A stretch of DNA of 62,700 nucleotides, filler included. It is 5 parts of 5 records of this genome, joined end to end, with 100 filler letters (N's around TTAATTAATTAA, not from the genome) between each part and the next. Parts side by side here need not be neighbours in the genome. Positions count along the whole stretch, not along the records: positions 8,453 to 29,431 come from SRR2962707_4278; 4 more parts are not named here. One strand, given 5' to 3'. Shown here piece after piece: positions 1 to 62,700 of the stretch (position 1 is its first letter; the number at the start of each line of letters is the position of its first letter). The notes below the pieces were generated by a model. The model searched no databases. It had not been told where the DNA came from and worked only from the letters and a program-made list of their open reading frames with translations. Position numbers and translations under genes: made by a program.

Positions 1-23
1 GAGTGAGTGAGTGAGTGAGTGAG
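1..23. repeat. (GAGT)n microsatellite at contig end
   Basis: gagtgagtgagtgagtgagtgag read directly. Confidence 0.9.
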
Positions 24-426
24 CAGAAAGTCAGACAGTGGCCTCCACTCTCTCCCCTGTCTCAGTGGCAGTGGTAGTTCGTGATAGTCGGTTAATGAGT
101 GTATTAACTCGGTCATGTTCGTGATAGTTTTATCACGAATGTTGGGCACACGTGACATGATGGATAAGAGAACACATTTTTCCTTTTTCGTAAAAGCTGC
201 CACGCACCACGGTTTGTTTGTTGGTGGACCCCACCCGTTCATTGGATCTACTCGCGGCGCAAAAAGAGTGTTCACAACACCGCGGAAAAAAAGCTACGTT
301 GGAACCAAAACGGTTTGAGGCGCTATTGGAAGGTGCGATCAACGATGAGCGTAATTTAGACAACACAAGTCGTAGGCGTATGGTGAACTGTTGTGTGGAC
401 CAAAACGTGTGCAACGTCACAAGTCG

Positions 427-3400
427 TCACTGTGCCTGGGCCGACGGGTCATCCAGGAAGAGCAGGGCACTCTTGCCCGAGTCCTGAATATCTTGCACGT
501 GAGAGTATGCGCTCATGATCTTGCGGATCACGGCAGCACCGCCGTGAGCATTCACAATCGCGCCAAAGTCGGGGTGAGCCATGGCAATGAAGTCTAGCGT
601 CTTGATCGCGCGCACCATCAGTTTTTCTTGGTGAGCATGACGCCCAATGGACGCCATGATGACGTTGATACCGTCGTGTTGCACAATTTTTTGCACCCCC
701 GTCTCTTGGAACGCCAAGAAACCCAGCACCTTCAACACCTTGTCAAGCATGTCCGCGTTGTCTTGGTTGGCATTGACAACCTGCATCAACGTGTGCATGC
801 CGTGTTCGGCAATGTACGTGCAGATATTTTGGTTCCCAGCAAGTTGACCAAGACATCCAAGGGCCTCCACCATGAACTCATGTTCAGTTAAATGTTTCCT
901 CATCAACCGCAGAACAGTGTCGATTCCACCCGCTTCCATCACCGTCTCGCGATGCTGACGAGCCGATGAAATCACGTGCAAGGCAATCTGTCCGTTGATG
1001 AGCAGATCAATGTTTTGCTCATGGGTGTCCATGGCCGTCAACAGCATTTGCACGCCCTGCATTTCGGTGAAAATCTCCATCGCTTCCTTTGAATAGCAAA
1101 GAGTCGAGATGAGCTCCACCGTTGGCTCGATAATTTCCTCGTCGTAGTCGTAGCGCTGCATTGTATTAACCACGAGTGGCACCAGCCCTTTGTCCAGCAG
1201 TTTCTCAGCCGTGTCCACATCCTGCGCGATGTCATTGAGTGCCTCGATGGCAGTCAAGAGCAACGAGGTGTTCTCCTCGTTATCTGCAGTAACGCAGTCC
1301 AAGATGGCGTGCGCTCCACCGTCGTTGAAGATTACTTGAGTGACCGTGAGATCGTCTTCGCTCTGAAACGCTTCCTTGATGTCTTCCGATGACTTGGCAA
1401 AGTTGCCAATCACCTTGATTGCTGTTTCCTTAGTATCATCGTCATTTTTGTCCGTGTTCATGTGAACGGTGATGATTTTAATGGCATGTTGGGCCGTCAG
1501 CCAAGCAACATTGGAGTCCAACAATGACATGTTCCCGACGGCTCGCAACGACATGCGGAAAAGAGCTTGGTCGGCGTGGTGCTGCTTGATGGCCTTCAGC
1601 ACTTCGGTGCCGCACTGCTCGCGAACAAGTTCCTTGTTCGGGTCGTTAATGTACATCCAGTTCGACAAATTGGTGAGAGCCACCTCCACAATGCGGACTT
1701 TGTGGTGCAAAACATTGAGGCAAGCCTTGATTGCGCCCACGCCGTCGTGCTTGACCGCCAAGTTGGTGTTCTGCTCCGAGTTGAAAGTCAATTTGCTCAG
1801 CATGGTCAAAATCTGTTTGACAAGCGTTGCATGTTTTGTTGGTTTCGCTGCAAGTTCTTGCGTCTGCTTCACTTCTGCTGGAAGCGTCCAAGACGTTTCC
1901 TTCGTCTTCTTGTTGAAGTAGTATGTGCGGCCTTTCGGGTCAACCGCTTCTCGCCAGTCTGTCGTGAGAGGGTGCTGCCACTGAGTCTTTTGCAACGCCT
2001 TGTTGGCGTAAAATACTCGGCCCTTCTTGTCCACATTTTGGGTCCATCCTTCTGGAAGGTCCATTGCTACTTTTTCAGGTTCCAGCTGGGCACGCAGCGC
2101 CAAAATGATGACTTCGACACCACCCACCCGGCCAATGCGCTGCTTGAAAACATCGTGGTGGGCAAATTTCTCGAGCATCGTCAGGAACACGCGGAGGAGA
2201 GCATCGTTGCCAGGGTGCTTCTTGAGCGCCTTGATAATCACTTCGATACCCATGTTTTCTGCAATCTGCCGCAAGTTGGATTCGTTATCTGCAAGGTAGT
2301 TCAAGGTCTCGGCCAAGGAGGCCACAAAGTCGGCGTCATGCGAGTGCTTTTTGAGCGCATCAATGCAAGCCTTGACGATGGAGGGGTCGACTTCTTCGCC
2401 CTTTCCTTGATATGCACGAATGTGCTCTGCCTGACGCTTGAAGTGCTCCACCATGGCCTGGTACTCTTCAGGCTCGTCCCAGGTGCTTTCCTTGGTCTCA
2501 GAGTTTACGTAGTACATGCGTCCATCCTTGTATGGCACGGCAACATGAGTGGCCCCACGTCCGATCACGTCTTCACATTTCTTTAGGTCCATGCTCAGTT
2601 GACCAGCGCCACGAGACACGTCTGGATACAACGGCTGCACCAGATCCAGAAGGGCCGAACCGTCCTCGCGAATGTGTTCATTCTCCGACTGATACCGATC
2701 CACCACATTACCGATCAAAATGTAGGCCGGCTCATCGAAGCCGTTGGATTGCAGACCTTCAGCACCAAGGAGAATCCCGAACTCGTGCAAGGCCGTAAGC
2801 GCTTGCGCTACAATCAGTGGATGATCCTCATGCTTGGCCACCTTCGCCAAAAGGGCGCGCACAGTATCGTGCTCAACAAGGGTAGTTACACTGGAACTTT
2901 CGCCGTCTACTGCAAGCGCCTGGAATGTTTCCATGGCAAGCATGGACAGTTCTTCGTCATCTTCCTCGCCCACAAGCTGCGTAAGCATGTGTGCAGTCTT
3001 GCCAGACCGCAAAAGCATGGCCTTGAACTTGGGGTTGTTCGAGACCAAGTTCACCAACGAGTTCATGGCAATCGCAACTGTGTGATCGTCTTTGTGCAAA
3101 TCCGCCACGGCCCCAGTTCGTTCAAAAACATTTTGCAAGATATTCATCTGCAAGTCTGTGAGTGAAGTTGCATCGTGCAGGGCGAGACTTGCAATGAAGT
3201 CCACGATCTGGTTCTGCAGCTTTCTTGCTCGCTGCGCATCTACCTCCGACACGAAGCCCACAGGAGGTGACCACACGCTCTTTCCCGCTGCATCTACGTA
3301 ATAGTCCTTGCCCTCTTTCGTTTGAAGGTGTTTCCAGCCCTCTGGGCATCGAGCATGCACCGGTAGGTCCATGAGCTTTGCCAACAGCTCATCACCGTCA

Positions 3401-6304
3401 CCCTTGGCACGCCCCTTGATGAATTGGATGGCTCCAACCATGCCTTGGGGATCCGTAGCACCGAGCACTCCAGCAGCGTTAAGCAGGGTGGCCTCGAAGC
3501 CTTCGGCCAGAAGCGCGTCGAAGTTGTCGAACATTTGCCCGACAAGGCGCTGCAAAACACCTCGTACTTGTTCTGCTGCTTTAAGGTTGCCTCCACTTAC
3601 AGCGAGTGTGTGGGCTTTCTCCAGATGCCGGAGGGCTCCGGCTTGCAGCAGACCCATGACAAGCTCTGGGTCCCGGGCATCCAGCAACAAGTGCAAGGCG
3701 CCGAGCCCCGCTGAATGTAGCGGTGAAAGGTCGTAGCCCTTGTCACCCGACTTCACGGCCGTCGCAGCTGCGACAATGCTGGGGACGCAGTGACTGACAG
3801 ACAAGCCAACGTCAAGCTCAGCCAATTTTCCAATTATTTGCATAGCAGTGGCTTTGATGTTTTCTGCATCCGAAGAGTCGTGAGTGTGCATCACGTTAAG
3901 AATTTCAACAGCCATGTCCAACAATTCTTTGCCGGTAGCCTGTGTAACTGCGCCATCGACGTACACGAGGGACATGAGGCTCGACAACTCCGCTTTGGTG
4001 GCAGCAAACACTTTGGCACCAGTCTGTCCATCCTTGACTTGCTTCACCAACGTTTTCACCTTCTCGATGGCCCGACGCAACAAGTCTTGCGGTGTGAGGA
4101 GCTCGCCAAGAATATTAGCTCCTAAAGTCATCAGTGCTGCGCTGTCCGGATTCGCACCCATGAGTGACATGATGAACTCGTCCGCCTTTGCATCGCAAAG
4201 CATGTCTCTGTGCTGACCATCGCCATGGGCGGCAACCTGCTCCAATAGCTCCAGCATTGCCTGTGGGGCAAGCCTGCCCGTTTTGCAGCCCGGGTGCTTG
4301 TTGAGCAACGAGACCAGCCCTGCGATGTAACCACGGTCGACCAAAGCCGCACAGACAGCTGGATTGGTTGACGCCTGCGAAAAGAGCCGAATCGCAGCTG
4401 CCAGCAGGGTGTCATTGCCAGCTGTTGCTGCCGCTACAGTGCTATCTGAGACCAGCTCAAACAACCCACTGTCCAACAGGCGGCGTGCACTTGCTTCCGA
4501 GCGAGACAATTTCGCTACCAGTTCGAGCGCTGATGCGACGGCTGCATTTTGGGCATCACCCAACCCTTCCCCGCCCGAGCTGTCGTCAAGATTGTACTGC
4601 AGCCACTCCGACGCGATGTCTAATGCCCGAGTGGCAGACACCGCGGCTTGGCCACTTGCATCGTCGCACAATGCTGAAAGCATGTCAAACCCGGCACCAA
4701 CAGTGGAGGCGTCTTCGTCTGTACCTTGAATGCGCGTCAACACGCACTGCAGAGTGGAAGCCGTTGGGTGTGGCACATTGCGCACTTCGCCTGTCGAGAC
4801 ATTGCGCCACACCTTGCGGTCACCCTCAGTTGCCTCGCTCCAATCACTGTTGTCAGAGATGATGGCGGGGATGTTGTTGGCATCGCGAGCCAAGCGCTGA
4901 ACGCAAATAAGTGTCGCCGATGAGCCAGTCCCAGCTTGCAAGTGGTGCAAGATAATGGGCACTGCGTCCGCATACGCACTAGCGGGAACAGTGTTGCCGA
5001 GTTGGCCCAAAGCGTCCAAAACGGTTTCAATGCAAGCCTCTTGGTGATCTGATGGCGGGAGAGCCGACACTGCAATAAGCGAGCGCACCAACGCTGCTGC
5101 ACCACCCTCCCGAACTACAATAGCTCCGTACTCACCAATCCTCACCATGTAACCGATGGCACCAGCCAGGCGGGACAAGTTACCCAGGTCGTTGGGGGTC
5201 ATCTGCTCACCGATCACATTGCTCAAGGACACCAACTGTGCCACCAGTTTCTTCACCATCTCTTCGTCGAACAGCTTGCCAAGCAAATTGAGGCACGACT
5301 GGGCGATTTGCGTATTAGAGCCGCCTTTGGCACGAAGGCAGGCGACTACAGAAGTGCTGCCATCCTGCCTGTTGATGATCGTGCGACCGCTCTCGTCGCG
5401 GCAAACAAGCTCGAGCACTTTCAGTGACAAAAGTAGCACATCATCCACATCGGACGAGTACAACTCAGCACCATCGACGAGATTCAGTAACTGCCGAGAC
5501 CCCCCACGTTGTGCGACAGCTTTAGAACCGGCGTCGTCAGAGGCAAGCTCCATCAGGCCGCGGCAGCTTTCGTCGAGGAGCCGAAGTTTGTTGGCGACGT
5601 TCTTCGCGCTCCCAGCGTCGTCGCCGGGGCTATTGTCACGCAATGCTGCGGCGAACGCCTCCACGATGTTTAGTCCGACAAGCTCAGCCTGGCGACCCTT
5701 AATGCGAGTCAGGGTTCGCAAAAATTGGACTCCGTAGCGAGTTTGCGTTGCGTTTTTGGAGTTCTTCTGAATTTCAGCCAACTCTCGGCCGATGCCATTG
5801 ATTTTCATGTTGAGGGTGTCGAACAATGCCCCGTCGTTGCGGTAGCGAGTGCAGAGCTCGTTCAGCAGGCGGTACACCCCAGAGACAATGCCGCCCTTCT
5901 TGGGTAGCTTTTTCTCCTTGGTCACGGCCACAAACAGCTTGTGCGCGATTTGGTGGCCGTTCTGTGCAACAATGAAGTCCGTGTTGCAAGTGGCGTACGC
6001 TTGCAATGTCATGAGAAGTTTGATGCAGTTTGCCGACTGGACGGCGCCCTTTTTCTCCATGAGCGTCTGTGTGGCCTTTTGCAGGTTGGCGAGCGCCTTC
6101 GAGATCATATCCTCCGTCACCAGGGAGCGCAGCACCTGCGCCCCCGTGCTCTGGATGACCTCGTTTTCGGCATTTGCGCACATCGAATCTACGATGAAAG
6201 CCGCCGCACCCTTGGCAGTCAGTTGCGGGATATTTGCAGGGTCTTGCGAAAGCGTGGAAAGCAGCGACAAGGCAGCTTGCACGATGTCTGGGCGCTCTGG
6301 GTAC
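427..6304 (-). CDS. Exon 2 of a giant armadillo-repeat protein with WW domains (GAC-like; ~2455 aa when spliced)
   Basis: Long uninterrupted ORF ending in TGA at 427-429. Recurring ARM-type helical repeats (GGVEVIILAL, GGIDTVLRLMRKH) and WW motifs (LPEGWTQNVDKKGRVFYANKALQKTQWQHP; DWREAVDPKGRTYYFNKKTKETSWTLP). Joins exon 1 in frame after the AG acceptor at 6306-6305. Confidence 0.85.
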
Positions 6305-6412
6305 CTGCCGTTTTGAAGTGCATTTTGACGGGACTTAGGGGAACGAGGCGGGCAAACACGGCACGAAACGCACCAATCTCAAATATTCCCAACAAGCACA
6401 TCAGACACGTAC
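6305..6412 (-). other. Spliceosomal GT-AG intron, 108 nt
   Basis: Minus strand reads CAAAA|GTACGT...CCCTAAG...ACGGCAG|GTAC. Removing it deletes the only in-frame stop (TGA 6381-6379) and gives ...ENLQK-YPERPDIVQAAL... Confidence 0.85.
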
Positions 6413-7902
6413 TTTTGCAAGTTCTCGAGTGCAATGTCAACACCACCATGCTCAGCGACAATGGCAGCGTTTTCCGTGCTTGTGTCAGCCATTGCACTTA
6501 GCAAAGCCATCGCCATGCCAAGGACTTGGGTGTCGCCGGGATGGGCCCGGATGCAGTTCAGCGCGGCGTCGATACCTCCCTGTTTCACCAGGTCCGGCAC
6601 ACTGTAGTCCAAGTCTACAAGGCGCGTGCAGAAGCGCATTCCATGCAGCGCGACTGCTTTGTCAGCAGCCAGTGACTTGACTGCAGCGACAGCTGCGGCC
6701 ACGCCACCCTGAGCGATCAGACTGTCCAAATTGGCATGGTTGGTCAATAAAACGGACAATGCCTCAAGCGAAGCCGCCACCAACTGCGCGTCACTTCCAT
6801 GCGCCTTGAGGGCGTCCACAAGCGCCTCCACGCCTCCTGCATCCACGATTTCGGCCACAGTGGCATCGTTAATAGCCATTCGTGCAAGCAGAGCAGCGGC
6901 AGAGGCCTTGAGATCCACCGAGGAGTCTGCACCAACCAGCGCATCCATTGCGAGCTTAACCCCGCCAGTTGCAGCAATGTGCGCCGCCTTTTGGCGTTCA
7001 ATGGCAAGGTTAGAAATCAGGCTGAACCCATGAGCGCGCTCGGCCGGTGTGATCCCAGGTTTGCTCAGGCCCTGGAGAATATCCTCAAATGTAGCGGCTG
7101 TCAGGCGGCTGAGCAATCTCCCGCCGACGGCAGTCACAGCTTCGTTGTTTTGGCGCGAGTCTAACACTGCGACCACGCCATTGATAGCAGCGTCAACATC
7201 GAGTTGCTCCAAATTTTCGGTCTGGAGGCAGACGCGGTTGATGCAGCGAAGGCCACTCAGCACGCTGTCATCCGTGGCGCCGACGAACGTAAAAGAATCG
7301 AGCAGGCATTGTGGTCCACCGCAATTGAGGAACGCTTCGCGGCCGGCTGGCGTTTTGCAGATGAGTTCCACGGCACGGTTGCAGGCACCTTGCACGTGGG
7401 GGGAGTCCTGAAATTGTGCGGCGCACTTGAGGATGGCCCGAATGTGGTCTTCGTCGGCCATAGACTGGGCGTTGCGCTCAGCCGCGCTCAGCAGCAGAGA
7501 TGCAGCGTTCTCCACGCTTTCGGGCCTCAAATCAGCCATGTTTTGCATAGACTCGACGATGCCGAGCACGGCCCCGCTTTCAACCAACATCTTAGTGTAG
7601 CGCTTGCCATTGCGATAGTTCTTGGGCACCCGCGCAAGGATCTTCGAGCAGTACCCAAACACGTCCTCATCATGAGGGTACAACTTCAAAATGTCGGAAA
7701 GCTGCTCGATGCCACCGTTCGCAACGAGGTCGTCCACATTGGCATTCCAGTCGTTGTTCACAGGGTCGATGCTCTTGCACAGGGTGTCGAGCGCGAAGGA
7801 GCACATCTGCTTGAACTTCTTGTGTTTCTTGAGCGCCGACAGCAGCGTGTGGATTCCATCGCCGCCCCCGCTGCTCTTGGAACGCTTCGGTCCCTTGGGC
7901 AT
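6413..7902 (-). CDS. Exon 1 of the giant armadillo-repeat protein
   Basis: ATG at 7902 (MPKGPKRSK). ARM repeats (GGVEALVDALKAHGSDAQLVAASLEAL). Same frame as exon 2. Confidence 0.85.
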
Positions 7903-7982
7903 GATGCTGCCAGTGGTAGCCTACTGTCTGCACCAACCGGCAGGGGTCACGCGTCACCCAGCGACGAATATCAATCACACGG

Positions 7983-8352
7983 GCTCTCTCTCTCTCTGTC
8001 TCTGGCTCTCTGTCTGGCTCTCTCGTTCTCGCTCTCTGCGCGTGCGACAAAACGAGCTGGTCGTGTCGTTTCTGGTTGGGTTGCGCTGGGTTGGGGTGGG
8101 TTGGGTTGCAGCCCCTGGAACAAGATATTCGAGCCACAGTTTTTGCTCTCGTAAAATATCTCGGGCAATGGTTCACTCCGCGGGCGTATCTTTTTCTCCT
8201 CGTGCCACAAGCACGAACAAACAGAGAGACCCATAGAGAGAAAGAGCGAGGGGGAGAGACAGGAGAGGGAGGGAGAGGAAAGGGAGAGGGGGAGAGAGAG
8301 AGCGAGAGCGAGAGAGAGCGCGCGAGACACACACACACACACACACACACAC
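7983..8352. repeat. CT/GA and (AC)n microsatellite-rich upstream region
   Basis: ctctctctct tract near 7984-8040, gagagaga tracts at 8223-8325, (ac)n running to the contig end; typical of eukaryotic non-coding DNA. Confidence 0.85.
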
Positions 8353-8452
8353 NNNNNNNNNNNNNNNNNNNNNNNNNNNNNNNNNNNNNNNNNNNNTTAA
8401 TTAATTAANNNNNNNNNNNNNNNNNNNNNNNNNNNNNNNNNNNNNNNNNNNN
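8353..8452. other. Artificial contig linker (N-run with TTAATTAATTAA)
   Basis: 100-nt N spacer with a stop-codon-rich palindromic core, repeated four times in the window. Confidence 0.98.
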
Positions 8453-8491
8453 GTGTCATCCCGGCTTTCGCCGGGATGACACTTTTATTTT
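8453..8491. repeat. REP-like hairpin / possible terminator
   Basis: gtgtcatcccggc-tttc-gccgggatgacac is a perfect 13-bp stem followed by ttttatttt. Confidence 0.6.
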
Positions 8492-8533
8492 GGCAGATGT
8501 CAGGAAAAGCCCGCACGTGGTGGGCGTTGCGCG

Positions 8534-9028
8534 TCAGCTTCGGCGCGCGTCCAGCGAGCGGCGGGGGGAGGGGCCTCGGTAGCCGGGTTTTTCCACGAAG
8601 TGGATCGGCTTCGAGACGGCGGCGACGATGGCTTCGTAGAGCACGTCCGCCGAGAGCGGTTTTTCGAGGTAGTCGGTGACGCCGTGGTCGCGGGCCTGGC
8701 TGATCTTGTCGCGGCCGATATGGCCGGAAATCATGAGGATCGGCACGTCCGGGTTCGCGTCTTCGGCGTCTCCCGTGGCGCGGATTGCGCGCGTCATCTC
8801 GTAGCCGTCCATCGGGACCATGGCGCCGTCGGTGATGATGATGTCGGGCTTGTGCGCGGCGAAGGCGGCGAGCCCGCTTGCGCCGTCGCGCGTTTCGACG
8901 ATATCGGTGACGCCCATGGTTTCGAGCAGTGCGGACAGCAGACGGCGCATCTCCTCGCTGTCTTCAACGATGAGGACCTTGAGCCGCCGGAAGAAATCCG
9001 GGTCTGCAATGGTCGGTGTCCGGATCAT
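8534..9028 (-). CDS. CheY-like receiver protein with C-terminal YRGP motif (Cle-like)
   Basis: KVLIVEDSEEMR, DIIITDGAM, YLEKP receiver motifs; tail FVEKPGYRGPSPRR. The ATG at 9028 overlaps the Hpt stop (ATGA). Confidence 0.85.
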   Translation of the reverse strand: MIRTPTIADPDFFRRLKVLIVEDSEEMRRLLSALLETMGVTDIVETRDGASGLAAFAAHKPDIIITDGAMVPMDGYEMTRAIRATGDAEDANPDVPILMISGHIGRDKISQARDHGVTDYLEKPLSADVLYEAIVAAVSKPIHFVEKPGYRGPSPRRSLDARRS

Positions 9029-9573
9029 CCGAGCTGTCTCCGGTCGCGGCGGTGGGCCGCGATGAGGCGCTCCAGCGCTTCGAGCGTTTCCATGGTGACG
9101 GCGGTGTCGGTGCGCGGATTTTCGATGGCATCGCGGATCGCATCGACATGGAAGAGGATGACGGTGCCGTCCTTCCAATCTTCCGCGGTGCATTTTTCGA
9201 TGTAGCCGCACAGCGAATCCGCGAAACGGCCGATCATCGGATGGCCGAAGGTGCCCGCGAGACCGCGCATGTCGTGCGAGAGGGAATAGAGGCGGCAGCG
9301 CGCCTCCGCGTCGCCCTTGCAGGCAGGCTCGACGAGAATCTGAAGCATGGCGACTTGCGATTTCAGCGCGTCGGCATATTTCGTTTCAAGGCCGCGGATC
9401 GTTTCCTGCATCTGGTCGAGCACGCGCGGGTCGAGGCGCATCGGCGCCACGTAGTCGGAGCCGAGCTTGCGTTCGGCGATGGAGGGGACGCGAATGAAGC
9501 GGACATCGGGCGGCGTGTCGTTGCCGCTGCCGTCTTTTCCGCCGAGCTTCGAAGGTGTTCTGCGTTCGGGCAT
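9025..9573 (-). CDS. Hpt (histidine phosphotransfer) domain protein
   Basis: LSHDMRGLAGTFGHPMI fits the Hpt HxLxGxAGxFG motif. Confidence 0.8.
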   Translation of the reverse strand: MPERRTPSKLGGKDGSGNDTPPDVRFIRVPSIAERKLGSDYVAPMRLDPRVLDQMQETIRGLETKYADALKSQVAMLQILVEPACKGDAEARCRLYSLSHDMRGLAGTFGHPMIGRFADSLCGYIEKCTAEDWKDGTVILFHVDAIRDAIENPRTDTAVTMETLEALERLIAAHRRDRRQLG

Positions 9574-9584
9574 CCGTCCGCTCC

Positions 9585-10082
9585 TCAGATCAGCGCCACG
9601 CCGCCACGGCGGTCTTCGCCGTCGAAGGACGTGCTGCGCCGGCGGCGGTCGGGTCCGCGATAGGTGGGCGTTTCGACGAACTGGCGCGGCCGGTCGAGCA
9701 CCTGGATGAGGCGCTCATAGAGGCTGCGAGCCGAGATCGGTTTCGACAGAAATTCGGTGACGCCGATATCGCGGGCGCGTTCGACGGAGGCGAGATCGGT
9801 GTGGCCGGAGACCATGATGATCGGCACCATGCCGAGGGCGCGGCCGCGCAAGCTGCGCAGGCGTTTGGCGAACATGAAGCCGTCGCCCGGCACCATCGCC
9901 GCATCGGTCAGCACGATGTCGGGTTCGCAGCTGTTGAGCAGTTCCCAGGCTTCCTCTCCGTTCACCGCGAGATAGACCTTCGTGACGCCGAGCGCCTGCA
10001 GAAGCGTCATCAGCAGATGACGCATGTATGCGCTGTCGTCCACGACGAGAACGGTGATCTTTCCGAATATGGATTTACTCAT
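9585..10082 (-). CDS. CheY-like receiver protein with Arg-rich YRGPDRR tail (Cle-like)
   Basis: VLVVDDSAYMR, DIVLTDAAM, FLSKP; tail FVETPTYRGPDRRRR. Confidence 0.88.
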   Translation of the reverse strand: MSKSIFGKITVLVVDDSAYMRHLLMTLLQALGVTKVYLAVNGEEAWELLNSCEPDIVLTDAAMVPGDGFMFAKRLRSLRGRALGMVPIIMVSGHTDLASVERARDIGVTEFLSKPISARSLYERLIQVLDRPRQFVETPTYRGPDRRRRSTSFDGEDRRGGVALI

Positions 10083-10271
10083 GCCCCAACCCCCAAACCG
10101 CTGAAGCGCGACTTACAACCCCCGCCGCGCCTTCCTCATGCGTGCGTCAACCTTAATGGGGAGGTCTTAAGAAAAAGGAACCGGGTTCTACCGGATTATC
10201 CGCAGGCATCCGGCGGATAATCCGGGCGCAGAATGTTGAGGGATGGTTAAGAGGCGGCGCTTTGCCGCCGC

Positions 10272-11150
10272 TCACGCCCGCGCGGAGACGAGCCAGACGG
10301 CGCCGCCGAGGCGGACTTCGTTTTCCGTCTCGTGCTTCACGAGCGCCTCGCGGACGGCGTCCGTCACGCGGGCTTTCGTCTCGTCGGGCAGGCCCTTCAG
10401 CGCGCGCGAAAGAGGGCCGATCGCGAGCGTCTGTTCGAGGGCGAGCGGGACCGCATCCGCGCCTTGCCCAAGCGCCAGCGAGGCGTCGAAGGGGTCGATT
10501 GAAATGTCCTTGTAGCCGGCTTCCTTGAGGATGCCGCGGAAGCGCTCCGGGTCGGCGAAGGCGAAGGGGCCGGGAGCGCCGGGAACGGGCTTTTCCTGCT
10601 CCGGCAGATGCGGCAGGGCGGCGAAATAGGGGACCGAGACCCAGCCGTTTTCCTTCATCGGCCGCCAGCAGACAAAGGCGACGCGGCCGGACGGCGAGAG
10701 CGCCTTTTTCATGTGGGCGAAAGCGGCGGCGGGCTCGACGAAGAACATGATGCCGAAGCGGGAGACGAGGAGATCGAAAGCGTCCGCGCCGAAATCATGC
10801 GCGGCGGCGTCGGCCAGCATGAATTCGGCGGTGCTGCCGAGCTCCGCCGCGCGGGCTTTCGCGCGCGCGATCATGGGCGCGGAAATGTCGACGCCGAGGG
10901 TGTGGCCGGAGGCGCCGGTTTTCGCCGCCGCATCGAAACTCGTCGCGCCGCAGCCGCAGCCGATATCCATGATGCGGGTGCCGGGCTTTATATCCGCGAG
11001 GCCGAGGACCGCGTCGGAGAAGGGCTGGAGCATGGCGTCCAGCCGGTCCTGATAGCGCGCCCAGCGTTCGCCGACATCGCTGTTCCAGTAGTCGATCTGG
11101 TCGGCGTTCGGGCCGGTGGCGGCGAGGGTGGCCGGGGGCGTCGTGTTCAT
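10272..11150 (-). CDS. Class I SAM-dependent methyltransferase
   Basis: IMDIGCGCG motif I, GVDISAPM, FDLLVSRFGIMFF; GGAG RBS before the ATG at 11150. Confidence 0.9.
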   Translation of the reverse strand: MNTTPPATLAATGPNADQIDYWNSDVGERWARYQDRLDAMLQPFSDAVLGLADIKPGTRIMDIGCGCGATSFDAAAKTGASGHTLGVDISAPMIARAKARAAELGSTAEFMLADAAAHDFGADAFDLLVSRFGIMFFVEPAAAFAHMKKALSPSGRVAFVCWRPMKENGWVSVPYFAALPHLPEQEKPVPGAPGPFAFADPERFRGILKEAGYKDISIDPFDASLALGQGADAVPLALEQTLAIGPLSRALKGLPDETKARVTDAVREALVKHETENEVRLGGAVWLVSARA

Positions 11151-11209
11151 GGGGCACTCCTGTAGGCGGGTGCCTCTGTTTAGCATGAAACGGGCGGGGT
11201 GCGGCGGGA

Positions 11210-12016
11210 TCAGTCCTGAATTTTGCCGGGGGCCTTTTCCTGAAGCCGCTCGGCAAGGGCGCGGAGTTTGTCCTCGACCGCGTGCATTTCCGGCGCCATG
11301 GGCGATGCCGGAGGCGGCTCCGGGGCTTCTTCCGCGTCGGCGCCTGTCGGCACCTGGCTGCCGATGGCGCGGGGGCCGGCAAATTCCATCAGCCGGTCGA
11401 GACGCTCGGAAATCAGCGCGGCGTGGTCGGCGAAGCGGTCGCTGACCTTCAGGGCGGTTTCGCGGGCGGCGTCGATCTCGCGCGCAATGGCGGCGATTTC
11501 TTCGTCGTCGGCGAAGGCGCTGCGGGGCGGCGAGAGGGAGAGGCCGGATTCGTTCGTCGTCAGGTTCACGACCTGGATCGCGATGCCGGAGCGGCCATCC
11601 TCGTCGAAGGGAATGTCGAAGCTTGCGAGCTTGCCCGCGATGCGGCGGCCGGCGATGAGGTTGATGCGGTTGTGCGAGGCGGAGCCCGCGATGGCGTCGA
11701 TCTCGGCGCGGATGTCGTCATAGCGCCCGGCGAGGAGGGCGCGGCGGCCATCATCCGTGCTTGCGCCCGCATCGGCGACGAGGTCTGCCGCCTCGCGCAG
11801 GCGGTCCGTCAGGGCGTCGATGGCGAGGACGGAGGTTTCGATGGTCGAGAGCGCGGTGGCGATGCGCTGGCCGAGTTCGGCGGCGTTGAAGGAACCTCGC
11901 GTGGTGGCGGCCGAACGCAGCGCGCGCTGCATCGCCGCCGGGGTGACCGACGGCGTTTCCTCGGCGGGCGGCGCCTCAAGCGCGCGCTTGCCTCGCAATC
12001 GCGAAAGAATGCCCAT
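11210..12016 (-). CDS. Flagellin D1-like helical domain protein (not a full flagellin)
   Basis: LTDRLREAADLV...RYDDIRAEIDAIAGSASHNRINLIAG resembles the flagellin N-terminal helical region; no D0 termini recognisable. Confidence 0.6.
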   Translation of the reverse strand: MGILSRLRGKRALEAPPAEETPSVTPAAMQRALRSAATTRGSFNAAELGQRIATALSTIETSVLAIDALTDRLREAADLVADAGASTDDGRRALLAGRYDDIRAEIDAIAGSASHNRINLIAGRRIAGKLASFDIPFDEDGRSGIAIQVVNLTTNESGLSLSPPRSAFADDEEIAAIAREIDAARETALKVSDRFADHAALISERLDRLMEFAGPRAIGSQVPTGADAEEAPEPPPASPMAPEMHAVEDKLRALAERLQEKAPGKIQD

Positions 12017-12145
12017 TGGCCTTGTGCCCAAGCCCCGTTATCCGCCGGCGCGGGAGCGCACCGGACGGGCAGAGAATAAGGCGGAGAGGGTTGACGACAT
12101 CTAAAGGCGGGCGAGGCGTGCGGGCCCATGCTAGTTTTCGGGGCA

Positions 12146-12622
12146 ATGCCTCACCATCGCGCGCTCATCTGGAAAATTCTCCGCCCGCTTGCCCGGCTCT
12201 ACTGGCGGCTTCGCCGTCCGCTGACGGCGGGCGTGCGCGGCATGGTGTTCGACGGGGAGGGCCGGGTGCTGCTGGTGCGGCATACTTACATTCCCGGCTG
12301 GTATCTGCCGGGAGGGGGCGTTGAACGCGGCGAGACGATGCAGACCTCGCTCCGGCGCGAGCTGGAAGAGGAAGTCGGCGTGATGCTCACCGGCGAGGTG
12401 CGGCTCTACGGGCTCTACGCGAATTTCCGCGAGTTCAAGTCGGACCATGTGGCGCTTTATGTGGTGGCGCACGGGGCCTATGAGCACCGGCCCCGGCGCT
12501 CGGCGGAGATCGCGGAAAGCGCGTTCTTTGCGGCCAATGCGCTGCCGGAGGGGGTCACGCCATCGACCGCGCGCCGGATCGCGGAAGTTGCCGAGGGAAA
12601 TGCGCCGGACGAGCTTTGGTGA
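12146..12622 (+). CDS. NUDIX hydrolase
   Basis: Nudix box GGGVERGETMQTSLRRELEEEVG. Confidence 0.9.
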   Translation: MPHHRALIWKILRPLARLYWRLRRPLTAGVRGMVFDGEGRVLLVRHTYIPGWYLPGGGVERGETMQTSLRRELEEEVGVMLTGEVRLYGLYANFREFKSDHVALYVVAHGAYEHRPRRSAEIAESAFFAANALPEGVTPSTARRIAEVAEGNAPDELW

Positions 12623-12732
12623 AACGAGCCGTTCGGGGCTTTGCGCATCTTCGCCACATTTTTCCGTCATGACTTGAACAAGCGGGGTAGCCAACATACG
12701 CGGCGCGGAAGATGCCGCGTCAGGAGGATGCC

Positions 12733-13101
12733 ATGAAGAAGATGATTTTCAGTGGGCTCGTCGCGGCGGGCCTTGCGCTCGGGGCGGGAACGTCGATGGC
12801 GGCGGACGATGTGAACTGGCTGGCGCTGCCTGCCGACAAGGCGGCGCTGCAGGACCTCGACACGCAGCAGACGCGCGCGCTCAGGAATTCCGTGCGCCAT
12901 TGCGACGATCTCGGCCGCTCAAACCACGGGGGCACGCCTTGCGTGTTTCTCGATGTGGACAGGGCGATGCGGCAGGCGGAAGACCCGGCGCTGCGCTCCT
13001 ACCATTTCGCGCTGCCGCGCTCGATGCGCTACGACGAGGCGCGCAACAGCGGTGCCGCGATTGCGCGGATCATGGAGATGCGCGAGGAACTCGTCGAGTA
13101 G
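12733..13101 (+). CDS. Small secreted/periplasmic hypothetical protein
   Basis: AGGAGG RBS; Sec signal MKKMIFSGLVAAGLALGAGTSMA; two Cys. Confidence 0.8.
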   Translation: MKKMIFSGLVAAGLALGAGTSMAADDVNWLALPADKAALQDLDTQQTRALRNSVRHCDDLGRSNHGGTPCVFLDVDRAMRQAEDPALRSYHFALPRSMRYDEARNSGAAIARIMEMREELVE

Positions 13102-13104
13102 GGA

Positions 13105-14109
13105 TCAGGCGAAACGCGCCCTGTCATGCGGGGCGTCGAGATCAAGGATGGGCCCCGCCGGTATGATGCCGGTGGGGTTTATCATTTTGTGGCTGCCGTA
13201 ATAGTGCCGCTTGATGTGGTCGAAGTTCACCGTCTCGGCGACGCCCGGCACCTGATAAAGCTCGCGCAGATAGTTCGAGAGGTTCGGATAATCGGCGATG
13301 CGGCGGAAATTGCATTTGAAGTGTGAGTAGTAGACGGCATCGAAGCGGATGAGCGTCGTGAAGAGGCGCCAGTCGGCTTCGGTGAGACGGTTGCCCGCGA
13401 GGTAGCGCTGCGCGGCGAGACGGGCTTCGAGGCGGTCCAGTTCCTCGAAGAGGGCGGCGACTTCTTTTTCGTAGACGGATTGTTTGGTCGCGAAGCCTGC
13501 CTTGTAAACGCCGTTGTTCACATTGTCGTAGACGGCGGCATTCACCTCGTCGATTTCGGCGCGCAAATCTTCCGGGTAGAAGTCGAGTTCCGCGTTCACG
13601 CCGTCGATGCCATCGAAAGCGGCGTTCAACATGCGGATGATGTCGGCGGATTCGTTCGAGACGATGGTGTTGCGCTTCTTGTCCCACAGTGCGGGCACGG
13701 TGACGCGGCCAGTGTAGTCGGGGTTCGCGAGCTGATAGACCTCGTAGAGCCGCGTCTTGCGGTTCACGAAGTCGGGAATGGTTGCCTCGTCCGCGCCTGC
13801 GTCATCCGTACCCTTGAGCGTCCAGCCCTCTTCGAGCATCAACGGATCGACGATGGAGAGGGAAATCTTGTCTTCCAAACCCTTGAGCTTGCGGAAAACG
13901 AGGGTGCGGTGCGCCCAGGGGCAGGCGAGCGAAACATAGAGATGGTAGCGCCCGGCTTCGGCCTCGAAGCCGCCCTTACCTGACGGTCCGGGCGCGCCGT
14001 CTTTCGTCACCCAGTTGCGAAAGGCGGACTCCTGCCGCTTGAATGCGCCGCCGGTCGACTTGGTGTCGTATCCCTTGTCGGTCCATTGGCCATCGACGAG
14101 GAGTCCCAT
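13105..14109 (-). CDS. yqjG: Glutathionyl-hydroquinone reductase (GST Omega/Xi-like)
   Basis: MGLLVDGQW start, RYHLYVSLACPWAHR, VTVPALWD, NNGVYKAGFA. Confidence 0.92.
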   Translation of the reverse strand: MGLLVDGQWTDKGYDTKSTGGAFKRQESAFRNWVTKDGAPGPSGKGGFEAEAGRYHLYVSLACPWAHRTLVFRKLKGLEDKISLSIVDPLMLEEGWTLKGTDDAGADEATIPDFVNRKTRLYEVYQLANPDYTGRVTVPALWDKKRNTIVSNESADIIRMLNAAFDGIDGVNAELDFYPEDLRAEIDEVNAAVYDNVNNGVYKAGFATKQSVYEKEVAALFEELDRLEARLAAQRYLAGNRLTEADWRLFTTLIRFDAVYYSHFKCNFRRIADYPNLSNYLRELYQVPGVAETVNFDHIKRHYYGSHKMINPTGIIPAGPILDLDAPHDRARFA

Positions 14110-14146
14110 TGTCTTTCCTTCCGTTACCGTTGTTGTGCGCGCCGGA

Positions 14147-14857
14147 TCAGTCTTCCGGCGGCAGGTCCACCAGCACGATCTCGGCATCGTCGAGCGCGCG
14201 GATGGTAAGGGTTTCCACCTCGCGGATCGCGGCGCCGGAGCGCTCGGAAACCTCGACGCCGTTCACTTCCACGCGGCCCTTCGCGGGCACGAGATAGGCG
14301 AGGCGGCCCTTACCGATGACATGGGTCACTTCGCTCCCCGCGTCCAGGCTTGCGCCAAGCACTTCGGCGTCCTGCGCAATCCAGAGCGTTTCCGCAGCCG
14401 CGTCTTCCCTGCCGCTGGCGAGCGGCACGAGGCGGCCCTTGCGGCCATCCTTCGGGAAGGTGGCGGTTTCCCAGCGCGGCGTCACGCCGGCACGGTTCGG
14501 CTCGATCCAGATCTGGAAGATGCGGGTGTCCTCGTCCTCGAGGTTCCACTCCTCGTGCCTTATGCCGCGCCCTGCCGACATGACCTGAACGTCGCCCGCA
14601 ACCGTGCGGCCTTCATTGTTCAGGTGGTCGCGATGCGTGATCGCGCCTTCGCGGACATAGGTGACGATTTCCATGTCGCGATGCGGATGGGGCGGGAAGC
14701 CTGTCTTCGCCTGAATCAAATCGTCGTTCCAGACGCGCAGCTTGCCCCAGCCCATGCGGGCGGGATCGTGATAGCCGGCAAAGGAGAAGTGATGCTTCGC
14801 GGTGAGCCAGCCGTGCTCCGCACCGCCAAGACTGTCGAAATTGCGAACGTCGATCAT
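14147..14857 (-). CDS. Pirin family protein (YhhW-like)
   Basis: HHFSFAGYHDP, GFPPHPHRDMEIVTYV, MSAGRGIRHEE. Confidence 0.93.
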   Translation of the reverse strand: MIDVRNFDSLGGAEHGWLTAKHHFSFAGYHDPARMGWGKLRVWNDDLIQAKTGFPPHPHRDMEIVTYVREGAITHRDHLNNEGRTVAGDVQVMSAGRGIRHEEWNLEDEDTRIFQIWIEPNRAGVTPRWETATFPKDGRKGRLVPLASGREDAAAETLWIAQDAEVLGASLDAGSEVTHVIGKGRLAYLVPAKGRVEVNGVEVSERSGAAIREVETLTIRALDDAEIVLVDLPPED

Positions 14858-15046
14858 GGTCTTCTTCCTTTCTGTAAAAGGGCTTTCTGTAAAAGGGGTT
14901 TTCTGTGTCAGACCGCCGTCATGTGAAGAGCAGAGCCCGGCCGGCCCCGGAGGGAGGGAAAGCGGCCGGCCAGGCCCGAAGATCCGGTACGCGCTTACTG
15001 GTGCACCCGGATCCTCTGAGATTTCTTTCGGCTCAGGTCGTTGCCG

Positions 15047-15658
15047 TCAGGCGGCGAGCTTTCCTGCGATCGCCGCGACGTGGGCGCCCTGCTTCCGCGC
15101 AAGGCTCAGTTCCTTTTCTGACGGCTGGCGGCTGCCGTCGGGGCCTGCCAGCGTGGAGGCGCCATAGGGCGAGCCGCCCCGGACCTCGGAGATGTCGAAG
15201 AGCTCCGGGCCGACCGGGTAGGGAAGACCCACGATCACCATGCCGTGGTGGAGCAGGGTCGAGTGGAACGAGGTGATGGTCGTCTCATTGCCCCCGCCGG
15301 TGCCGGTCGAGGTGAAGACGCTGCCGACCTTGCCGGCGAGGCCGCCCTTGGCCCACAAGCCGCCGGTCTGGTCGAGGAAGACCCGCATCTGGCCCGACAT
15401 GTTGCCGAAGCGGGTCGGCGTGCCGAAGATCACCGCGTCGTAGTCGCCGAGCTCATGCGGGGCGGCGACGGGGGCCTGCTGGTTCACCTTCATGCCGGCC
15501 TGCGTCATCAGGTCTTCGGGCATGGTCTCCGGCACCCGCTTCACGGTTACTTCCGTATTCGCCTGCGAGGCCGCGCCCTCGGCGACGGCGTTCGCCAGCG
15601 TTTCGATATGGCCGTAGGAGCTGTGATACAGCACGAGGATTTTGGTCTTTTCGCTCAT
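15047..15658 (-). CDS. wrbA: NAD(P)H:quinone oxidoreductase WrbA
   Basis: [30 protein letters not shown]. Confidence 0.95.
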
Positions 15659-15753
15659 CTTTCTTCCCTCCTAGGAAGGCCCCTCCGGGGCGTTGCTGAA
15701 TTCGATGACACCTATGTAATTACTTTCGTTTCTGCGATAATCCACTCGTATGA

Positions 15754-15766
15754 AAACAGACTGTTT
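15754..15766. promoter_or_regulatory. Palindrome in the divergent wrbA/LysR promoter (possible regulator site)
   Basis: aaacag-a-ctgttt within an AT-rich intergenic region. Confidence 0.3.
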
Positions 15767-15780
15767 CGTATAGGTGGACA

Positions 15781-16695
15781 ATGGCGGTCGATCTGAATGC
15801 CTATGCCGTTTACGCCAAGGTGGTGGAGCTGGGCGGCTTCACGGCCGCTGCCGATGCGCTCGGCCTCTCGAAATCCATGGTGAGCCGCCAGATTTCGACG
15901 CTGGAAGATGCGCTTGGCGTGCGGCTTCTCAACCGGACGACGCGGCGGATCGCCGTGACGGAGGCGGGGGCGGTCGTGTTCGAGCGGGCGCAGCGGATCG
16001 TCATGGAGGCGCAGGAGGCCGCCGAAGAGGCGACCTGCGTCGAAGGCGCGGTGCGCGGCCAGCTCCGCGTCAATGCGCCGATGAGCTTCGGCATTGCTCA
16101 GCTCGGGCCCGTGATGCCGGAGTTCATGGCGCGCTATCCCGAGCTCAATGTCGATCTCGTGCTGAACGACAGGCGCGTCAACCTGATCGAGGAAGGCTTC
16201 GACGTCAGCTTGCGCATTTCGGCGCTGACGGATTCAAGCCTGATCGCGCGGCAGCTCGCGCCCGTCGAGCGCTACATCGTGGGGTCGCCTTCCTATTTCG
16301 AGAAGCACGAGGTGCCGAAGCGCCCGGCCGATCTCGCAGGTCACGACTTCATGCTCTACACGCTGCTCGCGCGGCCGAACCTTCTCGAAATGGAGAATGC
16401 ACAGGGCGAGAAAGAGCAGGTCGAACTGAAGGGCCGCTTTCTCTGCAACAATGCGGACGCGATGGTCGAGATGATGCTCAAGGGCATGGGGCTTGTCTTC
16501 TCGCCCGACGTGCTTTGCCACCAGCACCTGAAGAGCGGCGCGCTTGTCCGTGTGCTGAAGGACTGGACCGTGCCCGCGCTGACGCTCCACGTTCTCTATC
16601 CACATTCGCGGCATCTGGCGGCGAAGGTGCGGGCGTTCGTCGATTTCACGGTGGAAAAGTTCGGACCGGGGAGGGCGCCGTGGGTGGAGATGTAA
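15781..16695 (+). CDS. LysR-family regulator (CrgA-like), divergent from wrbA
   Basis: GGFTAAADALGLSKSMVSRQISTLEDALGVRLLNRTTR HTH; EEGFDVSLRI. Confidence 0.95.
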   Translation: MAVDLNAYAVYAKVVELGGFTAAADALGLSKSMVSRQISTLEDALGVRLLNRTTRRIAVTEAGAVVFERAQRIVMEAQEAAEEATCVEGAVRGQLRVNAPMSFGIAQLGPVMPEFMARYPELNVDLVLNDRRVNLIEEGFDVSLRISALTDSSLIARQLAPVERYIVGSPSYFEKHEVPKRPADLAGHDFMLYTLLARPNLLEMENAQGEKEQVELKGRFLCNNADAMVEMMLKGMGLVFSPDVLCHQHLKSGALVRVLKDWTVPALTLHVLYPHSRHLAAKVRAFVDFTVEKFGPGRAPWVEM

Positions 16696-16805
16696 AAAGG
16701 CGGACCGTCTGGCTCGGTGTTTAAAGTAATTTTCTGTTCAATGATCGAGACTGCCAATTCGAAGTGAGCAGGGTGTCTATGTTCCCGATCAACGGCCGAA
16801 GCTTG

Positions 16806-17711
16806 TCACGAAAAACCATACTCATGAATGTCTCCGTACGCACCGTGGTAGCAGAGGGGAGTTGACTCAATTGGAGGCGCTACGACCAATTCCAGTTGTC
16901 CCAAGTCCATTCCTTGTATGAAAGGTGCGAACGCGACCACCCGCTTTTGCACTGCTGGCAGTGGAGCCGAAAAGATACAAGGCTTTCCATTATTCTGCGT
17001 CTTAAGTGTCCATGTTTGGGCGAATTGTTCCGTCAAGCTCAGAGCAAACGAGTAGGAGCTGAGGTAGTGGAGTTCTTGACGGGTTTCCGTTACGAAAGGC
17101 ATGTAGACACCTCGGCGTATATAGAGCTCATTGATCGAAGTGGCGCCTCCATTGTCGAGACTATCCAGATAGTCTGGAATAAACGTGTCCAACAAATTCG
17201 CATTGATATCGAAAATTGCTTTCATTTCGCACGGTGCAAAAGTGGCCGTCGCATTCTCATCGATAGGATTCAACACAAAATTTCCCGCGGATGATCCGTG
17301 ATAGAAAATATCATGCTGATGTATAGCTGCCTTGATGCCTTTTATATTGGGAGAATTCTGCCGACGGCTTAGGCCATCGACCCAGTCTTTTGCGAAGCTC
17401 TCGACGAAAATGTCAAGCCTAGCTATGTCGACACCGGCATCCTCTACGCGCGCGCGAAATTCTGCAGCCCAGTCGGCCTGCTTCGATTTGAAAAACCCGA
17501 GTTTCTTAAGTGTGTGTTCGGGATCGCTGATAGTCTTCACGCCGGAAGCATAAGCAGTCCGTGGCACATCATCCGTGTCACTGTTACTGTGGAGCAATCG
17601 CTGAAAAGCTAGGGGATCTCTGAGATTCGATTCGAGGGTTGCGTATTTCAGAAGGTGACCTGGCTGCCAATTATCCAGAAATACGTCATAGTCGTCGCTA
17701 TCTACCGTCAT
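16806..17711 (-). CDS. Hypothetical protein with C-terminal R-S-E ADP-ribosyltransferase-like motifs
   Basis: 301 aa; LYIRRG (R199/R200), LSSYS (S219-x-S221), GQLELVV (Q272-x-E274); low GC; ATG overlaps the upstream stop. Confidence 0.65.
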   Translation of the reverse strand: MTVDSDDYDVFLDNWQPGHLLKYATLESNLRDPLAFQRLLHSNSDTDDVPRTAYASGVKTISDPEHTLKKLGFFKSKQADWAAEFRARVEDAGVDIARLDIFVESFAKDWVDGLSRRQNSPNIKGIKAAIHQHDIFYHGSSAGNFVLNPIDENATATFAPCEMKAIFDINANLLDTFIPDYLDSLDNGGATSINELYIRRGVYMPFVTETRQELHYLSSYSFALSLTEQFAQTWTLKTQNNGKPCIFSAPLPAVQKRVVAFAPFIQGMDLGQLELVVAPPIESTPLCYHGAYGDIHEYGFS

Positions 17712-18397
17712 GTCGTTCGTTTCATGCGTGCCGACAAACGACGGTATTCTCCCTCGATATGTTTGAGTAGCGCAGACTCGTCGCTGGTCAAATGGGCGTA
17801 TTCGGGCTCTTCGTAGCGAGAACGATGGGCGCGTCGGGTGAGATGAAATATCTCTTCGTCGGCGTAGTTTGCGTGCTCTTTTACGAGTTCGACAATTTGC
17901 GACAATGGAAAATCACCACCAAACTCAATCTCAGAGCTTGATGACATTCGTCGGTCGAAAAGGGCTCGCCAAGCTTGCTTAAGCCCTACCCAACGACGGC
18001 GATAAGCCCTTAGTTCGGTGAGTGCATGTTTGAGCCGCTGCCGAAAATAGGGAAACGCTGTGCTGTTCGTGTGCGTCACATGTAGCGTTAAAAACAGCGC
18101 TGCCAAAGGGCGATATAGATTGAAGAGCTTCTCTCTATCGCGCTCAATGGCACGGCGGCGGCGATTGAAGAGATAGACAAACGTCGACCACCCAAGTTTG
18201 CAAACAGTTAGAACTACCGTCACGAAAAGGGCTGGTGGCACAAGCGGTCTAATTGGTTCGGGCAGCGAAGAAGCCAATGGCATCCACAACCAGAACAGCA
18301 AAAGTGAAATAACAGCTCCAATCATCAACCAGTCAGGCGCTGATTTGAGCGTCTCGGTTACCTTTTGAATTGTGGTTAAACCGCTAGCGCCATCCAT
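17708..18397 (-). CDS. Hypothetical membrane protein with two N-terminal TM helices (229 aa)
   Basis: GAGGG RBS before the ATG at 18397 (MDGASG); hydrophobic WLMIGAVISLLLFWLWMPL and LVPPALFVTVVLTVCKLGWSTFVYLF followed by NRRRR; low GC. Confidence 0.75.
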   Translation of the reverse strand: MDGASGLTTIQKVTETLKSAPDWLMIGAVISLLLFWLWMPLASSLPEPIRPLVPPALFVTVVLTVCKLGWSTFVYLFNRRRRAIERDREKLFNLYRPLAALFLTLHVTHTNSTAFPYFRQRLKHALTELRAYRRRWVGLKQAWRALFDRRMSSSSEIEFGGDFPLSQIVELVKEHANYADEEIFHLTRRAHRSRYEEPEYAHLTSDESALLKHIEGEYRRLSARMKRTT

Positions 18398-18435
18398 TCT
18401 GTCGTCCCTCAGCCTGGACCCTCTGTATTGACTGC

Positions 18436-19350
18436 TTACACCGGTTCCCAGGTAAAGACGGAAGCCGTTGCCCCGAGGTCGGTGTAGCCGCCTTCCATCG
18501 CCGGGATGCCGTGGCTGAGAATGGTTTCCGGCGTCCAGCCATCGACGCGGGCCACGCTTTTCACGGGGCGGGGCTGGGAGAAGAGGACGATCTCGTTGCC
18601 GCGCACGGAGAATATCTGGCCGCTTGTCTTGCACTCGGGCGAGGCCAGGGCGACGGAGAAGTTGGCGACCTGTTCGGCGCGCATCGCATTCTTCATGCGC
18701 TCGACGCGCTGCGCCGATGCCTCGTCCTTTACCGGGATTGTCGCGATCATGCGCGTCCAGGCGAAGGGCGCGATGATGTTGGAACGCACGTTCTTCTTCT
18801 CGCCTTCCATCGCGATGATGCGCGAGAGACCGGCAATGCCCATCTTGGCGGCGGCGTAGTTCGCCTGGCCGATATTGCCGATGAGGCCGGAGGTCGAGGT
18901 GAAGAGGACGAAGCTGCCTTCTTCCTGTTCGCGGAAGTGATTGATCGCCGCGCGCGTGATGTTGTAGCTGCCCTTCAGATGCACTTCGAGGACGGCGTCC
19001 CAGTCTTCGTCGGGCATCTTGTGGAACATGCCGTCGCGGAGAATGCCGGCCGGGCTGATGATCGAGTGGAGGCCGCCGAAGGTGTCGAGCGCCTGCGCGA
19101 TCATGTTTTCCGCGCCGGACTTCATCGACACGCTGTCGGAGTTGGCGACGGCTTCGCCGCCCGCCTTCTTGATTTCGTCGACGGTCTTCTGCGCGGCGCT
19201 CGCGTCGCCCGCATCGCCGCCCTTCACGCTGCCGCCGAGATCGTTCACGACGACCTTCGCGCCCTGCGCTGCCGCGATCATCGCACATTCCTTGCCGATG
19301 CCGCCTGCCGCGCCGGTGACGAGCACGACCTTGCCTTCCAGAATTCCCAT
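18436..19350 (-). CDS. SDR family oxidoreductase (hydroxyacyl-CoA dehydrogenase-like)
   Basis: VTGAAGGIG, VVVNDLGG, GQANYAAAK. Confidence 0.93.
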   Translation of the reverse strand: MGILEGKVVLVTGAAGGIGKECAMIAAAQGAKVVVNDLGGSVKGGDAGDASAAQKTVDEIKKAGGEAVANSDSVSMKSGAENMIAQALDTFGGLHSIISPAGILRDGMFHKMPDEDWDAVLEVHLKGSYNITRAAINHFREQEEGSFVLFTSTSGLIGNIGQANYAAAKMGIAGLSRIIAMEGEKKNVRSNIIAPFAWTRMIATIPVKDEASAQRVERMKNAMRAEQVANFSVALASPECKTSGQIFSVRGNEIVLFSQPRPVKSVARVDGWTPETILSHGIPAMEGGYTDLGATASVFTWEPV

Positions 19351-19376
19351 GACGTTCCCTCTCGGTCCGGTTGTTC

Positions 19377-19469
19377 CAGAGCAGATTTCGATCGAAGAAA
19401 TCCGCTCTTCGTTTTTGATCTGGACCGTTTTCCGAACCGGCAGGTTTCCCCTGCCTGGAAAACGGTCTG
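19377..19469. repeat. Two-hairpin intergenic repeat (RIME/Bru-RS-like)
   Basis: gagcagatttc..gaaatccgctc plus gaccgttttcc..ggaaaacggtc; same architecture as 40508-40617 but in the opposite orientation. Confidence 0.6.
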
Positions 19470-19788
19470 GTTGGCGGGGAAGCTAGCCAAGGGAGGGCGG
19501 CCATTCCAGCCTTTTTAGCCCGGAGGCCACCGCCCCTGCCGCCAAAGCCGCTTTACGGGGGTGGATTCCCGTGCTATCCGCCTTTTCTTCCGGGGCGGGG
19601 CTCCGGCTACAGGATCTTGAAAAATGGCGCGGTTCATGTCGCAGCGACGACGAGAGACGGGTGGGGGCCTTCGCGGCCTTGACCTCGCGCGCGCCCGCAC
19701 GGTCCTTCTTTTCGCCTGAGCGCGGAAACGGCAATAGCGGGTGAGCGTTCTCACCTCTCCCTCTCCGCTGCCAGACGAGACAAATTCC

Positions 19789-20286
19789 ATGTTTGAGATC
19801 GAAGCCGAGCGGCCTGAGCACGGGCCAGCCATCGAAGCGCTGCTGGACCTTTCTTTTGGCCCCGGCCGCTACGCGAAGGCGGCGCAGCGGCTGCGCGAGG
19901 GCAATGAGCCCGTGGCCGCTCTTCGCTATGTCGCCTTTTCCGGGGAGGGCGACGAGCGGCGCATGGTGGGTGCGTTGAGCTTCTGGCCGGTGGTGATCGG
20001 GGGCGTGCCGGGGCTGATGCTCGGGCCGCTCGCCGTCGAGCCGCAACTGCGCGGCAAGGGGTGCGGCATCCGGCTGATGGAGAAGGGGCTCGCCGACGCG
20101 AAGGCGCTCGGCTACCGGCTCGTCATTCTTGTCGGCGATGCGCCTTATTATGTGCGGGTCGGCTTCGGGCTGGTGCCGCCGGGGCGGCTTACCATGCCGG
20201 GCCCTGTGGACCCGGCACGGCTTCTCTACCGCGAACTCGACCTCGGTGCCTTCGGGCGCGCGAAGGGGCCAATCACGAAGCCCTAG
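19789..20286 (+). CDS. GNAT family N-acetyltransferase
   Basis: LGPLAVEPQLRGKGCGIRL acetyl-CoA loop; LVGDAPYY. Confidence 0.9.
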   Translation: MFEIEAERPEHGPAIEALLDLSFGPGRYAKAAQRLREGNEPVAALRYVAFSGEGDERRMVGALSFWPVVIGGVPGLMLGPLAVEPQLRGKGCGIRLMEKGLADAKALGYRLVILVGDAPYYVRVGFGLVPPGRLTMPGPVDPARLLYRELDLGAFGRAKGPITKP

Positions 20287-21245
20287 TTCTTCTGCATCGC
20301 CGCGATGAGGGCGGGCACGTTGTGGCGGAACATGGCGACGTAGGTCGGCGCGGGGCCGTCAGGCGGCGACAGTGCATCCGAATAGAGCGTGCCACCTTCT
20401 TCCGCGCCGGTCTCGCGGGCGATGGTTTCCATCATGCGCGGGTCCGACATGTTCTCAATGAAGATCGCGCGGATTTTCTGCGCGCGGATATCGTCGATCA
20501 GGCGGGCAAGGTCGCCCGCGCCGGGCTCCGCCGTGTCGCCGATGCCGAGCGGCGAAATGAATTCCACGCCATAGGCGTCGCTGAAATAGCCGAAAGCGTC
20601 ATGCGTGGTAATCACCTTGCGCTTTGCCTGAGGCAGTTTCGATATTTCGCTCTTCACCCAACCGTCGAGTTTTTTCAGCTCGGTGATGTAGCTCTCCGCA
20701 TTGGCCTGATAGACGAGCGCGTTGTCCGGGTCCTTGTCGGCGAGGGCGTCCGCGATGTTCTGCACATAGATGGTGCCGTTGAGGATGTTCTGCCAGGCAT
20801 GAGGGTCGAAGTCCTGCGCGGCGGCCGGATAGCCGTCCTCGTCATGGCCGTGTTCGCCTTCTTCTTCTCCTTCGTGCTGGGCCTTCTCTTCTTCCGTTAG
20901 GTGGCGGGGCGAGACGCCGAAGCTTGCCGTCACGTATTTCGCCTTGGTGCGCGCGGCGGCGGCGAGGCGGATCATCCAGGGCTCGAAGCCGAGGCCGTTC
21001 ATGACGAGGACGTCGGCTTCGGCGAGGGCTGCGGCATCCGCCGGGTCCGGCTCGAAGGAATGGGCATCGCCGTCCGGGCCGACCAGCACCGTCACCTCGA
21101 CATTGCTGCCGCCGACATTTTTCACCATGTCGCCGAGGATCGAGAAGCTTGCGACGACTTTGAGGGGCTCTTCCGCCCGGGCGGGCGCCGCAGCGCCAAG
21201 GGCGGCAAGAGCAAGGGCGGTGCAGAGCGAGACGAGTTTTTTCAT
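20283..21245 (-). CDS. Zn/Mn ABC transporter substrate-binding protein (AztC/ZnuA-like)
   Basis: Signal peptide, VVASFSILGD, DAHSFEP, His/Glu-rich loop, DPHAW, HDAFGYF. Confidence 0.93.
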   Translation of the reverse strand: MKKLVSLCTALALAALGAAAPARAEEPLKVVASFSILGDMVKNVGGSNVEVTVLVGPDGDAHSFEPDPADAAALAEADVLVMNGLGFEPWMIRLAAAARTKAKYVTASFGVSPRHLTEEEKAQHEGEEEGEHGHDEDGYPAAAQDFDPHAWQNILNGTIYVQNIADALADKDPDNALVYQANAESYITELKKLDGWVKSEISKLPQAKRKVITTHDAFGYFSDAYGVEFISPLGIGDTAEPGAGDLARLIDDIRAQKIRAIFIENMSDPRMMETIARETGAEEGGTLYSDALSPPDGPAPTYVAMFRHNVPALIAAMQKN

Positions 21246-21257
21246 CGCGTGGTTCCC

Positions 21258-22127
21258 TCAGTCGTGGAAATGCGCACGCGGAAAATATCGTGTGCGCAGG
21301 CTGTCATGCGTACCGAGCACGATCGAGCCGACATAGAAAGCACCTGCCGTGAGCACGATGGCCGGGCCCGACGGCAGGCTGAAATGGTACGACAGAAGTA
21401 GGCCGACGAGACCGGAAAGAAAGGCCAGCACCGTCGAAAGCGCGGCAAGCGACCAGACGGCGCCTGCCCAGAAGCGGGCGGCGGCGGCGGGAAGCATCAT
21501 GAGGCCGAGCGCCATCAGCGTGCCGAGCGCCTGGAAGCCCGCGACGAGGTTCACGACGACGAGGACCAGAAAGACGAAATGCCAGAGCGTGCCGCCGCCG
21601 GTCGTCGCGCGCAGGAAGGCCGGGTCGAAGCATTCGATGACAAGGGGGCGGTAGATGACGGCCAGCGTCACGAGCGTGAGCGTTGCAATGGACGCGATGA
21701 GGAGGAGGGCGTCATCCGTCACCGAAAGGATGGTGCCGAACAGAACGTGGAGGAGGTCGATGTTCGAGCCCTTGGCCGAGACGATCAGCACGCCGAGCGC
21801 GAGGCTGATGAGGTAGAAGCCCGCAAGGCTCGCATCTTCGCGCAGCGCCGTCGTGCGAGAGATAAGCCCGGCGAGCAGGACGACGGTGAGGCCCGCAGCA
21901 AGACCGCCCGCGCTCATCGACCAGATCGACAGGCCGGCAACGAGGAAACCGATGGCCGCGCCCGGCAGGATCGCGTGGCTCATCGCATCGCCCATCAGGC
22001 TCATGCGGCGCAGCACGAGGAAGGTGCCGATGGGGCCGCCGCCGAGCGCCAGCGCGAAGCAGGCAATGAGGGCGCGGCGCATGAAGCCGTAATCCGCGAA
22101 GGGCGCGATCACCATGTCGTAGATCAT
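21258..22127 (-). CDS. Zn/Mn ABC transporter permease (AztB/ZnuB-like)
   Basis: LRRMSLMGDAMSHAILPG; multiple TM helices. Confidence 0.93.
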   Translation of the reverse strand: MIYDMVIAPFADYGFMRRALIACFALALGGGPIGTFLVLRRMSLMGDAMSHAILPGAAIGFLVAGLSIWSMSAGGLAAGLTVVLLAGLISRTTALREDASLAGFYLISLALGVLIVSAKGSNIDLLHVLFGTILSVTDDALLLIASIATLTLVTLAVIYRPLVIECFDPAFLRATTGGGTLWHFVFLVLVVVNLVAGFQALGTLMALGLMMLPAAAARFWAGAVWSLAALSTVLAFLSGLVGLLLSYHFSLPSGPAIVLTAGAFYVGSIVLGTHDSLRTRYFPRAHFHD

Positions 22128-22861
22128 GCCGCGTCGCTCCAGCTTTCGGAGATGTAGCGCGCGCGGCGGAGGTTTTCCGGGATGAGGACGTCGTTCGTCG
22201 GGCCCCACGCGACGGGCTCGCGCGCCATCAGCAAGGTTTGCGGGAAGCTTTCGCGCACGCGGTCGAGGTCGTGCAGCACCGCGATCACTGTGCGGCCTTC
22301 GGCGTGCCAGGCCTGCGCGAGGTTCATGAGGTCCGCGCTGGTGCGTTCGTCGACGGCGGCGAAGGGTTCATCGAGGAGGATGAGCCCCGCGTCCTGCAGA
22401 ATGAGCCGTGCGAAGAGGGCGCGCTGCAATTGTCCGGCGGAGAGCGCGCCGACCTGTTTCGTTTCAAAACCGCCGAGGCCGACGCTCGCGAGCGCGGCGC
22501 GGGCGCGCTTTACATGACCGCCGGTGATGGCGCGGAAAAGACCTACCTCGCGCCAGAGCCCGAGGGAGACGGCATCAAGGACGGAGATCGGGAAGCTGCG
22601 GTCGATTTCGGCGAGTTGCGGCAGGTAGGCGATCCGCTCGCGCGCGCCGCCGTCGAGAGAGATGCGCCCCTCGTTCGGCGGCAAAAGGCCAGCGATCGTT
22701 TTCAGGAGCGTCGACTTGCCCGCGCCGTTCGGGCCGACAATCGCAGTGAGGCTGCCCGGCTCGAAGGTGCCCGTCAGGTGATGGACGGCAGGCACGCGGT
22801 CATAGGCGACGGTGAGGTCGGTGACGGCAAGGGCGGAAACCGGGAGAGCGACAGCGTTCAT
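22124..22861 (-). CDS. Zn/Mn ABC transporter ATP-binding protein (AztA/ZnuC-like)
   Basis: GPNGAGKST, LSAGQLQR, LLDEPF. Confidence 0.93.
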   Translation of the reverse strand: MNAVALPVSALAVTDLTVAYDRVPAVHHLTGTFEPGSLTAIVGPNGAGKSTLLKTIAGLLPPNEGRISLDGGARERIAYLPQLAEIDRSFPISVLDAVSLGLWREVGLFRAITGGHVKRARAALASVGLGGFETKQVGALSAGQLQRALFARLILQDAGLILLDEPFAAVDERTSADLMNLAQAWHAEGRTVIAVLHDLDRVRESFPQTLLMAREPVAWGPTNDVLIPENLRRARYISESWSDAA

Positions 22862-23016
22862 CGCGCCAGCGCCCAAAACACGGCGAGCCAGAGCAGCGCC
22901 GTCATGCCGAGCGCGAGAAGGAGGCGCGGGCCGATGCCGGCCGCAAGCGCGCTTGCGCGCGGCGCTTCCGGCAGAGCGCCGGGATCGGGATCGCGATGAG
23001 TCTCGCGAGGGACCAT
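22858..23016 (-). CDS. 52-aa single-TM small protein heading the Zn ABC operon
   Basis: Hand translation MVPRETHRDPDPGALPEAPRASALAAGIGPRLLLALGMTALLWLAVFWALAR*; stop overlaps the ATPase ATG (ATGA). Confidence 0.65.
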   Translation of the reverse strand: MVPRETHRDPDPGALPEAPRASALAAGIGPRLLLALGMTALLWLAVFWALAR

Positions 23017-23040
23017 GGGGCCGCTCCGGAAGTCCAGGTT

Positions 23041-23055
23041 TGTAATATTATAACA
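23041..23055. promoter_or_regulatory. Zur box
   Basis: TGTAATATTATAACA is close to the Zur consensus TGTTATNNNATAACA and lies 25 nt upstream of the Zn transport operon. Confidence 0.75.
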
Positions 23056-23104
23056 TCTCGGAAACTAGGCGGGTTTTCCGGGAATGGCAAGTGGAGACGG
23101 GATC

Positions 23105-25180
23105 TCAGCGGCCCTCGCGCCACCAGGCCAGCGCCAGCGCGCCGAGGATCAGGATGAGGGCGACGGGCCCTGTGAGCAGCGGCACCTGATGAACGGCATG
23201 GACGAGATATTGCTCGTTACGGCGGAGCCCTATCCAGTTCGAGCCGGCGGCGTCCTGTCCGGCGCGGACGGAGCGGATGCCGGGCGTATCGGCCGCGTCT
23301 GCCCCCGCCCACCAGATGCCGCCACCGGTTGCATCCGTCATCGGGCGGAGCGGCTTTTCGCTGGCGCGGACATCGGCGATCTCGCGCGGGTTCAATGGCC
23401 CGGCGGCGGCGACGGCTGAAAGCTCACCTTGTTTCACGCGGTAGAGGCCGAGTTCGGCGGCTTCCATCGTCGCCTCGAAGCGGCCGGGGGAGACTTCCTC
23501 CAGCGCGAGGTCGCGGCTCTTGCCGGTGGGGGTCGTGACGGTCGCGGGCGGCGTTTCGTTTTCCATGGTGCGGCGGCGCAGCGTCAGCGTGCCGCCCTGC
23601 ACGGAAGCGGCGAGGTTTTCTTCTTCAAGGTCCGGCTCCTTCATCAGCCAGTGGGCGAGACGGCGCAGAAGCTCCGCCTGCGGACCACCGCCCTCATAGC
23701 CGCGCGACCAGAGCCAGACCTGGTCCGAGAGCAACTGCGCGACGCGGCCCTCGCCGGCATGGGAGAGCACCATCAGCGGTTTGCCGTCAGGCGTTTCCAT
23801 CAGCGTGTCGCCGCCGTCGACCGTCGTGTCGATGGTGCGGAACCAGCGGCCCCATGAAGGCGGCTCGCTTGCGCCGCCCGGCAGGTCGGCCGTCACGGGA
23901 TGGCGCTCGCCGGTATCGGTGATGCCGGGCGTGTAGCCGCCCTCCGTCATTTCGCCGGTCGGCTGCGCGGGCAGGATCGCGGCGAGCGGCGTGCGGTAGA
24001 TCGAGAAGGGCGAAGCGAAGGCCGGGCCCGCGGCGGCGAGGAAAGCGCCGCCATTTTCCACGTAATCCACGATGTTCAGGAAATAGGCGAGCGGCAGCAC
24101 GCCGCGCCGCTTGTAGCGGTCGAAAATGATGAGGTCGAATTCGTCGAGCTTCTCGTCGAAGAGTTCGCGCGTCGGAAAGGCGATGAGCGACAATTCGCCG
24201 ATGGGCGTACCGTCCTGTTTTTCCGGCGGGCGCAAAATGGTGAAGTGGACGAGATCGACCGAGGGGTCGGACTTCAGCAGGTTCCGCCATGTGCGCTCGC
24301 CCGGATGCGGCTCGCCTGAGACGAGCAGCACGCGCAGGCGGTCGCGCACGCCGTTTGCAACGACGACGGCGCGGTTGTTCAGGACGGTGAGTTCGTCGGG
24401 ACCTTCCTCGACATCGATCTCGATGACATTCGGGCCGCCATGCTGCAGCGAGAGCGTCACTTCCGTCGTCTGGCCGATGGCGGCTTTCGTGGTCGCGATT
24501 TCGTTGCCGTCGACGGTGATGGTCACGTTCGCCGTCTCGCCGGTCGGTTGATCTTCGGCGGAGGTTTCGTCGACACGGAAGGAAAGCTTCACCGGCTCGC
24601 CGACAATGCCGAAGCGCGGCGCTTCCGTTACGCGGAGCCGCCGGTCCTTCTCGCCCTTGCGGCCGATGATGACGCCGTGCACGGGCGCGGAGAAGCCGAG
24701 CGCATCTGCCGTCTTCGGCACGTCATGCACCTGCCCGTCGGTGATGAAAATTGCGCCCGCTATCCGTTCGCGCGGCACATCGGCGAGCGCTTCTTCAAGT
24801 GCTGCGAAGAGCGCGGTGCCCTTCTCGTCCTCGGGATTGTTCACGGCGCTGACGATGCGCGTCTCGATGCCTTCTTCGCGCGCGAGGCGTTCGCCGATTG
24901 CCGTCAGTGCGGCGGAGGTTTCTTCGGGACGTTCGCCGATCTCCTGGCTCTGGCTGCGGTCGACGACAATCGCGGCGACATCGGGCACGGCCTCGCGCTC
25001 TTCCTGCCGTACCGTCGGATTGAGCAGCGCGAGCACCAGAACGGCGAGCGCGGCTGTCCGCCACGGTGCGCCGCGCGCTCGGCGGAAGGCGGAATAGGCA
25101 AGCGCAGCAATGCCGGGCACGGCAAGAGCCGCGATCAGCAACAGCGGCAGAACGGGTTCGAAGACAATGTCCCAGGCCAT
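23105..25180 (-). CDS. MoxR-operon membrane protein with vWA-like and glutamine-amidotransferase-like domains
   Basis: N- and C-terminal TMs; VVDRSQS and FITDGQVHD MIDAS-like motifs; LRVLLVSGEPHPGERTWRNLLKSD. Confidence 0.8.
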   Translation of the reverse strand: MAWDIVFEPVLPLLLIAALAVPGIAALAYSAFRRARGAPWRTAALAVLVLALLNPTVRQEEREAVPDVAAIVVDRSQSQEIGERPEETSAALTAIGERLAREEGIETRIVSAVNNPEDEKGTALFAALEEALADVPRERIAGAIFITDGQVHDVPKTADALGFSAPVHGVIIGRKGEKDRRLRVTEAPRFGIVGEPVKLSFRVDETSAEDQPTGETANVTITVDGNEIATTKAAIGQTTEVTLSLQHGGPNVIEIDVEEGPDELTVLNNRAVVVANGVRDRLRVLLVSGEPHPGERTWRNLLKSDPSVDLVHFTILRPPEKQDGTPIGELSLIAFPTRELFDEKLDEFDLIIFDRYKRRGVLPLAYFLNIVDYVENGGAFLAAAGPAFASPFSIYRTPLAAILPAQPTGEMTEGGYTPGITDTGERHPVTADLPGGASEPPSWGRWFRTIDTTVDGGDTLMETPDGKPLMVLSHAGEGRVAQLLSDQVWLWSRGYEGGGPQAELLRRLAHWLMKEPDLEEENLAASVQGGTLTLRRRTMENETPPATVTTPTGKSRDLALEEVSPGRFEATMEAAELGLYRVKQGELSAVAAAGPLNPREIADVRASEKPLRPMTDATGGGIWWAGADAADTPGIRSVRAGQDAAGSNWIGLRRNEQYLVHAVHQVPLLTGPVALILILGALALAWWREGR

Positions 25181-25192
25181 GGCGTGTCCGTC

Positions 25193-27994
25193 CTACTGCC
25201 CGAGGCGCTCAAGCAGCGCCGGTACGTGAACCTGGTCGGACTTGTAGTTGCCGGTCAGCGCATAGATGACGAGATTGACGCCGAAGCGGTCGGCCATTTC
25301 GCGCTGGCGTTCGCCGCCGGGCGTTACCGGATAGAGCGGCCTTCCGTCGGGATCGCGCGCCCATGCGGCGGCGTAGTCGTTCGAGCCGACGACGATGGTC
25401 GAGACGCCGTCATTGGCGAGGTTGTCCGCTTCCGCCGACGACGCTTCGACCCAGACCTGCCCGCCGTCCCAGCGGCCGGGAAAGCTGTGCATCAGGTAGA
25501 AGGACTTGGTCAGCACATGATCCGGCGGCACGGGTTCGAGCGGCGGCAGGTCGAGGCGGCCGAGCAGGCGGCGCAGCGTTTCCGTTCCCGGCGTCACCGC
25601 GCCGCCGATTGCCTGATCCTGGTCGCGCGTGTCGAACAGGATGGTGCCGCCATTCTTCATATAGGCGTTGATCCGGCCGAGCGTTTCCGGCGACAGATCG
25701 TCCTGCCCCGGCGACATCGGCCAGTAGATGAGCGGGAAGAAGGCGAGTTCGTCCGCCGCGATATCGACGCCCATCGGTTCTGCCGGTTCAAACGCAGTGC
25801 GCGCGCGGATCACGCGGCTGAGGCCCGAAAGCCCCGCCTCGCTCGCATTGTCGATGGCGGCGTCGCCGGTCATCACGAAGGCGAGGCGCGTGTCGAGCGA
25901 AGCCTTGAGCGCGAAGGCATCGGTGTCTTGCGCGCGCGCATCGAACACCGGAAGAACGAGAAGGCAGGCGAGCAGGATCGGCGCCGCGCGCGAGGCGAAG
26001 CGCACTTTGCGAATTTTCTCGGTCTCGAAAAGCCCGGTCACCCAGAGCGCAGCGATGGTGTCGAGGACCGCCAGCGCCAGCGCCAGCGCCAGGAAGAGAG
26101 AGGCGAGGCGTGTTTCGCCCGCGCCTTCGAAGTTTCGCCGCTCGCTTGTGCCCGGCAGGTCGGAAAGCGCGGTGAGTTCGAGTTCGGGTGTCGCGAGGTT
26201 GAGCGCGCGCGGGCTGGCCGCAGTGCCGTAGAGACCCGGCGGGTGGCGCGGGCTCCGTTCCGCGCTTTCGAATTGTTCGACGGTGATGGCGGTGGCCGTT
26301 GCGGGCGGCGTGCCGAGGCGTCCAAAGCCGTTCAGCGTCGCGACGGGGTTCAGCAGGTCGCGCTCGCGCGAGCCGGTATCCGTTTGCTCGCCGTCTGCCG
26401 CCGTGCCTTGCGAGAGCGCGACGCTGCGGCGGAGCATTTCGACGAAGAGGCCGGAGATCGGCAGGTTCGACCAGTCGCGGTTTGCCGTCACATGGAAGAG
26501 GACGACGGTGCCCTTGCCGCGTTTCGCTGCCGTGACGAGCGGCGTGCCATCGGAAAGCCGCGCCCATGTGCGGCTCGCGAGATCGGGCGCCGGTTCGGCA
26601 AGCACCTGCCGCGATACGGTGACGTCGGCTGGTACTTCGAGGCCGAAAAAGGGGCTGTCGTCTTCGAAGGGGGCGAGGCTTTGCGGCGTGCTCCAGGAAA
26701 GCGCGCCGCCGAGCGCGCGTCCGCCGCTGCGAAGCGGCACGGGCACGAGGTCGTCGCTCTTCTCGGCCATGCGGGGGCCTGCGAAGCGGATCAGCAGGCC
26801 GCCCTGTTCCACCCATGCCGCGACGCGCGCGCGGTCGCTGCCGGTCAGGTTGCCGATATCGGCAAGCACGAGAACGGAGAGCGGCGAAGACAGAAGTTCG
26901 GCGATGGTGTCGCCTGCGTCGCGCGCCGCGGCGGTGTCGCGCAATTCCGCGTAAGGCGCGAGCGCGCGGCGAAGATAATAGGCGTCGGAGAGAAGCGGCT
27001 GCGCTTCTTCGGAAGACGCGCCGGAAACGATACCGACATTGCGCCGCCGCCAGCGTTCGTCCGCCAGTACCACGGCGCCCGCCGATGCCTCGCCCGCGAT
27101 GTCGAGCCGTGCGATCCGGTTCCTGAGTTCGAGCGGCAGGCCGAAAACGGCCTGTGCCGAGGTTTCGCCATCGGCCAGCGTGAAGCGCGCTTCGCCGAGC
27201 ACGCTGCCATCCGCATCGAGCGCGCGGACGCCGCCTTCCAGAACCCCGCGTGCGGTCGCGCGCAGCACGGTAGGCGCGAAGTCATCATTTCCATCGCCGG
27301 GCGGCAGCAGCGCAAGCGCGAGGTTTTGCGGCGCGGGTTCGATGAGGGTCAGGCCCGCTCCGCCCGCGAGTTTCGACAGACGTGTCGAGAATTGCGCCGC
27401 CGCGCCATAGTCGAGCCCGTCGCCGATCCAGACCGTCTGGATATCGCCGCCGAGTGTCGCCGCGCCTTCGAGGCGTTCGGCGAGCGCGATGCGATCCGGC
27501 TCTATCGGTTGCGGCTCCATGGCGCGGGCGCGCGCATCGGCATCGCCCGCCGCTTCAAAGTTGAGTTCGGGCGGGTTCGCTTCCGGCGCGGTGCCGACGA
27601 CAAGCACGGGGCGGTCGGAACGGTTCGCCTCGGCGATCAGCCCGTCCATCGCCGCGCGGCGTTCGCTCCAGTGCGCGGCCGCCGCCCAGCCATTGTCCGT
27701 GACGATGAGAAGGGGCCCGCTTCCGGCAATGCGCGGCGCCGGATTCCAGAGCGGTTCGGCGAGCGCCAGCACGATGAGCGCGGCAATCGCCATGCGGAGC
27801 AGCAGCAGCCAGAGCGGCGTATGCGCGGGCGTCTCTTCCTCGCGTGCAAGGCCGACAAGCAGGCGGATCGCGGGAAAGCGCACGCGTTTGGGCAGCGGCG
27901 GGCTGACGCGGAGCAGCCACCAGATCGCGGGCAGCACGGCGAGGCCGGCGAGCATCAGGGGACTGGCGAAGGCGAGGGGACCGAGCGTCAGCAT
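25193..27994 (-). CDS. BatA N-terminal double-TM / DUF4159 domain protein
   Basis: LAVLPAIWWLLRVSPP..FPAIRLL..WLLLLR N-terminus; C-terminal FGVNLVIYALTGNYKSDQVH. Confidence 0.85.
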   Translation of the reverse strand: MLTLGPLAFASPLMLAGLAVLPAIWWLLRVSPPLPKRVRFPAIRLLVGLAREEETPAHTPLWLLLLRMAIAALIVLALAEPLWNPAPRIAGSGPLLIVTDNGWAAAAHWSERRAAMDGLIAEANRSDRPVLVVGTAPEANPPELNFEAAGDADARARAMEPQPIEPDRIALAERLEGAATLGGDIQTVWIGDGLDYGAAAQFSTRLSKLAGGAGLTLIEPAPQNLALALLPPGDGNDDFAPTVLRATARGVLEGGVRALDADGSVLGEARFTLADGETSAQAVFGLPLELRNRIARLDIAGEASAGAVVLADERWRRRNVGIVSGASSEEAQPLLSDAYYLRRALAPYAELRDTAAARDAGDTIAELLSSPLSVLVLADIGNLTGSDRARVAAWVEQGGLLIRFAGPRMAEKSDDLVPVPLRSGGRALGGALSWSTPQSLAPFEDDSPFFGLEVPADVTVSRQVLAEPAPDLASRTWARLSDGTPLVTAAKRGKGTVVLFHVTANRDWSNLPISGLFVEMLRRSVALSQGTAADGEQTDTGSRERDLLNPVATLNGFGRLGTPPATATAITVEQFESAERSPRHPPGLYGTAASPRALNLATPELELTALSDLPGTSERRNFEGAGETRLASLFLALALALAVLDTIAALWVTGLFETEKIRKVRFASRAAPILLACLLVLPVFDARAQDTDAFALKASLDTRLAFVMTGDAAIDNASEAGLSGLSRVIRARTAFEPAEPMGVDIAADELAFFPLIYWPMSPGQDDLSPETLGRINAYMKNGGTILFDTRDQDQAIGGAVTPGTETLRRLLGRLDLPPLEPVPPDHVLTKSFYLMHSFPGRWDGGQVWVEASSAEADNLANDGVSTIVVGSNDYAAAWARDPDGRPLYPVTPGGERQREMADRFGVNLVIYALTGNYKSDQVHVPALLERLGQ

Positions 27995-28011
27995 GGGTCA
28001 GCGATCCGCCA

Positions 28012-28956
28012 TCAAAGGCCCGCGCGCGGCGATTTCCGCGCGGCGAGCGCGCCCGACAGCGCGCTGTAGAGCGCGAGCAGCGCCGTTTGGGGGCCGCGAT
28101 CGGTGCGGTGCGTCGCGAAGGTGAAATTGATCCGCCGCGCGGTTTCGAGAATGCGGTTGCGGTGGATTTCGAGGCGCTGGTGATAGGCCTCGCGCAGGTT
28201 CTGTGCGCGCCCGACCATGAGCCGCAAATCTTCCTCGACGCCTTCGAATTCCGTGCGGCCGGAAAAGGGCAGGTCCTCTTCCGCCGGATCGAGCACCTGG
28301 ATCATGTGACCGCGAATACCCTCGGCGGCGTAGCTTTTCAGGCGCGCAATGATGTCTTCGGCGGGTGAGAGGAAATCGCTGATGAGGACGACTTGCGCAT
28401 GGCGCGGCAGGTGTCCGGGCGGGGGCAGGCTCGCCGTGCCCGCGTTCTCGTCCGTTGCCGGCGTATCGATGAGCGCATGGGCCATGCGCCGCAGCGCCGC
28501 GCGGCCGGGCGTCGGCGTGAAGTCGTGGCCGAGCGGGGCGATGCTTTCGCCGCCCTGTACCAGCAGCGAGGAGAGCGCGAGCGCGAGCACCGTCGCGCGG
28601 GCCTTCTTGGTGCAGGGTGCGAAGTCGGAGGCGTAGTCCATCGAGGCCGAGCCGTCGCGCCAGATCCAGATGCTTTCGGCGGCCTCGCGCTCCGTTTCGC
28701 GCACGAAGAGATGCGCCGAGCGCGCGGAGTGGCGCCAGTCGACGGACGACGCCGTGTCGCCTTCGCGGTAGCGGCGGAACTGCCAGAAGGTTTCGCCCAT
28801 GCCGGTGCGGCGGCGGCCATGCACGCCCTGCGCGATGGTGGAGGCGACATGTTCGGCCTCGGTCACGAGCGGCGGCATGGCTTCGGCGAGCGACTCCGCC
28901 TGCTCGCGCAGGCCGATGGCGCCGGAAGGTGCCGTGTGTGACCGGGTGAGGCTCAT
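28012..28956 (-). CDS. DUF58 domain protein
   Basis: GVHGRRRTGMGETFWQFRRYREGD..VDWRHSARS. Confidence 0.9.
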   Translation of the reverse strand: MSLTRSHTAPSGAIGLREQAESLAEAMPPLVTEAEHVASTIAQGVHGRRRTGMGETFWQFRRYREGDTASSVDWRHSARSAHLFVRETEREAAESIWIWRDGSASMDYASDFAPCTKKARATVLALALSSLLVQGGESIAPLGHDFTPTPGRAALRRMAHALIDTPATDENAGTASLPPPGHLPRHAQVVLISDFLSPAEDIIARLKSYAAEGIRGHMIQVLDPAEEDLPFSGRTEFEGVEEDLRLMVGRAQNLREAYHQRLEIHRNRILETARRINFTFATHRTDRGPQTALLALYSALSGALAARKSPRAGL

Positions 28957-28969
28957 CTCATTCTTTCGT

Positions 28970-29431
28970 TCAGCCGAGGTTGCGGCAGAGCCTGTCGATA
29001 ACGCCGCTTACCGTCACGCCTTCGGCACGCGCCGAGAAATTCAATGCCATGCGGTGGCGCAGCACCGGCGCGGCGAGCGACGTCACGTCTTCTATCGAGG
29101 GCGAGAAGCGGCCGTCGATCAGCGCGCGGGCGCGCACCGCGAGCATCAGCGCTTGGCTCGCGCGGGGGCCGGGGCCCCAGGCGACATGGCGTTCGACTTC
29201 TTCCGACGCGCCTTCTTCGGGACGCGCCGCGCGGACGAGTTCGAGGATCGCATTCACGACCTTCTCGCCGACGGGCACGCGGCGGACGAGGCGCTGGGCC
29301 GCCATCAGGTCTTCCGCCGTCATGGCGTTGCGGGCTTCGACAACGGTTTCGCCGGTGGTCGAGAGCAGCATCCGGCGCTCGCTTTCGAGGTCGGGGTAGT
29401 TCACGTCGACCTGCATCAGGAAGCGGTCGAG
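28970..29431 (-). CDS. moxR: MoxR-family AAA+ ATPase (C-terminal part; 5' truncated by contig end)
   Basis: LDRFLMQVDVNYP, WGPGPRASQAL, VLRHRM. Confidence 0.88.
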   Translation of the reverse strand, partial: LDRFLMQVDVNYPDLESERRMLLSTTGETVVEARNAMTAEDLMAAQRLVRRVPVGEKVVNAILELVRAARPEEGASEEVERHVAWGPGPRASQALMLAVRARALIDGRFSPSIEDVTSLAAPVLRHRMALNFSARAEGVTVSGVIDRLCRNLG

Positions 29432-29531
29432 NNNNNNNNNNNNNNNNNNNNNNNNNNNNNNNNNNNNNNNNNNNNTTAATTAATTAANNNNNNNNNNNNN
29501 NNNNNNNNNNNNNNNNNNNNNNNNNNNNNNN
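29432..29531. other. Artificial contig linker
   Basis: N-run with TTAATTAATTAA. Confidence 0.98.
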
Positions 29532-30347
29532 GAACACAACCTCGGTGACCAGCGAGCCGCCAAGGATGGCGCCCAGCGTCAGCCCCAGCGATGTAACCGA
29601 GGGTAAAAGCGCGTTGCGGGCGGCGTAATTGAACTTCACCCGGCGTTCCGACAGCCCCTTGGCCAGCCCCATGATCACATGATCCTCGCCCAGTTGCCCG
29701 ATCATGTTGTTGCGCATGGTGACGAGATAACCGCCGACGAACACGACCATCAGCGAAATGACCGGCATCAGCGCATGGACGAAGACCGAGCTGATATAGG
29801 TCCATGTAAAGCCCGGATCGAGGCTGGGGTTGAAGGCGTAGCCCGTCGGCAGCCAACGCAGGGCGACGCCGAAGACGAACAACGCGACGATGGCGATCAC
29901 CACCGGCGGAATGGCCTGCAGGGCCAGCGAAGCCGGCGTGATGACCGCATCGAACGCCCCGCCGCGCTTCCAGGCGGCAAATATGCCCATCAGCGTCCCG
30001 ATGGCAAAGGCAAGGACCGTCGCGCACCCGGCCAACAATAGCGTCCAGGGCAGCGCATAGCCGAGCCGTTCATTGACGGTCTGGGGGAAAAAGCGGATCG
30101 AATAGCCCAGATCGCCGGTAAAAACCGATTTGAGATAGGAGAAATACTGCTCGTGCAGCGGGCCCGTCGCAAACCCGAAGGTTTCGATCAGCGCGGCCCG
30201 CGCTTCGGGCGGAATTGTCAATTGCGCCTGGGCGAACATGATGTCGATGGGATTGCCCGGCATCAGCCGCGGCAGCATGAAATTGATCGTCGCGGCGACG
30301 AAGAACGCCACTATGTAAAAGCCCAAACGGCGCAGGATGAATGCCAT
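29532..30347 (-). CDS. Peptide/oligosaccharide ABC permease (OppB/DppB-like; 3' truncated)
   Basis: FMLPRLMPGNP, GDLGYSI, AKGLSERRV..RNALLP EAA loop. Confidence 0.9.
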
Positions 30348-30419
30348 TGTTTTTCTCCTCTTTCGTGAGAAGGGCTGGCGCGACAGCCTGTGCCGCGCCA
30401 GCCGGTGTCGAAGGGAGGA

Positions 30420-32090
30420 TTAGTCTTCGACCGGGCGCAGGGCCAGCAGGTGCAACAGGCGCTCGGGAACGCCCGAATAGACCACCGGACGCGCGACGGG
30501 GTTGTCGGCGTTGAAGAACCCGGTGAAGCGGGCCGTGTTGTATTCGTACCAGAGCGGGTTGTTGAACACGTTGATGAGCGGCATATCCGCGGCGATCAGC
30601 ATCTGGACTTCGTTCATGAGTTCGGTCTGCTCGGCTTCATCCGTCGTCCCGTTGAACGCATCGAGCGCCGCATCGAGTTCAGGATTGGTGTAGCGCGAGG
30701 ACTGGAACCGGCTTTGGCCGATGTGCCGCGAATGCAGCGACTGATCCATGAAGTAGTGCGGCGTCACCCCGGTGGTCACCGAGTTGATGGCCGCCTGATA
30801 GTCGCCCGAGATCAACTGATCGGTCCAGGCCGGGCTTTCCGGGGTCTGCATGGACGCATTGATGCCAAGCTCGTTCAGCCCTTCGACGGCAAGCTGGACT
30901 GTGTTGACCCAGTCGGTCCACCCGTTGGGAACGATGATCGAAAACGCAATCGGCTCCCCGCTCGGGCTATCGATGAACCCGTCGCCATCGGCGTCGGCAT
31001 ACCCCGCCTCATCGAGCAGCGCGCGGGCGCCTTCGATGTCGAACTGGGTGTACTGGCCGTATTCGGCTTCCACTTCAGGGTTGTTCCAGGAGTGGTAAGC
31101 CCGGCCAAGGCCCGAGGGATAATCGTTGACGGTCGGGTAGCCATAGCCGGCGATATCGACCATCGCCTGACGGTCCATGGCCATCGAGAAGGCACGGCGG
31201 AACGCGACGTCGTTGAACGCTTCATCCAGACCCGGCTCGCTCGTTTCCATGTTGAGCGAGAAAAACACCGGCGAGCCGGCGGGGAACCAGTAGCCGTGAT
31301 TGTCCGGATCGTTGCCCACATAGGTGCGCTCGATATCGGGCAGGAACGAACCGAACCAGTCAAGCTCGCCATTGGCGGCTGCGGTCAGCACCTGGTCGTT
31401 GTTGGCAAGCTGGGGCAGGCGCACGCAATCGACATGCAGGCTTTCCGCATCCCAGTAATTGGGATTGGCGCACTGGATGTATTCCTGCGGCGTGAAGCGC
31501 TCGATTTCGGTGAGCGGCCCCGACCCGATCGTCGTGTTGTTCGAATAGGTGACCGGATCGCCTACCTCGGCCCAGATGTGTTCTGGCACGGGATAGACCT
31601 GCACGAGCTGGTAAATCAGGCCCGCATCGATCTCTTTCATCTTGATTTCGACGGTGCGGTCGTCGACGGCGGTGACGCTGTCGAGCTTGGGCCACACGGC
31701 GCGGGCGTCGAGGGCGGGATACTCCGCCATCAGATCGAAGGTGAAGGCCACATCGTTTGCCGTGAGCGGCATGCCGTCCGACCAGGTCAGCCCTTCGCGC
31801 AGGGTGAAGGTGAGGGTCAGAAGATCGTCGGAATATTCGTACGATTCCGCCAGCCGGTATTCCGGCGTGCCGCCCTGAAGGGCGTTAAAGACCACCAGCG
31901 GCTCATACATGAAATCAATGACCGTCGGCAGAACGGTCGTGGTGTTGAACGGGTTGTAGTTCTCGACCCAGGCGGTCAGTTGCTGGGGCACGATGGTCAG
32001 GATGGCGCGGTCGTCCTGCGCCAGGGCCGCACCGGCCGGCAGGACCAGAACGCTGGCCAGCAGCGCCCCCTTGAAGAAATTGGTATTCAT
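30420..32090 (-). CDS. Family 5 solute-binding protein, likely chitooligosaccharide-binding (CBP-like)
   Basis: Signal peptide; NYNPF, MYEPL, LREGLTWSDG, VPNGWTDW; divergent from a ChiS-like kinase. Confidence 0.85.
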   Translation of the reverse strand: MNTNFFKGALLASVLVLPAGAALAQDDRAILTIVPQQLTAWVENYNPFNTTTVLPTVIDFMYEPLVVFNALQGGTPEYRLAESYEYSDDLLTLTFTLREGLTWSDGMPLTANDVAFTFDLMAEYPALDARAVWPKLDSVTAVDDRTVEIKMKEIDAGLIYQLVQVYPVPEHIWAEVGDPVTYSNNTTIGSGPLTEIERFTPQEYIQCANPNYWDAESLHVDCVRLPQLANNDQVLTAAANGELDWFGSFLPDIERTYVGNDPDNHGYWFPAGSPVFFSLNMETSEPGLDEAFNDVAFRRAFSMAMDRQAMVDIAGYGYPTVNDYPSGLGRAYHSWNNPEVEAEYGQYTQFDIEGARALLDEAGYADADGDGFIDSPSGEPIAFSIIVPNGWTDWVNTVQLAVEGLNELGINASMQTPESPAWTDQLISGDYQAAINSVTTGVTPHYFMDQSLHSRHIGQSRFQSSRYTNPELDAALDAFNGTTDEAEQTELMNEVQMLIAADMPLINVFNNPLWYEYNTARFTGFFNADNPVARPVVYSGVPERLLHLLALRPVED

Positions 32091-32385
32091 GAGTGTTGAA
32101 CTCCCTCCAGTTGCACCGCGACCCCTTCGCCGCGGCTGACAGATGTTCCCTCCCCGACGGCAAAAGCGCCGGGATACGCCGAAAAGCGTGGGGACTATAG
32201 TGAGAGGGAGAGGCAGGGTGCTGTCACGGGTGCTTTTCCGTCAATTGCGTACCCAAAACCGGCAAAACCGTCAAAATCGACGTTAAGGGGTATGACCGGC
32301 TTTAAGTATTCTACCATGGCCATATGAATAGACGATGTCATAGGTTGAGCGAGGGGCTCTGCCTTTGGGTTAGGGAGTGACGTCA

Positions 32386-35300
32386 ATGGGCGGGTTTGGG
32401 CTGGCACCGAAGGGTTTCCGCGGCCGCCTGTTCGCGATTCTGATCGCCATCACCACGATTCCGCTGGTCCTGACGGCCATAGTGTTCTTTTCCATCCTCA
32501 ACTCCAATGTCGAGGACGAAACCTTCGCCCGCCTCGCCTTCGTGCGCGATGCCAAGCGCTCCGAACTCGACCAATACCTGACGTTTGCCTTCCGGCAGTC
32601 CGATTCGCTGACCAAGTCGAACGCCGTCCGCTATTCCATCGGCGATTTCTATGGCTTTTCCTACGCCTTCCGCCAGATCGATCCCGATCCGCAAGTGGCG
32701 CGCGACGTGCTGCACACGATCTTTGGCATCGATGGCCAGACCCCGGCAGACGATGGGGCGTTTTCGCCCGACACCGACGCCATGGTTTCCAACGCGCTCG
32801 AATACGCCAACGCCCACCAGCGCTTTCACGAGGAGTATTCGAGCTTCGTGCGCTCGGCCGAGTTCGACAACCTCTATCTGGTCAACACCGATGGCCGGGT
32901 CGTCTATTCGGTCGAAAAGGACGCCTATCTGGGCGGCGATCTCGATGGCGACATGGCCAATACAGCGCTCGGACAACTGGCCGCGGCGACACTCGCAGGA
33001 GACGACCCGGTCCGCATCGCCGATTTTGCCCTCGATCCCGAAACCGGGGCTTTCGGCGCCTATGTCGCCGTACGGGTGGAATTTTATCAACGCCCGCGCG
33101 GCGTGGCGATCTTCCGCCTGCCGGCCAGCGGCGTCAGCGCCATCGTCCAGTCACAGGAAGAAGAAACCGGCAATTTCTACATGATCGCCGGCAATGGCCG
33201 GCTGGTTTCCGCGCCCTCCGATTATGACCTGCCGGTCGGCGCAATCGTGCCTGCGATAGACCAGGACCAGCCCGCCACGTCCACGGCGCTGGTGGGCGAA
33301 GGCCTGTCGGGCGGCGCGGCGCTGGCCGCCTGGGGACCGGTCAACTTTGGCGACACCCAGTGGGCGCTGGTCGCCGAGGTGCCCACCCGCAGCGCCTTTG
33401 CCAATTCCGAAGCGCTGACCCGCTTCGTGCTGATGATTGCGGCCTTTGCCCTGCCCATCCTGTTCTGGGTCGCATACCTGCTTTCGCGCACCATGACGGC
33501 GCCGCTGCAAAAACTGTCCGAAGTGGCCGAGTCGATTGCCGCGGGCGACCTCGAAAGAACCATGCCCAGCGTCGAGCGGCCGACCGAGCTGGGCCGGCTT
33601 GCCGAAAGCTTTAAGCGCATGCGCGACGCCATCCGCGCCCAGCTCTCGCTGATCGGGCAAAAGAACGTCGAACTCGAACGCCATGTCAGACTGATCGAGG
33701 AAAAAAACGCAGCCCTTGAGGAAGCCGACAGGCTGAAAGACACATTCGTTGCCAACACCAGCCACGAATTGCGCACCCCGCTCAACGGCATCATCGGCAT
33801 TTCCGAAACCCTGTCGGCAGGTGCCGTGGGCGAATTGACGCCGCCGCAGCGCAGCCAGCTCGACCTGATTGCCTTTTCGGCACGGCGCCTGTCGCGCTTG
33901 GTGGACGATCTGATCGACATCTACCGCATCCGTCAGGGCCGCATGCGCCTCGACATTCACCCGGTCCATGTTGCGACCTCGATCCGCAACGTCATGCAGC
34001 TTGCCGAGCCGCTGCTGCGCGGCGAACCGGTGACCCTCGACGTCGATATCCCCGAAACCATCCCCTATGTGATGGCCGATCCGGTGCGGTTCGAGCAGGT
34101 GCTCTACAATCTTTTGGGCAACGCCATAAAATACACCGACCAGGGATCGATCTCGATCACCGCCTGGCGGGCCGGAGACGCTGTTGCCGTGGCGGTAACC
34201 GATACCGGGGTCGGCATTGCCCCCGACAGCCTCGAGCGCATCTTCCAGCCGCTCGAAAGAGGTGAAAGCCCTGAAATGATCGCCAAGCCGGGCGGCGCGG
34301 GGCTGGGCCTGACCATCGCCCGCCAACTGGCCAGCGCCATGCACGGCAAGCTGGCCGCGCAATCGGACCTCGGCAAAGGCTCACGCTTCGTTCTCGAAGT
34401 GCCGATTGCCGAAACCGAAGCGACCGACGCCGAAATCCTCACCTATGGCGAGCGCAACGAAGGGCTGCGCGAAACCATGGGCATGCTGCTGGCCGATACC
34501 GCCGAAATGAGCGCCGCCAATTCCGATGAAGCGCCAGTGATCCTCGTGGTCGATGACGAGCCGATCAACATTCAGGTGCTGCGCAACGTGCTCGCCCCGC
34601 AGGGCTATATCGTGCGCGCCGCCGAAAACGGCATGGACGCGCTGGCATCGATCGAAAACCACAAGCCCGACCTCGTGGTGCTCGACGTGATGATGCCGCA
34701 AATGGGAGGGCTCGAAGTCGCCAAGCGCCTGCGCGACCGGTATGGCCTGCTTGATCTGCCCATCATCATGGTCACCGCCCGCTCGCGCACCCGCGACGTG
34801 ATCGCCGGGTTCGAGCACGGGGCCAACGATTATGTGGTCAAGCCTTTCGTCAAGGACGAGCTTCTGGCCCGCATCGCAACGCTTCTCGAAGCCGGTCGCG
34901 CGCGCGGCACGGCACGCGAAAACATCGAGCTCAAATCTGAAATCGAGCGCCGGGTGCAGGTCGAGGACGCCCTGCGCCTGTCCCAGCAGCGCATGGCAAG
35001 GCTGCTCGATACGCTGGAAGCAGGATTGCTCGGGGTCAGCGAAACCGGACGCATCACTTACGCCAATCAGGCCGCATCGATCCTGGCTGGCCGCGTCATC
35101 GACCCGGGCAAGACACTGCTGAGCGATCTTTTGACCCCCACAATGGTCGACGCCATGACCCGCACCATTGCCGATGAAGGCCGCGTGGCGCTCGACGAAG
35201 TGCCCATGGGCCGCTCGGGCAATCCGGTGCTGCTCAACGCCTTTGAAATCGAGGCCGACGCGGGCGGCGGCTTTGCGCTGGTCATCACCCCCGACACTGC

Positions 35301-35820
35301 CGAAACCCGCCAGCAGACCGACCATCTCGTGCGCTCGGTACAGGGCGTTCTCGACACGGTCGGACCGGTCCTGATCGAACAGCAGGCAGCCCAACCCATC
35401 GTGCCCACAGTGGAAACCACGCCGCCGCCGGGCAAGGAGGCCTATCGCGAAACCATAGTTTCCGTAATGACCAACTCGATCTCGCTCTGGCGGCGCGCCA
35501 GGGGTGGATCGAAAATCGATTTCGCCGAGAAAAGCGGCGTCTGGCGCGTCAATCTCGACCGCTCCTCGCTGCAGGCAAGAACGCTCGACAAATACCTGTT
35601 GATCGAAACCCTGCCCGCCAACCCGCGCTGGCGCGACGTGATCCAGACGGCAGAGTTCGTCCTTGCCGACGTCGAAACACAGATCGGGCAAAACGCCGAG
35701 CTCGATGCCCAATACGAACAACTGCGCACCCTCGCCCAGACCCTGCGCGATCTGGTGCGCGAGCACATTCTCCCCAAACCGCGGGGAGAAACCGAACCGG
35801 CAGGCATCCAGGACGCCTGA
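32386..35820 (+). CDS. chiS: ChiS-like hybrid sensor kinase (periplasmic sensor-HAMP-HisKA-HATPase-REC-PAS-C-terminal DNA-binding domain)
   Basis: SHELRTPLNGIIG H-box, NAIKYT, DTGVGI, LDVMMP; C-terminal FAEKSGVWRVNLDRSSLQARTLDKYLLIETLPANPRWR recalled as ChiS-type; GTG at 32377 is an alternative start. Confidence 0.75.
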   Translation: MGGFGLAPKGFRGRLFAILIAITTIPLVLTAIVFFSILNSNVEDETFARLAFVRDAKRSELDQYLTFAFRQSDSLTKSNAVRYSIGDFYGFSYAFRQIDPDPQVARDVLHTIFGIDGQTPADDGAFSPDTDAMVSNALEYANAHQRFHEEYSSFVRSAEFDNLYLVNTDGRVVYSVEKDAYLGGDLDGDMANTALGQLAAATLAGDDPVRIADFALDPETGAFGAYVAVRVEFYQRPRGVAIFRLPASGVSAIVQSQEEETGNFYMIAGNGRLVSAPSDYDLPVGAIVPAIDQDQPATSTALVGEGLSGGAALAAWGPVNFGDTQWALVAEVPTRSAFANSEALTRFVLMIAAFALPILFWVAYLLSRTMTAPLQKLSEVAESIAAGDLERTMPSVERPTELGRLAESFKRMRDAIRAQLSLIGQKNVELERHVRLIEEKNAALEEADRLKDTFVANTSHELRTPLNGIIGISETLSAGAVGELTPPQRSQLDLIAFSARRLSRLVDDLIDIYRIRQGRMRLDIHPVHVATSIRNVMQLAEPLLRGEPVTLDVDIPETIPYVMADPVRFEQVLYNLLGNAIKYTDQGSISITAWRAGDAVAVAVTDTGVGIAPDSLERIFQPLERGESPEMIAKPGGAGLGLTIARQLASAMHGKLAAQSDLGKGSRFVLEVPIAETEATDAEILTYGERNEGLRETMGMLLADTAEMSAANSDEAPVILVVDDEPINIQVLRNVLAPQGYIVRAAENGMDALASIENHKPDLVVLDVMMPQMGGLEVAKRLRDRYGLLDLPIIMVTARSRTRDVIAGFEHGANDYVVKPFVKDELLARIATLLEAGRARGTARENIELKSEIERRVQVEDALRLSQQRMARLLDTLEAGLLGVSETGRITYANQAASILAGRVIDPGKTLLSDLLTPTMVDAMTRTIADEGRVALDEVPMGRSGNPVLLNAFEIEADAGGGFALVITPDTAETRQQTDHLVRSVQGVLDTVGPVLIEQQAAQPIVPTVETTPPPGKEAYRETIVSVMTNSISLWRRARGGSKIDFAEKSGVWRVNLDRSSLQARTLDKYLLIETLPANPRWRDVIQTAEFVLADVETQIGQNAELDAQYEQLRTLAQTLRDLVREHILPKPRGETEPAGIQDA

Positions 35821-35864
35821 CCGCACCGCCCCAACGAACCCCGAAAATTCAAAGGCTACCCAAC

Positions 35865-37772
35865 ATGCCCACGCCCTCATTCCGCCTCGAAGCGGACTGG
35901 AACCCCGAAATCGCGTCCCCCGGCCAGCTCACGATGACGCTGGTCAACACAGGCGAAGCGCCCGTCGAGGGCTTCGCCCTCGGCGTCACCTCGCTGTTCC
36001 GTATCAAGCCCGACAGCCCCATCGAGGGCGCGCGGCTGCTCGAGCAATTGTCCAACTACCATCTGCTGGCCCCCCAGGAAGGGTTCGTTCTCGAACCCGG
36101 CGGACGCTGGGAGATCGTGGCGAAACAGATTTCCCACACCCTGCGCCACTATACCTACGGGCCCAAATCCGCCGCCGTAACGCTGGCCGACGGCACCATG
36201 ATCCTGCCCGAGATCGCGCCGATGACGCTAAAGGGCGAGGCGGGCGCCCCCACCATCGTCCACCCGGGACGCGAGGCGCTGCCGCAAGGCGAAACTACGA
36301 TCAGCGTCATCCCCTTCCCCGCCGCCGTGGAGGTCACCGGCAATGCCGTCCCCGCCATGATCGGCTTCGGCGAAGGGCCGGAAACGGCTTACAACGCCTA
36401 TGAAGCCGCCGCCGATCTGGCGCGCCGGTTGTTTGCCGATGAAACATTATTCGGCGACGGACTGCCCGTGCAGTGCCTCACCGAAGCACGGTTCTCCGAA
36501 GGCGCCTACGAGATCGTTTTCGGGCAGACCGTGACGCTGCGAGCCGGTGATGCCAACGGCTTCCAGCACGGTTTTATCACTCTGGCCCAGATGTTGCGCG
36601 GCGCGCAAAAACACCCCGAGGACTTCATCTTCCCGACCTCGGGCACCATCTCGGATGCTCCGCGCTTTGGCTGGCGCGGCAGCCATCTCGATGTGGCGCG
36701 TCAGGTGTACACAACTGACGAGATCATCGCATTTCTCGACACCATGGCCTGGAACAAGCTCAACCGCTTCCACATTCATCTCAACGACGACGAGGGCTGG
36801 CGGCTCGACGTACCGGACTATCCCGAGCTTGCCGAAAAGGCCGCATGGCGCGGCCCCGGAGAAATCCTGCCGCCGCTGCTCGGCTCACCGTTTGAAAAGC
36901 ACGGGCTGGTCTATCGCGCCGCCGATGTCACGGCCATGGTCGATCACGGGCTGAGCCTGGGCATCCAGACAATTCCGGAAATCGACATCCCCGGCCATTG
37001 CTATTGCGTACTCAAGGCCTTGCCCCAGCTTGCCGATCCCGATGAAACCGGCATCTATCGTTCGGTCCAGTATTTTCCCAACAACGCCCTCAATCCCGCG
37101 CTCGAGGAAACCTACACATTCCTCGAAGCCGTCGTCAAAACGCTTGTCGACCTGTTCCCCGCCAAATGGATCCATATCGGCGGCGACGAAGTGGCCGACG
37201 AAGCCTGGTCCGGTTCGCCCCAGGCACGTTCGATGCAGGGCCCCAATGGCTGGCAGGGCACGTTCGAACTTCAGTCCCATTTCTTGAAGCGGATCCAGTC
37301 GCTGCTGAAAAAATACGGCAAGGACACCGGCGCTTGGGAAGAAGCGGCGCTGGGTGGCGGGGTCGACCCCGACCGCTCCTATCTTGTCGCGTGGAAGAAA
37401 TCGGAAAGCGGCCGCGATCTGGCATTGGCGGGCTATGAGGTGGTTCTGGCTCCCGCCGAACACGCTTATTTCGACATGGCGCAATCGACCGAATGGTGGG
37501 AGCCGGGCGCCAGCTGGGCGGGCACGGTATCGGTTGAAACCTGCTACGCCTTCGATCCGGCCCACGATTGGCCCACCGAGGTGCAGGACAAGCTGATCGG
37601 CGTACAATCATGCCTGTGGAGCGAAAATCTCTCCAACCGCACCCTGTTCGATCACCTGACCTATCCGCGCCTTTCGGCCATCGCCGAAACCGCATGGAGC
37701 CCACGCGGAGCCAAGAATTTCGCCCGCTTCATGGCCATCCAGACGCTGATGCCAAAGGCCAATCTAGGCTAA
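35865..37772 (+). CDS. GH20 beta-N-acetylhexosaminidase (no signal peptide)
   Basis: DAPRFGWRGSHLDVAR, HIHLNDDEGWR, PEIDIPGH, HIGGDE, LWSE, YPRLSAIAE. Confidence 0.92.
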   Translation: MPTPSFRLEADWNPEIASPGQLTMTLVNTGEAPVEGFALGVTSLFRIKPDSPIEGARLLEQLSNYHLLAPQEGFVLEPGGRWEIVAKQISHTLRHYTYGPKSAAVTLADGTMILPEIAPMTLKGEAGAPTIVHPGREALPQGETTISVIPFPAAVEVTGNAVPAMIGFGEGPETAYNAYEAAADLARRLFADETLFGDGLPVQCLTEARFSEGAYEIVFGQTVTLRAGDANGFQHGFITLAQMLRGAQKHPEDFIFPTSGTISDAPRFGWRGSHLDVARQVYTTDEIIAFLDTMAWNKLNRFHIHLNDDEGWRLDVPDYPELAEKAAWRGPGEILPPLLGSPFEKHGLVYRAADVTAMVDHGLSLGIQTIPEIDIPGHCYCVLKALPQLADPDETGIYRSVQYFPNNALNPALEETYTFLEAVVKTLVDLFPAKWIHIGGDEVADEAWSGSPQARSMQGPNGWQGTFELQSHFLKRIQSLLKKYGKDTGAWEEAALGGGVDPDRSYLVAWKKSESGRDLALAGYEVVLAPAEHAYFDMAQSTEWWEPGASWAGTVSVETCYAFDPAHDWPTEVQDKLIGVQSCLWSENLSNRTLFDHLTYPRLSAIAETAWSPRGAKNFARFMAIQTLMPKANLG

Positions 37773-38459
37773 GGCGAGTAGCGCAGCACACGACCCTGCA
37801 CCGATGAGGAAGGGCACGACCTGCCCTTCCTTGCTGGCCGGCAATTCCTGTTTGAGGATATTGAGGATCATCCCTCCGGCCAGCAGCGCGAACGCCATGC
37901 CCGACACGGCGGCAGGGAATTCGACCAGCTCTCCCAACGCCCATCCGGCGAGCACGCTCGCGGCCATCACCCAGCGCCCGATCCTGTCGTAAAGCGCCTC
38001 ATGCCTGCGCCGGAACACGATATCGAGCACGAGAATGTGCAGGCCCAGAACGAGGAAATAGAATAATTCCTGCTCGGCGCCCTTGTCCCCGCGATGCTGG
38101 AGAAAATAGCCGATCAACGCGAAATAGAGCGAAAACCCGGCCATGTGGACGGCAAATCCGGCCGGCCCTCGCATGCGTCTTGAATGGCTGAGATAGGACT
38201 CGAGCGCATAATAGATGCTGGTTCCGGCCAAAAGCACGGGATAAAGAAACGCCTCATAGGAGGCGTGATCGCTCTCCTCGATCCGCAGCCGGTGATAGCC
38301 GATTTCGGGCAGCAGATGGACGAACACATAGGCCGTCGCCGCGCCCCCGGCGAAGCTGAGCCCACTTGGTTGCCGCAACCGCGACCCGATGCCCAACCGT
38401 CCGGCAAAAACGCAGATCAGTGCAAAGCCAAACGCACTTAAGGCCGCCAAACCGTTCAT
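37764..38459 (-). CDS. Multi-pass membrane protein (ZIP-like hypothetical)
   Basis: SFAGGAATAYVFVHLLPEI and LAGGMILNILKQELP resemble ZIP-fold helices; about 7-8 TMs. Confidence 0.65.
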   Translation of the reverse strand: MNGLAALSAFGFALICVFAGRLGIGSRLRQPSGLSFAGGAATAYVFVHLLPEIGYHRLRIEESDHASYEAFLYPVLLAGTSIYYALESYLSHSRRMRGPAGFAVHMAGFSLYFALIGYFLQHRGDKGAEQELFYFLVLGLHILVLDIVFRRRHEALYDRIGRWVMAASVLAGWALGELVEFPAAVSGMAFALLAGGMILNILKQELPASKEGQVVPFLIGAGSCAALLALA

Positions 38460-38513
38460 GGCCACTCAATGCGCCATGACACCTCTTGGTTCAAACGATT
38501 GGCGGAGCAACGC

Positions 38514-38654
38514 TCACTTACGCCGCAGCGCCCGTTCTTCCTCAATGGTGATGGCCCGCGCTCCGGCGATCATGTCGACATAGCCAAGCGCCAGCCCGAA
38601 CACGCCGAAAGCGATAACGACGGCAGCAACAACAACTGCGGTTTCAAAGGGCAT
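38514..38654 (-). CDS. 46-aa single-TM small protein
   Basis: GGAGG RBS; hand translation MPFETAVVVAAVVIAFGVFGLALGYVDMIAGARAITIEEERALRRK*. Confidence 0.6.
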   Translation of the reverse strand: MPFETAVVVAAVVIAFGVFGLALGYVDMIAGARAITIEEERALRRK

Positions 38655-38739
38655 GACAGCCTCCATCGGTTACGTGATGAAGGTGTTATGCGCCTGTTTT
38701 CGCTCGGGTTATTTGATCCAGATCAACCGGACAAAAATT

Positions 38740-39624
38740 TCAGGCAACGCTTTGCTCGGCGGCCCTGAGCGTGTTGGCCATCAGCATGGCGATGGTCATC
38801 GGCCCCACCCCGCCCGGCACCGGCGTGATCGCTCCGGCATGCCCGGATGCGGCAGCAAAATCGACGTCCCCGACCAACCGTGTCTTGCCCTCGCCCTTTT
38901 CAGGGGCGGCGATACGGTTGATGCCCACATCGATCACAGTGGCGCCATCCTTGATCCAGTCGCCCTTGATGAATTCGGGCCGGCCGATGGCAGCGACCAC
39001 GATATCGGCACCGCGGCAGAGACCGGGCAAATCGCGGGTGCGCGAATGGGCAATGGTGACTGTGGCGTTGGCGTGCTGGAGTAGCGCCGCGACGGGCCGC
39101 CCGACAAGATTGGAGCGCCCAACGACAACCGCCGTCAGCCCCGAAATCCCGTCGGGATAGACGGTCTCGAGCAGTTCCATGCAGCCCTTGGGCGTGCAGG
39201 GTACGAGAGTTTTTTCAACCTGCCCGGAGGCCAGACGGCCGATCGACACATCGTGGAGTCCGTCCACATCCTTGGCCGGATCGAGGGCGCCGATGGTGGT
39301 GCGTTCGTCGAGATGGGCCGGCAGCGGCAATTGCACGAGAATGCCGTGGATGGCCGGGTCGGCATTGAGCGTGCCGATCAGCGCCAGAAGCGCCTCCTGG
39401 GTCGTGTCGGCGGCCAGCGTATGCTGGACCGAATGGAAACCGCATTCCTTGGCCATCCGCCCTTTGGACGCCACATAGACCTGGCTCGCAGCATCCTCGC
39501 CGACAAGGACCACCGCCAGACCTGGCGGCACCCCGTTAGCCGCCGTAAACGCGCCAGCGCCCGCCTTGACCCTCTCGATTGCCGAAGCGGCAACCGCCTT
39601 GCCGTCGATGATCCGTGCGGTCAT
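38740..39624 (-). CDS. folD: Methylenetetrahydrofolate dehydrogenase/cyclohydrolase
   Basis: [37 protein letters not shown]. Confidence 0.97.
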
Positions 39625-39636
39625 GGCGACCTCCTT

Positions 39637-40485
39637 TTAAGCGAAAACGACTGTCTTGTGCCCGTTGAGCATGACGCGGTTTTCCAGATGGCTTTTGACC
39701 GCGCGGCCGAGCACGCGGCTTTCGATGTCGCGGCCCACAGCGATCAGATCGTCGGGGCTCATGGCGTGCGTTACCCGCGCCGTTTCCTGCTCGATGATCG
39801 GGCCTTCGTCGAGATCGGGCGTTACGTAATGGGCCGTCGCGCCGATGATTTTCACGCCGCGCTCATGGGCCTGATGATAGGGCTTGGCGCCCTTGAACGA
39901 GGGCAGGAACGAGTGGTGGATATTGATGACCTTGCCGAACAGGCGTGTTGAAAGCTGGTCGGAAAGGATCTGCATATAGCGCGCTAGGACCACAAGGTCG
40001 GCATCGGACGCCTTGACGATTTTCAGAACCTCGGCTTCCTGCTCGGCCTTCTGCCCCCTGGCAACAGGCAGATGATAGAACGGGACGCCTTCGGCCTCGG
40101 CAATGGGGCGCGCCGTCTCGTGGTTGGAAATGATCGCGGCGACCTCGGCCCTCAGCGCGCCGACCTTGATCTGGTAGAGCAGGTGCAGCATGGCGTGGTC
40201 GAATTTGGAGACCAGCATGACGATGCGCGGCACCCGCGCCTCATCGACAACTGCGGTCTTCATCTCGAACCGCTCGACAACCGGTTTGAGCGCCCGTTCT
40301 ACGGCATCCTTGTCCACGCCCAGCGGCGCGGTGAAACCGATGCGCATGAAGAACTTGTCGGTGTCCCGGTCCCAGAACTGGTTGGACTCGGCAATGTTGG
40401 CGCCCAGCCCGAACAATTCGCTCGTCACACCGGAAACGATCCCGGGCTTGTCGGCACAGGACAAAGTGAGGATGAAATTGGGCAT
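39637..40485 (-). CDS. purU: Formyltetrahydrofolate deformylase
   Basis: N-terminal ACT domain (CADKPGIV), VLARYMQILS, INIHHSFLPSFKGAKPYHQA. Confidence 0.96.
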   Translation of the reverse strand: MPNFILTLSCADKPGIVSGVTSELFGLGANIAESNQFWDRDTDKFFMRIGFTAPLGVDKDAVERALKPVVERFEMKTAVVDEARVPRIVMLVSKFDHAMLHLLYQIKVGALRAEVAAIISNHETARPIAEAEGVPFYHLPVARGQKAEQEAEVLKIVKASDADLVVLARYMQILSDQLSTRLFGKVINIHHSFLPSFKGAKPYHQAHERGVKIIGATAHYVTPDLDEGPIIEQETARVTHAMSPDDLIAVGRDIESRVLGRAVKSHLENRVMLNGHKTVVFA

Positions 40486-40507
40486 GAGCGGATGGGCCCC
40501 CAGGGAT

Positions 40508-40617
40508 GGAGCGTTTCCAGAATAAGTGGACACCACTTATTCGGTTCGGAAACGTGACAAATCAAAGACCCGGAGCATTTGCAGTTCTGATTCTGCCAGA
40601 ACTGCAAATGCTCCGGG
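40508..40617. repeat. Two-hairpin RIME/Bru-RS-like element
   Basis: gcgtttccagaataagtgg..ccacttattcggttcggaaacg, linker acaaatcaaagac, then a perfect 21-bp stem cccggagcatttgcagttctg/cagaactgcaaatgctccggg. Confidence 0.7.
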
Positions 40618-40674
40618 ATTCACCGGGGTTCATAAGGGGTTGGAGCTGAGATGTCGAGATGGGCGTAGTAAGGA

Positions 40675-40807
40675 AAGGCCCCCTCACCCGGCTGTTACAC
40701 AGCCGACCTCTCCCCCAAAGGGAGAGGTGGTGCTGGGGCAGTCGCCGACGCTTACCTCTCCCTTTTGGGGGAGAAGTCGACGCGTAGCGGCGGGTGAGGG
40801 GGGCCTT
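40675..40807. repeat. Inverted pair of CCCCTCACCC...CTCTCCC/GGGAGAGG REP-type units
   Basis: aaggccccctcacccg ... cgggtgaggggggcctt with internal cctctccc/gggagagg stems. Confidence 0.75.
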
Positions 40808-40829
40808 CTCGCCTACCCGCCTCTTCCTT

Positions 40830-40924
40830 CGCTGCCCCGGTGAAAACCGGGGTCCAGCAGCATGGTCCGTTGCACCGTTGCCCGACGCAGCGCCCATGGA
40901 CCCCGGTTTTCACCGGGGGCAGCG
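40830..40924. repeat. REPIN-like inverted REP pair
   Basis: cgctgccccggtgaaaaccggggtcca ... tggaccccggttttcaccgggggcagcg. Confidence 0.75.
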
Positions 40925-40960
40925 CAGAAATCAAATCCGATTCTGCATAACACTGGGGGT

Positions 40961-42398
40961 TTACCCCGCCGCCTTCTCGCTTCCCGGAATGTAGTTGAGC
41001 ACCGGGCCGAGCCAGCGCTCGATTTCCTCGATGGCCATGCCCTTGCGCCTTGCGTAGTCCTCGACCTGATCGCGTTCGACCTTGGCGACACCGAAATAAT
41101 AGCTTTCAGGATGGGCAAAATAGAGCCCCGACACCGACGAGCCCGGCCACATGGCATAGCTTTCGGTCAGCTTGACCCCAATTTCGGCCTCCACGTCGAG
41201 CAGTTCAAACAGCGTGGTCTTTTCGGTGTGATCGGGCTGGGCCGGATAGCCCGGCGCAGGGCGGATGCCCTGATAGGGCTCACCGATCAGCTCTGCGGGC
41301 GCGTAGTTTTCGTCGGCATAGCCCCAAAGCTCGGTCCGCACCATTTCATGCAGCCGCTCGGCAAAAGCTTCGGCGAAACGGTCGGCCAGCGCCTTGACGA
41401 GGATCGAGGAGTAATTGTCGTTTTCCTCGTCGAATTTGTCGGCGATGGCGATTTCCTCGAACCCGGCGGTAACGCAGAACCCGCCGACATAATCGGGCGT
41501 GCCCGGCTCAGCCATGAAGTCGGCCAGCGCCAGATTGGCCTTGTCGCCCGATTTGCCAAGCTGCTGGCGCAGGGTGAAGAACTTCGCCAGCTCGTCCGAC
41601 CGGCTTTCGTCGGTGAAAAGCTGCACATCGTCCCCGGCCCGGTTGGCCGGCCAGAACCCGACGACCGCTTTGGGCGTAAACCAGTTTTCATCGATGATGC
41701 GCTTGAGCATGTCCCGTGCGTCGGCAAACAACTGCCGCGCCGCTTCGCCCTGTCGCGCATCGTCGAGGATTTTCGGATAGACGCCCTTGAACTCCCAAGC
41801 CTGAAAGAATGGCGTCCAGTCTATGTATTTGGCCAGATCCGCCAGATCCCAATCCTGAAAGGTCTTGGTGCCCAGAAATGAGGGTGCTTTCGGCGTATAG
41901 GCCGACCAGTCAGGCTTGAAGGAATTGTCGCGCGCCGCAGCGAGCGAAATGCGCTTCTTGTCGGCCTCGCCCTTCCTGTGCTTTTCGGCAACGGTTTCGT
42001 ATTCCTGCCGGATGGTCTTGACGTAATCATTGGCCGCCTCTTTCGAGAGCAGTTTGGAGACCACGTTCACGGCAAGCGAGGCGTCCTTCACATAGACTGT
42101 CGCCCCGCCATTGTAGCGCGGGTTGATCTTGACCGCCGTGTGGACACGGCTGGTCGTCGCCCCGCCGATCAAAAGCGGAATGGAAAAGCCCTCGCGCTCC
42201 ATCTCAGTGGCTACATGCACCATCTCGTCGAGCGAGGGCGTGATGAGACCCGACAGCCCGATCACGTCAACGTTCTGCTCGCGGGCGGTTTCGAGGATTT
42301 TCTGGGTCGGCACCATGACGCCCAGATCGATGATCTCGTAATTGTTGCAGGCCAGAACCACGCCCACAATGTTCTTGCCGATATCGTGGACGTCGCCC
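40961..42398 (-). CDS. metH: B12-dependent methionine synthase (C-terminal part; 5' truncated)
   Basis: GDVHDIGKNIV, GLSGLITPSL, GGATTS, IRPAPGYPA. Confidence 0.96.
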
Positions 42399-42498
42399 NN
42401 NNNNNNNNNNNNNNNNNNNNNNNNNNNNNNNNNNNNNNNNNNTTAATTAATTAANNNNNNNNNNNNNNNNNNNNNNNNNNNNNNNNNNNNNNNNNNNN
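42399..42498. other. Artificial contig linker
   Basis: N-run with TTAATTAATTAA. Confidence 0.98.
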
Positions 42499-42610
42499 AG
42501 CGCGCCGCGCCGGCTTTACCCCCCCCCCTCCCAAGCCCTCTCCACCGCGCGCAAACCGATCCGCATGACTATACTGGGTCGGGCAAAGGCAGACGCATGG
42601 AGCGCGGTGT

Positions 42611-44008
42611 TTGGACGATACCAACAAACCTGAGCCAGCCATTGGTGGCAAAGCCGGTTTCATCATCGCGGTGCTGGTCAGTATAGCCAGTGCCCTGGCG
42701 ATCTGGTGGATGCTGTCCAAGGATAGCCCCGAAGTAGACCCCACCAATTATCCCCGCAGCCGCTACGCCCACGATGACGCTGGCGGTGTCTGGTTCCTGC
42801 GCCCCGGTGACGGCTATCAACGGGTGGAAGGCGCCGATGCGAGCAGCTTCGAACCTCTGCCGGCCAATGCCAATGGCCCTGTTGAATACAGCGGCCTGGC
42901 CCGGGACCGTGATCACTTTTATGCGATGGGACAGCGCATGCCGAGTGTGGCGCCGGACAGCGTGCGCTACCTGGAGTCGCGTTACTACGTTGCCGGCGAT
43001 CAGGCCTATTACGGCACTGCCCTGCTGCAAGGAGCCGACCCTGGCCGGTTGCGGGTATTCCAGAATGCCGTAAGGTACCCGAACGAGTACGCCCATGATG
43101 ACCGCCATCTGTATTTCCAGGGCCATTGGATCCAGGGCGCGGACATTGCGTCCCTGGCGAAAGTCCCGCGGGAAACGCCGACGCCGGCGGAGCGCGTGTA
43201 CCTGAAAGACCGTCACCGGGTGTATTACCGGGGTCGAGTGGTGGCGGGCGCGCGCCCGGATCAGTTCACTCTGATCACCGTGGAGGGGCAAAGCCGGAAC
43301 CTGATCTACGATGCCCATTACGGTTACGACGGTCAGCGCTATTTTCTGGGAAGTGAGGCAGTGCCGGAGCGGGTGGCCGGTACGGATCGGGTTCTGCCGC
43401 CGGGCAGTCTCAAACTGCTGCTGGCGGACAAGCTCCTGGGTTGGCATGCCCTGTTTTATCAGGGCCGGGAACTCTTTTATCACCAGCCCCTTGCCAATGA
43501 GTTGAAGCCCCTGTGCCAAAGGGATTCCGGCGCTCCCCTGGAACGGATCGGGCGTGGGCTCTACCGGGATGACCGGCATCTGTACTACGCCTGGACGGCG
43601 CTGGATCATCGCAAGGGCCGGTACGCCAGCGGCCTGCGCGGTTGGTACACCGGGTTGGAAGTAGTGCCTGGTGTGCATCCCGATGATTTGCGCCTGATCG
43701 GTGAGCGCCGCTTGCGCATGCAAGGCAAAACCCTGACCGGGAATCTGTATCAGGCCGGTGACCGCCGTTTCCTCAATCCATCCGAAGGATATGTGGCCGG
43801 CCTGTGGGGCGTGACTGAAAAAGGACAGCCACGGAGGCTGGATAGAGCGCGCGAGTGCTTGGCGTATACTCGCAATCCGGACTGGAACTACGTTCCTGTG
43901 TGGGCCCGCAACATTCTTATCCTGCTTGCTATCGTGCTGATCGTCATTCGTGGCATCCGCTGGCTGTTGCGGCGAAGGACGGCAGGAATCAAGGGAGAGC
44001 ATCAATGA
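42611..44008 (+). CDS. DKNYY-repeat membrane-anchored protein (paralogue 1)
   Basis: Repeats GADASSFEPL..ARDRDHFY, AHDDRHLYFQG, LKDRHRVYYRG; N- and C-terminal TM; TTG start uncertain. Confidence 0.75.
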   Translation: MDDTNKPEPAIGGKAGFIIAVLVSIASALAIWWMLSKDSPEVDPTNYPRSRYAHDDAGGVWFLRPGDGYQRVEGADASSFEPLPANANGPVEYSGLARDRDHFYAMGQRMPSVAPDSVRYLESRYYVAGDQAYYGTALLQGADPGRLRVFQNAVRYPNEYAHDDRHLYFQGHWIQGADIASLAKVPRETPTPAERVYLKDRHRVYYRGRVVAGARPDQFTLITVEGQSRNLIYDAHYGYDGQRYFLGSEAVPERVAGTDRVLPPGSLKLLLADKLLGWHALFYQGRELFYHQPLANELKPLCQRDSGAPLERIGRGLYRDDRHLYYAWTALDHRKGRYASGLRGWYTGLEVVPGVHPDDLRLIGERRLRMQGKTLTGNLYQAGDRRFLNPSEGYVAGLWGVTEKGQPRRLDRARECLAYTRNPDWNYVPVWARNILILLAIVLIVIRGIRWLLRRRTAGIKGEHQ

Positions 44009-45300
44009 GGAGATGGGGGCAGGGACTGGCCTGGGTTACGGCAATTCTGGCGTTGATGGTCTCGCTGATGTTGTGGCTGGACCCCGGGGAAGAACCGGAG
44101 GTGACTCGAACCGATTATCCGGTGAGCCGCTACAGCCATGATGAGGACGGCGGTATCTGGTTTCTGCAAGCGGGAGAGGGCCATCAGCGGGTCGAGGGGG
44201 CTGATCCGGAGACGTTCGAACCGGTGCCCGGCGATACTGGGAGAGGCTACTTTTACAGTGGTTTGGCCCGGGACCGTGAGCACTTTTACGTGGACGGACA
44301 CCGTAAGCCGGAAGTGAATCCGGATTCTGTGGCTTATCTGGGCCGCCATTATTATCGGGCCGATGAGCGTGTGTACTACCGGAATACACTGCTGGACGGC
44401 GCCGAGGCCGCCAAAGTCCGCGTCCGCCACGGCGATTACGCCGACGACGGTGCCCGTCTGTACTATCAAGGGCACTGGATCGCCGGTGCCGATGTTTCCT
44501 CGCTGAGTGAAGTGGCGGTGACCGAACGGACTTCGGCGGACTTTCACTATCTCAAGGACGCCAACCGGGTCTATTACCGGGGAAAGGTGGTGCAGGGGGC
44601 CGAACCGGCGGACTTCACCGTGATCAGGGTCGAGGGCGACACCTGGGGTAACCACTACGGCGACGATGGCCGGCGCTATTTCTTCAAGGACCAGCCATTA
44701 CCCGATCAAGTGGCGGACACCGGCCGGACCCTGCCGCCCGGTGCGCTGCAATTGCTGCAGGCGGACAAAGAATTCGGCTGGCATGTGCTGTTTCATGAAG
44801 GCGATACCTTTTATTTCCATCAACCCTTTACCAATGAATTGAAGATGTTGTGCCGGCGTGATTCCAGTGCGCCCTTGGAAACCCTGGCGCAAGGGCTCTA
44901 TCGGGATGACCGGCATCTGTATTACGCCTGGGTGGAATGGGACTGGAACCGGCAAAGCCGAGGCGGAGGGCGCGGGCTGCAGGGTTGGAGCAGCGGTCTG
45001 GCGGTAGTGCCGGACGTCGATCCCGACAAGTTTCGTTTTATCGAAAAGGCGCGCTACCGCCGGTCGGGTTCCGCGCTGCGTGGCGGCGTGTACGATGCCG
45101 GTGGACGGCGTTTTTTCCACCCGGATTACAAGGGAGCAGCGCCCTACCGGGCGGCGTTGATGGGCTTCGATGGGAGCGGCGAGTTGCGCCACTTGCGACA
45201 TGATGGCCGCTGTGGCGCCTACACGGAGTCCCCGAACCGCTCGAGTTTCTTCAATGATCTGAAAGGTATGGTGAAATGGATAATCAATCGCGGCTCGTGA
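44005..45300 (+). CDS. DKNYY-repeat membrane-anchored protein (paralogue 2)
   Basis: ATG overlaps the upstream stop; GADPETFEPV..ARDREHFY, LKDANRVYYRG; collinear with paralogue 1. Confidence 0.78.
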   Translation: MRRWGQGLAWVTAILALMVSLMLWLDPGEEPEVTRTDYPVSRYSHDEDGGIWFLQAGEGHQRVEGADPETFEPVPGDTGRGYFYSGLARDREHFYVDGHRKPEVNPDSVAYLGRHYYRADERVYYRNTLLDGAEAAKVRVRHGDYADDGARLYYQGHWIAGADVSSLSEVAVTERTSADFHYLKDANRVYYRGKVVQGAEPADFTVIRVEGDTWGNHYGDDGRRYFFKDQPLPDQVADTGRTLPPGALQLLQADKEFGWHVLFHEGDTFYFHQPFTNELKMLCRRDSSAPLETLAQGLYRDDRHLYYAWVEWDWNRQSRGGGRGLQGWSSGLAVVPDVDPDKFRFIEKARYRRSGSALRGGVYDAGGRRFFHPDYKGAAPYRAALMGFDGSGELRHLRHDGRCGAYTESPNRSSFFNDLKGMVKWIINRGS

Positions 45301-45330
45301 GCCGCGATTGATCCAGCAACCGGGAACGGA

Positions 45331-47931
45331 TCAGAAAATCTGTTCCGGGCTGCCGCCACTGCCGCCGTTATAGGGGCTTTCCTGTTCTGGCACTTCATCT
45401 TCGCGGAAATACTCGAAGATGGCATTGCTGTTGCCGGACCGCGCGACCAGGCCGCTCTTCGGATCAATACGGACCGAGACAATACCCGGCGGCTGACGCA
45501 GGGCGGTTTCCGGAACGCCTTCCAGAGCCTTGCCCATGTAGCTGATCCAGATTGGCAGGGCGGCACGGCCGCCGTATTCACCCCAGCCCAGGGATGTCGG
45601 CGTGTCCAGTCCCACCCACACAGTGGTCACCAGACTCGGCGCATAGCCGGAGAACCAGGCGTCCACGTGATTGTTGGTGGTGCCGGTCTTGCCGGCCAGA
45701 TCCTTGCGACCCAGGGAGCTTGCCTGGCGGCCGGTGCCGCGCTTGATCACGTCCTGCAACATGGAATTCATCAGCCAGGCCACTTCCGGATCCAGAGTGC
45801 GGGGCGCCAGCACCGGCGGCGGCTGCAGTGTTTCCGGAGGTTGCTCATCGCGGTTGCTGTCGCCGAGACTGACTTCCTCACGTTCCAACAGCGTGGGCAA
45901 CTGCTCGCGCTGTTCCCAGGCTGCTTCCTCGGTGGCGATTCGGGCCCGTTCATCGGCGCAGGGCAGGTCGCACCGCAGTACTTCCGGCGCGCGCCACAGC
46001 ACATGGCCGTCGCGGTCCTCGATGCGATCAATGTACCAGGGGGTCACCCGGTAGCCACCGTTGGCGAACATGGCGTAAGCGGTGGCCAGCTCCAGCGGCG
46101 TCAGCGAGCCGCTGCCCAGGGCCAGGGACAGATCCCTCTGGAAACGGTCATAGGGCAGACCGAATTCCTTCAGGGTCTCCATGGTCTGCTGGATGCCCAC
46201 CTGGCGGAGAATGCGGATGGACACCAGGTTGAGAGAACGGTACAGCGCCTCACGCATGCGGGTTGGGCCGTAGAAGCGGCCGCTGGAGCCTTTCGGCCGC
46301 CAGGCCTTGCCCAGTTCGGAACTGTCGTAGACCACCGGGGCGTCATTGATAATGGTGGCCGGGGTGAAGCCGTTTTCCAGTGCGGCGGTATAAACAAACG
46401 GCTTGAATACGGAACCCGCCTGACGCTGGCCCTGCATCGCCCGGTTGAAGTTGGAGGCGGCGAAGCTGTAGCCGCCCTGCAATGCCTGCAGGGCGCCGGT
46501 TTCCGGATCCAGTGACACCAGCGCGGATTGCGCCTGGGGCAGTTGCGCCAAGCGCCAGTGGGCGCCGCTCTTGTCATCCACCGGGCGCAGGTAGATGACA
46601 TTGCCGACTTTGAGGACATCGGCGACCTGTTTCGGTTTTTCCCCAACATAGCCCTTGCGCAATGCCGGGCGGGCCCAACTGATATCCTTCCAGGCCACCA
46701 CGGCCTGTTTGCCGTCGCCCAGCAGTACCGCCGCGGCGTCTTCCCGTATCTCGGTGACGATGGCCGTGCGCAGCGGCCCATACGCGGGCTGGTCCTTGAA
46801 GGTATCGAGCCAGGCGACCACATCGTTGCTCAGGCTTTCCTGATCTTCCTCCTCCGGTCGGGCCAGCTCCGGCTGTGGTGCCTCATCCTCGGGGGCGGCT
46901 TCCGCATCGTCGCCTTGGGGCCAGGCCAGCTTCGGCAGAGCGCCGGTGTCCACCTCGGCCAGCGGGCCGCGATAGCCGTGGCGCTCATCGTATTCGTGCA
47001 GGCCCTCACGCAGGGCGCGCACCGCCGCTTCCTGGCGTTTGCTGTCGACCGTGGTGATAACCCGTAAACCCTGGGTGTAGAGGTCCCCGGGGATGATATC
47101 GGCCACCGCCAGGCGCGCCATCTCCGCCACATAGGCGCCTTCCACTTCAGGTCGTGAAGTGTGATAGCGGGCGGTCACCGGTGCCCGCCGGGCTTGTTCC
47201 ATTTGTTCCTCGGTAATGGCGCCGGTTTCGTGCATGCGGCCGAGAATCCAGTTGCGGCGCTGTACCGCCCGCTCCGGGTTGGTGATCGGGTTGTAGGCGG
47301 AAGGTGCCTTCGGCAGGCCGGCGATCATCGCCCACTGCGGCAGGGTCAGTTCGCCGATGTCCTTGCCGTAGTAAACCTTGGCCGCGGCCTGGGCGCCGTA
47401 GGAGCGGTGGCCCAGATAGATCTTGTTGAGATACAGCTCGAGGATTTGTTCCTTGGTCAGGATGTGCTCGATCTGCATGGCCAGCACGATCTCGTTGAAC
47501 TTGCGCAGGAAGCGTTGTTCCCGGTCGAGAAAGAAGTTGCGCGCCACCTGCATGGTGATGGTGGAACCGCCGGAGCGGATCTCGCGATAACGGATCAACT
47601 CCACCGCGGCCCGGGCCAGCCCTTTCACATCCACCCCGGCATGGCGGAAGAAGCGCTCGTCTTCCGCCGCCAGTACCGCCTGGACGAACAGCGGTGGCAG
47701 ATGGTCGAAGGTGACCGGCTCGCGACGCTTCTCGCCGTACTCGGCCATGAGTTTCTCGTCACTGCTGTAGATACGCAGCGGCGTCTGGTACTCGACCTCG
47801 CGAATGCCAATGGCATCAGGCAGTTGCGGCGCCAGGTACAGATAGGAGCCGGCCATGACCAGGACGGCGCCACAGACGGCGGCAAAGGCGAGGAGGAGGA
47901 GAGGGCGGATCCAGCGGACGGCAGATTGCAT
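45331..47931 (-). CDS. mrcA: Penicillin-binding protein 1A
   Basis: EDERFFRHAGVD, GGSTITMQVARN, RKFNE, SVFK, SLN, KTGT; divergent from pilM. Confidence 0.95.
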   Translation of the reverse strand: MQSAVRWIRPLLLLAFAAVCGAVLVMAGSYLYLAPQLPDAIGIREVEYQTPLRIYSSDEKLMAEYGEKRREPVTFDHLPPLFVQAVLAAEDERFFRHAGVDVKGLARAAVELIRYREIRSGGSTITMQVARNFFLDREQRFLRKFNEIVLAMQIEHILTKEQILELYLNKIYLGHRSYGAQAAAKVYYGKDIGELTLPQWAMIAGLPKAPSAYNPITNPERAVQRRNWILGRMHETGAITEEQMEQARRAPVTARYHTSRPEVEGAYVAEMARLAVADIIPGDLYTQGLRVITTVDSKRQEAAVRALREGLHEYDERHGYRGPLAEVDTGALPKLAWPQGDDAEAAPEDEAPQPELARPEEEDQESLSNDVVAWLDTFKDQPAYGPLRTAIVTEIREDAAAVLLGDGKQAVVAWKDISWARPALRKGYVGEKPKQVADVLKVGNVIYLRPVDDKSGAHWRLAQLPQAQSALVSLDPETGALQALQGGYSFAASNFNRAMQGQRQAGSVFKPFVYTAALENGFTPATIINDAPVVYDSSELGKAWRPKGSSGRFYGPTRMREALYRSLNLVSIRILRQVGIQQTMETLKEFGLPYDRFQRDLSLALGSGSLTPLELATAYAMFANGGYRVTPWYIDRIEDRDGHVLWRAPEVLRCDLPCADERARIATEEAAWEQREQLPTLLEREEVSLGDSNRDEQPPETLQPPPVLAPRTLDPEVAWLMNSMLQDVIKRGTGRQASSLGRKDLAGKTGTTNNHVDAWFSGYAPSLVTTVWVGLDTPTSLGWGEYGGRAALPIWISYMGKALEGVPETALRQPPGIVSVRIDPKSGLVARSGNSNAIFEYFREDEVPEQESPYNGGSGGSPEQIF

Positions 47932-48121
47932 ATAGTGGCAATTGATGTGGATTCAGAATAAAGGCTTAGAGCATGTCCTCGGCGGTCCGGGCCAAGTCAC
48001 CTGGGACGGTTTATGCGCGGGAACAGCATCCAGCCGTGAAGCACGTCATTATACGGCGTAAAGGTTGTTGTGATCTAATAACCTTTCTGCTACTACTAAT
48101 TTCTCATGTTGTACAGCATAA

Positions 48122-49825
<1,704 letters not shown>

Positions 49826-49839
<14 letters not shown>

Positions 49840-50512
49840 CCTGAAGAATCTCGACGTTCGTGAGCTGATCGACGAAATCAACAGTCTGGATTTCGAGAAC
49901 ATTGGCGGCTGGCCGCTGCCGATCAAGATCGGTGCCGCCGTGCTGGTGTTCGCGGCCGTGCTGCTGTTGGGGTATCTGCTGTCGATCAAGGATCTGAAAG
50001 CCCAGCACGAGCGTCTGGAGCGGGAGGAGCGAAGCCTGCTCACCAGCTTCGAAAAGAAGGCGTTCAGCGCCCACAATCTGGAGCAGTACCGGCAGCAGCT
50101 GGTCGAGCTGGAAGAGAACTTCGATACCCTGAAAAACCAGCTGCCGCGCGACACCGAGGTGCCCGGTTTGCTGGAGGACATTACCCATACCGGCTTGAGC
50201 AGCGGTCTCGAGTTCGAGGTGATCGAGCTCAAGGATGAAGTGCAGAAGGAGTTCTACGCGGAATTGCCCATCGATATCCGGGTGACCGGGGATTACCACG
50301 GATTCGGGGCGTTTGTCTCCGGCGTGTCGGCGCTGCCGCGGATCGTCACCTTGCACGATTTCAAGGTGGAGCCGGGCAGCAAGGAGGAGAGTGGCGGCTT
50401 GCTGAATCTGGCGATCACCGCCAAGACCTATCGCTACGCCGCCAGCGACGGCGACGATGACGGGGGCAAGAAGGTGGCCGGTAAAAAGACAAGCAGGAAC
50501 GGCCGTTCCTAG
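49826..50512 (+). CDS. pilO: PilO
   Basis: QLPRDTEVPGLLEDI, FYAELPI, LPRIVTLHDF, AKTYRY. Confidence 0.95.
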
Positions 50513-50529
50513 CGCGTAAGGGGGGAATC

Positions 50530-51063
50530 ATGAAAGCGCGTAATTTAGCCGCCGCACCGTGTCTGCTGGCGGCGCTATTGTCTCTCGGGGGTTGCACCGC
50601 CGGCGCCGATATCGGCCAGTTGGATGCCCGTCTCGAGGAAATCAAAGCCCGGCCACGCGGACGCATCGAGCCGCCGCCGGAGTTCAAGCCCATTGCCACC
50701 TTTACCTACGGCGCGCACAAGCTGCGGCCGCCGTTTTCGCCGCCGGTGGAGCAGGAACTGGTGAAGGTGCCGGAAGGGCGCAAGGTCGAGCCGGATATGA
50801 GCCGTCCACGGGAATACCTGGAGCGTTTCAGTCTGGATGCGCTGCGCATGGTGGGCACCATTACCAAACCCGGCAAGGCGCTGGAGGCATTGATGGAGGA
50901 TCCCGCCGGGGCCGTGACCCGGGTCCGGGTGGGCAGTTACTTGGGGAAAAATTTCGGCCGGGTGGTGGCCGTTCGCGATAACGAAGTGTCGTTGGTGGAA
51001 ATCGTGCCTGACGGCCACGACGGCTGGGTGGAGCGGTCCCGCGCCGTTTCCATCGCCGAATAA
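50530..51063 (+). CDS. pilP: PilP lipoprotein
   Basis: Lipobox LGGC, EYLERFSLDALRMVGT, YLGKNFG. Confidence 0.93.
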   Translation: MKARNLAAAPCLLAALLSLGGCTAGADIGQLDARLEEIKARPRGRIEPPPEFKPIATFTYGAHKLRPPFSPPVEQELVKVPEGRKVEPDMSRPREYLERFSLDALRMVGTITKPGKALEALMEDPAGAVTRVRVGSYLGKNFGRVVAVRDNEVSLVEIVPDGHDGWVERSRAVSIAE

Positions 51064-53234
51064 TGTTGCTGGGGAAGCCTGTTATGAAGATCTGCAATGC
51101 AATAAAAAACCGATTCGCTCCCCGGCGCTGGGGAATCCGGGTGCTGGCGCTGCTGGCTTGCTGCACCGCCTCGCTGGCGTCGGCGGCCACCATTACCGCC
51201 CTCGACGCCAACATGCTGCCGGGGGACGGCATGGAAGTGAGAGTGCGCTTTGATGGCGCCGCGCCGGAGGTGAAGGGCTACAGCATCGAACGCCCGGCCC
51301 GCATCGCTCTCGACTTGGTGGGCGCGGACAGCGCCCTGAAAACCCGCCAACACAATCTGGGCACCGGCAATGCCCGCAGTGTCACCGTGGTGGAGGCGAA
51401 GAATCGCACCCGGCTGATCTTCAATCTGGATCAACTGACCGGTTACAGCACCGAAGTGGAAGGGCAGGAGCTGGTGGTGGTGCTCGGCCGCGATCGTGCG
51501 CCGGCCGGTGATCCGGCCAGGGCGGATCAGGAAGCCGCCGCCGCGCCGCCGCGGGGCGTGCAGGAGAGCATTCGCAACATCGATTTTCGCCGCGGCAGTG
51601 ACGGCGAAGGCCGTGTCGTGGTGACACTGTCGAAACCGTCCATCCCGGTGGACGTGAAGGAAGAAGGCGGCCGTATCCAGGCGCGCTTCGTGGGCGCCGG
51701 GGTTGGCAATGAACTGGTGCGCCGTCTCGACGTCACCGATTTCGCCACGCCGGTACAGTATGTGGAAACCCGCAGCGATGACGGCAGCACGGTGATCACC
51801 ATCGAACCCACTGGCACCTGGGAATATCTGGCCTATCAGGCGGACAACGAGTTCAGCATCAATATCAAGCCGCTGACCCGCGGCGAAGCGGAACGCAAGA
51901 AGCGTGAGTCCTTCAAGTACACCGGTGAGAAGCTGTCACTGAACTTCCAGGACATCGAGGTGCGTTCGGTGCTGCAGTTGATCGCCGATTTCACTGAGCT
52001 GAACCTGGTGGCTTCCGATACGGTGACGGGCAAGATTACTTTGCGGCTGCAGAGCGTGCCCTGGGATCAGGCTCTGGACCTGATTCTCAAGACCAAGGGG
52101 CTGGATAAACGCAAGGTGGGCAATGTGCTGCTGGTGGCGCCGGCGGACGAGATCGCCGCGCGCGAACAGCTGGAGCTGGAAAGCCAGAAGAAGATCGCCT
52201 CACTGGCGCCGCTGCGCACGGAGTTCATCAGCATCAACTACGCTCGCGCGGAGGAACTGAAGACACTGATTACCGGGGAAAGCGGCGCCACCGCGCTGAT
52301 CAGCGAGCGCGGTTCGGTATCCGTGGACCAGCGCACCAATACCCTGATCATCCAGGACACCGTGGCCAAGCTGCAGGAGATTCGTGATCTGATCCAGCAA
52401 CTGGACATTCCGGTCCAGCAGGTGCTGATCGAGGCGCGGGTGGTGGTGGCCACCACCGATCTGTCCGATGAGTTCGGGGTGCGTTGGGGCGGTCTCGGTT
52501 ACGACGGCAATTCTCTCGCCAATGATGGCCGTTCCATGGCGATTTCCGGCCGCCTCACCTCCTTGCGGGAGCTGCATTACGCCAACGTTGACCGTGATGA
52601 CGACGGCTCCCTGGGGGAAATGGAGGAATTCGACGAGGACACCAATAATGACATGATCGTCGACATGGGAGTGGATTCCGCCGATGCCACCCGTTTCGCC
52701 ATTGGTTTTACCTCTCTGAGCTCCGGACTGATCGAGCTGGAGCTGTCGGCGCTGGAATCCGAGGGGAGGGGGGAGCTGGTGGCCACGCCCAAGGTGCTCA
52801 CCGCGGATCAGCAGCCGGCGGTGATCGCCTCCGGTCAGCAGATCCCGTTCAACGTGGCCACCTCCTCCGGCGCCACCGCGGTGGAGTTCATCGAGGCGGA
52901 GTTGCGCTTGGAAGTGACGCCGCAGGTGACCCCGGAAGGGGACGTGATCATGCAGCTCAAGGTCAATAACGATGCCCTGGGCTCGGATCTGGACAACCCC
53001 ACCATCAGCACCAACCGGGTTGAGACCACGGTGTTGGTGAATGACGGCGAAACCGTGGTTTTGGGCGGCATTTTCCAGCAGGAACAGATAAACTCCCTGA
53101 TCAAAACCCCCTTCCTGGGTGATATTCCCTGGTTGGGAGCCCTGTTCCGCAAGAAAGTGAAGCGTGACAGCAAGCAGGAATTGCTGATATTCATCACGCC
53201 ACGCTTGGTAAAAGAGACAATGGCCCGTCGGTGA
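51063..53234 (+). CDS. pilQ: Type IV pilus secretin PilQ
   Basis: YTGEKLSLNFQDIEVRSVLQLIADFT, QVLIEARVV, PFLGDIPWLGALF; start may be 51084. Confidence 0.96.
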   Translation: MLLGKPVMKICNAIKNRFAPRRWGIRVLALLACCTASLASAATITALDANMLPGDGMEVRVRFDGAAPEVKGYSIERPARIALDLVGADSALKTRQHNLGTGNARSVTVVEAKNRTRLIFNLDQLTGYSTEVEGQELVVVLGRDRAPAGDPARADQEAAAAPPRGVQESIRNIDFRRGSDGEGRVVVTLSKPSIPVDVKEEGGRIQARFVGAGVGNELVRRLDVTDFATPVQYVETRSDDGSTVITIEPTGTWEYLAYQADNEFSINIKPLTRGEAERKKRESFKYTGEKLSLNFQDIEVRSVLQLIADFTELNLVASDTVTGKITLRLQSVPWDQALDLILKTKGLDKRKVGNVLLVAPADEIAAREQLELESQKKIASLAPLRTEFISINYARAEELKTLITGESGATALISERGSVSVDQRTNTLIIQDTVAKLQEIRDLIQQLDIPVQQVLIEARVVVATTDLSDEFGVRWGGLGYDGNSLANDGRSMAISGRLTSLRELHYANVDRDDDGSLGEMEEFDEDTNNDMIVDMGVDSADATRFAIGFTSLSSGLIELELSALESEGRGELVATPKVLTADQQPAVIASGQQIPFNVATSSGATAVEFIEAELRLEVTPQVTPEGDVIMQLKVNNDALGSDLDNPTISTNRVETTVLVNDGETVVLGGIFQQEQINSLIKTPFLGDIPWLGALFRKKVKRDSKQELLIFITPRLVKETMARR

Positions 53235-53767
53235 ACGATAGAGAAAATACTCCCTCTCTTTTTTTGGTGGGCCCCATGGGGGCAGGTAAAAGCACCCTGG
53301 GGCGCCACCTGGCACAGTTATTGGATCGCCCTTTCTATGACTCGGACCGCGTTATCGAGGAGAAGACCGGTGCCGATATCCCATGGATCTTCGATGTGGA
53401 AGGGGAGGAAGGTTTTCGTCGACGTGAAAGCGAGGTCATCGACGAGCTGAGCGCGCTGCCCGGCATCGTGCTGGCCACCGGAGGCGGCGCGGTGATGGCC
53501 GAAGAGAATCGGCGCCACCTGCACGATCGCGGCTGCGTGGTCTATCTATGGACGCCAGTGGAAGTGCAACTGGCCCGTACCCGTAACGACCGCAACCGCC
53601 CCCTGTTGCAGACCGGCAATCCCAAGGCCCGTCTCGCCAGGTTGTTCGAGCAGCGCGACCCGCTCTACCGGGAAGTGGCGCACCACGTGGTTTCCACCGC
53701 TTCCAGCAACCTGAAAAAGGTATCCGATCAGATCCTCGGTTGTCTGGCCGATTTCCCCATCCGATAA
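53231..53767 (+). CDS. aroK: Shikimate kinase
   Basis: [28 protein letters not shown]. Confidence 0.96.
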
Positions 53768-53817
53768 TGCTTCAACGCCGGACGGCTCCGGCGCTCCCTT
53801 CCCTGTCCGGAGACACT

Positions 53818-54900
53818 ATGCAGACGCTTGACGTGGCACTGGCCGAACGCAGTTACCCGATCCACATCGGCCCCGATTTGTTGTCCACTTCGTTGATCCG
53901 CGAGCGCATCCGTGGCAATCAGGTCATGGTGGTGACCAACGAAACCATCGCGCCCCGGTATCTTGAGCGGGTCACCGCGTCTCTCGGCGATCTGCAATGC
54001 GACACCGTGATCCTGCCGGATGGTGAGCAGTACAAGACCCTGGCGACCCTGGAGCGTATCTTTGACGCGCTGATGGAGAAGCGGCACTCGCGCACCACCA
54101 CCCTGGTCGCCCTGGGCGGTGGCGTGGTCGGGGACATGGTGGGCTTCGCCGCCGCCTGTTTCCAGCGCGGCGTGGATTTCATTCAGGTGCCGACCACACT
54201 GCTGGCTCAGGTGGATTCCTCGGTGGGCGGAAAGACCGCGGTGAATCACCCCCGTGGCAAGAACATGATCGGCGCCTTTCATCAGCCCCGTTCGGTGATT
54301 ATCGATATTCGTGTGCTGGATACCTTGCCGGAGCGGGAGTTCGCCGCGGGCATGGCGGAAGTGATCAAGTACGGTCTGATTCGGGATCCGCGATTCTTCG
54401 ACTGGCTGGAACAGCACCGTTCCGATCTGCAGCGGCGTGATGATGCCGCCCTTACCGAGGCGATCCTGCGCAGTTGCCGCAACAAGGCGGAGGTGGTGGC
54501 CGCCGATGAAACCGAACAGGGCAACCGCGCTCTGCTCAATCTGGGGCATACTTTCGGCCATGCCATGGAAACCTTTACCGGTTATCGCCAGTGGCTGCAC
54601 GGTGAGGCGGTGGCCGCGGGCATGGTGATGGCGGCCCGCATGTCCCGGGAGCTGGGCTGGCTCAGCAATGACGATGTGGCCCGGGTGGCCGGCAGTCTGT
54701 CGCCCTGGGGGCTGCCGGTAACGGCCCCCGAGGGGATGACGACGGCGGATTTCTCCGATTTGATGGCCCTGGACAAGAAAGTACGTAATGGACGCCTGCG
54801 CCTGGTATTGCTGAAACGAATCGGCGAGGCTCTGGTCACAGGGGAATACCACCCCAATGCACTGACGCGAACGCTTGAGGCCTTTTGTGATAAGGGATGA
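53818..54900 (+). CDS. aroB: 3-dehydroquinate synthase
   Basis: [34 protein letters not shown]. Confidence 0.97.
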
Positions 54901-56239
54901 CGAGTACTTTTACGAAGGCGCGGAACGGGGCGATCTGCTCGACGCGCTGAACGGCTACGCTCACGAAGGCAGCACCGTGGTGCTGGAAGGCGAGCATGGC
55001 AGTGGGGTATCCACCCTGTTGGGCATGGTGTGCATGGCCCTGGTGGATGATTTCGAGGTGATCCGCCTGGACGGCGACGATGAACTGGACGCCAACGCGC
55101 CGGTGGAGGCCATGCTGACCCACTTCGGCGTGGATCGCGAAGGGCTGGCGGACGCTCTCAAGCAAGCGTTGGCGGACACCCGGCTGGTGATCGTGGTGGA
55201 CAACGCCGACCGCGCCGATGAGGCGGCCCTGGCGACCATGGCGGCGTTGAAGGAAAAGCTCGGAGGCCGTCTGGCCTATTTGTTCGGCGGCTATCCCGGT
55301 GCCGCCGGGCGGGTCGCCAATGCTGGCCTGGCGGTGGCGGACACCCTTGGCCTGCCGCCTCTGGATGAAGCAGAGGTGGTGGCGTTTGCCGATGAAGTCT
55401 ATGGCGTTACCCTGAGTGATGACGAGGCGGAAAGCCTGCTGGCGCGGAGTGAAGGGCAGCCCGGTTCGCTGTTGGCGTTGCTGGATGAGCGCGGCGACGT
55501 GGCTTCGGCGCCGCTCGCCGACGGCACTAATGCTGCTCGGCGGCCATTGCCCTGGCGTCACGTGCTGGCGGTGGGCGCGCTGGTGCTGGTGGTCCTGGTG
55601 TTGTGGCTGGCCAGCGGCGGCGATGACGAACCGCGGCCATCGCAATCCGTGGCCCTGGACCTGCCCAAGCCGCCGGCCACCCCGGAGGAACCGGCCGAGG
55701 AGACTGCTCCGGCATCCAATGAGTCGCCGTCGTTGCCGGCGATCCGTGACCCCGAGCGCACCCGTGAGGCCTTGGCGTCCTACGCGGATAACGCCAGGGA
55801 ATTCAAGAGCAAGGAAGAGCCGCCGGGCGAGCCGCGCCAGAACCAGGAGGCGCCGCGGACCGCGGATCCGGTCAGCGAGCCGGACGCGGGCGCCGCGCCA
55901 GCCGCTGCTTCCAAACCCGCTCCCAAGCCGCGCCCGGCGGCCAGCAATGACGGCTATCACCATGATGGCTGGCTGGCGTCCCGCCCGGACAGCGAGTGGT
56001 TCCTGCAAGTGACCGCCACCGGTCGCGAGGACGGAGCCCACAGCGTACTTGACGTATTGGACCGCAAGGGCGCCTACTACCCTGCCCGCAGGGGTGAGGA
56101 GACGGTATATGTGGTGCTGGCCGGCCCTTACGCCAGCCGCGACGCGGCGGTGCAGGCCCGTGACGGCCTGCCCGAGCAACTGCGTAAAGCGGGACCTTTC
56201 CCGCGCAGCATGGCGTCGATACGAAAAGAACTGCAATGA
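54875..56239 (+). CDS. Degenerate AAA + TM + SPOR domain protein (DamX-like)
   Basis: [10 protein letters not shown]-loop-like motif, IVVDNA, TM helix, Pro/Ala linker, C-terminal [17 protein letters not shown]; position between aroB and gltB. Confidence 0.8.
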
Positions 56240-56418
56240 CATAATCCGCCGGGGCCCGCGGGCTCCGGCGCCTTCGGGGCCGGGATCGGCTCTGTGCGGT
56301 GGTGTTTGTCGGCTACCCCCTCAATGTGTAGAATGTTCATCCCTTTTTGCCGTCGTCGTTTTTCCGGCGCCAGTTCCGCCTTCTGTAAGTCTCTGAATTT
56401 CAAGAGGAATAGGTTTTG

Positions 56419-57300
56419 ATGCAGCAGAACTCAACGCTGGTGCAGGGGCTCTATGAGCCCGGAGAATTCCGGGACAACTGTGGCTTTGGCCTGATCGCCC
56501 ACATGGAGGGGCAGGCCAGTCACGAGCTTCTGCAAACCGCTATTGAAGCACTCACCTGCATGACTCACCGGGGCGGGATCAACGCCGATGGAAAAACCGG
56601 TGACGGATGCGGGCTGTTGCTGAAAAAACCCGACTCCTTCTTCCGGGCGCAGGCCGGGAAACAGGGCATCGAACTGCCGGACATCTACGGCGTCGGGATG
56701 GTGTTCACCCATCCGGAAGCCGATCAGGCGGCCGCCCAGAAAGCGGTAATCGACGCCGAGTTGGAAGCTCAGGGCCTGAAGGTGCTGGGCTGGCGTGAAG
56801 TGCCCACCGACGCTTCCTGCCTCGGCGAACTGGCGCTGCGCTCGCTGCCGGGCTTCCACCAGGTGCTGGTGGCCGGTGATGAGGAGTCCGAGGTGGCGCT
56901 CAACCGCCGTCTATTCTTCGCCCGCCGTCTCGCCGAAAAGCGCATAGCGAAGGACGGTTACTTCTACGTCTGCTCGCTGTCGGCCACCACGGTGTCCTAC
57001 AAGGGGCTGATGATGCCGGTGGATCTGCCGGCGTTCTTCCCGGATCTTGGTGACGAGTCCATGGAAACCGCCATCGTGGTGTTCCACCAGCGGTTCTCCA
57101 CCAACACCTCACCGCAGTGGCCGCTGGCTCAGCCGTTCCGTTATCTGGCGCACAACGGCGAGATCAACACCATCCAGGGCAACCGCAACTGGGCCCTGGC
57201 CCGTGAGAACAAGTTCGAGAACGAACTGCTGCCCGATCTGGCCGGGCTCAGCCCGCTGGTTAACCGTGAGGGCTCCGACTCCTCCAGCATGGACAACATG
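56419..57300 (+). CDS. gltB: Glutamate synthase large subunit (3' truncated)
   Basis: [34 protein letters not shown]. Confidence 0.96.
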
Positions 57301-57400
57301 NNNNNNNNNNNNNNNNNNNNNNNNNNNNNNNNNNNNNNNNNNNNTTAATTAATTAANNNNNNNNNNNNNNNNNNNNNNNNNNNNNNNNNNNNNNNNNNNN
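57301..57400. other. Artificial contig linker
   Basis: N-run with TTAATTAATTAA. Confidence 0.98.
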
Positions 57401-57531
57401 CAAGCTCCCACAGCGGCTTCGTGGCAACCCCTTTATGGCCAAGAGGCCGACGGCAGCCCGGGGAGGCGGCGTTCTGGATTTTTCCGGCTCCGCCGTGTAG
57501 TTTGCAGACCAGTTCCGGGTGGAGACAGAGC

Positions 57532-58137
57532 ATGTATGTGGTAGGCGTCACCGGTGGCATTGGCAGTGGTAAAACCGCCGCCACCGATTTCCTGGCCCGT
57601 CTGGGCATTACCATCGTCGATGCGGATCAGGCATCCCGGATCGTGGTGGAGCCGGGGCAACCGGCACTCCATGCCATCGTCGATCGGTTCGGCGAGCGGA
57701 TATTGCAGGAAGACGGCACACTCAATCGCCGGGCTCTGCGCGATATCGTTTTCAGCAACGATCAGGCTCGGCGGGAGTTGGAAGCGATTACCCATCCGGC
57801 CATCGGCGACGAGCTGCGCCGGCAGATCCAGGACAGCGATAGCGATTACACCGTGCTGGTCTCGCCTTTGCTGCTGGAAGGGCGGCAAAAGGACATGACC
57901 CATCGCGTTCTGGTGGTCGACGTGCCCGGTGAAATTCAGGTGGCCCGCACCGTGAATCGGGATCAGGTCCCCATGGAGCAGGTGGAGGCGATCATGCGTG
58001 CCCAGCTGTCACGGGAAGAACGCCTGGCCCGGGCCCACGACGTGGTGACCAACGACGGTCCCCTGGAGCGGCTTCATCAGCAACTGCAACAACTGCATCA
58101 ACGTTATCTGGAGTTAGCCCGACGCCATGGCGGATAA
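57532..58137 (+). CDS. coaE: Dephospho-CoA kinase
   Basis: [23 protein letters not shown]. Confidence 0.95.
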
Positions 58138-58321
58138 CACCACTCGCATCTACCCCTGTCCCCATTGCAAGAAACCCACCCGCTGGGACGACAATCCCTG
58201 GCGGCCGTTTTGCAGCGAACGCTGCAAGATGATCGATCTGGGCGCCTGGGCCTCGGAGCAACATGTGATTCCGGGGGACCCGAACGCGCCGGTGGACGAT
58301 CTCGACGACCCGGAGCGGTAA
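58127..58321 (+). CDS. yacG: DNA gyrase inhibitor YacG
   Basis: [21 protein letters not shown]. Confidence 0.95.
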
Positions 58322-59272
58322 TCAATCCACCCCGGGCCAGAAGGCGCGGATACCGGCGACGCCATAGGCGCCGTGCTCCCGGGCCGTGCTCAGATCATCC
58401 GGGGACAACCCGCCCAGGGCATAAAACACCAGCGGCCGCCCTTCGGTGAGCGCGGCGAAACCGCCCCATCCCATGGGCGCCACATCGGGATGCGTGGCGG
58501 TGGCCGCCACCGGCGATACCACCGCCATGGGGATATCCAGCGCCAGAGCCTGCTCCAGGGCCGCGGCATCGTGGCATGCGGCGGAGATCACGCCGGTAAA
58601 CCCGTTCAGTTCCACCGTCGACGCGGCCATCAGAGCCCGGCGGCTCAGATGCAATCCGGCGGCCCCTTCCCGCGCCGCCAGCGCCGCATCATCCCGGACC
58701 CAGAAAGGCAGGCCCCGTTCACGGCAGCACGCCGCCAGCCTCGGCAGTGCCGGATCCTGACTCCAGCCACGCAGATACACACCCTGCCGTCGCGGGTCCA
58801 GCCGCTCCAACCCCTGGACCACGGCTGGCTCCTCGAGCCCCTCGGGCACCACCACCCACTCCGGCGGCAGTCTCAGCGCCAGCGCCACTGGGCGATTGGC
58901 GGCGGGAAACGCGCGCTCGGTGATATCGGCCAGCGGCACCCACTCCACCGGCTGGCCCTCGCGGCCGTGGGGCTCGCCGCTGTAGCGCCGCACCTCACGG
59001 AAATGCAGGGTGACCTTGAGGTCCGGGTAGCGGTGGCGCACGGTCATGAACGGCTCGCATCCGGTCACATCCAGCCCAAGCTCCTCATGCAGTTCGCGGG
59101 CCAGGGCAACGTCGAGAGCCTCTCCCGGCTCCACCTTGCCTCCCGGGAACTCCCAAAGCCCGCCCTGATGCTTGTGCTCCGGGCGGCGGCTCAGACACAA
59201 GCGTCCGTCTCTGTCGCGAATAATGCCCGCCACCACGGTGATTTCCGGAAGGCTCTCATGGGAATCAGACAT
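58322..59272 (-). CDS. MutT-like Nudix hydrolase fused to a thiamine-phosphate-synthase-like domain
   Basis: WEFPGGKVEPGE..RELHEELG; C-terminal AACH, SPV, YALGG, GVAGIR. Confidence 0.9.
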   Translation of the reverse strand: MSDSHESLPEITVVAGIIRDRDGRLCLSRRPEHKHQGGLWEFPGGKVEPGEALDVALARELHEELGLDVTGCEPFMTVRHRYPDLKVTLHFREVRRYSGEPHGREGQPVEWVPLADITERAFPAANRPVALALRLPPEWVVVPEGLEEPAVVQGLERLDPRRQGVYLRGWSQDPALPRLAACCRERGLPFWVRDDAALAAREGAAGLHLSRRALMAASTVELNGFTGVISAACHDAAALEQALALDIPMAVVSPVAATATHPDVAPMGWGGFAALTEGRPLVFYALGGLSPDDLSTAREHGAYGVAGIRAFWPGVD

Positions 59273-59274
59273 GG

Positions 59275-60480
59275 TCAGGTACGATACTCGGCGTTGATTT
59301 TCACGTAGTCATAGCTGAAATCACAGGTCCACATTTGCCCCCGGCCCGCTCCCGCCGCCAGGTCCACACGGATGGTGATTTCCGGACGTGCCATGACGGC
59401 GGCGCCGCGTTCCTCGGTGTACTCGTCGTCGACGCCACCTTCATTGACGATACGAACCTCATCCAGCCAGATCGCCACCCGGCTCACGTCAAGAGTATCG
59501 ATCGGCGCGCGCCCCACGGCGGCCAGAATACGGCCCCAGTTGGGGTCGGAGGCAAACAGGGCGGTTTTGACCAGCGGGGAATGAGCAATGGTTTCCGCCA
59601 CTACCACGGCGTCGGCATCACTGGCGGCGCCTTCCACCTGGATCTCGACAAACTTGGAGGCCCCTTCGGCATCGCGGATCAGCGCCTGGGCCAGTTCCAC
59701 GAACACCTGCTCCAGCGCTTGGAACACCAGGCGGGCAGCCTCGCTGTCCTGCTGCTCGATCGGCGCCGCCCCGGACTGGCCGGTGGCGATCAGAATGCAG
59801 GCGTCATTGGTGGAGGTGTCACCATCCACGGTGATGCGATTAAACGAAGCATCCGCCAACTGGCGCACCCAGCGATCCAGCAACGGCTTGGCGATATCCG
59901 CGTCGGTGGCGATGTAACCCAGCATGGTGGCCATGTTCGGTTTGATCATGCCCGCTCCCTTGGCGATGCCGGTGATATTCACCGGCACACCGCCAAGCTC
60001 CAGGCGGCGGCTGGCCACTTTCGGCACCGTGTCGGTGGTCATGATGCCTTCGGCGGCACGCCCCCAGCCATGCTCATCAAGAGTCTCCAGCGCCGCCGGC
60101 AAGCCGTTTTCGAACGGTTCCATGGCGAACGGTTCACCAATCACGCCGGTGGAAAACGGCAGCACTTCCGCCGGGTGGCACAGAGCCAGTTCCGACAGCA
60201 ACACGCAGGTTTCCTCACACAGAGCCAGCCCCTTGTCACCGGTACCGGCGTTGGCATAGCCGGTATTGATCATCAGGTAGCGAGGCGCTTTTTCCGTCAG
60301 GTTACGGCGTGCCACCTGTACCGGCGCGGCCTGGAAGCGGTTGCGGGTGAACACGCCGGCGGCGCGGCTGCCCGGCGCCAGCTCGATCACCACCAGATCC
60401 TTACGTTGGGCCTTTTTAATGCCCGCTTCCACCGCGGCCAGGCGCACGCCGGCCACCGGAAACCACTGCGACTGCGTCAT
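59275..60480 (-). CDS. argJ: Bifunctional glutamate N-acetyltransferase/amino-acid acetyltransferase
   Basis: KGAGMIKPNMATML, DGDTSTND, SDPNWGR, YVKINAEYRT. Confidence 0.96.
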   Translation of the reverse strand: MTQSQWFPVAGVRLAAVEAGIKKAQRKDLVVIELAPGSRAAGVFTRNRFQAAPVQVARRNLTEKAPRYLMINTGYANAGTGDKGLALCEETCVLLSELALCHPAEVLPFSTGVIGEPFAMEPFENGLPAALETLDEHGWGRAAEGIMTTDTVPKVASRRLELGGVPVNITGIAKGAGMIKPNMATMLGYIATDADIAKPLLDRWVRQLADASFNRITVDGDTSTNDACILIATGQSGAAPIEQQDSEAARLVFQALEQVFVELAQALIRDAEGASKFVEIQVEGAASDADAVVVAETIAHSPLVKTALFASDPNWGRILAAVGRAPIDTLDVSRVAIWLDEVRIVNEGGVDDEYTEERGAAVMARPEITIRVDLAAGAGRGQMWTCDFSYDYVKINAEYRT

Positions 60481-60586
60481 GTTCGATCCTTCACCAAGGG
60501 TCATGGAATGATTCGGGCCACCTGTTCGCGACCCTGATTAATAGCATGGCCTTTCCGGGCCGAAAGGGGCAAGGCCCCCGAACGCA

Positions 60587-60611
60587 CCAACCCCGCCGAT
60601 GGCGGGGTTGG
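60587..60611. other. GC-rich hairpin between secA and argJ
   Basis: ccaaccccgcc-gat-ggcggggttgg is a perfect 11-bp stem; no clear U-tract. Confidence 0.45.
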
Positions 60612-60649
60612 ATGGGAAAGCGCTCTCCCCTCGCGGGGAACCGCCATGA

Positions 60650-62700
60650 TCACGTTTCCAGACGGCCGCAGCAGTGCTTGTACTTCTTGCCGGAACCGCA
60701 AATACAGGGTTCATTGCGGCCCACTTTGCGGCCTTCGCGTACCACCGGCTGGGCCACCCGCGGCGGCCCCTGGGTCTGGATACCGTCGCCGGACGCGGTG
60801 GGCGCGGCCATCTGCTCTTGTTGCGCCTTCATCCGCTCCGCCTGTATCCGGGCTTCTTCCTGGCGCTGGGCTTCCAGCCGTTCCACTTCGTCGTCGCGCC
60901 GCACCTCGAAATTATGCAGCACGCGAATCAGCTCGTGCTGGATCTGATTCAGCATGGCCTGGAACAGCTCGAAGGCTTCCTTCTTGTATTCCTGTTTCGG
61001 GTTCTTCTGCGCATAGCCGCGCAAGTGGATGCCCTGGCGCAGATGATCCATGCTGGCCAGATGATCTTTCCAATGACGGTCAAGGATCTGCAGCATCAGG
61101 TGTTTTTCGATCTGGCGCAGGGTTTCCTCGCCAACTTCCTGCTCCTTGCGGCGGTATTCCTCTTCCATGGTCTCGATGACCTTTTCCACCACCCCGTCGA
61201 TGTGCAGCCCGGTATCTTCCTTCAACCACTGGCTTACCGGTGCCCGGCAGCTGTACTCGCTCGCCAGGGTACGCTCCAGTCCATCCACATCCCACTGATC
61301 TTCCACCGAACCGGGCGGCATGTAGGCATGAATTTCATCCGGCATCACGTCACGGCGGATGCTCTCAATGGAAGACGCCAGGCTCTCGGATTCCAGAATC
61401 TGCTCGCGCTGGCTGTACACCACGCGGCGCTGGTCATTGGCCACGTTATCGTATTCAAGCAGGTTCTTCCGGATATCGAAGTTGCGCGCTTCCACCTTGC
61501 GCTGGGCGTTCTCGATGGCACGGGTCACCCAGCGGTGCTCGATGGCCTCTCCGTCCTTCAGACCCAGTGAACGCATCATGTTACGTACCCGGTCGGAGGC
61601 GAAGATGCGCATCAGGTCATCTTCCATGGACAGGAAAAAGCGGGTGTAACCCGGATCGCCCTGACGGCCGGCGCGGCCACGCAGCTGGTTGTCGATACGG
61701 CGGGATTCGTGCCGCTCGGAGCCGATGATATGCAGGCCGCCGGCCTCCAGCACCCTGGCGTGATTGTCCCGCCATTCGTCCCGGATCTTCTGCGCCTCCG
61801 CCCCATCCGGATCCTCGAGATGCTTGATCTGCTCCTCGGGATTGCCGCCGAGCACGATATCGGTACCGCGGCCGGCCATGTTGGTGGCGATGGTCACGGT
61901 GCCCGGCCGGCCGGCCTGAGCAATGATCTGGGCTTCACGTTCGTGCTGCTTGGCGTTCAGCACCTGGTGTTTGATCTTGTCCTGATTGAGGCGATGGGAC
62001 AGGTATTCGGAGGCCTCGATGGTGGCGGTACCCACCAGCACCGGCGCGCCTTTCTCGACACACTGTTTCACCTCGTCGACGATCGCTTCGAATTTTTCCT
62101 TCAGTGTCAGGTAGACCAGATCGTTGGCGTCGATGCGCGCCATCGGACGGTTGGTGGGGATCACCACCACGTCCATGCCGTAGATCTGGCGAAACTCCAC
62201 TGCCTCGGTGTCGGCGGTACCGGTCATGCCGGAGAGTTTGTCGTAAAGGCGGAAGTAGTTCTGGAAAGTGGTCGAGGCGAGCGTCTGATTCTCCTGCTGG
62301 ATGCGCACCCCTTCCTTGGCTTCCACCGCCTGGTGGATGCCGTCGGACCAGCGCCGGCCCGGCATGGTCCTGCCGGTGTGCTCGTCGACGATGACGATCT
62401 GGTCATTCTGCACCACATACTCCCGGTCCCGGTGGAACAAGGCGTGGGCCTTGAGGGCGGCGTGCACGTGATGAAGCAGCGTCAGGTTATGGGCCGCGTA
62501 CAGGCTCTCCCCCTGCTCCAGCAGATCGTTCTCCACCAGCAACGACTCGATCAGTTGGTGGCCTTCCTCGGTCAGTTCCACCTGCCGCTGCTTTTCATCG
62601 ATCACATAGTGACCGGTTTCATCGCCCTCTTCCGGCTGCGGCCGGAGCCGCGGCATCAGCAGATTGACCTGGCGATACAGTTCGGAGGAATCAGAAGCGG
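60650..62700 (-). CDS. secA: Preprotein translocase ATPase SecA (5' truncated at window edge)
   Basis: [38 protein letters not shown]-terminal [19 protein letters not shown]. Confidence 0.97.

Follow-up and report, generated by a model that had tools for sequence, protein, structure and literature searches.

What is encoded by a 1.74-kb islet of unusual composition that lies between a LysR gene and an SDR gene, and what might its products do? In the window (the whole stretch of DNA analysed here, 62.7 kb), the G+C count drops from 45/60 at 16021-16080 to 22/60 at 17161-17220, in agreement with the counts of the initial annotation, and the islet, with a GC content of 0.499, is the minimum among all 1740-bp segments (median 0.621). 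The GC3 of its two genes, 0.52 and 0.51, contrasts with 0.84 for the LysR gene and 0.86 for the SDR gene. As first described, the islet holds exactly two co-oriented ORFs joined by an ATGA overlap; both are on the minus strand, which had been left unstated (Table 1). The islet looks horizontally acquired and foreign in composition, an origin already proposed for it, and the GC and GC3 contrast with the flanks fits this origin. At the islet edges, only chance-sized direct or inverted repeats (10-21 nt) are found, a promoter and terminator scan of the islet gives nothing above shuffles, and no Rfam match occurs in the window. The islet contains no mobile-element genes. Synteny with 31 relatives is absent, a ~50%-identical SDR being all that is in common, so the insertion boundaries cannot be set by comparison. 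A plasmid or phage origin was rejected, since tblastn gave no match in 72,556 plasmid records, including Bradyrhizobium plasmids, or in 50,697 phage records. Among the listed sequencing runs, none provides RNA data containing the islet, the source sample perhaps excepted. Elsewhere in the same window, a low-GC gene encodes a 1951-aa protein with WW and ARM repeats, i.e., eukaryote-like domains.

Table 1 Features of the low-GC islet and its flanks, in window positions
Feature	Position	Strand	Basis
LysR gene	15781-16695	+	Pfam
Low-GC islet, 1.74 kb	16696..18435	.	from LysR stop to SDR stop
Gene for 301-aa predicted cytoplasmic R-S-E (Q-x-E) ART-fold protein (P0001)	16806..17711	-	ORF, translation, homologues, AF2, Foldseek
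Codons Q272-L273-E274 (Q-x-E, just before/at its strand)	16890..16898	-	conservation + AF2 model
Codons S219-Y220-S221 (S-x-S)	17049..17057	-	conservation + AF2 model
Codons R199-R200 (Arg of predicted R-S-E triad)	17112..17117	-	conservation + AF2 model
ATGA stop/start overlap, partner and ART genes	17708..17711	-	sequence; also in L017, L029
Gene for 229-aa two-TM partner (P0003), basic, predicted cytoplasmic C-terminal domain	17708..18397	-	translation, homologues
Partner TM segment 2, ~residues 52-77	18167..18244	-	Kyte-Doolittle 1.76-1.80 at residues 52-56, highest (1.80) at residue 56
Partner TM segment 1, ~residues 22-44	18266..18334	-	Kyte-Doolittle 19-residue maximum 2.19 at residue 24
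SDR gene	18436-19350	-	Pfam

The predicted fold of the 301-aa protein gives the first answer. Its AF2 model has a pLDDT of 92.1 and a pTM of 0.89, and in a Foldseek search of the PDB, 39 of the 41 listed rows are named ADP-ribosyltransferases (ARTs), the remaining two being anthrax lethal factor. The best match is Vis (E 8.9e-4, probability 1.00), and the other ARTs matched are C3, Certhrax, ExoS/T, XopAI, CDTa, ART2.2, VIP2, C2-I, Ia, Plx2a and Tre1. ARTs also head the matches in the viral library BFVD, where they are phage enzymes, an RNA-polymerase ART among them; the AlphaFold and Foldseek comparison recommended in the initial annotation places ARTs on top in both libraries. The fold itself is a split beta-sheet core that binds NAD+. 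The alignments, with ARTs 200-220 residues long, span 250-297 columns, and because the TM-scores are low (0.20-0.45) and the rmsd high (8-18 Å), the match is to be read as local and topological rather than as a tight superposition. Neither single-sequence nor profile searches recovered an ART among PDB sequences, all matches being at chance level, and the Pfam ART and DraT models matched 0/41 members of the family, even at E<=10.

The catalytic motifs support the same assignment. LYIRRG (R199/R200), LSSYSFALSLTEQFA (S219, S221) and GQLELVV (Q272, E274) are all found where they had been reported, with their codons checked by hand. When 77 members with identities as low as 20% are aligned, just six positions never vary (W110, R200, G201, S219, F230 and E274), and three of these, R200, S219 and E274, form the predicted catalytic triad, each being present in 77/77 sequences; the conservation on which the earlier proposal depended is thus borne out. 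R199 and S221 are each invariant in 41/41 sequences, and Q272 shows no variation in alignment A1 and reaches at least 90% conservation in A3. In R-S-E enzymes, the Arg lies on the first core strand, the S-x-S/T strand is followed by a helix, and [Q/E]-x-E ends the ARTT loop. In the AF2 model, R200 is on strand 197-204, S219 on strand 218-221, after which comes helix 224-230, and E274 opens strand 274-277, a predicted placement that matches the canonical layout as described in excerpts of PMC8120803. The fold search, together with a triad that is invariant and correctly placed in the secondary structure, makes it very probable that the 301-aa protein belongs to the R-S-E (cholera-toxin-like) ARTs of the Q-x-E type, as had been proposed. 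Its ARTT segment reads G267-M268-D269-L270-G271-Q272-L273-E274 (family consensus G-M-D-L-x-Q-L-E), and the aromatic at position 3 of the motif X-X-phi-X-X-[EQ]-X-E, as defined in excerpts of PMC8120803 and PMC12945103, is absent from both the protein and the consensus.

This missing aromatic, the low TM-scores and the lack of a sequence-profile match to any ART would also suit a protein that is not an active transferase, be it an ART-fold NADase, an NAD-binding pseudoenzyme or the product of a misleading fold prediction, and some R-S-E relatives are NADases or NAD phosphorylases according to excerpts of PMC9503650. However, a protein without catalysis would hardly retain a complete and invariant R / S / Q-x-E set, and two independent structure libraries concur, so that we consider such a reading improbable.

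The 301-aa protein contains no hydrophobic segment (19-residue Kyte-Doolittle maximum 1.22), and hence no signal peptide, as previously noted, or TM segment; it is acidic, with 25 K+R vs 39 D+E. Its N-terminal ~190 residues, which had been called unassigned, do not deserve that label: they are conserved along the whole family, and the fold alignments match them, at least partly, to the helical N-terminal part of ARTs of the C3/Vis type.

How widespread is such a protein? At E<=0.01, we find 188 homologues, mostly alphaproteobacterial and none of them annotated. Searches of Pfam, NCBIfam, PADLOC and PHROG return no match to the 301-aa protein, which upholds the earlier statement that it belongs to no named system; in PADLOC-DB v2.0.0, neither islet protein matches any family at E<=10. 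A DarTG-like system and, more tentatively, a CmdTAC-like one were considered and rejected in view of the missing PADLOC match and the lack of an antitoxin or chaperone neighbour. The gene family is single-copy and rare: 0/400 class-level genomes matched in a screen whose positive control recovered four of five known carriers. A word search of the literature, which is blind to sequence, found no description of the family, and the PDC lists or the DefensePredictor supplements might list it. Judged by its sequence relatives, the 301-aa protein founds a family of putative ARTs that lacks annotation, is rare and occurs mainly in Alphaproteobacteria. The ART gene has a lower GC content than its own locus in 32/42 tabulated loci, and at least 12 of 48 loci contain broken or remnant copies, a decay equally compatible with dispensable cargo and with a costly toxin.

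The genes around the homologues give the context. We fetched 48 related loci, in 41 of which the upstream sequence extends over 700 bp or more. Defence-related neighbours include AbiU/AIPR at a 21-bp gap (L009), OLD-TOPRIM twice (L025 and L029) and a type II methylase (L028); others are a MobA/VirD2 relaxase (L027), DUF932 and RadC on either side of the ART gene (L018), topoisomerase III 41 bp upstream (L004), and integrases and an AlpA-like gene nearby (L003, L040/41). Further neighbours are PDC-M68B/DUF2326, ResIII with an endonuclease, a PLD nuclease and a Ppl-like ATPase. PADLOC matched 8 of 10 submitted neighbours, a biased sample picked for defence-like Pfam labels. The proximity to defence islands, proposed as a check, has two sides: relatives do sit amid defence and mobile-element genes, but the surroundings of the islet in its own window are, by Pfam, housekeeping genes and no defence island. 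Relaxase, DUF932, RadC and topoisomerase III point to cargo of conjugative elements as much as to host defence. No conserved neighbour stands beside most intact ART copies, and the upstream proteins are mutually unrelated across loci, with the pair L013/L022 as the sole exception. A cognate antitoxin, hydrolase or chaperone gene conserved beside the ART gene is not found across the loci, and the subset of neighbours that was scanned contains no known antitoxin or hydrolase family (macro, ARH, NADAR).

Such company raises the question of which side the enzyme would serve. It might be a weapon of the mobile elements themselves, carried as ICE cargo and modifying a host protein or defence component so that the element can establish itself. 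The relaxase, the DUF932/RadC pair, topoisomerase III and the integrases and AlpA-like gene would all agree with this, as would the phage ARTs among the top viral fold matches, the tolerance of the ART gene without an antitoxin-like partner and the analogy with T4 Alt and ModA and with the anti-CRISPR AcrIF11, which excerpts of PMC8120803 list as ARTs. Set against it, the plasmid and phage records hold no copy, the loci with AbiU, OLD or the methylase show defence genes and no transfer genes, and the islet itself has no element genes; we therefore regard this reading as doubtful.

The enzyme could alternatively be an effector against eukaryotic hosts, delivered through a type III, IV or VI system, since its best fold matches, Vis, C3, ExoS/T and XopAI, are host-directed toxins or effectors, its carriers include plant- and insect-associated genera (Rhizobium, Bradyrhizobium, Ensifer, Microvirga, Komagataeibacter and Gluconobacter among them), and the WW/ARM-repeat protein is encoded in the same window. 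Yet the neighbours seen include no genes for a secretion system, a chaperone, Rhs, PAAR or VgrG, delivery domains cannot be recognised in the few homologues of greater length (422 and 473 aa), and free-living marine bacteria carry the gene too (Roseibium, Anderseniella, Pelagibacterium and a TARA contig). Together with its absence from the plasmids searched, those of Bradyrhizobium included, and with the AbiU, OLD and R-M company, which argues for prokaryotic conflict, this makes a secreted effector highly unlikely.

The second islet gene, which lies upstream, was the other half of the proposed two-gene system. In its product, NRRRR follows TM segment 2, with a net charge of +5 in residues 78-100. 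Positive stretches stay cytoplasmic under the positive-inside rule, and the C-terminal domain is on this ground predicted to be cytoplasmic; it is also basic, with 26 K+R vs 20 D+E. The partner has seven homologues in all among 5.8 billion protein clusters, and no family matches it at a meaningful level. In the alignment of nine sequences, the M1-D2 start is common to the homologues and 39 columns are invariant; an AF2 model from these sequences reaches a pLDDT of 55.9 and a pTM of 0.27, values too low for use in a fold search. The predicted complex of the ART with partner residues 84-229 has an ipSAE of 0.00 in two runs, both without controls, which counts neither for nor against an interaction. 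When co-occurrence of the two genes was checked, as had been advised, the partner was found to adjoin the ART in 2/41 loci (L017 and L029, from those with at least 700 bp upstream); otherwise, the ART gene stands alone or behind unrelated genes. The four-base ATGA overlap is kept in 3/3 partner-bearing loci (the islet, L017 and L029). The pair is not a conserved two-gene system, and that reading is only partly supported.

One could take the pair for a toxin-antitoxin or immunity system, in which a permanently toxic ART would be counteracted by the two-TM protein as its dedicated antitoxin. The antitoxin-like gene comes first, the overlap persists wherever the partner occurs, a basic C-terminal domain meets an acidic ART, and in both other partner loci the ART gene is broken while the partner is either retained (L017) or itself truncated (L029). 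Against this, the partner is absent from most loci, so that intact ART genes persist without it; no other conserved neighbour substitutes, and the macro, ARH and NADAR families are missing from the neighbours scanned. We give a dedicated antitoxin a slim chance. Where it is present, the partner may instead tether or gate the ART at the inner membrane.

Sequence-type methods recover only one named family, DraT (NAD+-dinitrogen-reductase ADP-D-ribosyltransferase), a resemblance missed in the initial annotation. With ESM-Atlas features, 13/30 matches are PF07357 clusters (scores 0.95-0.96). By hhalign, the family profile scores 27.3 against 36 DraT sequences, with an E of 0.004 and a probability of only 8.6% (only 4-10% across runs). 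This score is above 31/31 controls (30 block shuffles, at most 21.4; reversed alignment, 13.9), and the alignment puts RRG/YRG, SYS/NSFT and QxE/GExE in register. PF07357 gives no match at E<=10 on P0001 and 41 members and 320-369 bits on true DraT genes. DraT is thereby weakly indicated as the nearest sequence family, below Pfam detection. DraT reversibly switches off dinitrogenase reductase, and the 301-aa protein might likewise be a housekeeping regulator that reversibly switches off one metabolic enzyme on a physiological signal. Like DraT, the 301-aa protein would be a cytoplasmic single-domain member of the R-S-E clade; the two are similar in size (~260-300 aa for DraT) and proteobacterial, and the membrane sequestration involved in DraT/DraG regulation, described in excerpts of PMC8120803, echoes the membrane partner. 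The same excerpts confine DraT homologues to a subset of nitrogen fixers and state that DraT lacks a structure, which leaves the predicted fold of the 301-aa protein without a DraT counterpart for comparison. Several features speak against such a regulator. DraT has G-E-x-E where the family has Q-x-E, and the E-x-E motif is arginine-specific. True DraT genes adjoin nifH- and DraG-like ORFs (identified by eye), whereas neither draG nor nifH is found beside the ART gene, whether in the window or at the other loci examined. The family is patchy, rare, low in GC, mobile and often pseudogenised, a distribution unlike that of a metabolic regulator. A DraT-like role therefore appears very improbable.

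Our preferred reading, to which we assign a probability of roughly 45%, is that the 301-aa protein is a cytoplasmic NAD+-dependent mono-ART of the R-S-E clade with a C3/Vis-like fold, a Q-x-E motif and a very remote sequence likeness to DraT, mobile as single-gene cargo and acting in genetic conflict. Defence islands and integrative or conjugative elements would carry the gene, which would have reached its present site as a 1.7-kb low-GC insert. The ART would be held inactive during normal growth until a trigger, e.g., infection, releases its activity; its target might then be a non-arginine acceptor within an essential macromolecule of the host or invader, whose ADP-ribosylation could halt growth or replication. 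In the islet and a small number of relatives, the enzyme would be tethered or gated at the inner membrane by the lineage-restricted two-TM protein, which is translationally coupled upstream. The analysis shows the gene pair and its foreign composition, the family, the predicted ART fold, the invariant triad and the gene neighbourhoods in other genomes; what we infer is that the protein is active, which acceptor and trigger it has, that it serves in defence and what the partner does. A bolder version, which we consider unlikely, would make this the founding family of stand-alone immune ARTs, sister to the lineage from which DraT was domesticated; its Q-x-E site would modify a nucleic-acid base or a non-arginine residue of a phage or replication component, and in this lineage the two-TM protein would act as a sensor that releases or activates it on a breach of the envelope; if true, it would bring a new single-enzyme logic of abortive infection and a first hint of the origin of DraT.

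ADP-ribosyltransferases are recurrent weapons of bacterial conflicts, and, to our knowledge, each newly characterised family has brought new target chemistry (DNA thymidine, guanine and cytidine, mRNA, the rRNA 2'-OH, FtsZ). The family described here, found in soil and marine bacteria amid phage-defence genes, appears to have every catalytic feature expected of an active enzyme, yet none of the family libraries queried recognises it. It is also the only sequence-type resemblance to DraT outside nitrogen fixers, and its structure or target could shed light on defence biology as well as on how the nitrogenase switch-off arose. Since the 301-aa protein is small, soluble and apparently tolerated without an antitoxin, it is easy to test; it may be mere decaying cargo without a phenotype, and finding out would cost little.

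Among known systems, Tre1-Tri1, DarTG, ParST and CmdTAC rely in conflict on an ART effector in the cytoplasm, and Tre1 (PDB 6drh) is among the fold matches (rank 49, E 0.35); unlike them, the present family has neither a conserved antitoxin, hydrolase or chaperone gene nor a PADLOC match, and DarT belongs to the H-Y-E rather than the R-S-E family according to excerpts of PMC12945103. Pierisin, Scabin and ScARP are absent among the fold matches listed; they are of the R-S-E family with a Q in the ARTT motif, as the 301-aa protein very probably is. Excerpts of PMC12945103 describe them as secreted, with an N-terminal TM signal, and report that the ARTT Gln of ScARP hydrogen-bonds the guanine base. 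The stacking aromatic of ScARP, Trp159, has no counterpart at the aligned motif position in the 301-aa protein. The best structural matches are Vis of Vibrio splendidus (PDB 4xzj) and C3bot (1g24), at 10-12% identity and TM-scores of 0.3-0.45. C3-like exoenzymes are secreted and have the Pfam ADP-ribosyl exotoxin domain, whereas the 301-aa protein shows neither a hydrophobic N-terminus nor a Pfam match. C3 also carries G-Q-L-E, and C3, Vis and the 301-aa protein have in common, in its predicted fold, a helical N-terminal part joined to a beta-sandwich core.

The two genes occupy a low-GC insert running from the LysR stop to the SDR stop, and the local G+C counts in the initial annotation were reproduced exactly (22/60 at 17161-17220 and 45/60 at 16021-16080). 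The insert has a GC content of 0.499, the minimum among all 1740-bp windows of the 62.7 kb (median 0.621), and its two genes have third-position GC values of 0.52 and 0.51, versus 0.84 in LysR and 0.86 in SDR. The partner gene, which encodes a two-TM protein, starts just 38 bp from the SDR stop. By Pfam, the surrounding genes form an ordinary chromosomal set (pirin, WrbA-type flavoprotein, LysR, SDR, ZnuA), and searches for boundary repeats, for tRNA-like features and for Rfam matches marking the insert found none. These data show a two-gene insert of foreign origin.

Features of the window and of fetched loci encoding ADP-ribosyltransferase (ART) relatives (L numbers)
Feature	Source	Position	Strand	Basis or remark
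Low-GC insert	window	16696-18435		
301-aa ART gene, downstream of pair	window	16806-17711	-	ORF and translation
229-aa partner gene, upstream of pair	window	17708-18397	-	ORF and translation
ATGA overlap of partner and ART genes	window	17708-17711	-	
WW/armadillo gene (1951 aa)	window	427-6282	-	
Armadillo-repeat gene (507 aa)	window	6379-7902	-	
Partner and IS-cut ART	L017	6001-7156		
Upstream gene	L013	5280-5849		
Upstream gene	L022	499-1140		
AIPR/AbiU	L009	21 bp upstream of ART		PADLOC E 8e-62
IetA-like AAA protease	L009			
DUF2326/PDC-M68B	L007			
OLD-type TOPRIM proteins	L025, L029			
ResIII helicase-endonuclease	L013			
Type II methylase and AAA protein	L028			
PLD nuclease	L026			
Ppl-like ATPase	L008			
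DUF932 and RadC	L018			
MobA/VirD2 relaxase	L027			
Topoisomerase III	L004			
Integrases	L003, L040/41			by eye

Elsewhere in the window, a gene for a protein that combines two WW domains (E 1e-29) with armadillo repeats of the ARMC5 type adjoins one for a second armadillo-repeat protein. The pair has a low GC content (0.51-0.55), and its eukaryote-like domains, unusual for an alphaproteobacterium, are suggestive of either an effector for host interaction or a further block acquired horizontally.

The 301-aa protein, proposed in the initial annotation to be an R-S-E-type ART, was modelled using AlphaFold2 with a 41-sequence alignment (pLDDT 92.1, pTM 0.89). Among the Foldseek matches listed, 39 of the 41 PDB rows are named ADP-ribosyltransferases, including Vis toxin (E 8.9e-4, probability 1.00), C3 exoenzymes, Certhrax, ExoS, ExoT, XopAI, CDTa, C2-I, Ia, ART2.2, VIP2, Plx2a and Tre1, and the remaining two are both anthrax lethal factor; given TM-scores of only 0.20-0.45 and large rmsd, this likeness is topological, with no close superposition. 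No ART was retrieved when PDB chains were searched with sequence profiles. In the model, R199-R200 lie within strand 197-204, S219-Y-S221 within strand 218-221, followed by helix 224-230, and Q272-L-E274 opens strand 274-277, an arrangement that reproduces, in order and in position, the canonical R / S-x-S / [QE]-x-E signature, whose motifs are defined in PMC8120803 and PMC12945103. Across 77 members, down to 20% identity, the sole invariant columns are W110, R200, G201, S219, F230 and E274, and conservation of at least 90% is seen at E213, Y220, E228, F261, Q272 and P279. The proposal thus holds at the level of the predicted fold, for which the search returns ARTs, and of the triad R200, S219 and E274, invariant in 77/77 members, and the protein is probably an active R-S-E-type enzyme. 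Three positions before Q, where the ARTT aromatic is expected, it has Asp269; set beside the invariant triad, a protein that is inactive, or that only hydrolyses NAD+, seems improbable. The lack of any hydrophobic segment places the protein in the cytoplasm. A secreted effector directed against eukaryotic hosts has very little probability.

The protein is a member of a real, unannotated, conserved family. It has no meaningful match in Pfam, NCBIfam, PADLOC v2.0.0 or PHROGs, and the PADLOC result agrees with the initial annotation, in which it was not recognised as any named system. A word-indexed search yielded 188 homologous proteins at E<=0.01; among the best 120 of these, all are about 230-345 aa long and every named one is labelled 'hypothetical'. 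Named sources include Rhizobium, Bradyrhizobium, Komagataeibacter, Roseibium, Microvirga, Pelagibacterium, Anderseniella and Parvibaculaceae. Exhaustive HMMER searching of 1.84 billion representatives matched 150 clusters at E<=0.001, of which 95 reached E<=1e-10 and 31 reached E<=1e-30. Nearly all matches are full length, so the two halves of the protein, N- and C-terminal, occur as a unit, and the extensions of seven longer members (334-473 aa, including 422 and 473 aa) contain no Pfam domains. The family is rare and single-copy: a pattern scan of 185,579 species, each represented by a single genome, found at least 17 loci with relatives, and 0/400 class-level genomes had a match. The positive control for the latter scan recovered 4/5 known carriers, one match each, and the fifth, with no match, retains only a 33-codon ART remnant.

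Among the 48 fetched loci (17 genomes, 28 metagenomes, 3 viral contigs), ART gene GC is below locus GC in 32 of the 42 tabulated. In at least 12 of the 48, the copy within the contig is interrupted or only a remnant (L011, L015, L016, L017, L029, L036, L038, L039, L043, L040, L041, L045), some of these loci being near-duplicates of one another and metagenomic frameshifts possibly assembly errors. Proximity to defence islands, listed as a check in the initial annotation, is seen among the homologues, with AbiU, OLD-type TOPRIM, PDC-M68B and methylase as neighbours, alongside a relaxase and integrases (Table). A PADLOC model was matched by 8/10 neighbour proteins submitted, a fraction that is no unbiased enrichment because they were picked for defence-like Pfam labels. 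Our data show that the relatives keep mobile-element and defence-island company and that the ART gene is tolerated without a fixed partner. We favour, at a probability of roughly 0.45, an ART acting as a conflict effector in defence or abortive infection. An ART that instead serves the element, through anti-defence or host takeover, would share this company; phage ADP-ribosyltransferases also head the matches in a separate predicted viral structure library, tblastn of the ART found no match among 72,556 plasmids or 50,697 phages, and we regard this alternative as unlikely.

Three related rhizobial-type loci (L006, L019, L021) encode, on the opposite strand and about 1 kb past the ART gene, a conserved 330-aa protein, with no Pfam family in the L006 copy; in L006 and L021, a 196-aa ORF follows, by eye an SOS-response-associated peptidase, and L006 has a DnaE2-like ORF (about 1100 aa) upstream. 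In the Rhodobacteraceae-type contigs L001/L020 and L014, the ART gene (GC 0.50-0.52) abuts upstream genes of GC 0.66-0.68, judged by eye to resemble phage-tail or gene-transfer-agent-like structural genes, and a GDP-mannose dehydratase comes after it, an arrangement suggesting that the ART gene inserted at the margin of a prophage-like cluster.

The partner has hydrophobic segments at about residues 22-44 and 52-77, followed by NRRRR and then by about 150 aa forming a basic helical domain. It is a real protein of a tiny family: a search of 5.8 billion clusters found 7 homologues, and 39 columns are invariant across 9 sequences. The initial annotation had described a candidate system of two coupled genes; the ATGA-linked pair is real, but across the 41/48 loci having at least 700 bp upstream of ART, tblastn found the partner in only two, L017 (full-length, 57% identity) and L029 (final 51 residues only), both of which keep the overlap. 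A match in L005 (E 0.3), not adjacent to ART, was treated as chance. In L017 an 'integrase core domain' IS element disrupts the ART about 33 codons into the gene; in L029 both genes are damaged, the ART by an interruption of its frame and the partner by truncation. In the remaining loci, the ART gene has divergently oriented neighbours or lies downstream of unrelated genes, and the upstream proteins show no similarity to one another except for one pair, L013/L022. The two-gene organisation is lineage-specific. The persistence of intact ART genes without the partner argues against a dedicated-antitoxin role, leaving a true toxin-antitoxin pair, with the two-TM protein as antitoxin, a poor prospect.

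In L017, an uncultured alphaproteobacterial MAG, the partner is intact upstream of the cut ART, and the 338-aa ORF of the IS element has 84% identity to multi-copy 'integrase core domain' genes of Bradyrhizobium plasmids. The upstream proteins of L013 (Gluconobacter genome) and L022 (TARA ocean contig), about 190-210 aa, without a Pfam family and 82% identical, are encoded about 90-140 bp ahead of ART in both and may represent a second lineage-specific partner.

As a plausible mechanism for the conflict effector, the protein would be an active mono-ART whose acceptor, judging from Q-x-E by analogy with C3 and ScARP/Scabin, may be a non-arginine side chain or a nucleic-acid base; PMC12945103 describes Gln contacting guanine in ScARP/Scabin. 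The ART would be kept inactive until triggered, and in the present genome the two-TM protein might tether or gate it.

ARTs are a well-known class of enzymes to which new families are regularly added. Novel here are a family absent from the Pfam, NCBIfam, PADLOC v2.0.0 and PHROGs libraries, its occurrence in conflict islands as a stand-alone gene lacking an antitoxin, its rare membrane partner and a faint sequence link to DraT. A literature word search found no published description of the family, which is weak evidence, with supplementary candidate lists outside its scope.

In a language-model look-alike search, DraT (PF07357) clusters rank directly after the protein's own kind and make up 13/30 matches (scores 0.95-0.96). 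True DraT genes were matched in 9/151 class-level and 30/401 phylum-level genomes (29 of these 30 above the family cut-off), and nifH- and DraG-like ORFs, by eye, lie beside the nine class-level genes. Profile-profile comparison of a narrow ART-family alignment with DraT gave nothing useful; the 77-sequence alignment against 9, then 36 DraT sequences scored 27-28 (E 0.003-0.004, probability only 9%, 92-94 columns aligned), versus 13.9 for a reversed DraT alignment and at most 21.4 for 30 block-shuffled versions. Y-R-R-G and S-S-Y-S of the ART align with L-Y-R-G and N-S-F-T of DraT, and P-G-M...Q-L-E with P-G-M-L-K-G-E-x-E, pointing to a likeness that is weak, above background and with motifs in register. 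According to PMC8120803, DraT homologues occur only in some nitrogen fixers and there is no structure of DraT, so DraT could not be returned by a PDB fold search. Assignment of the family to DraT was rejected: PF07357 detects 0/41 members, the ART has Q-x-E versus E-x-E in DraT, and no nifH/draG linkage was seen in the window or in the fetched loci. A DraT-like metabolic switch is, despite the aligned motifs, highly unlikely. DraT is the nearest sequence family to this ART family, which is not DraT itself.
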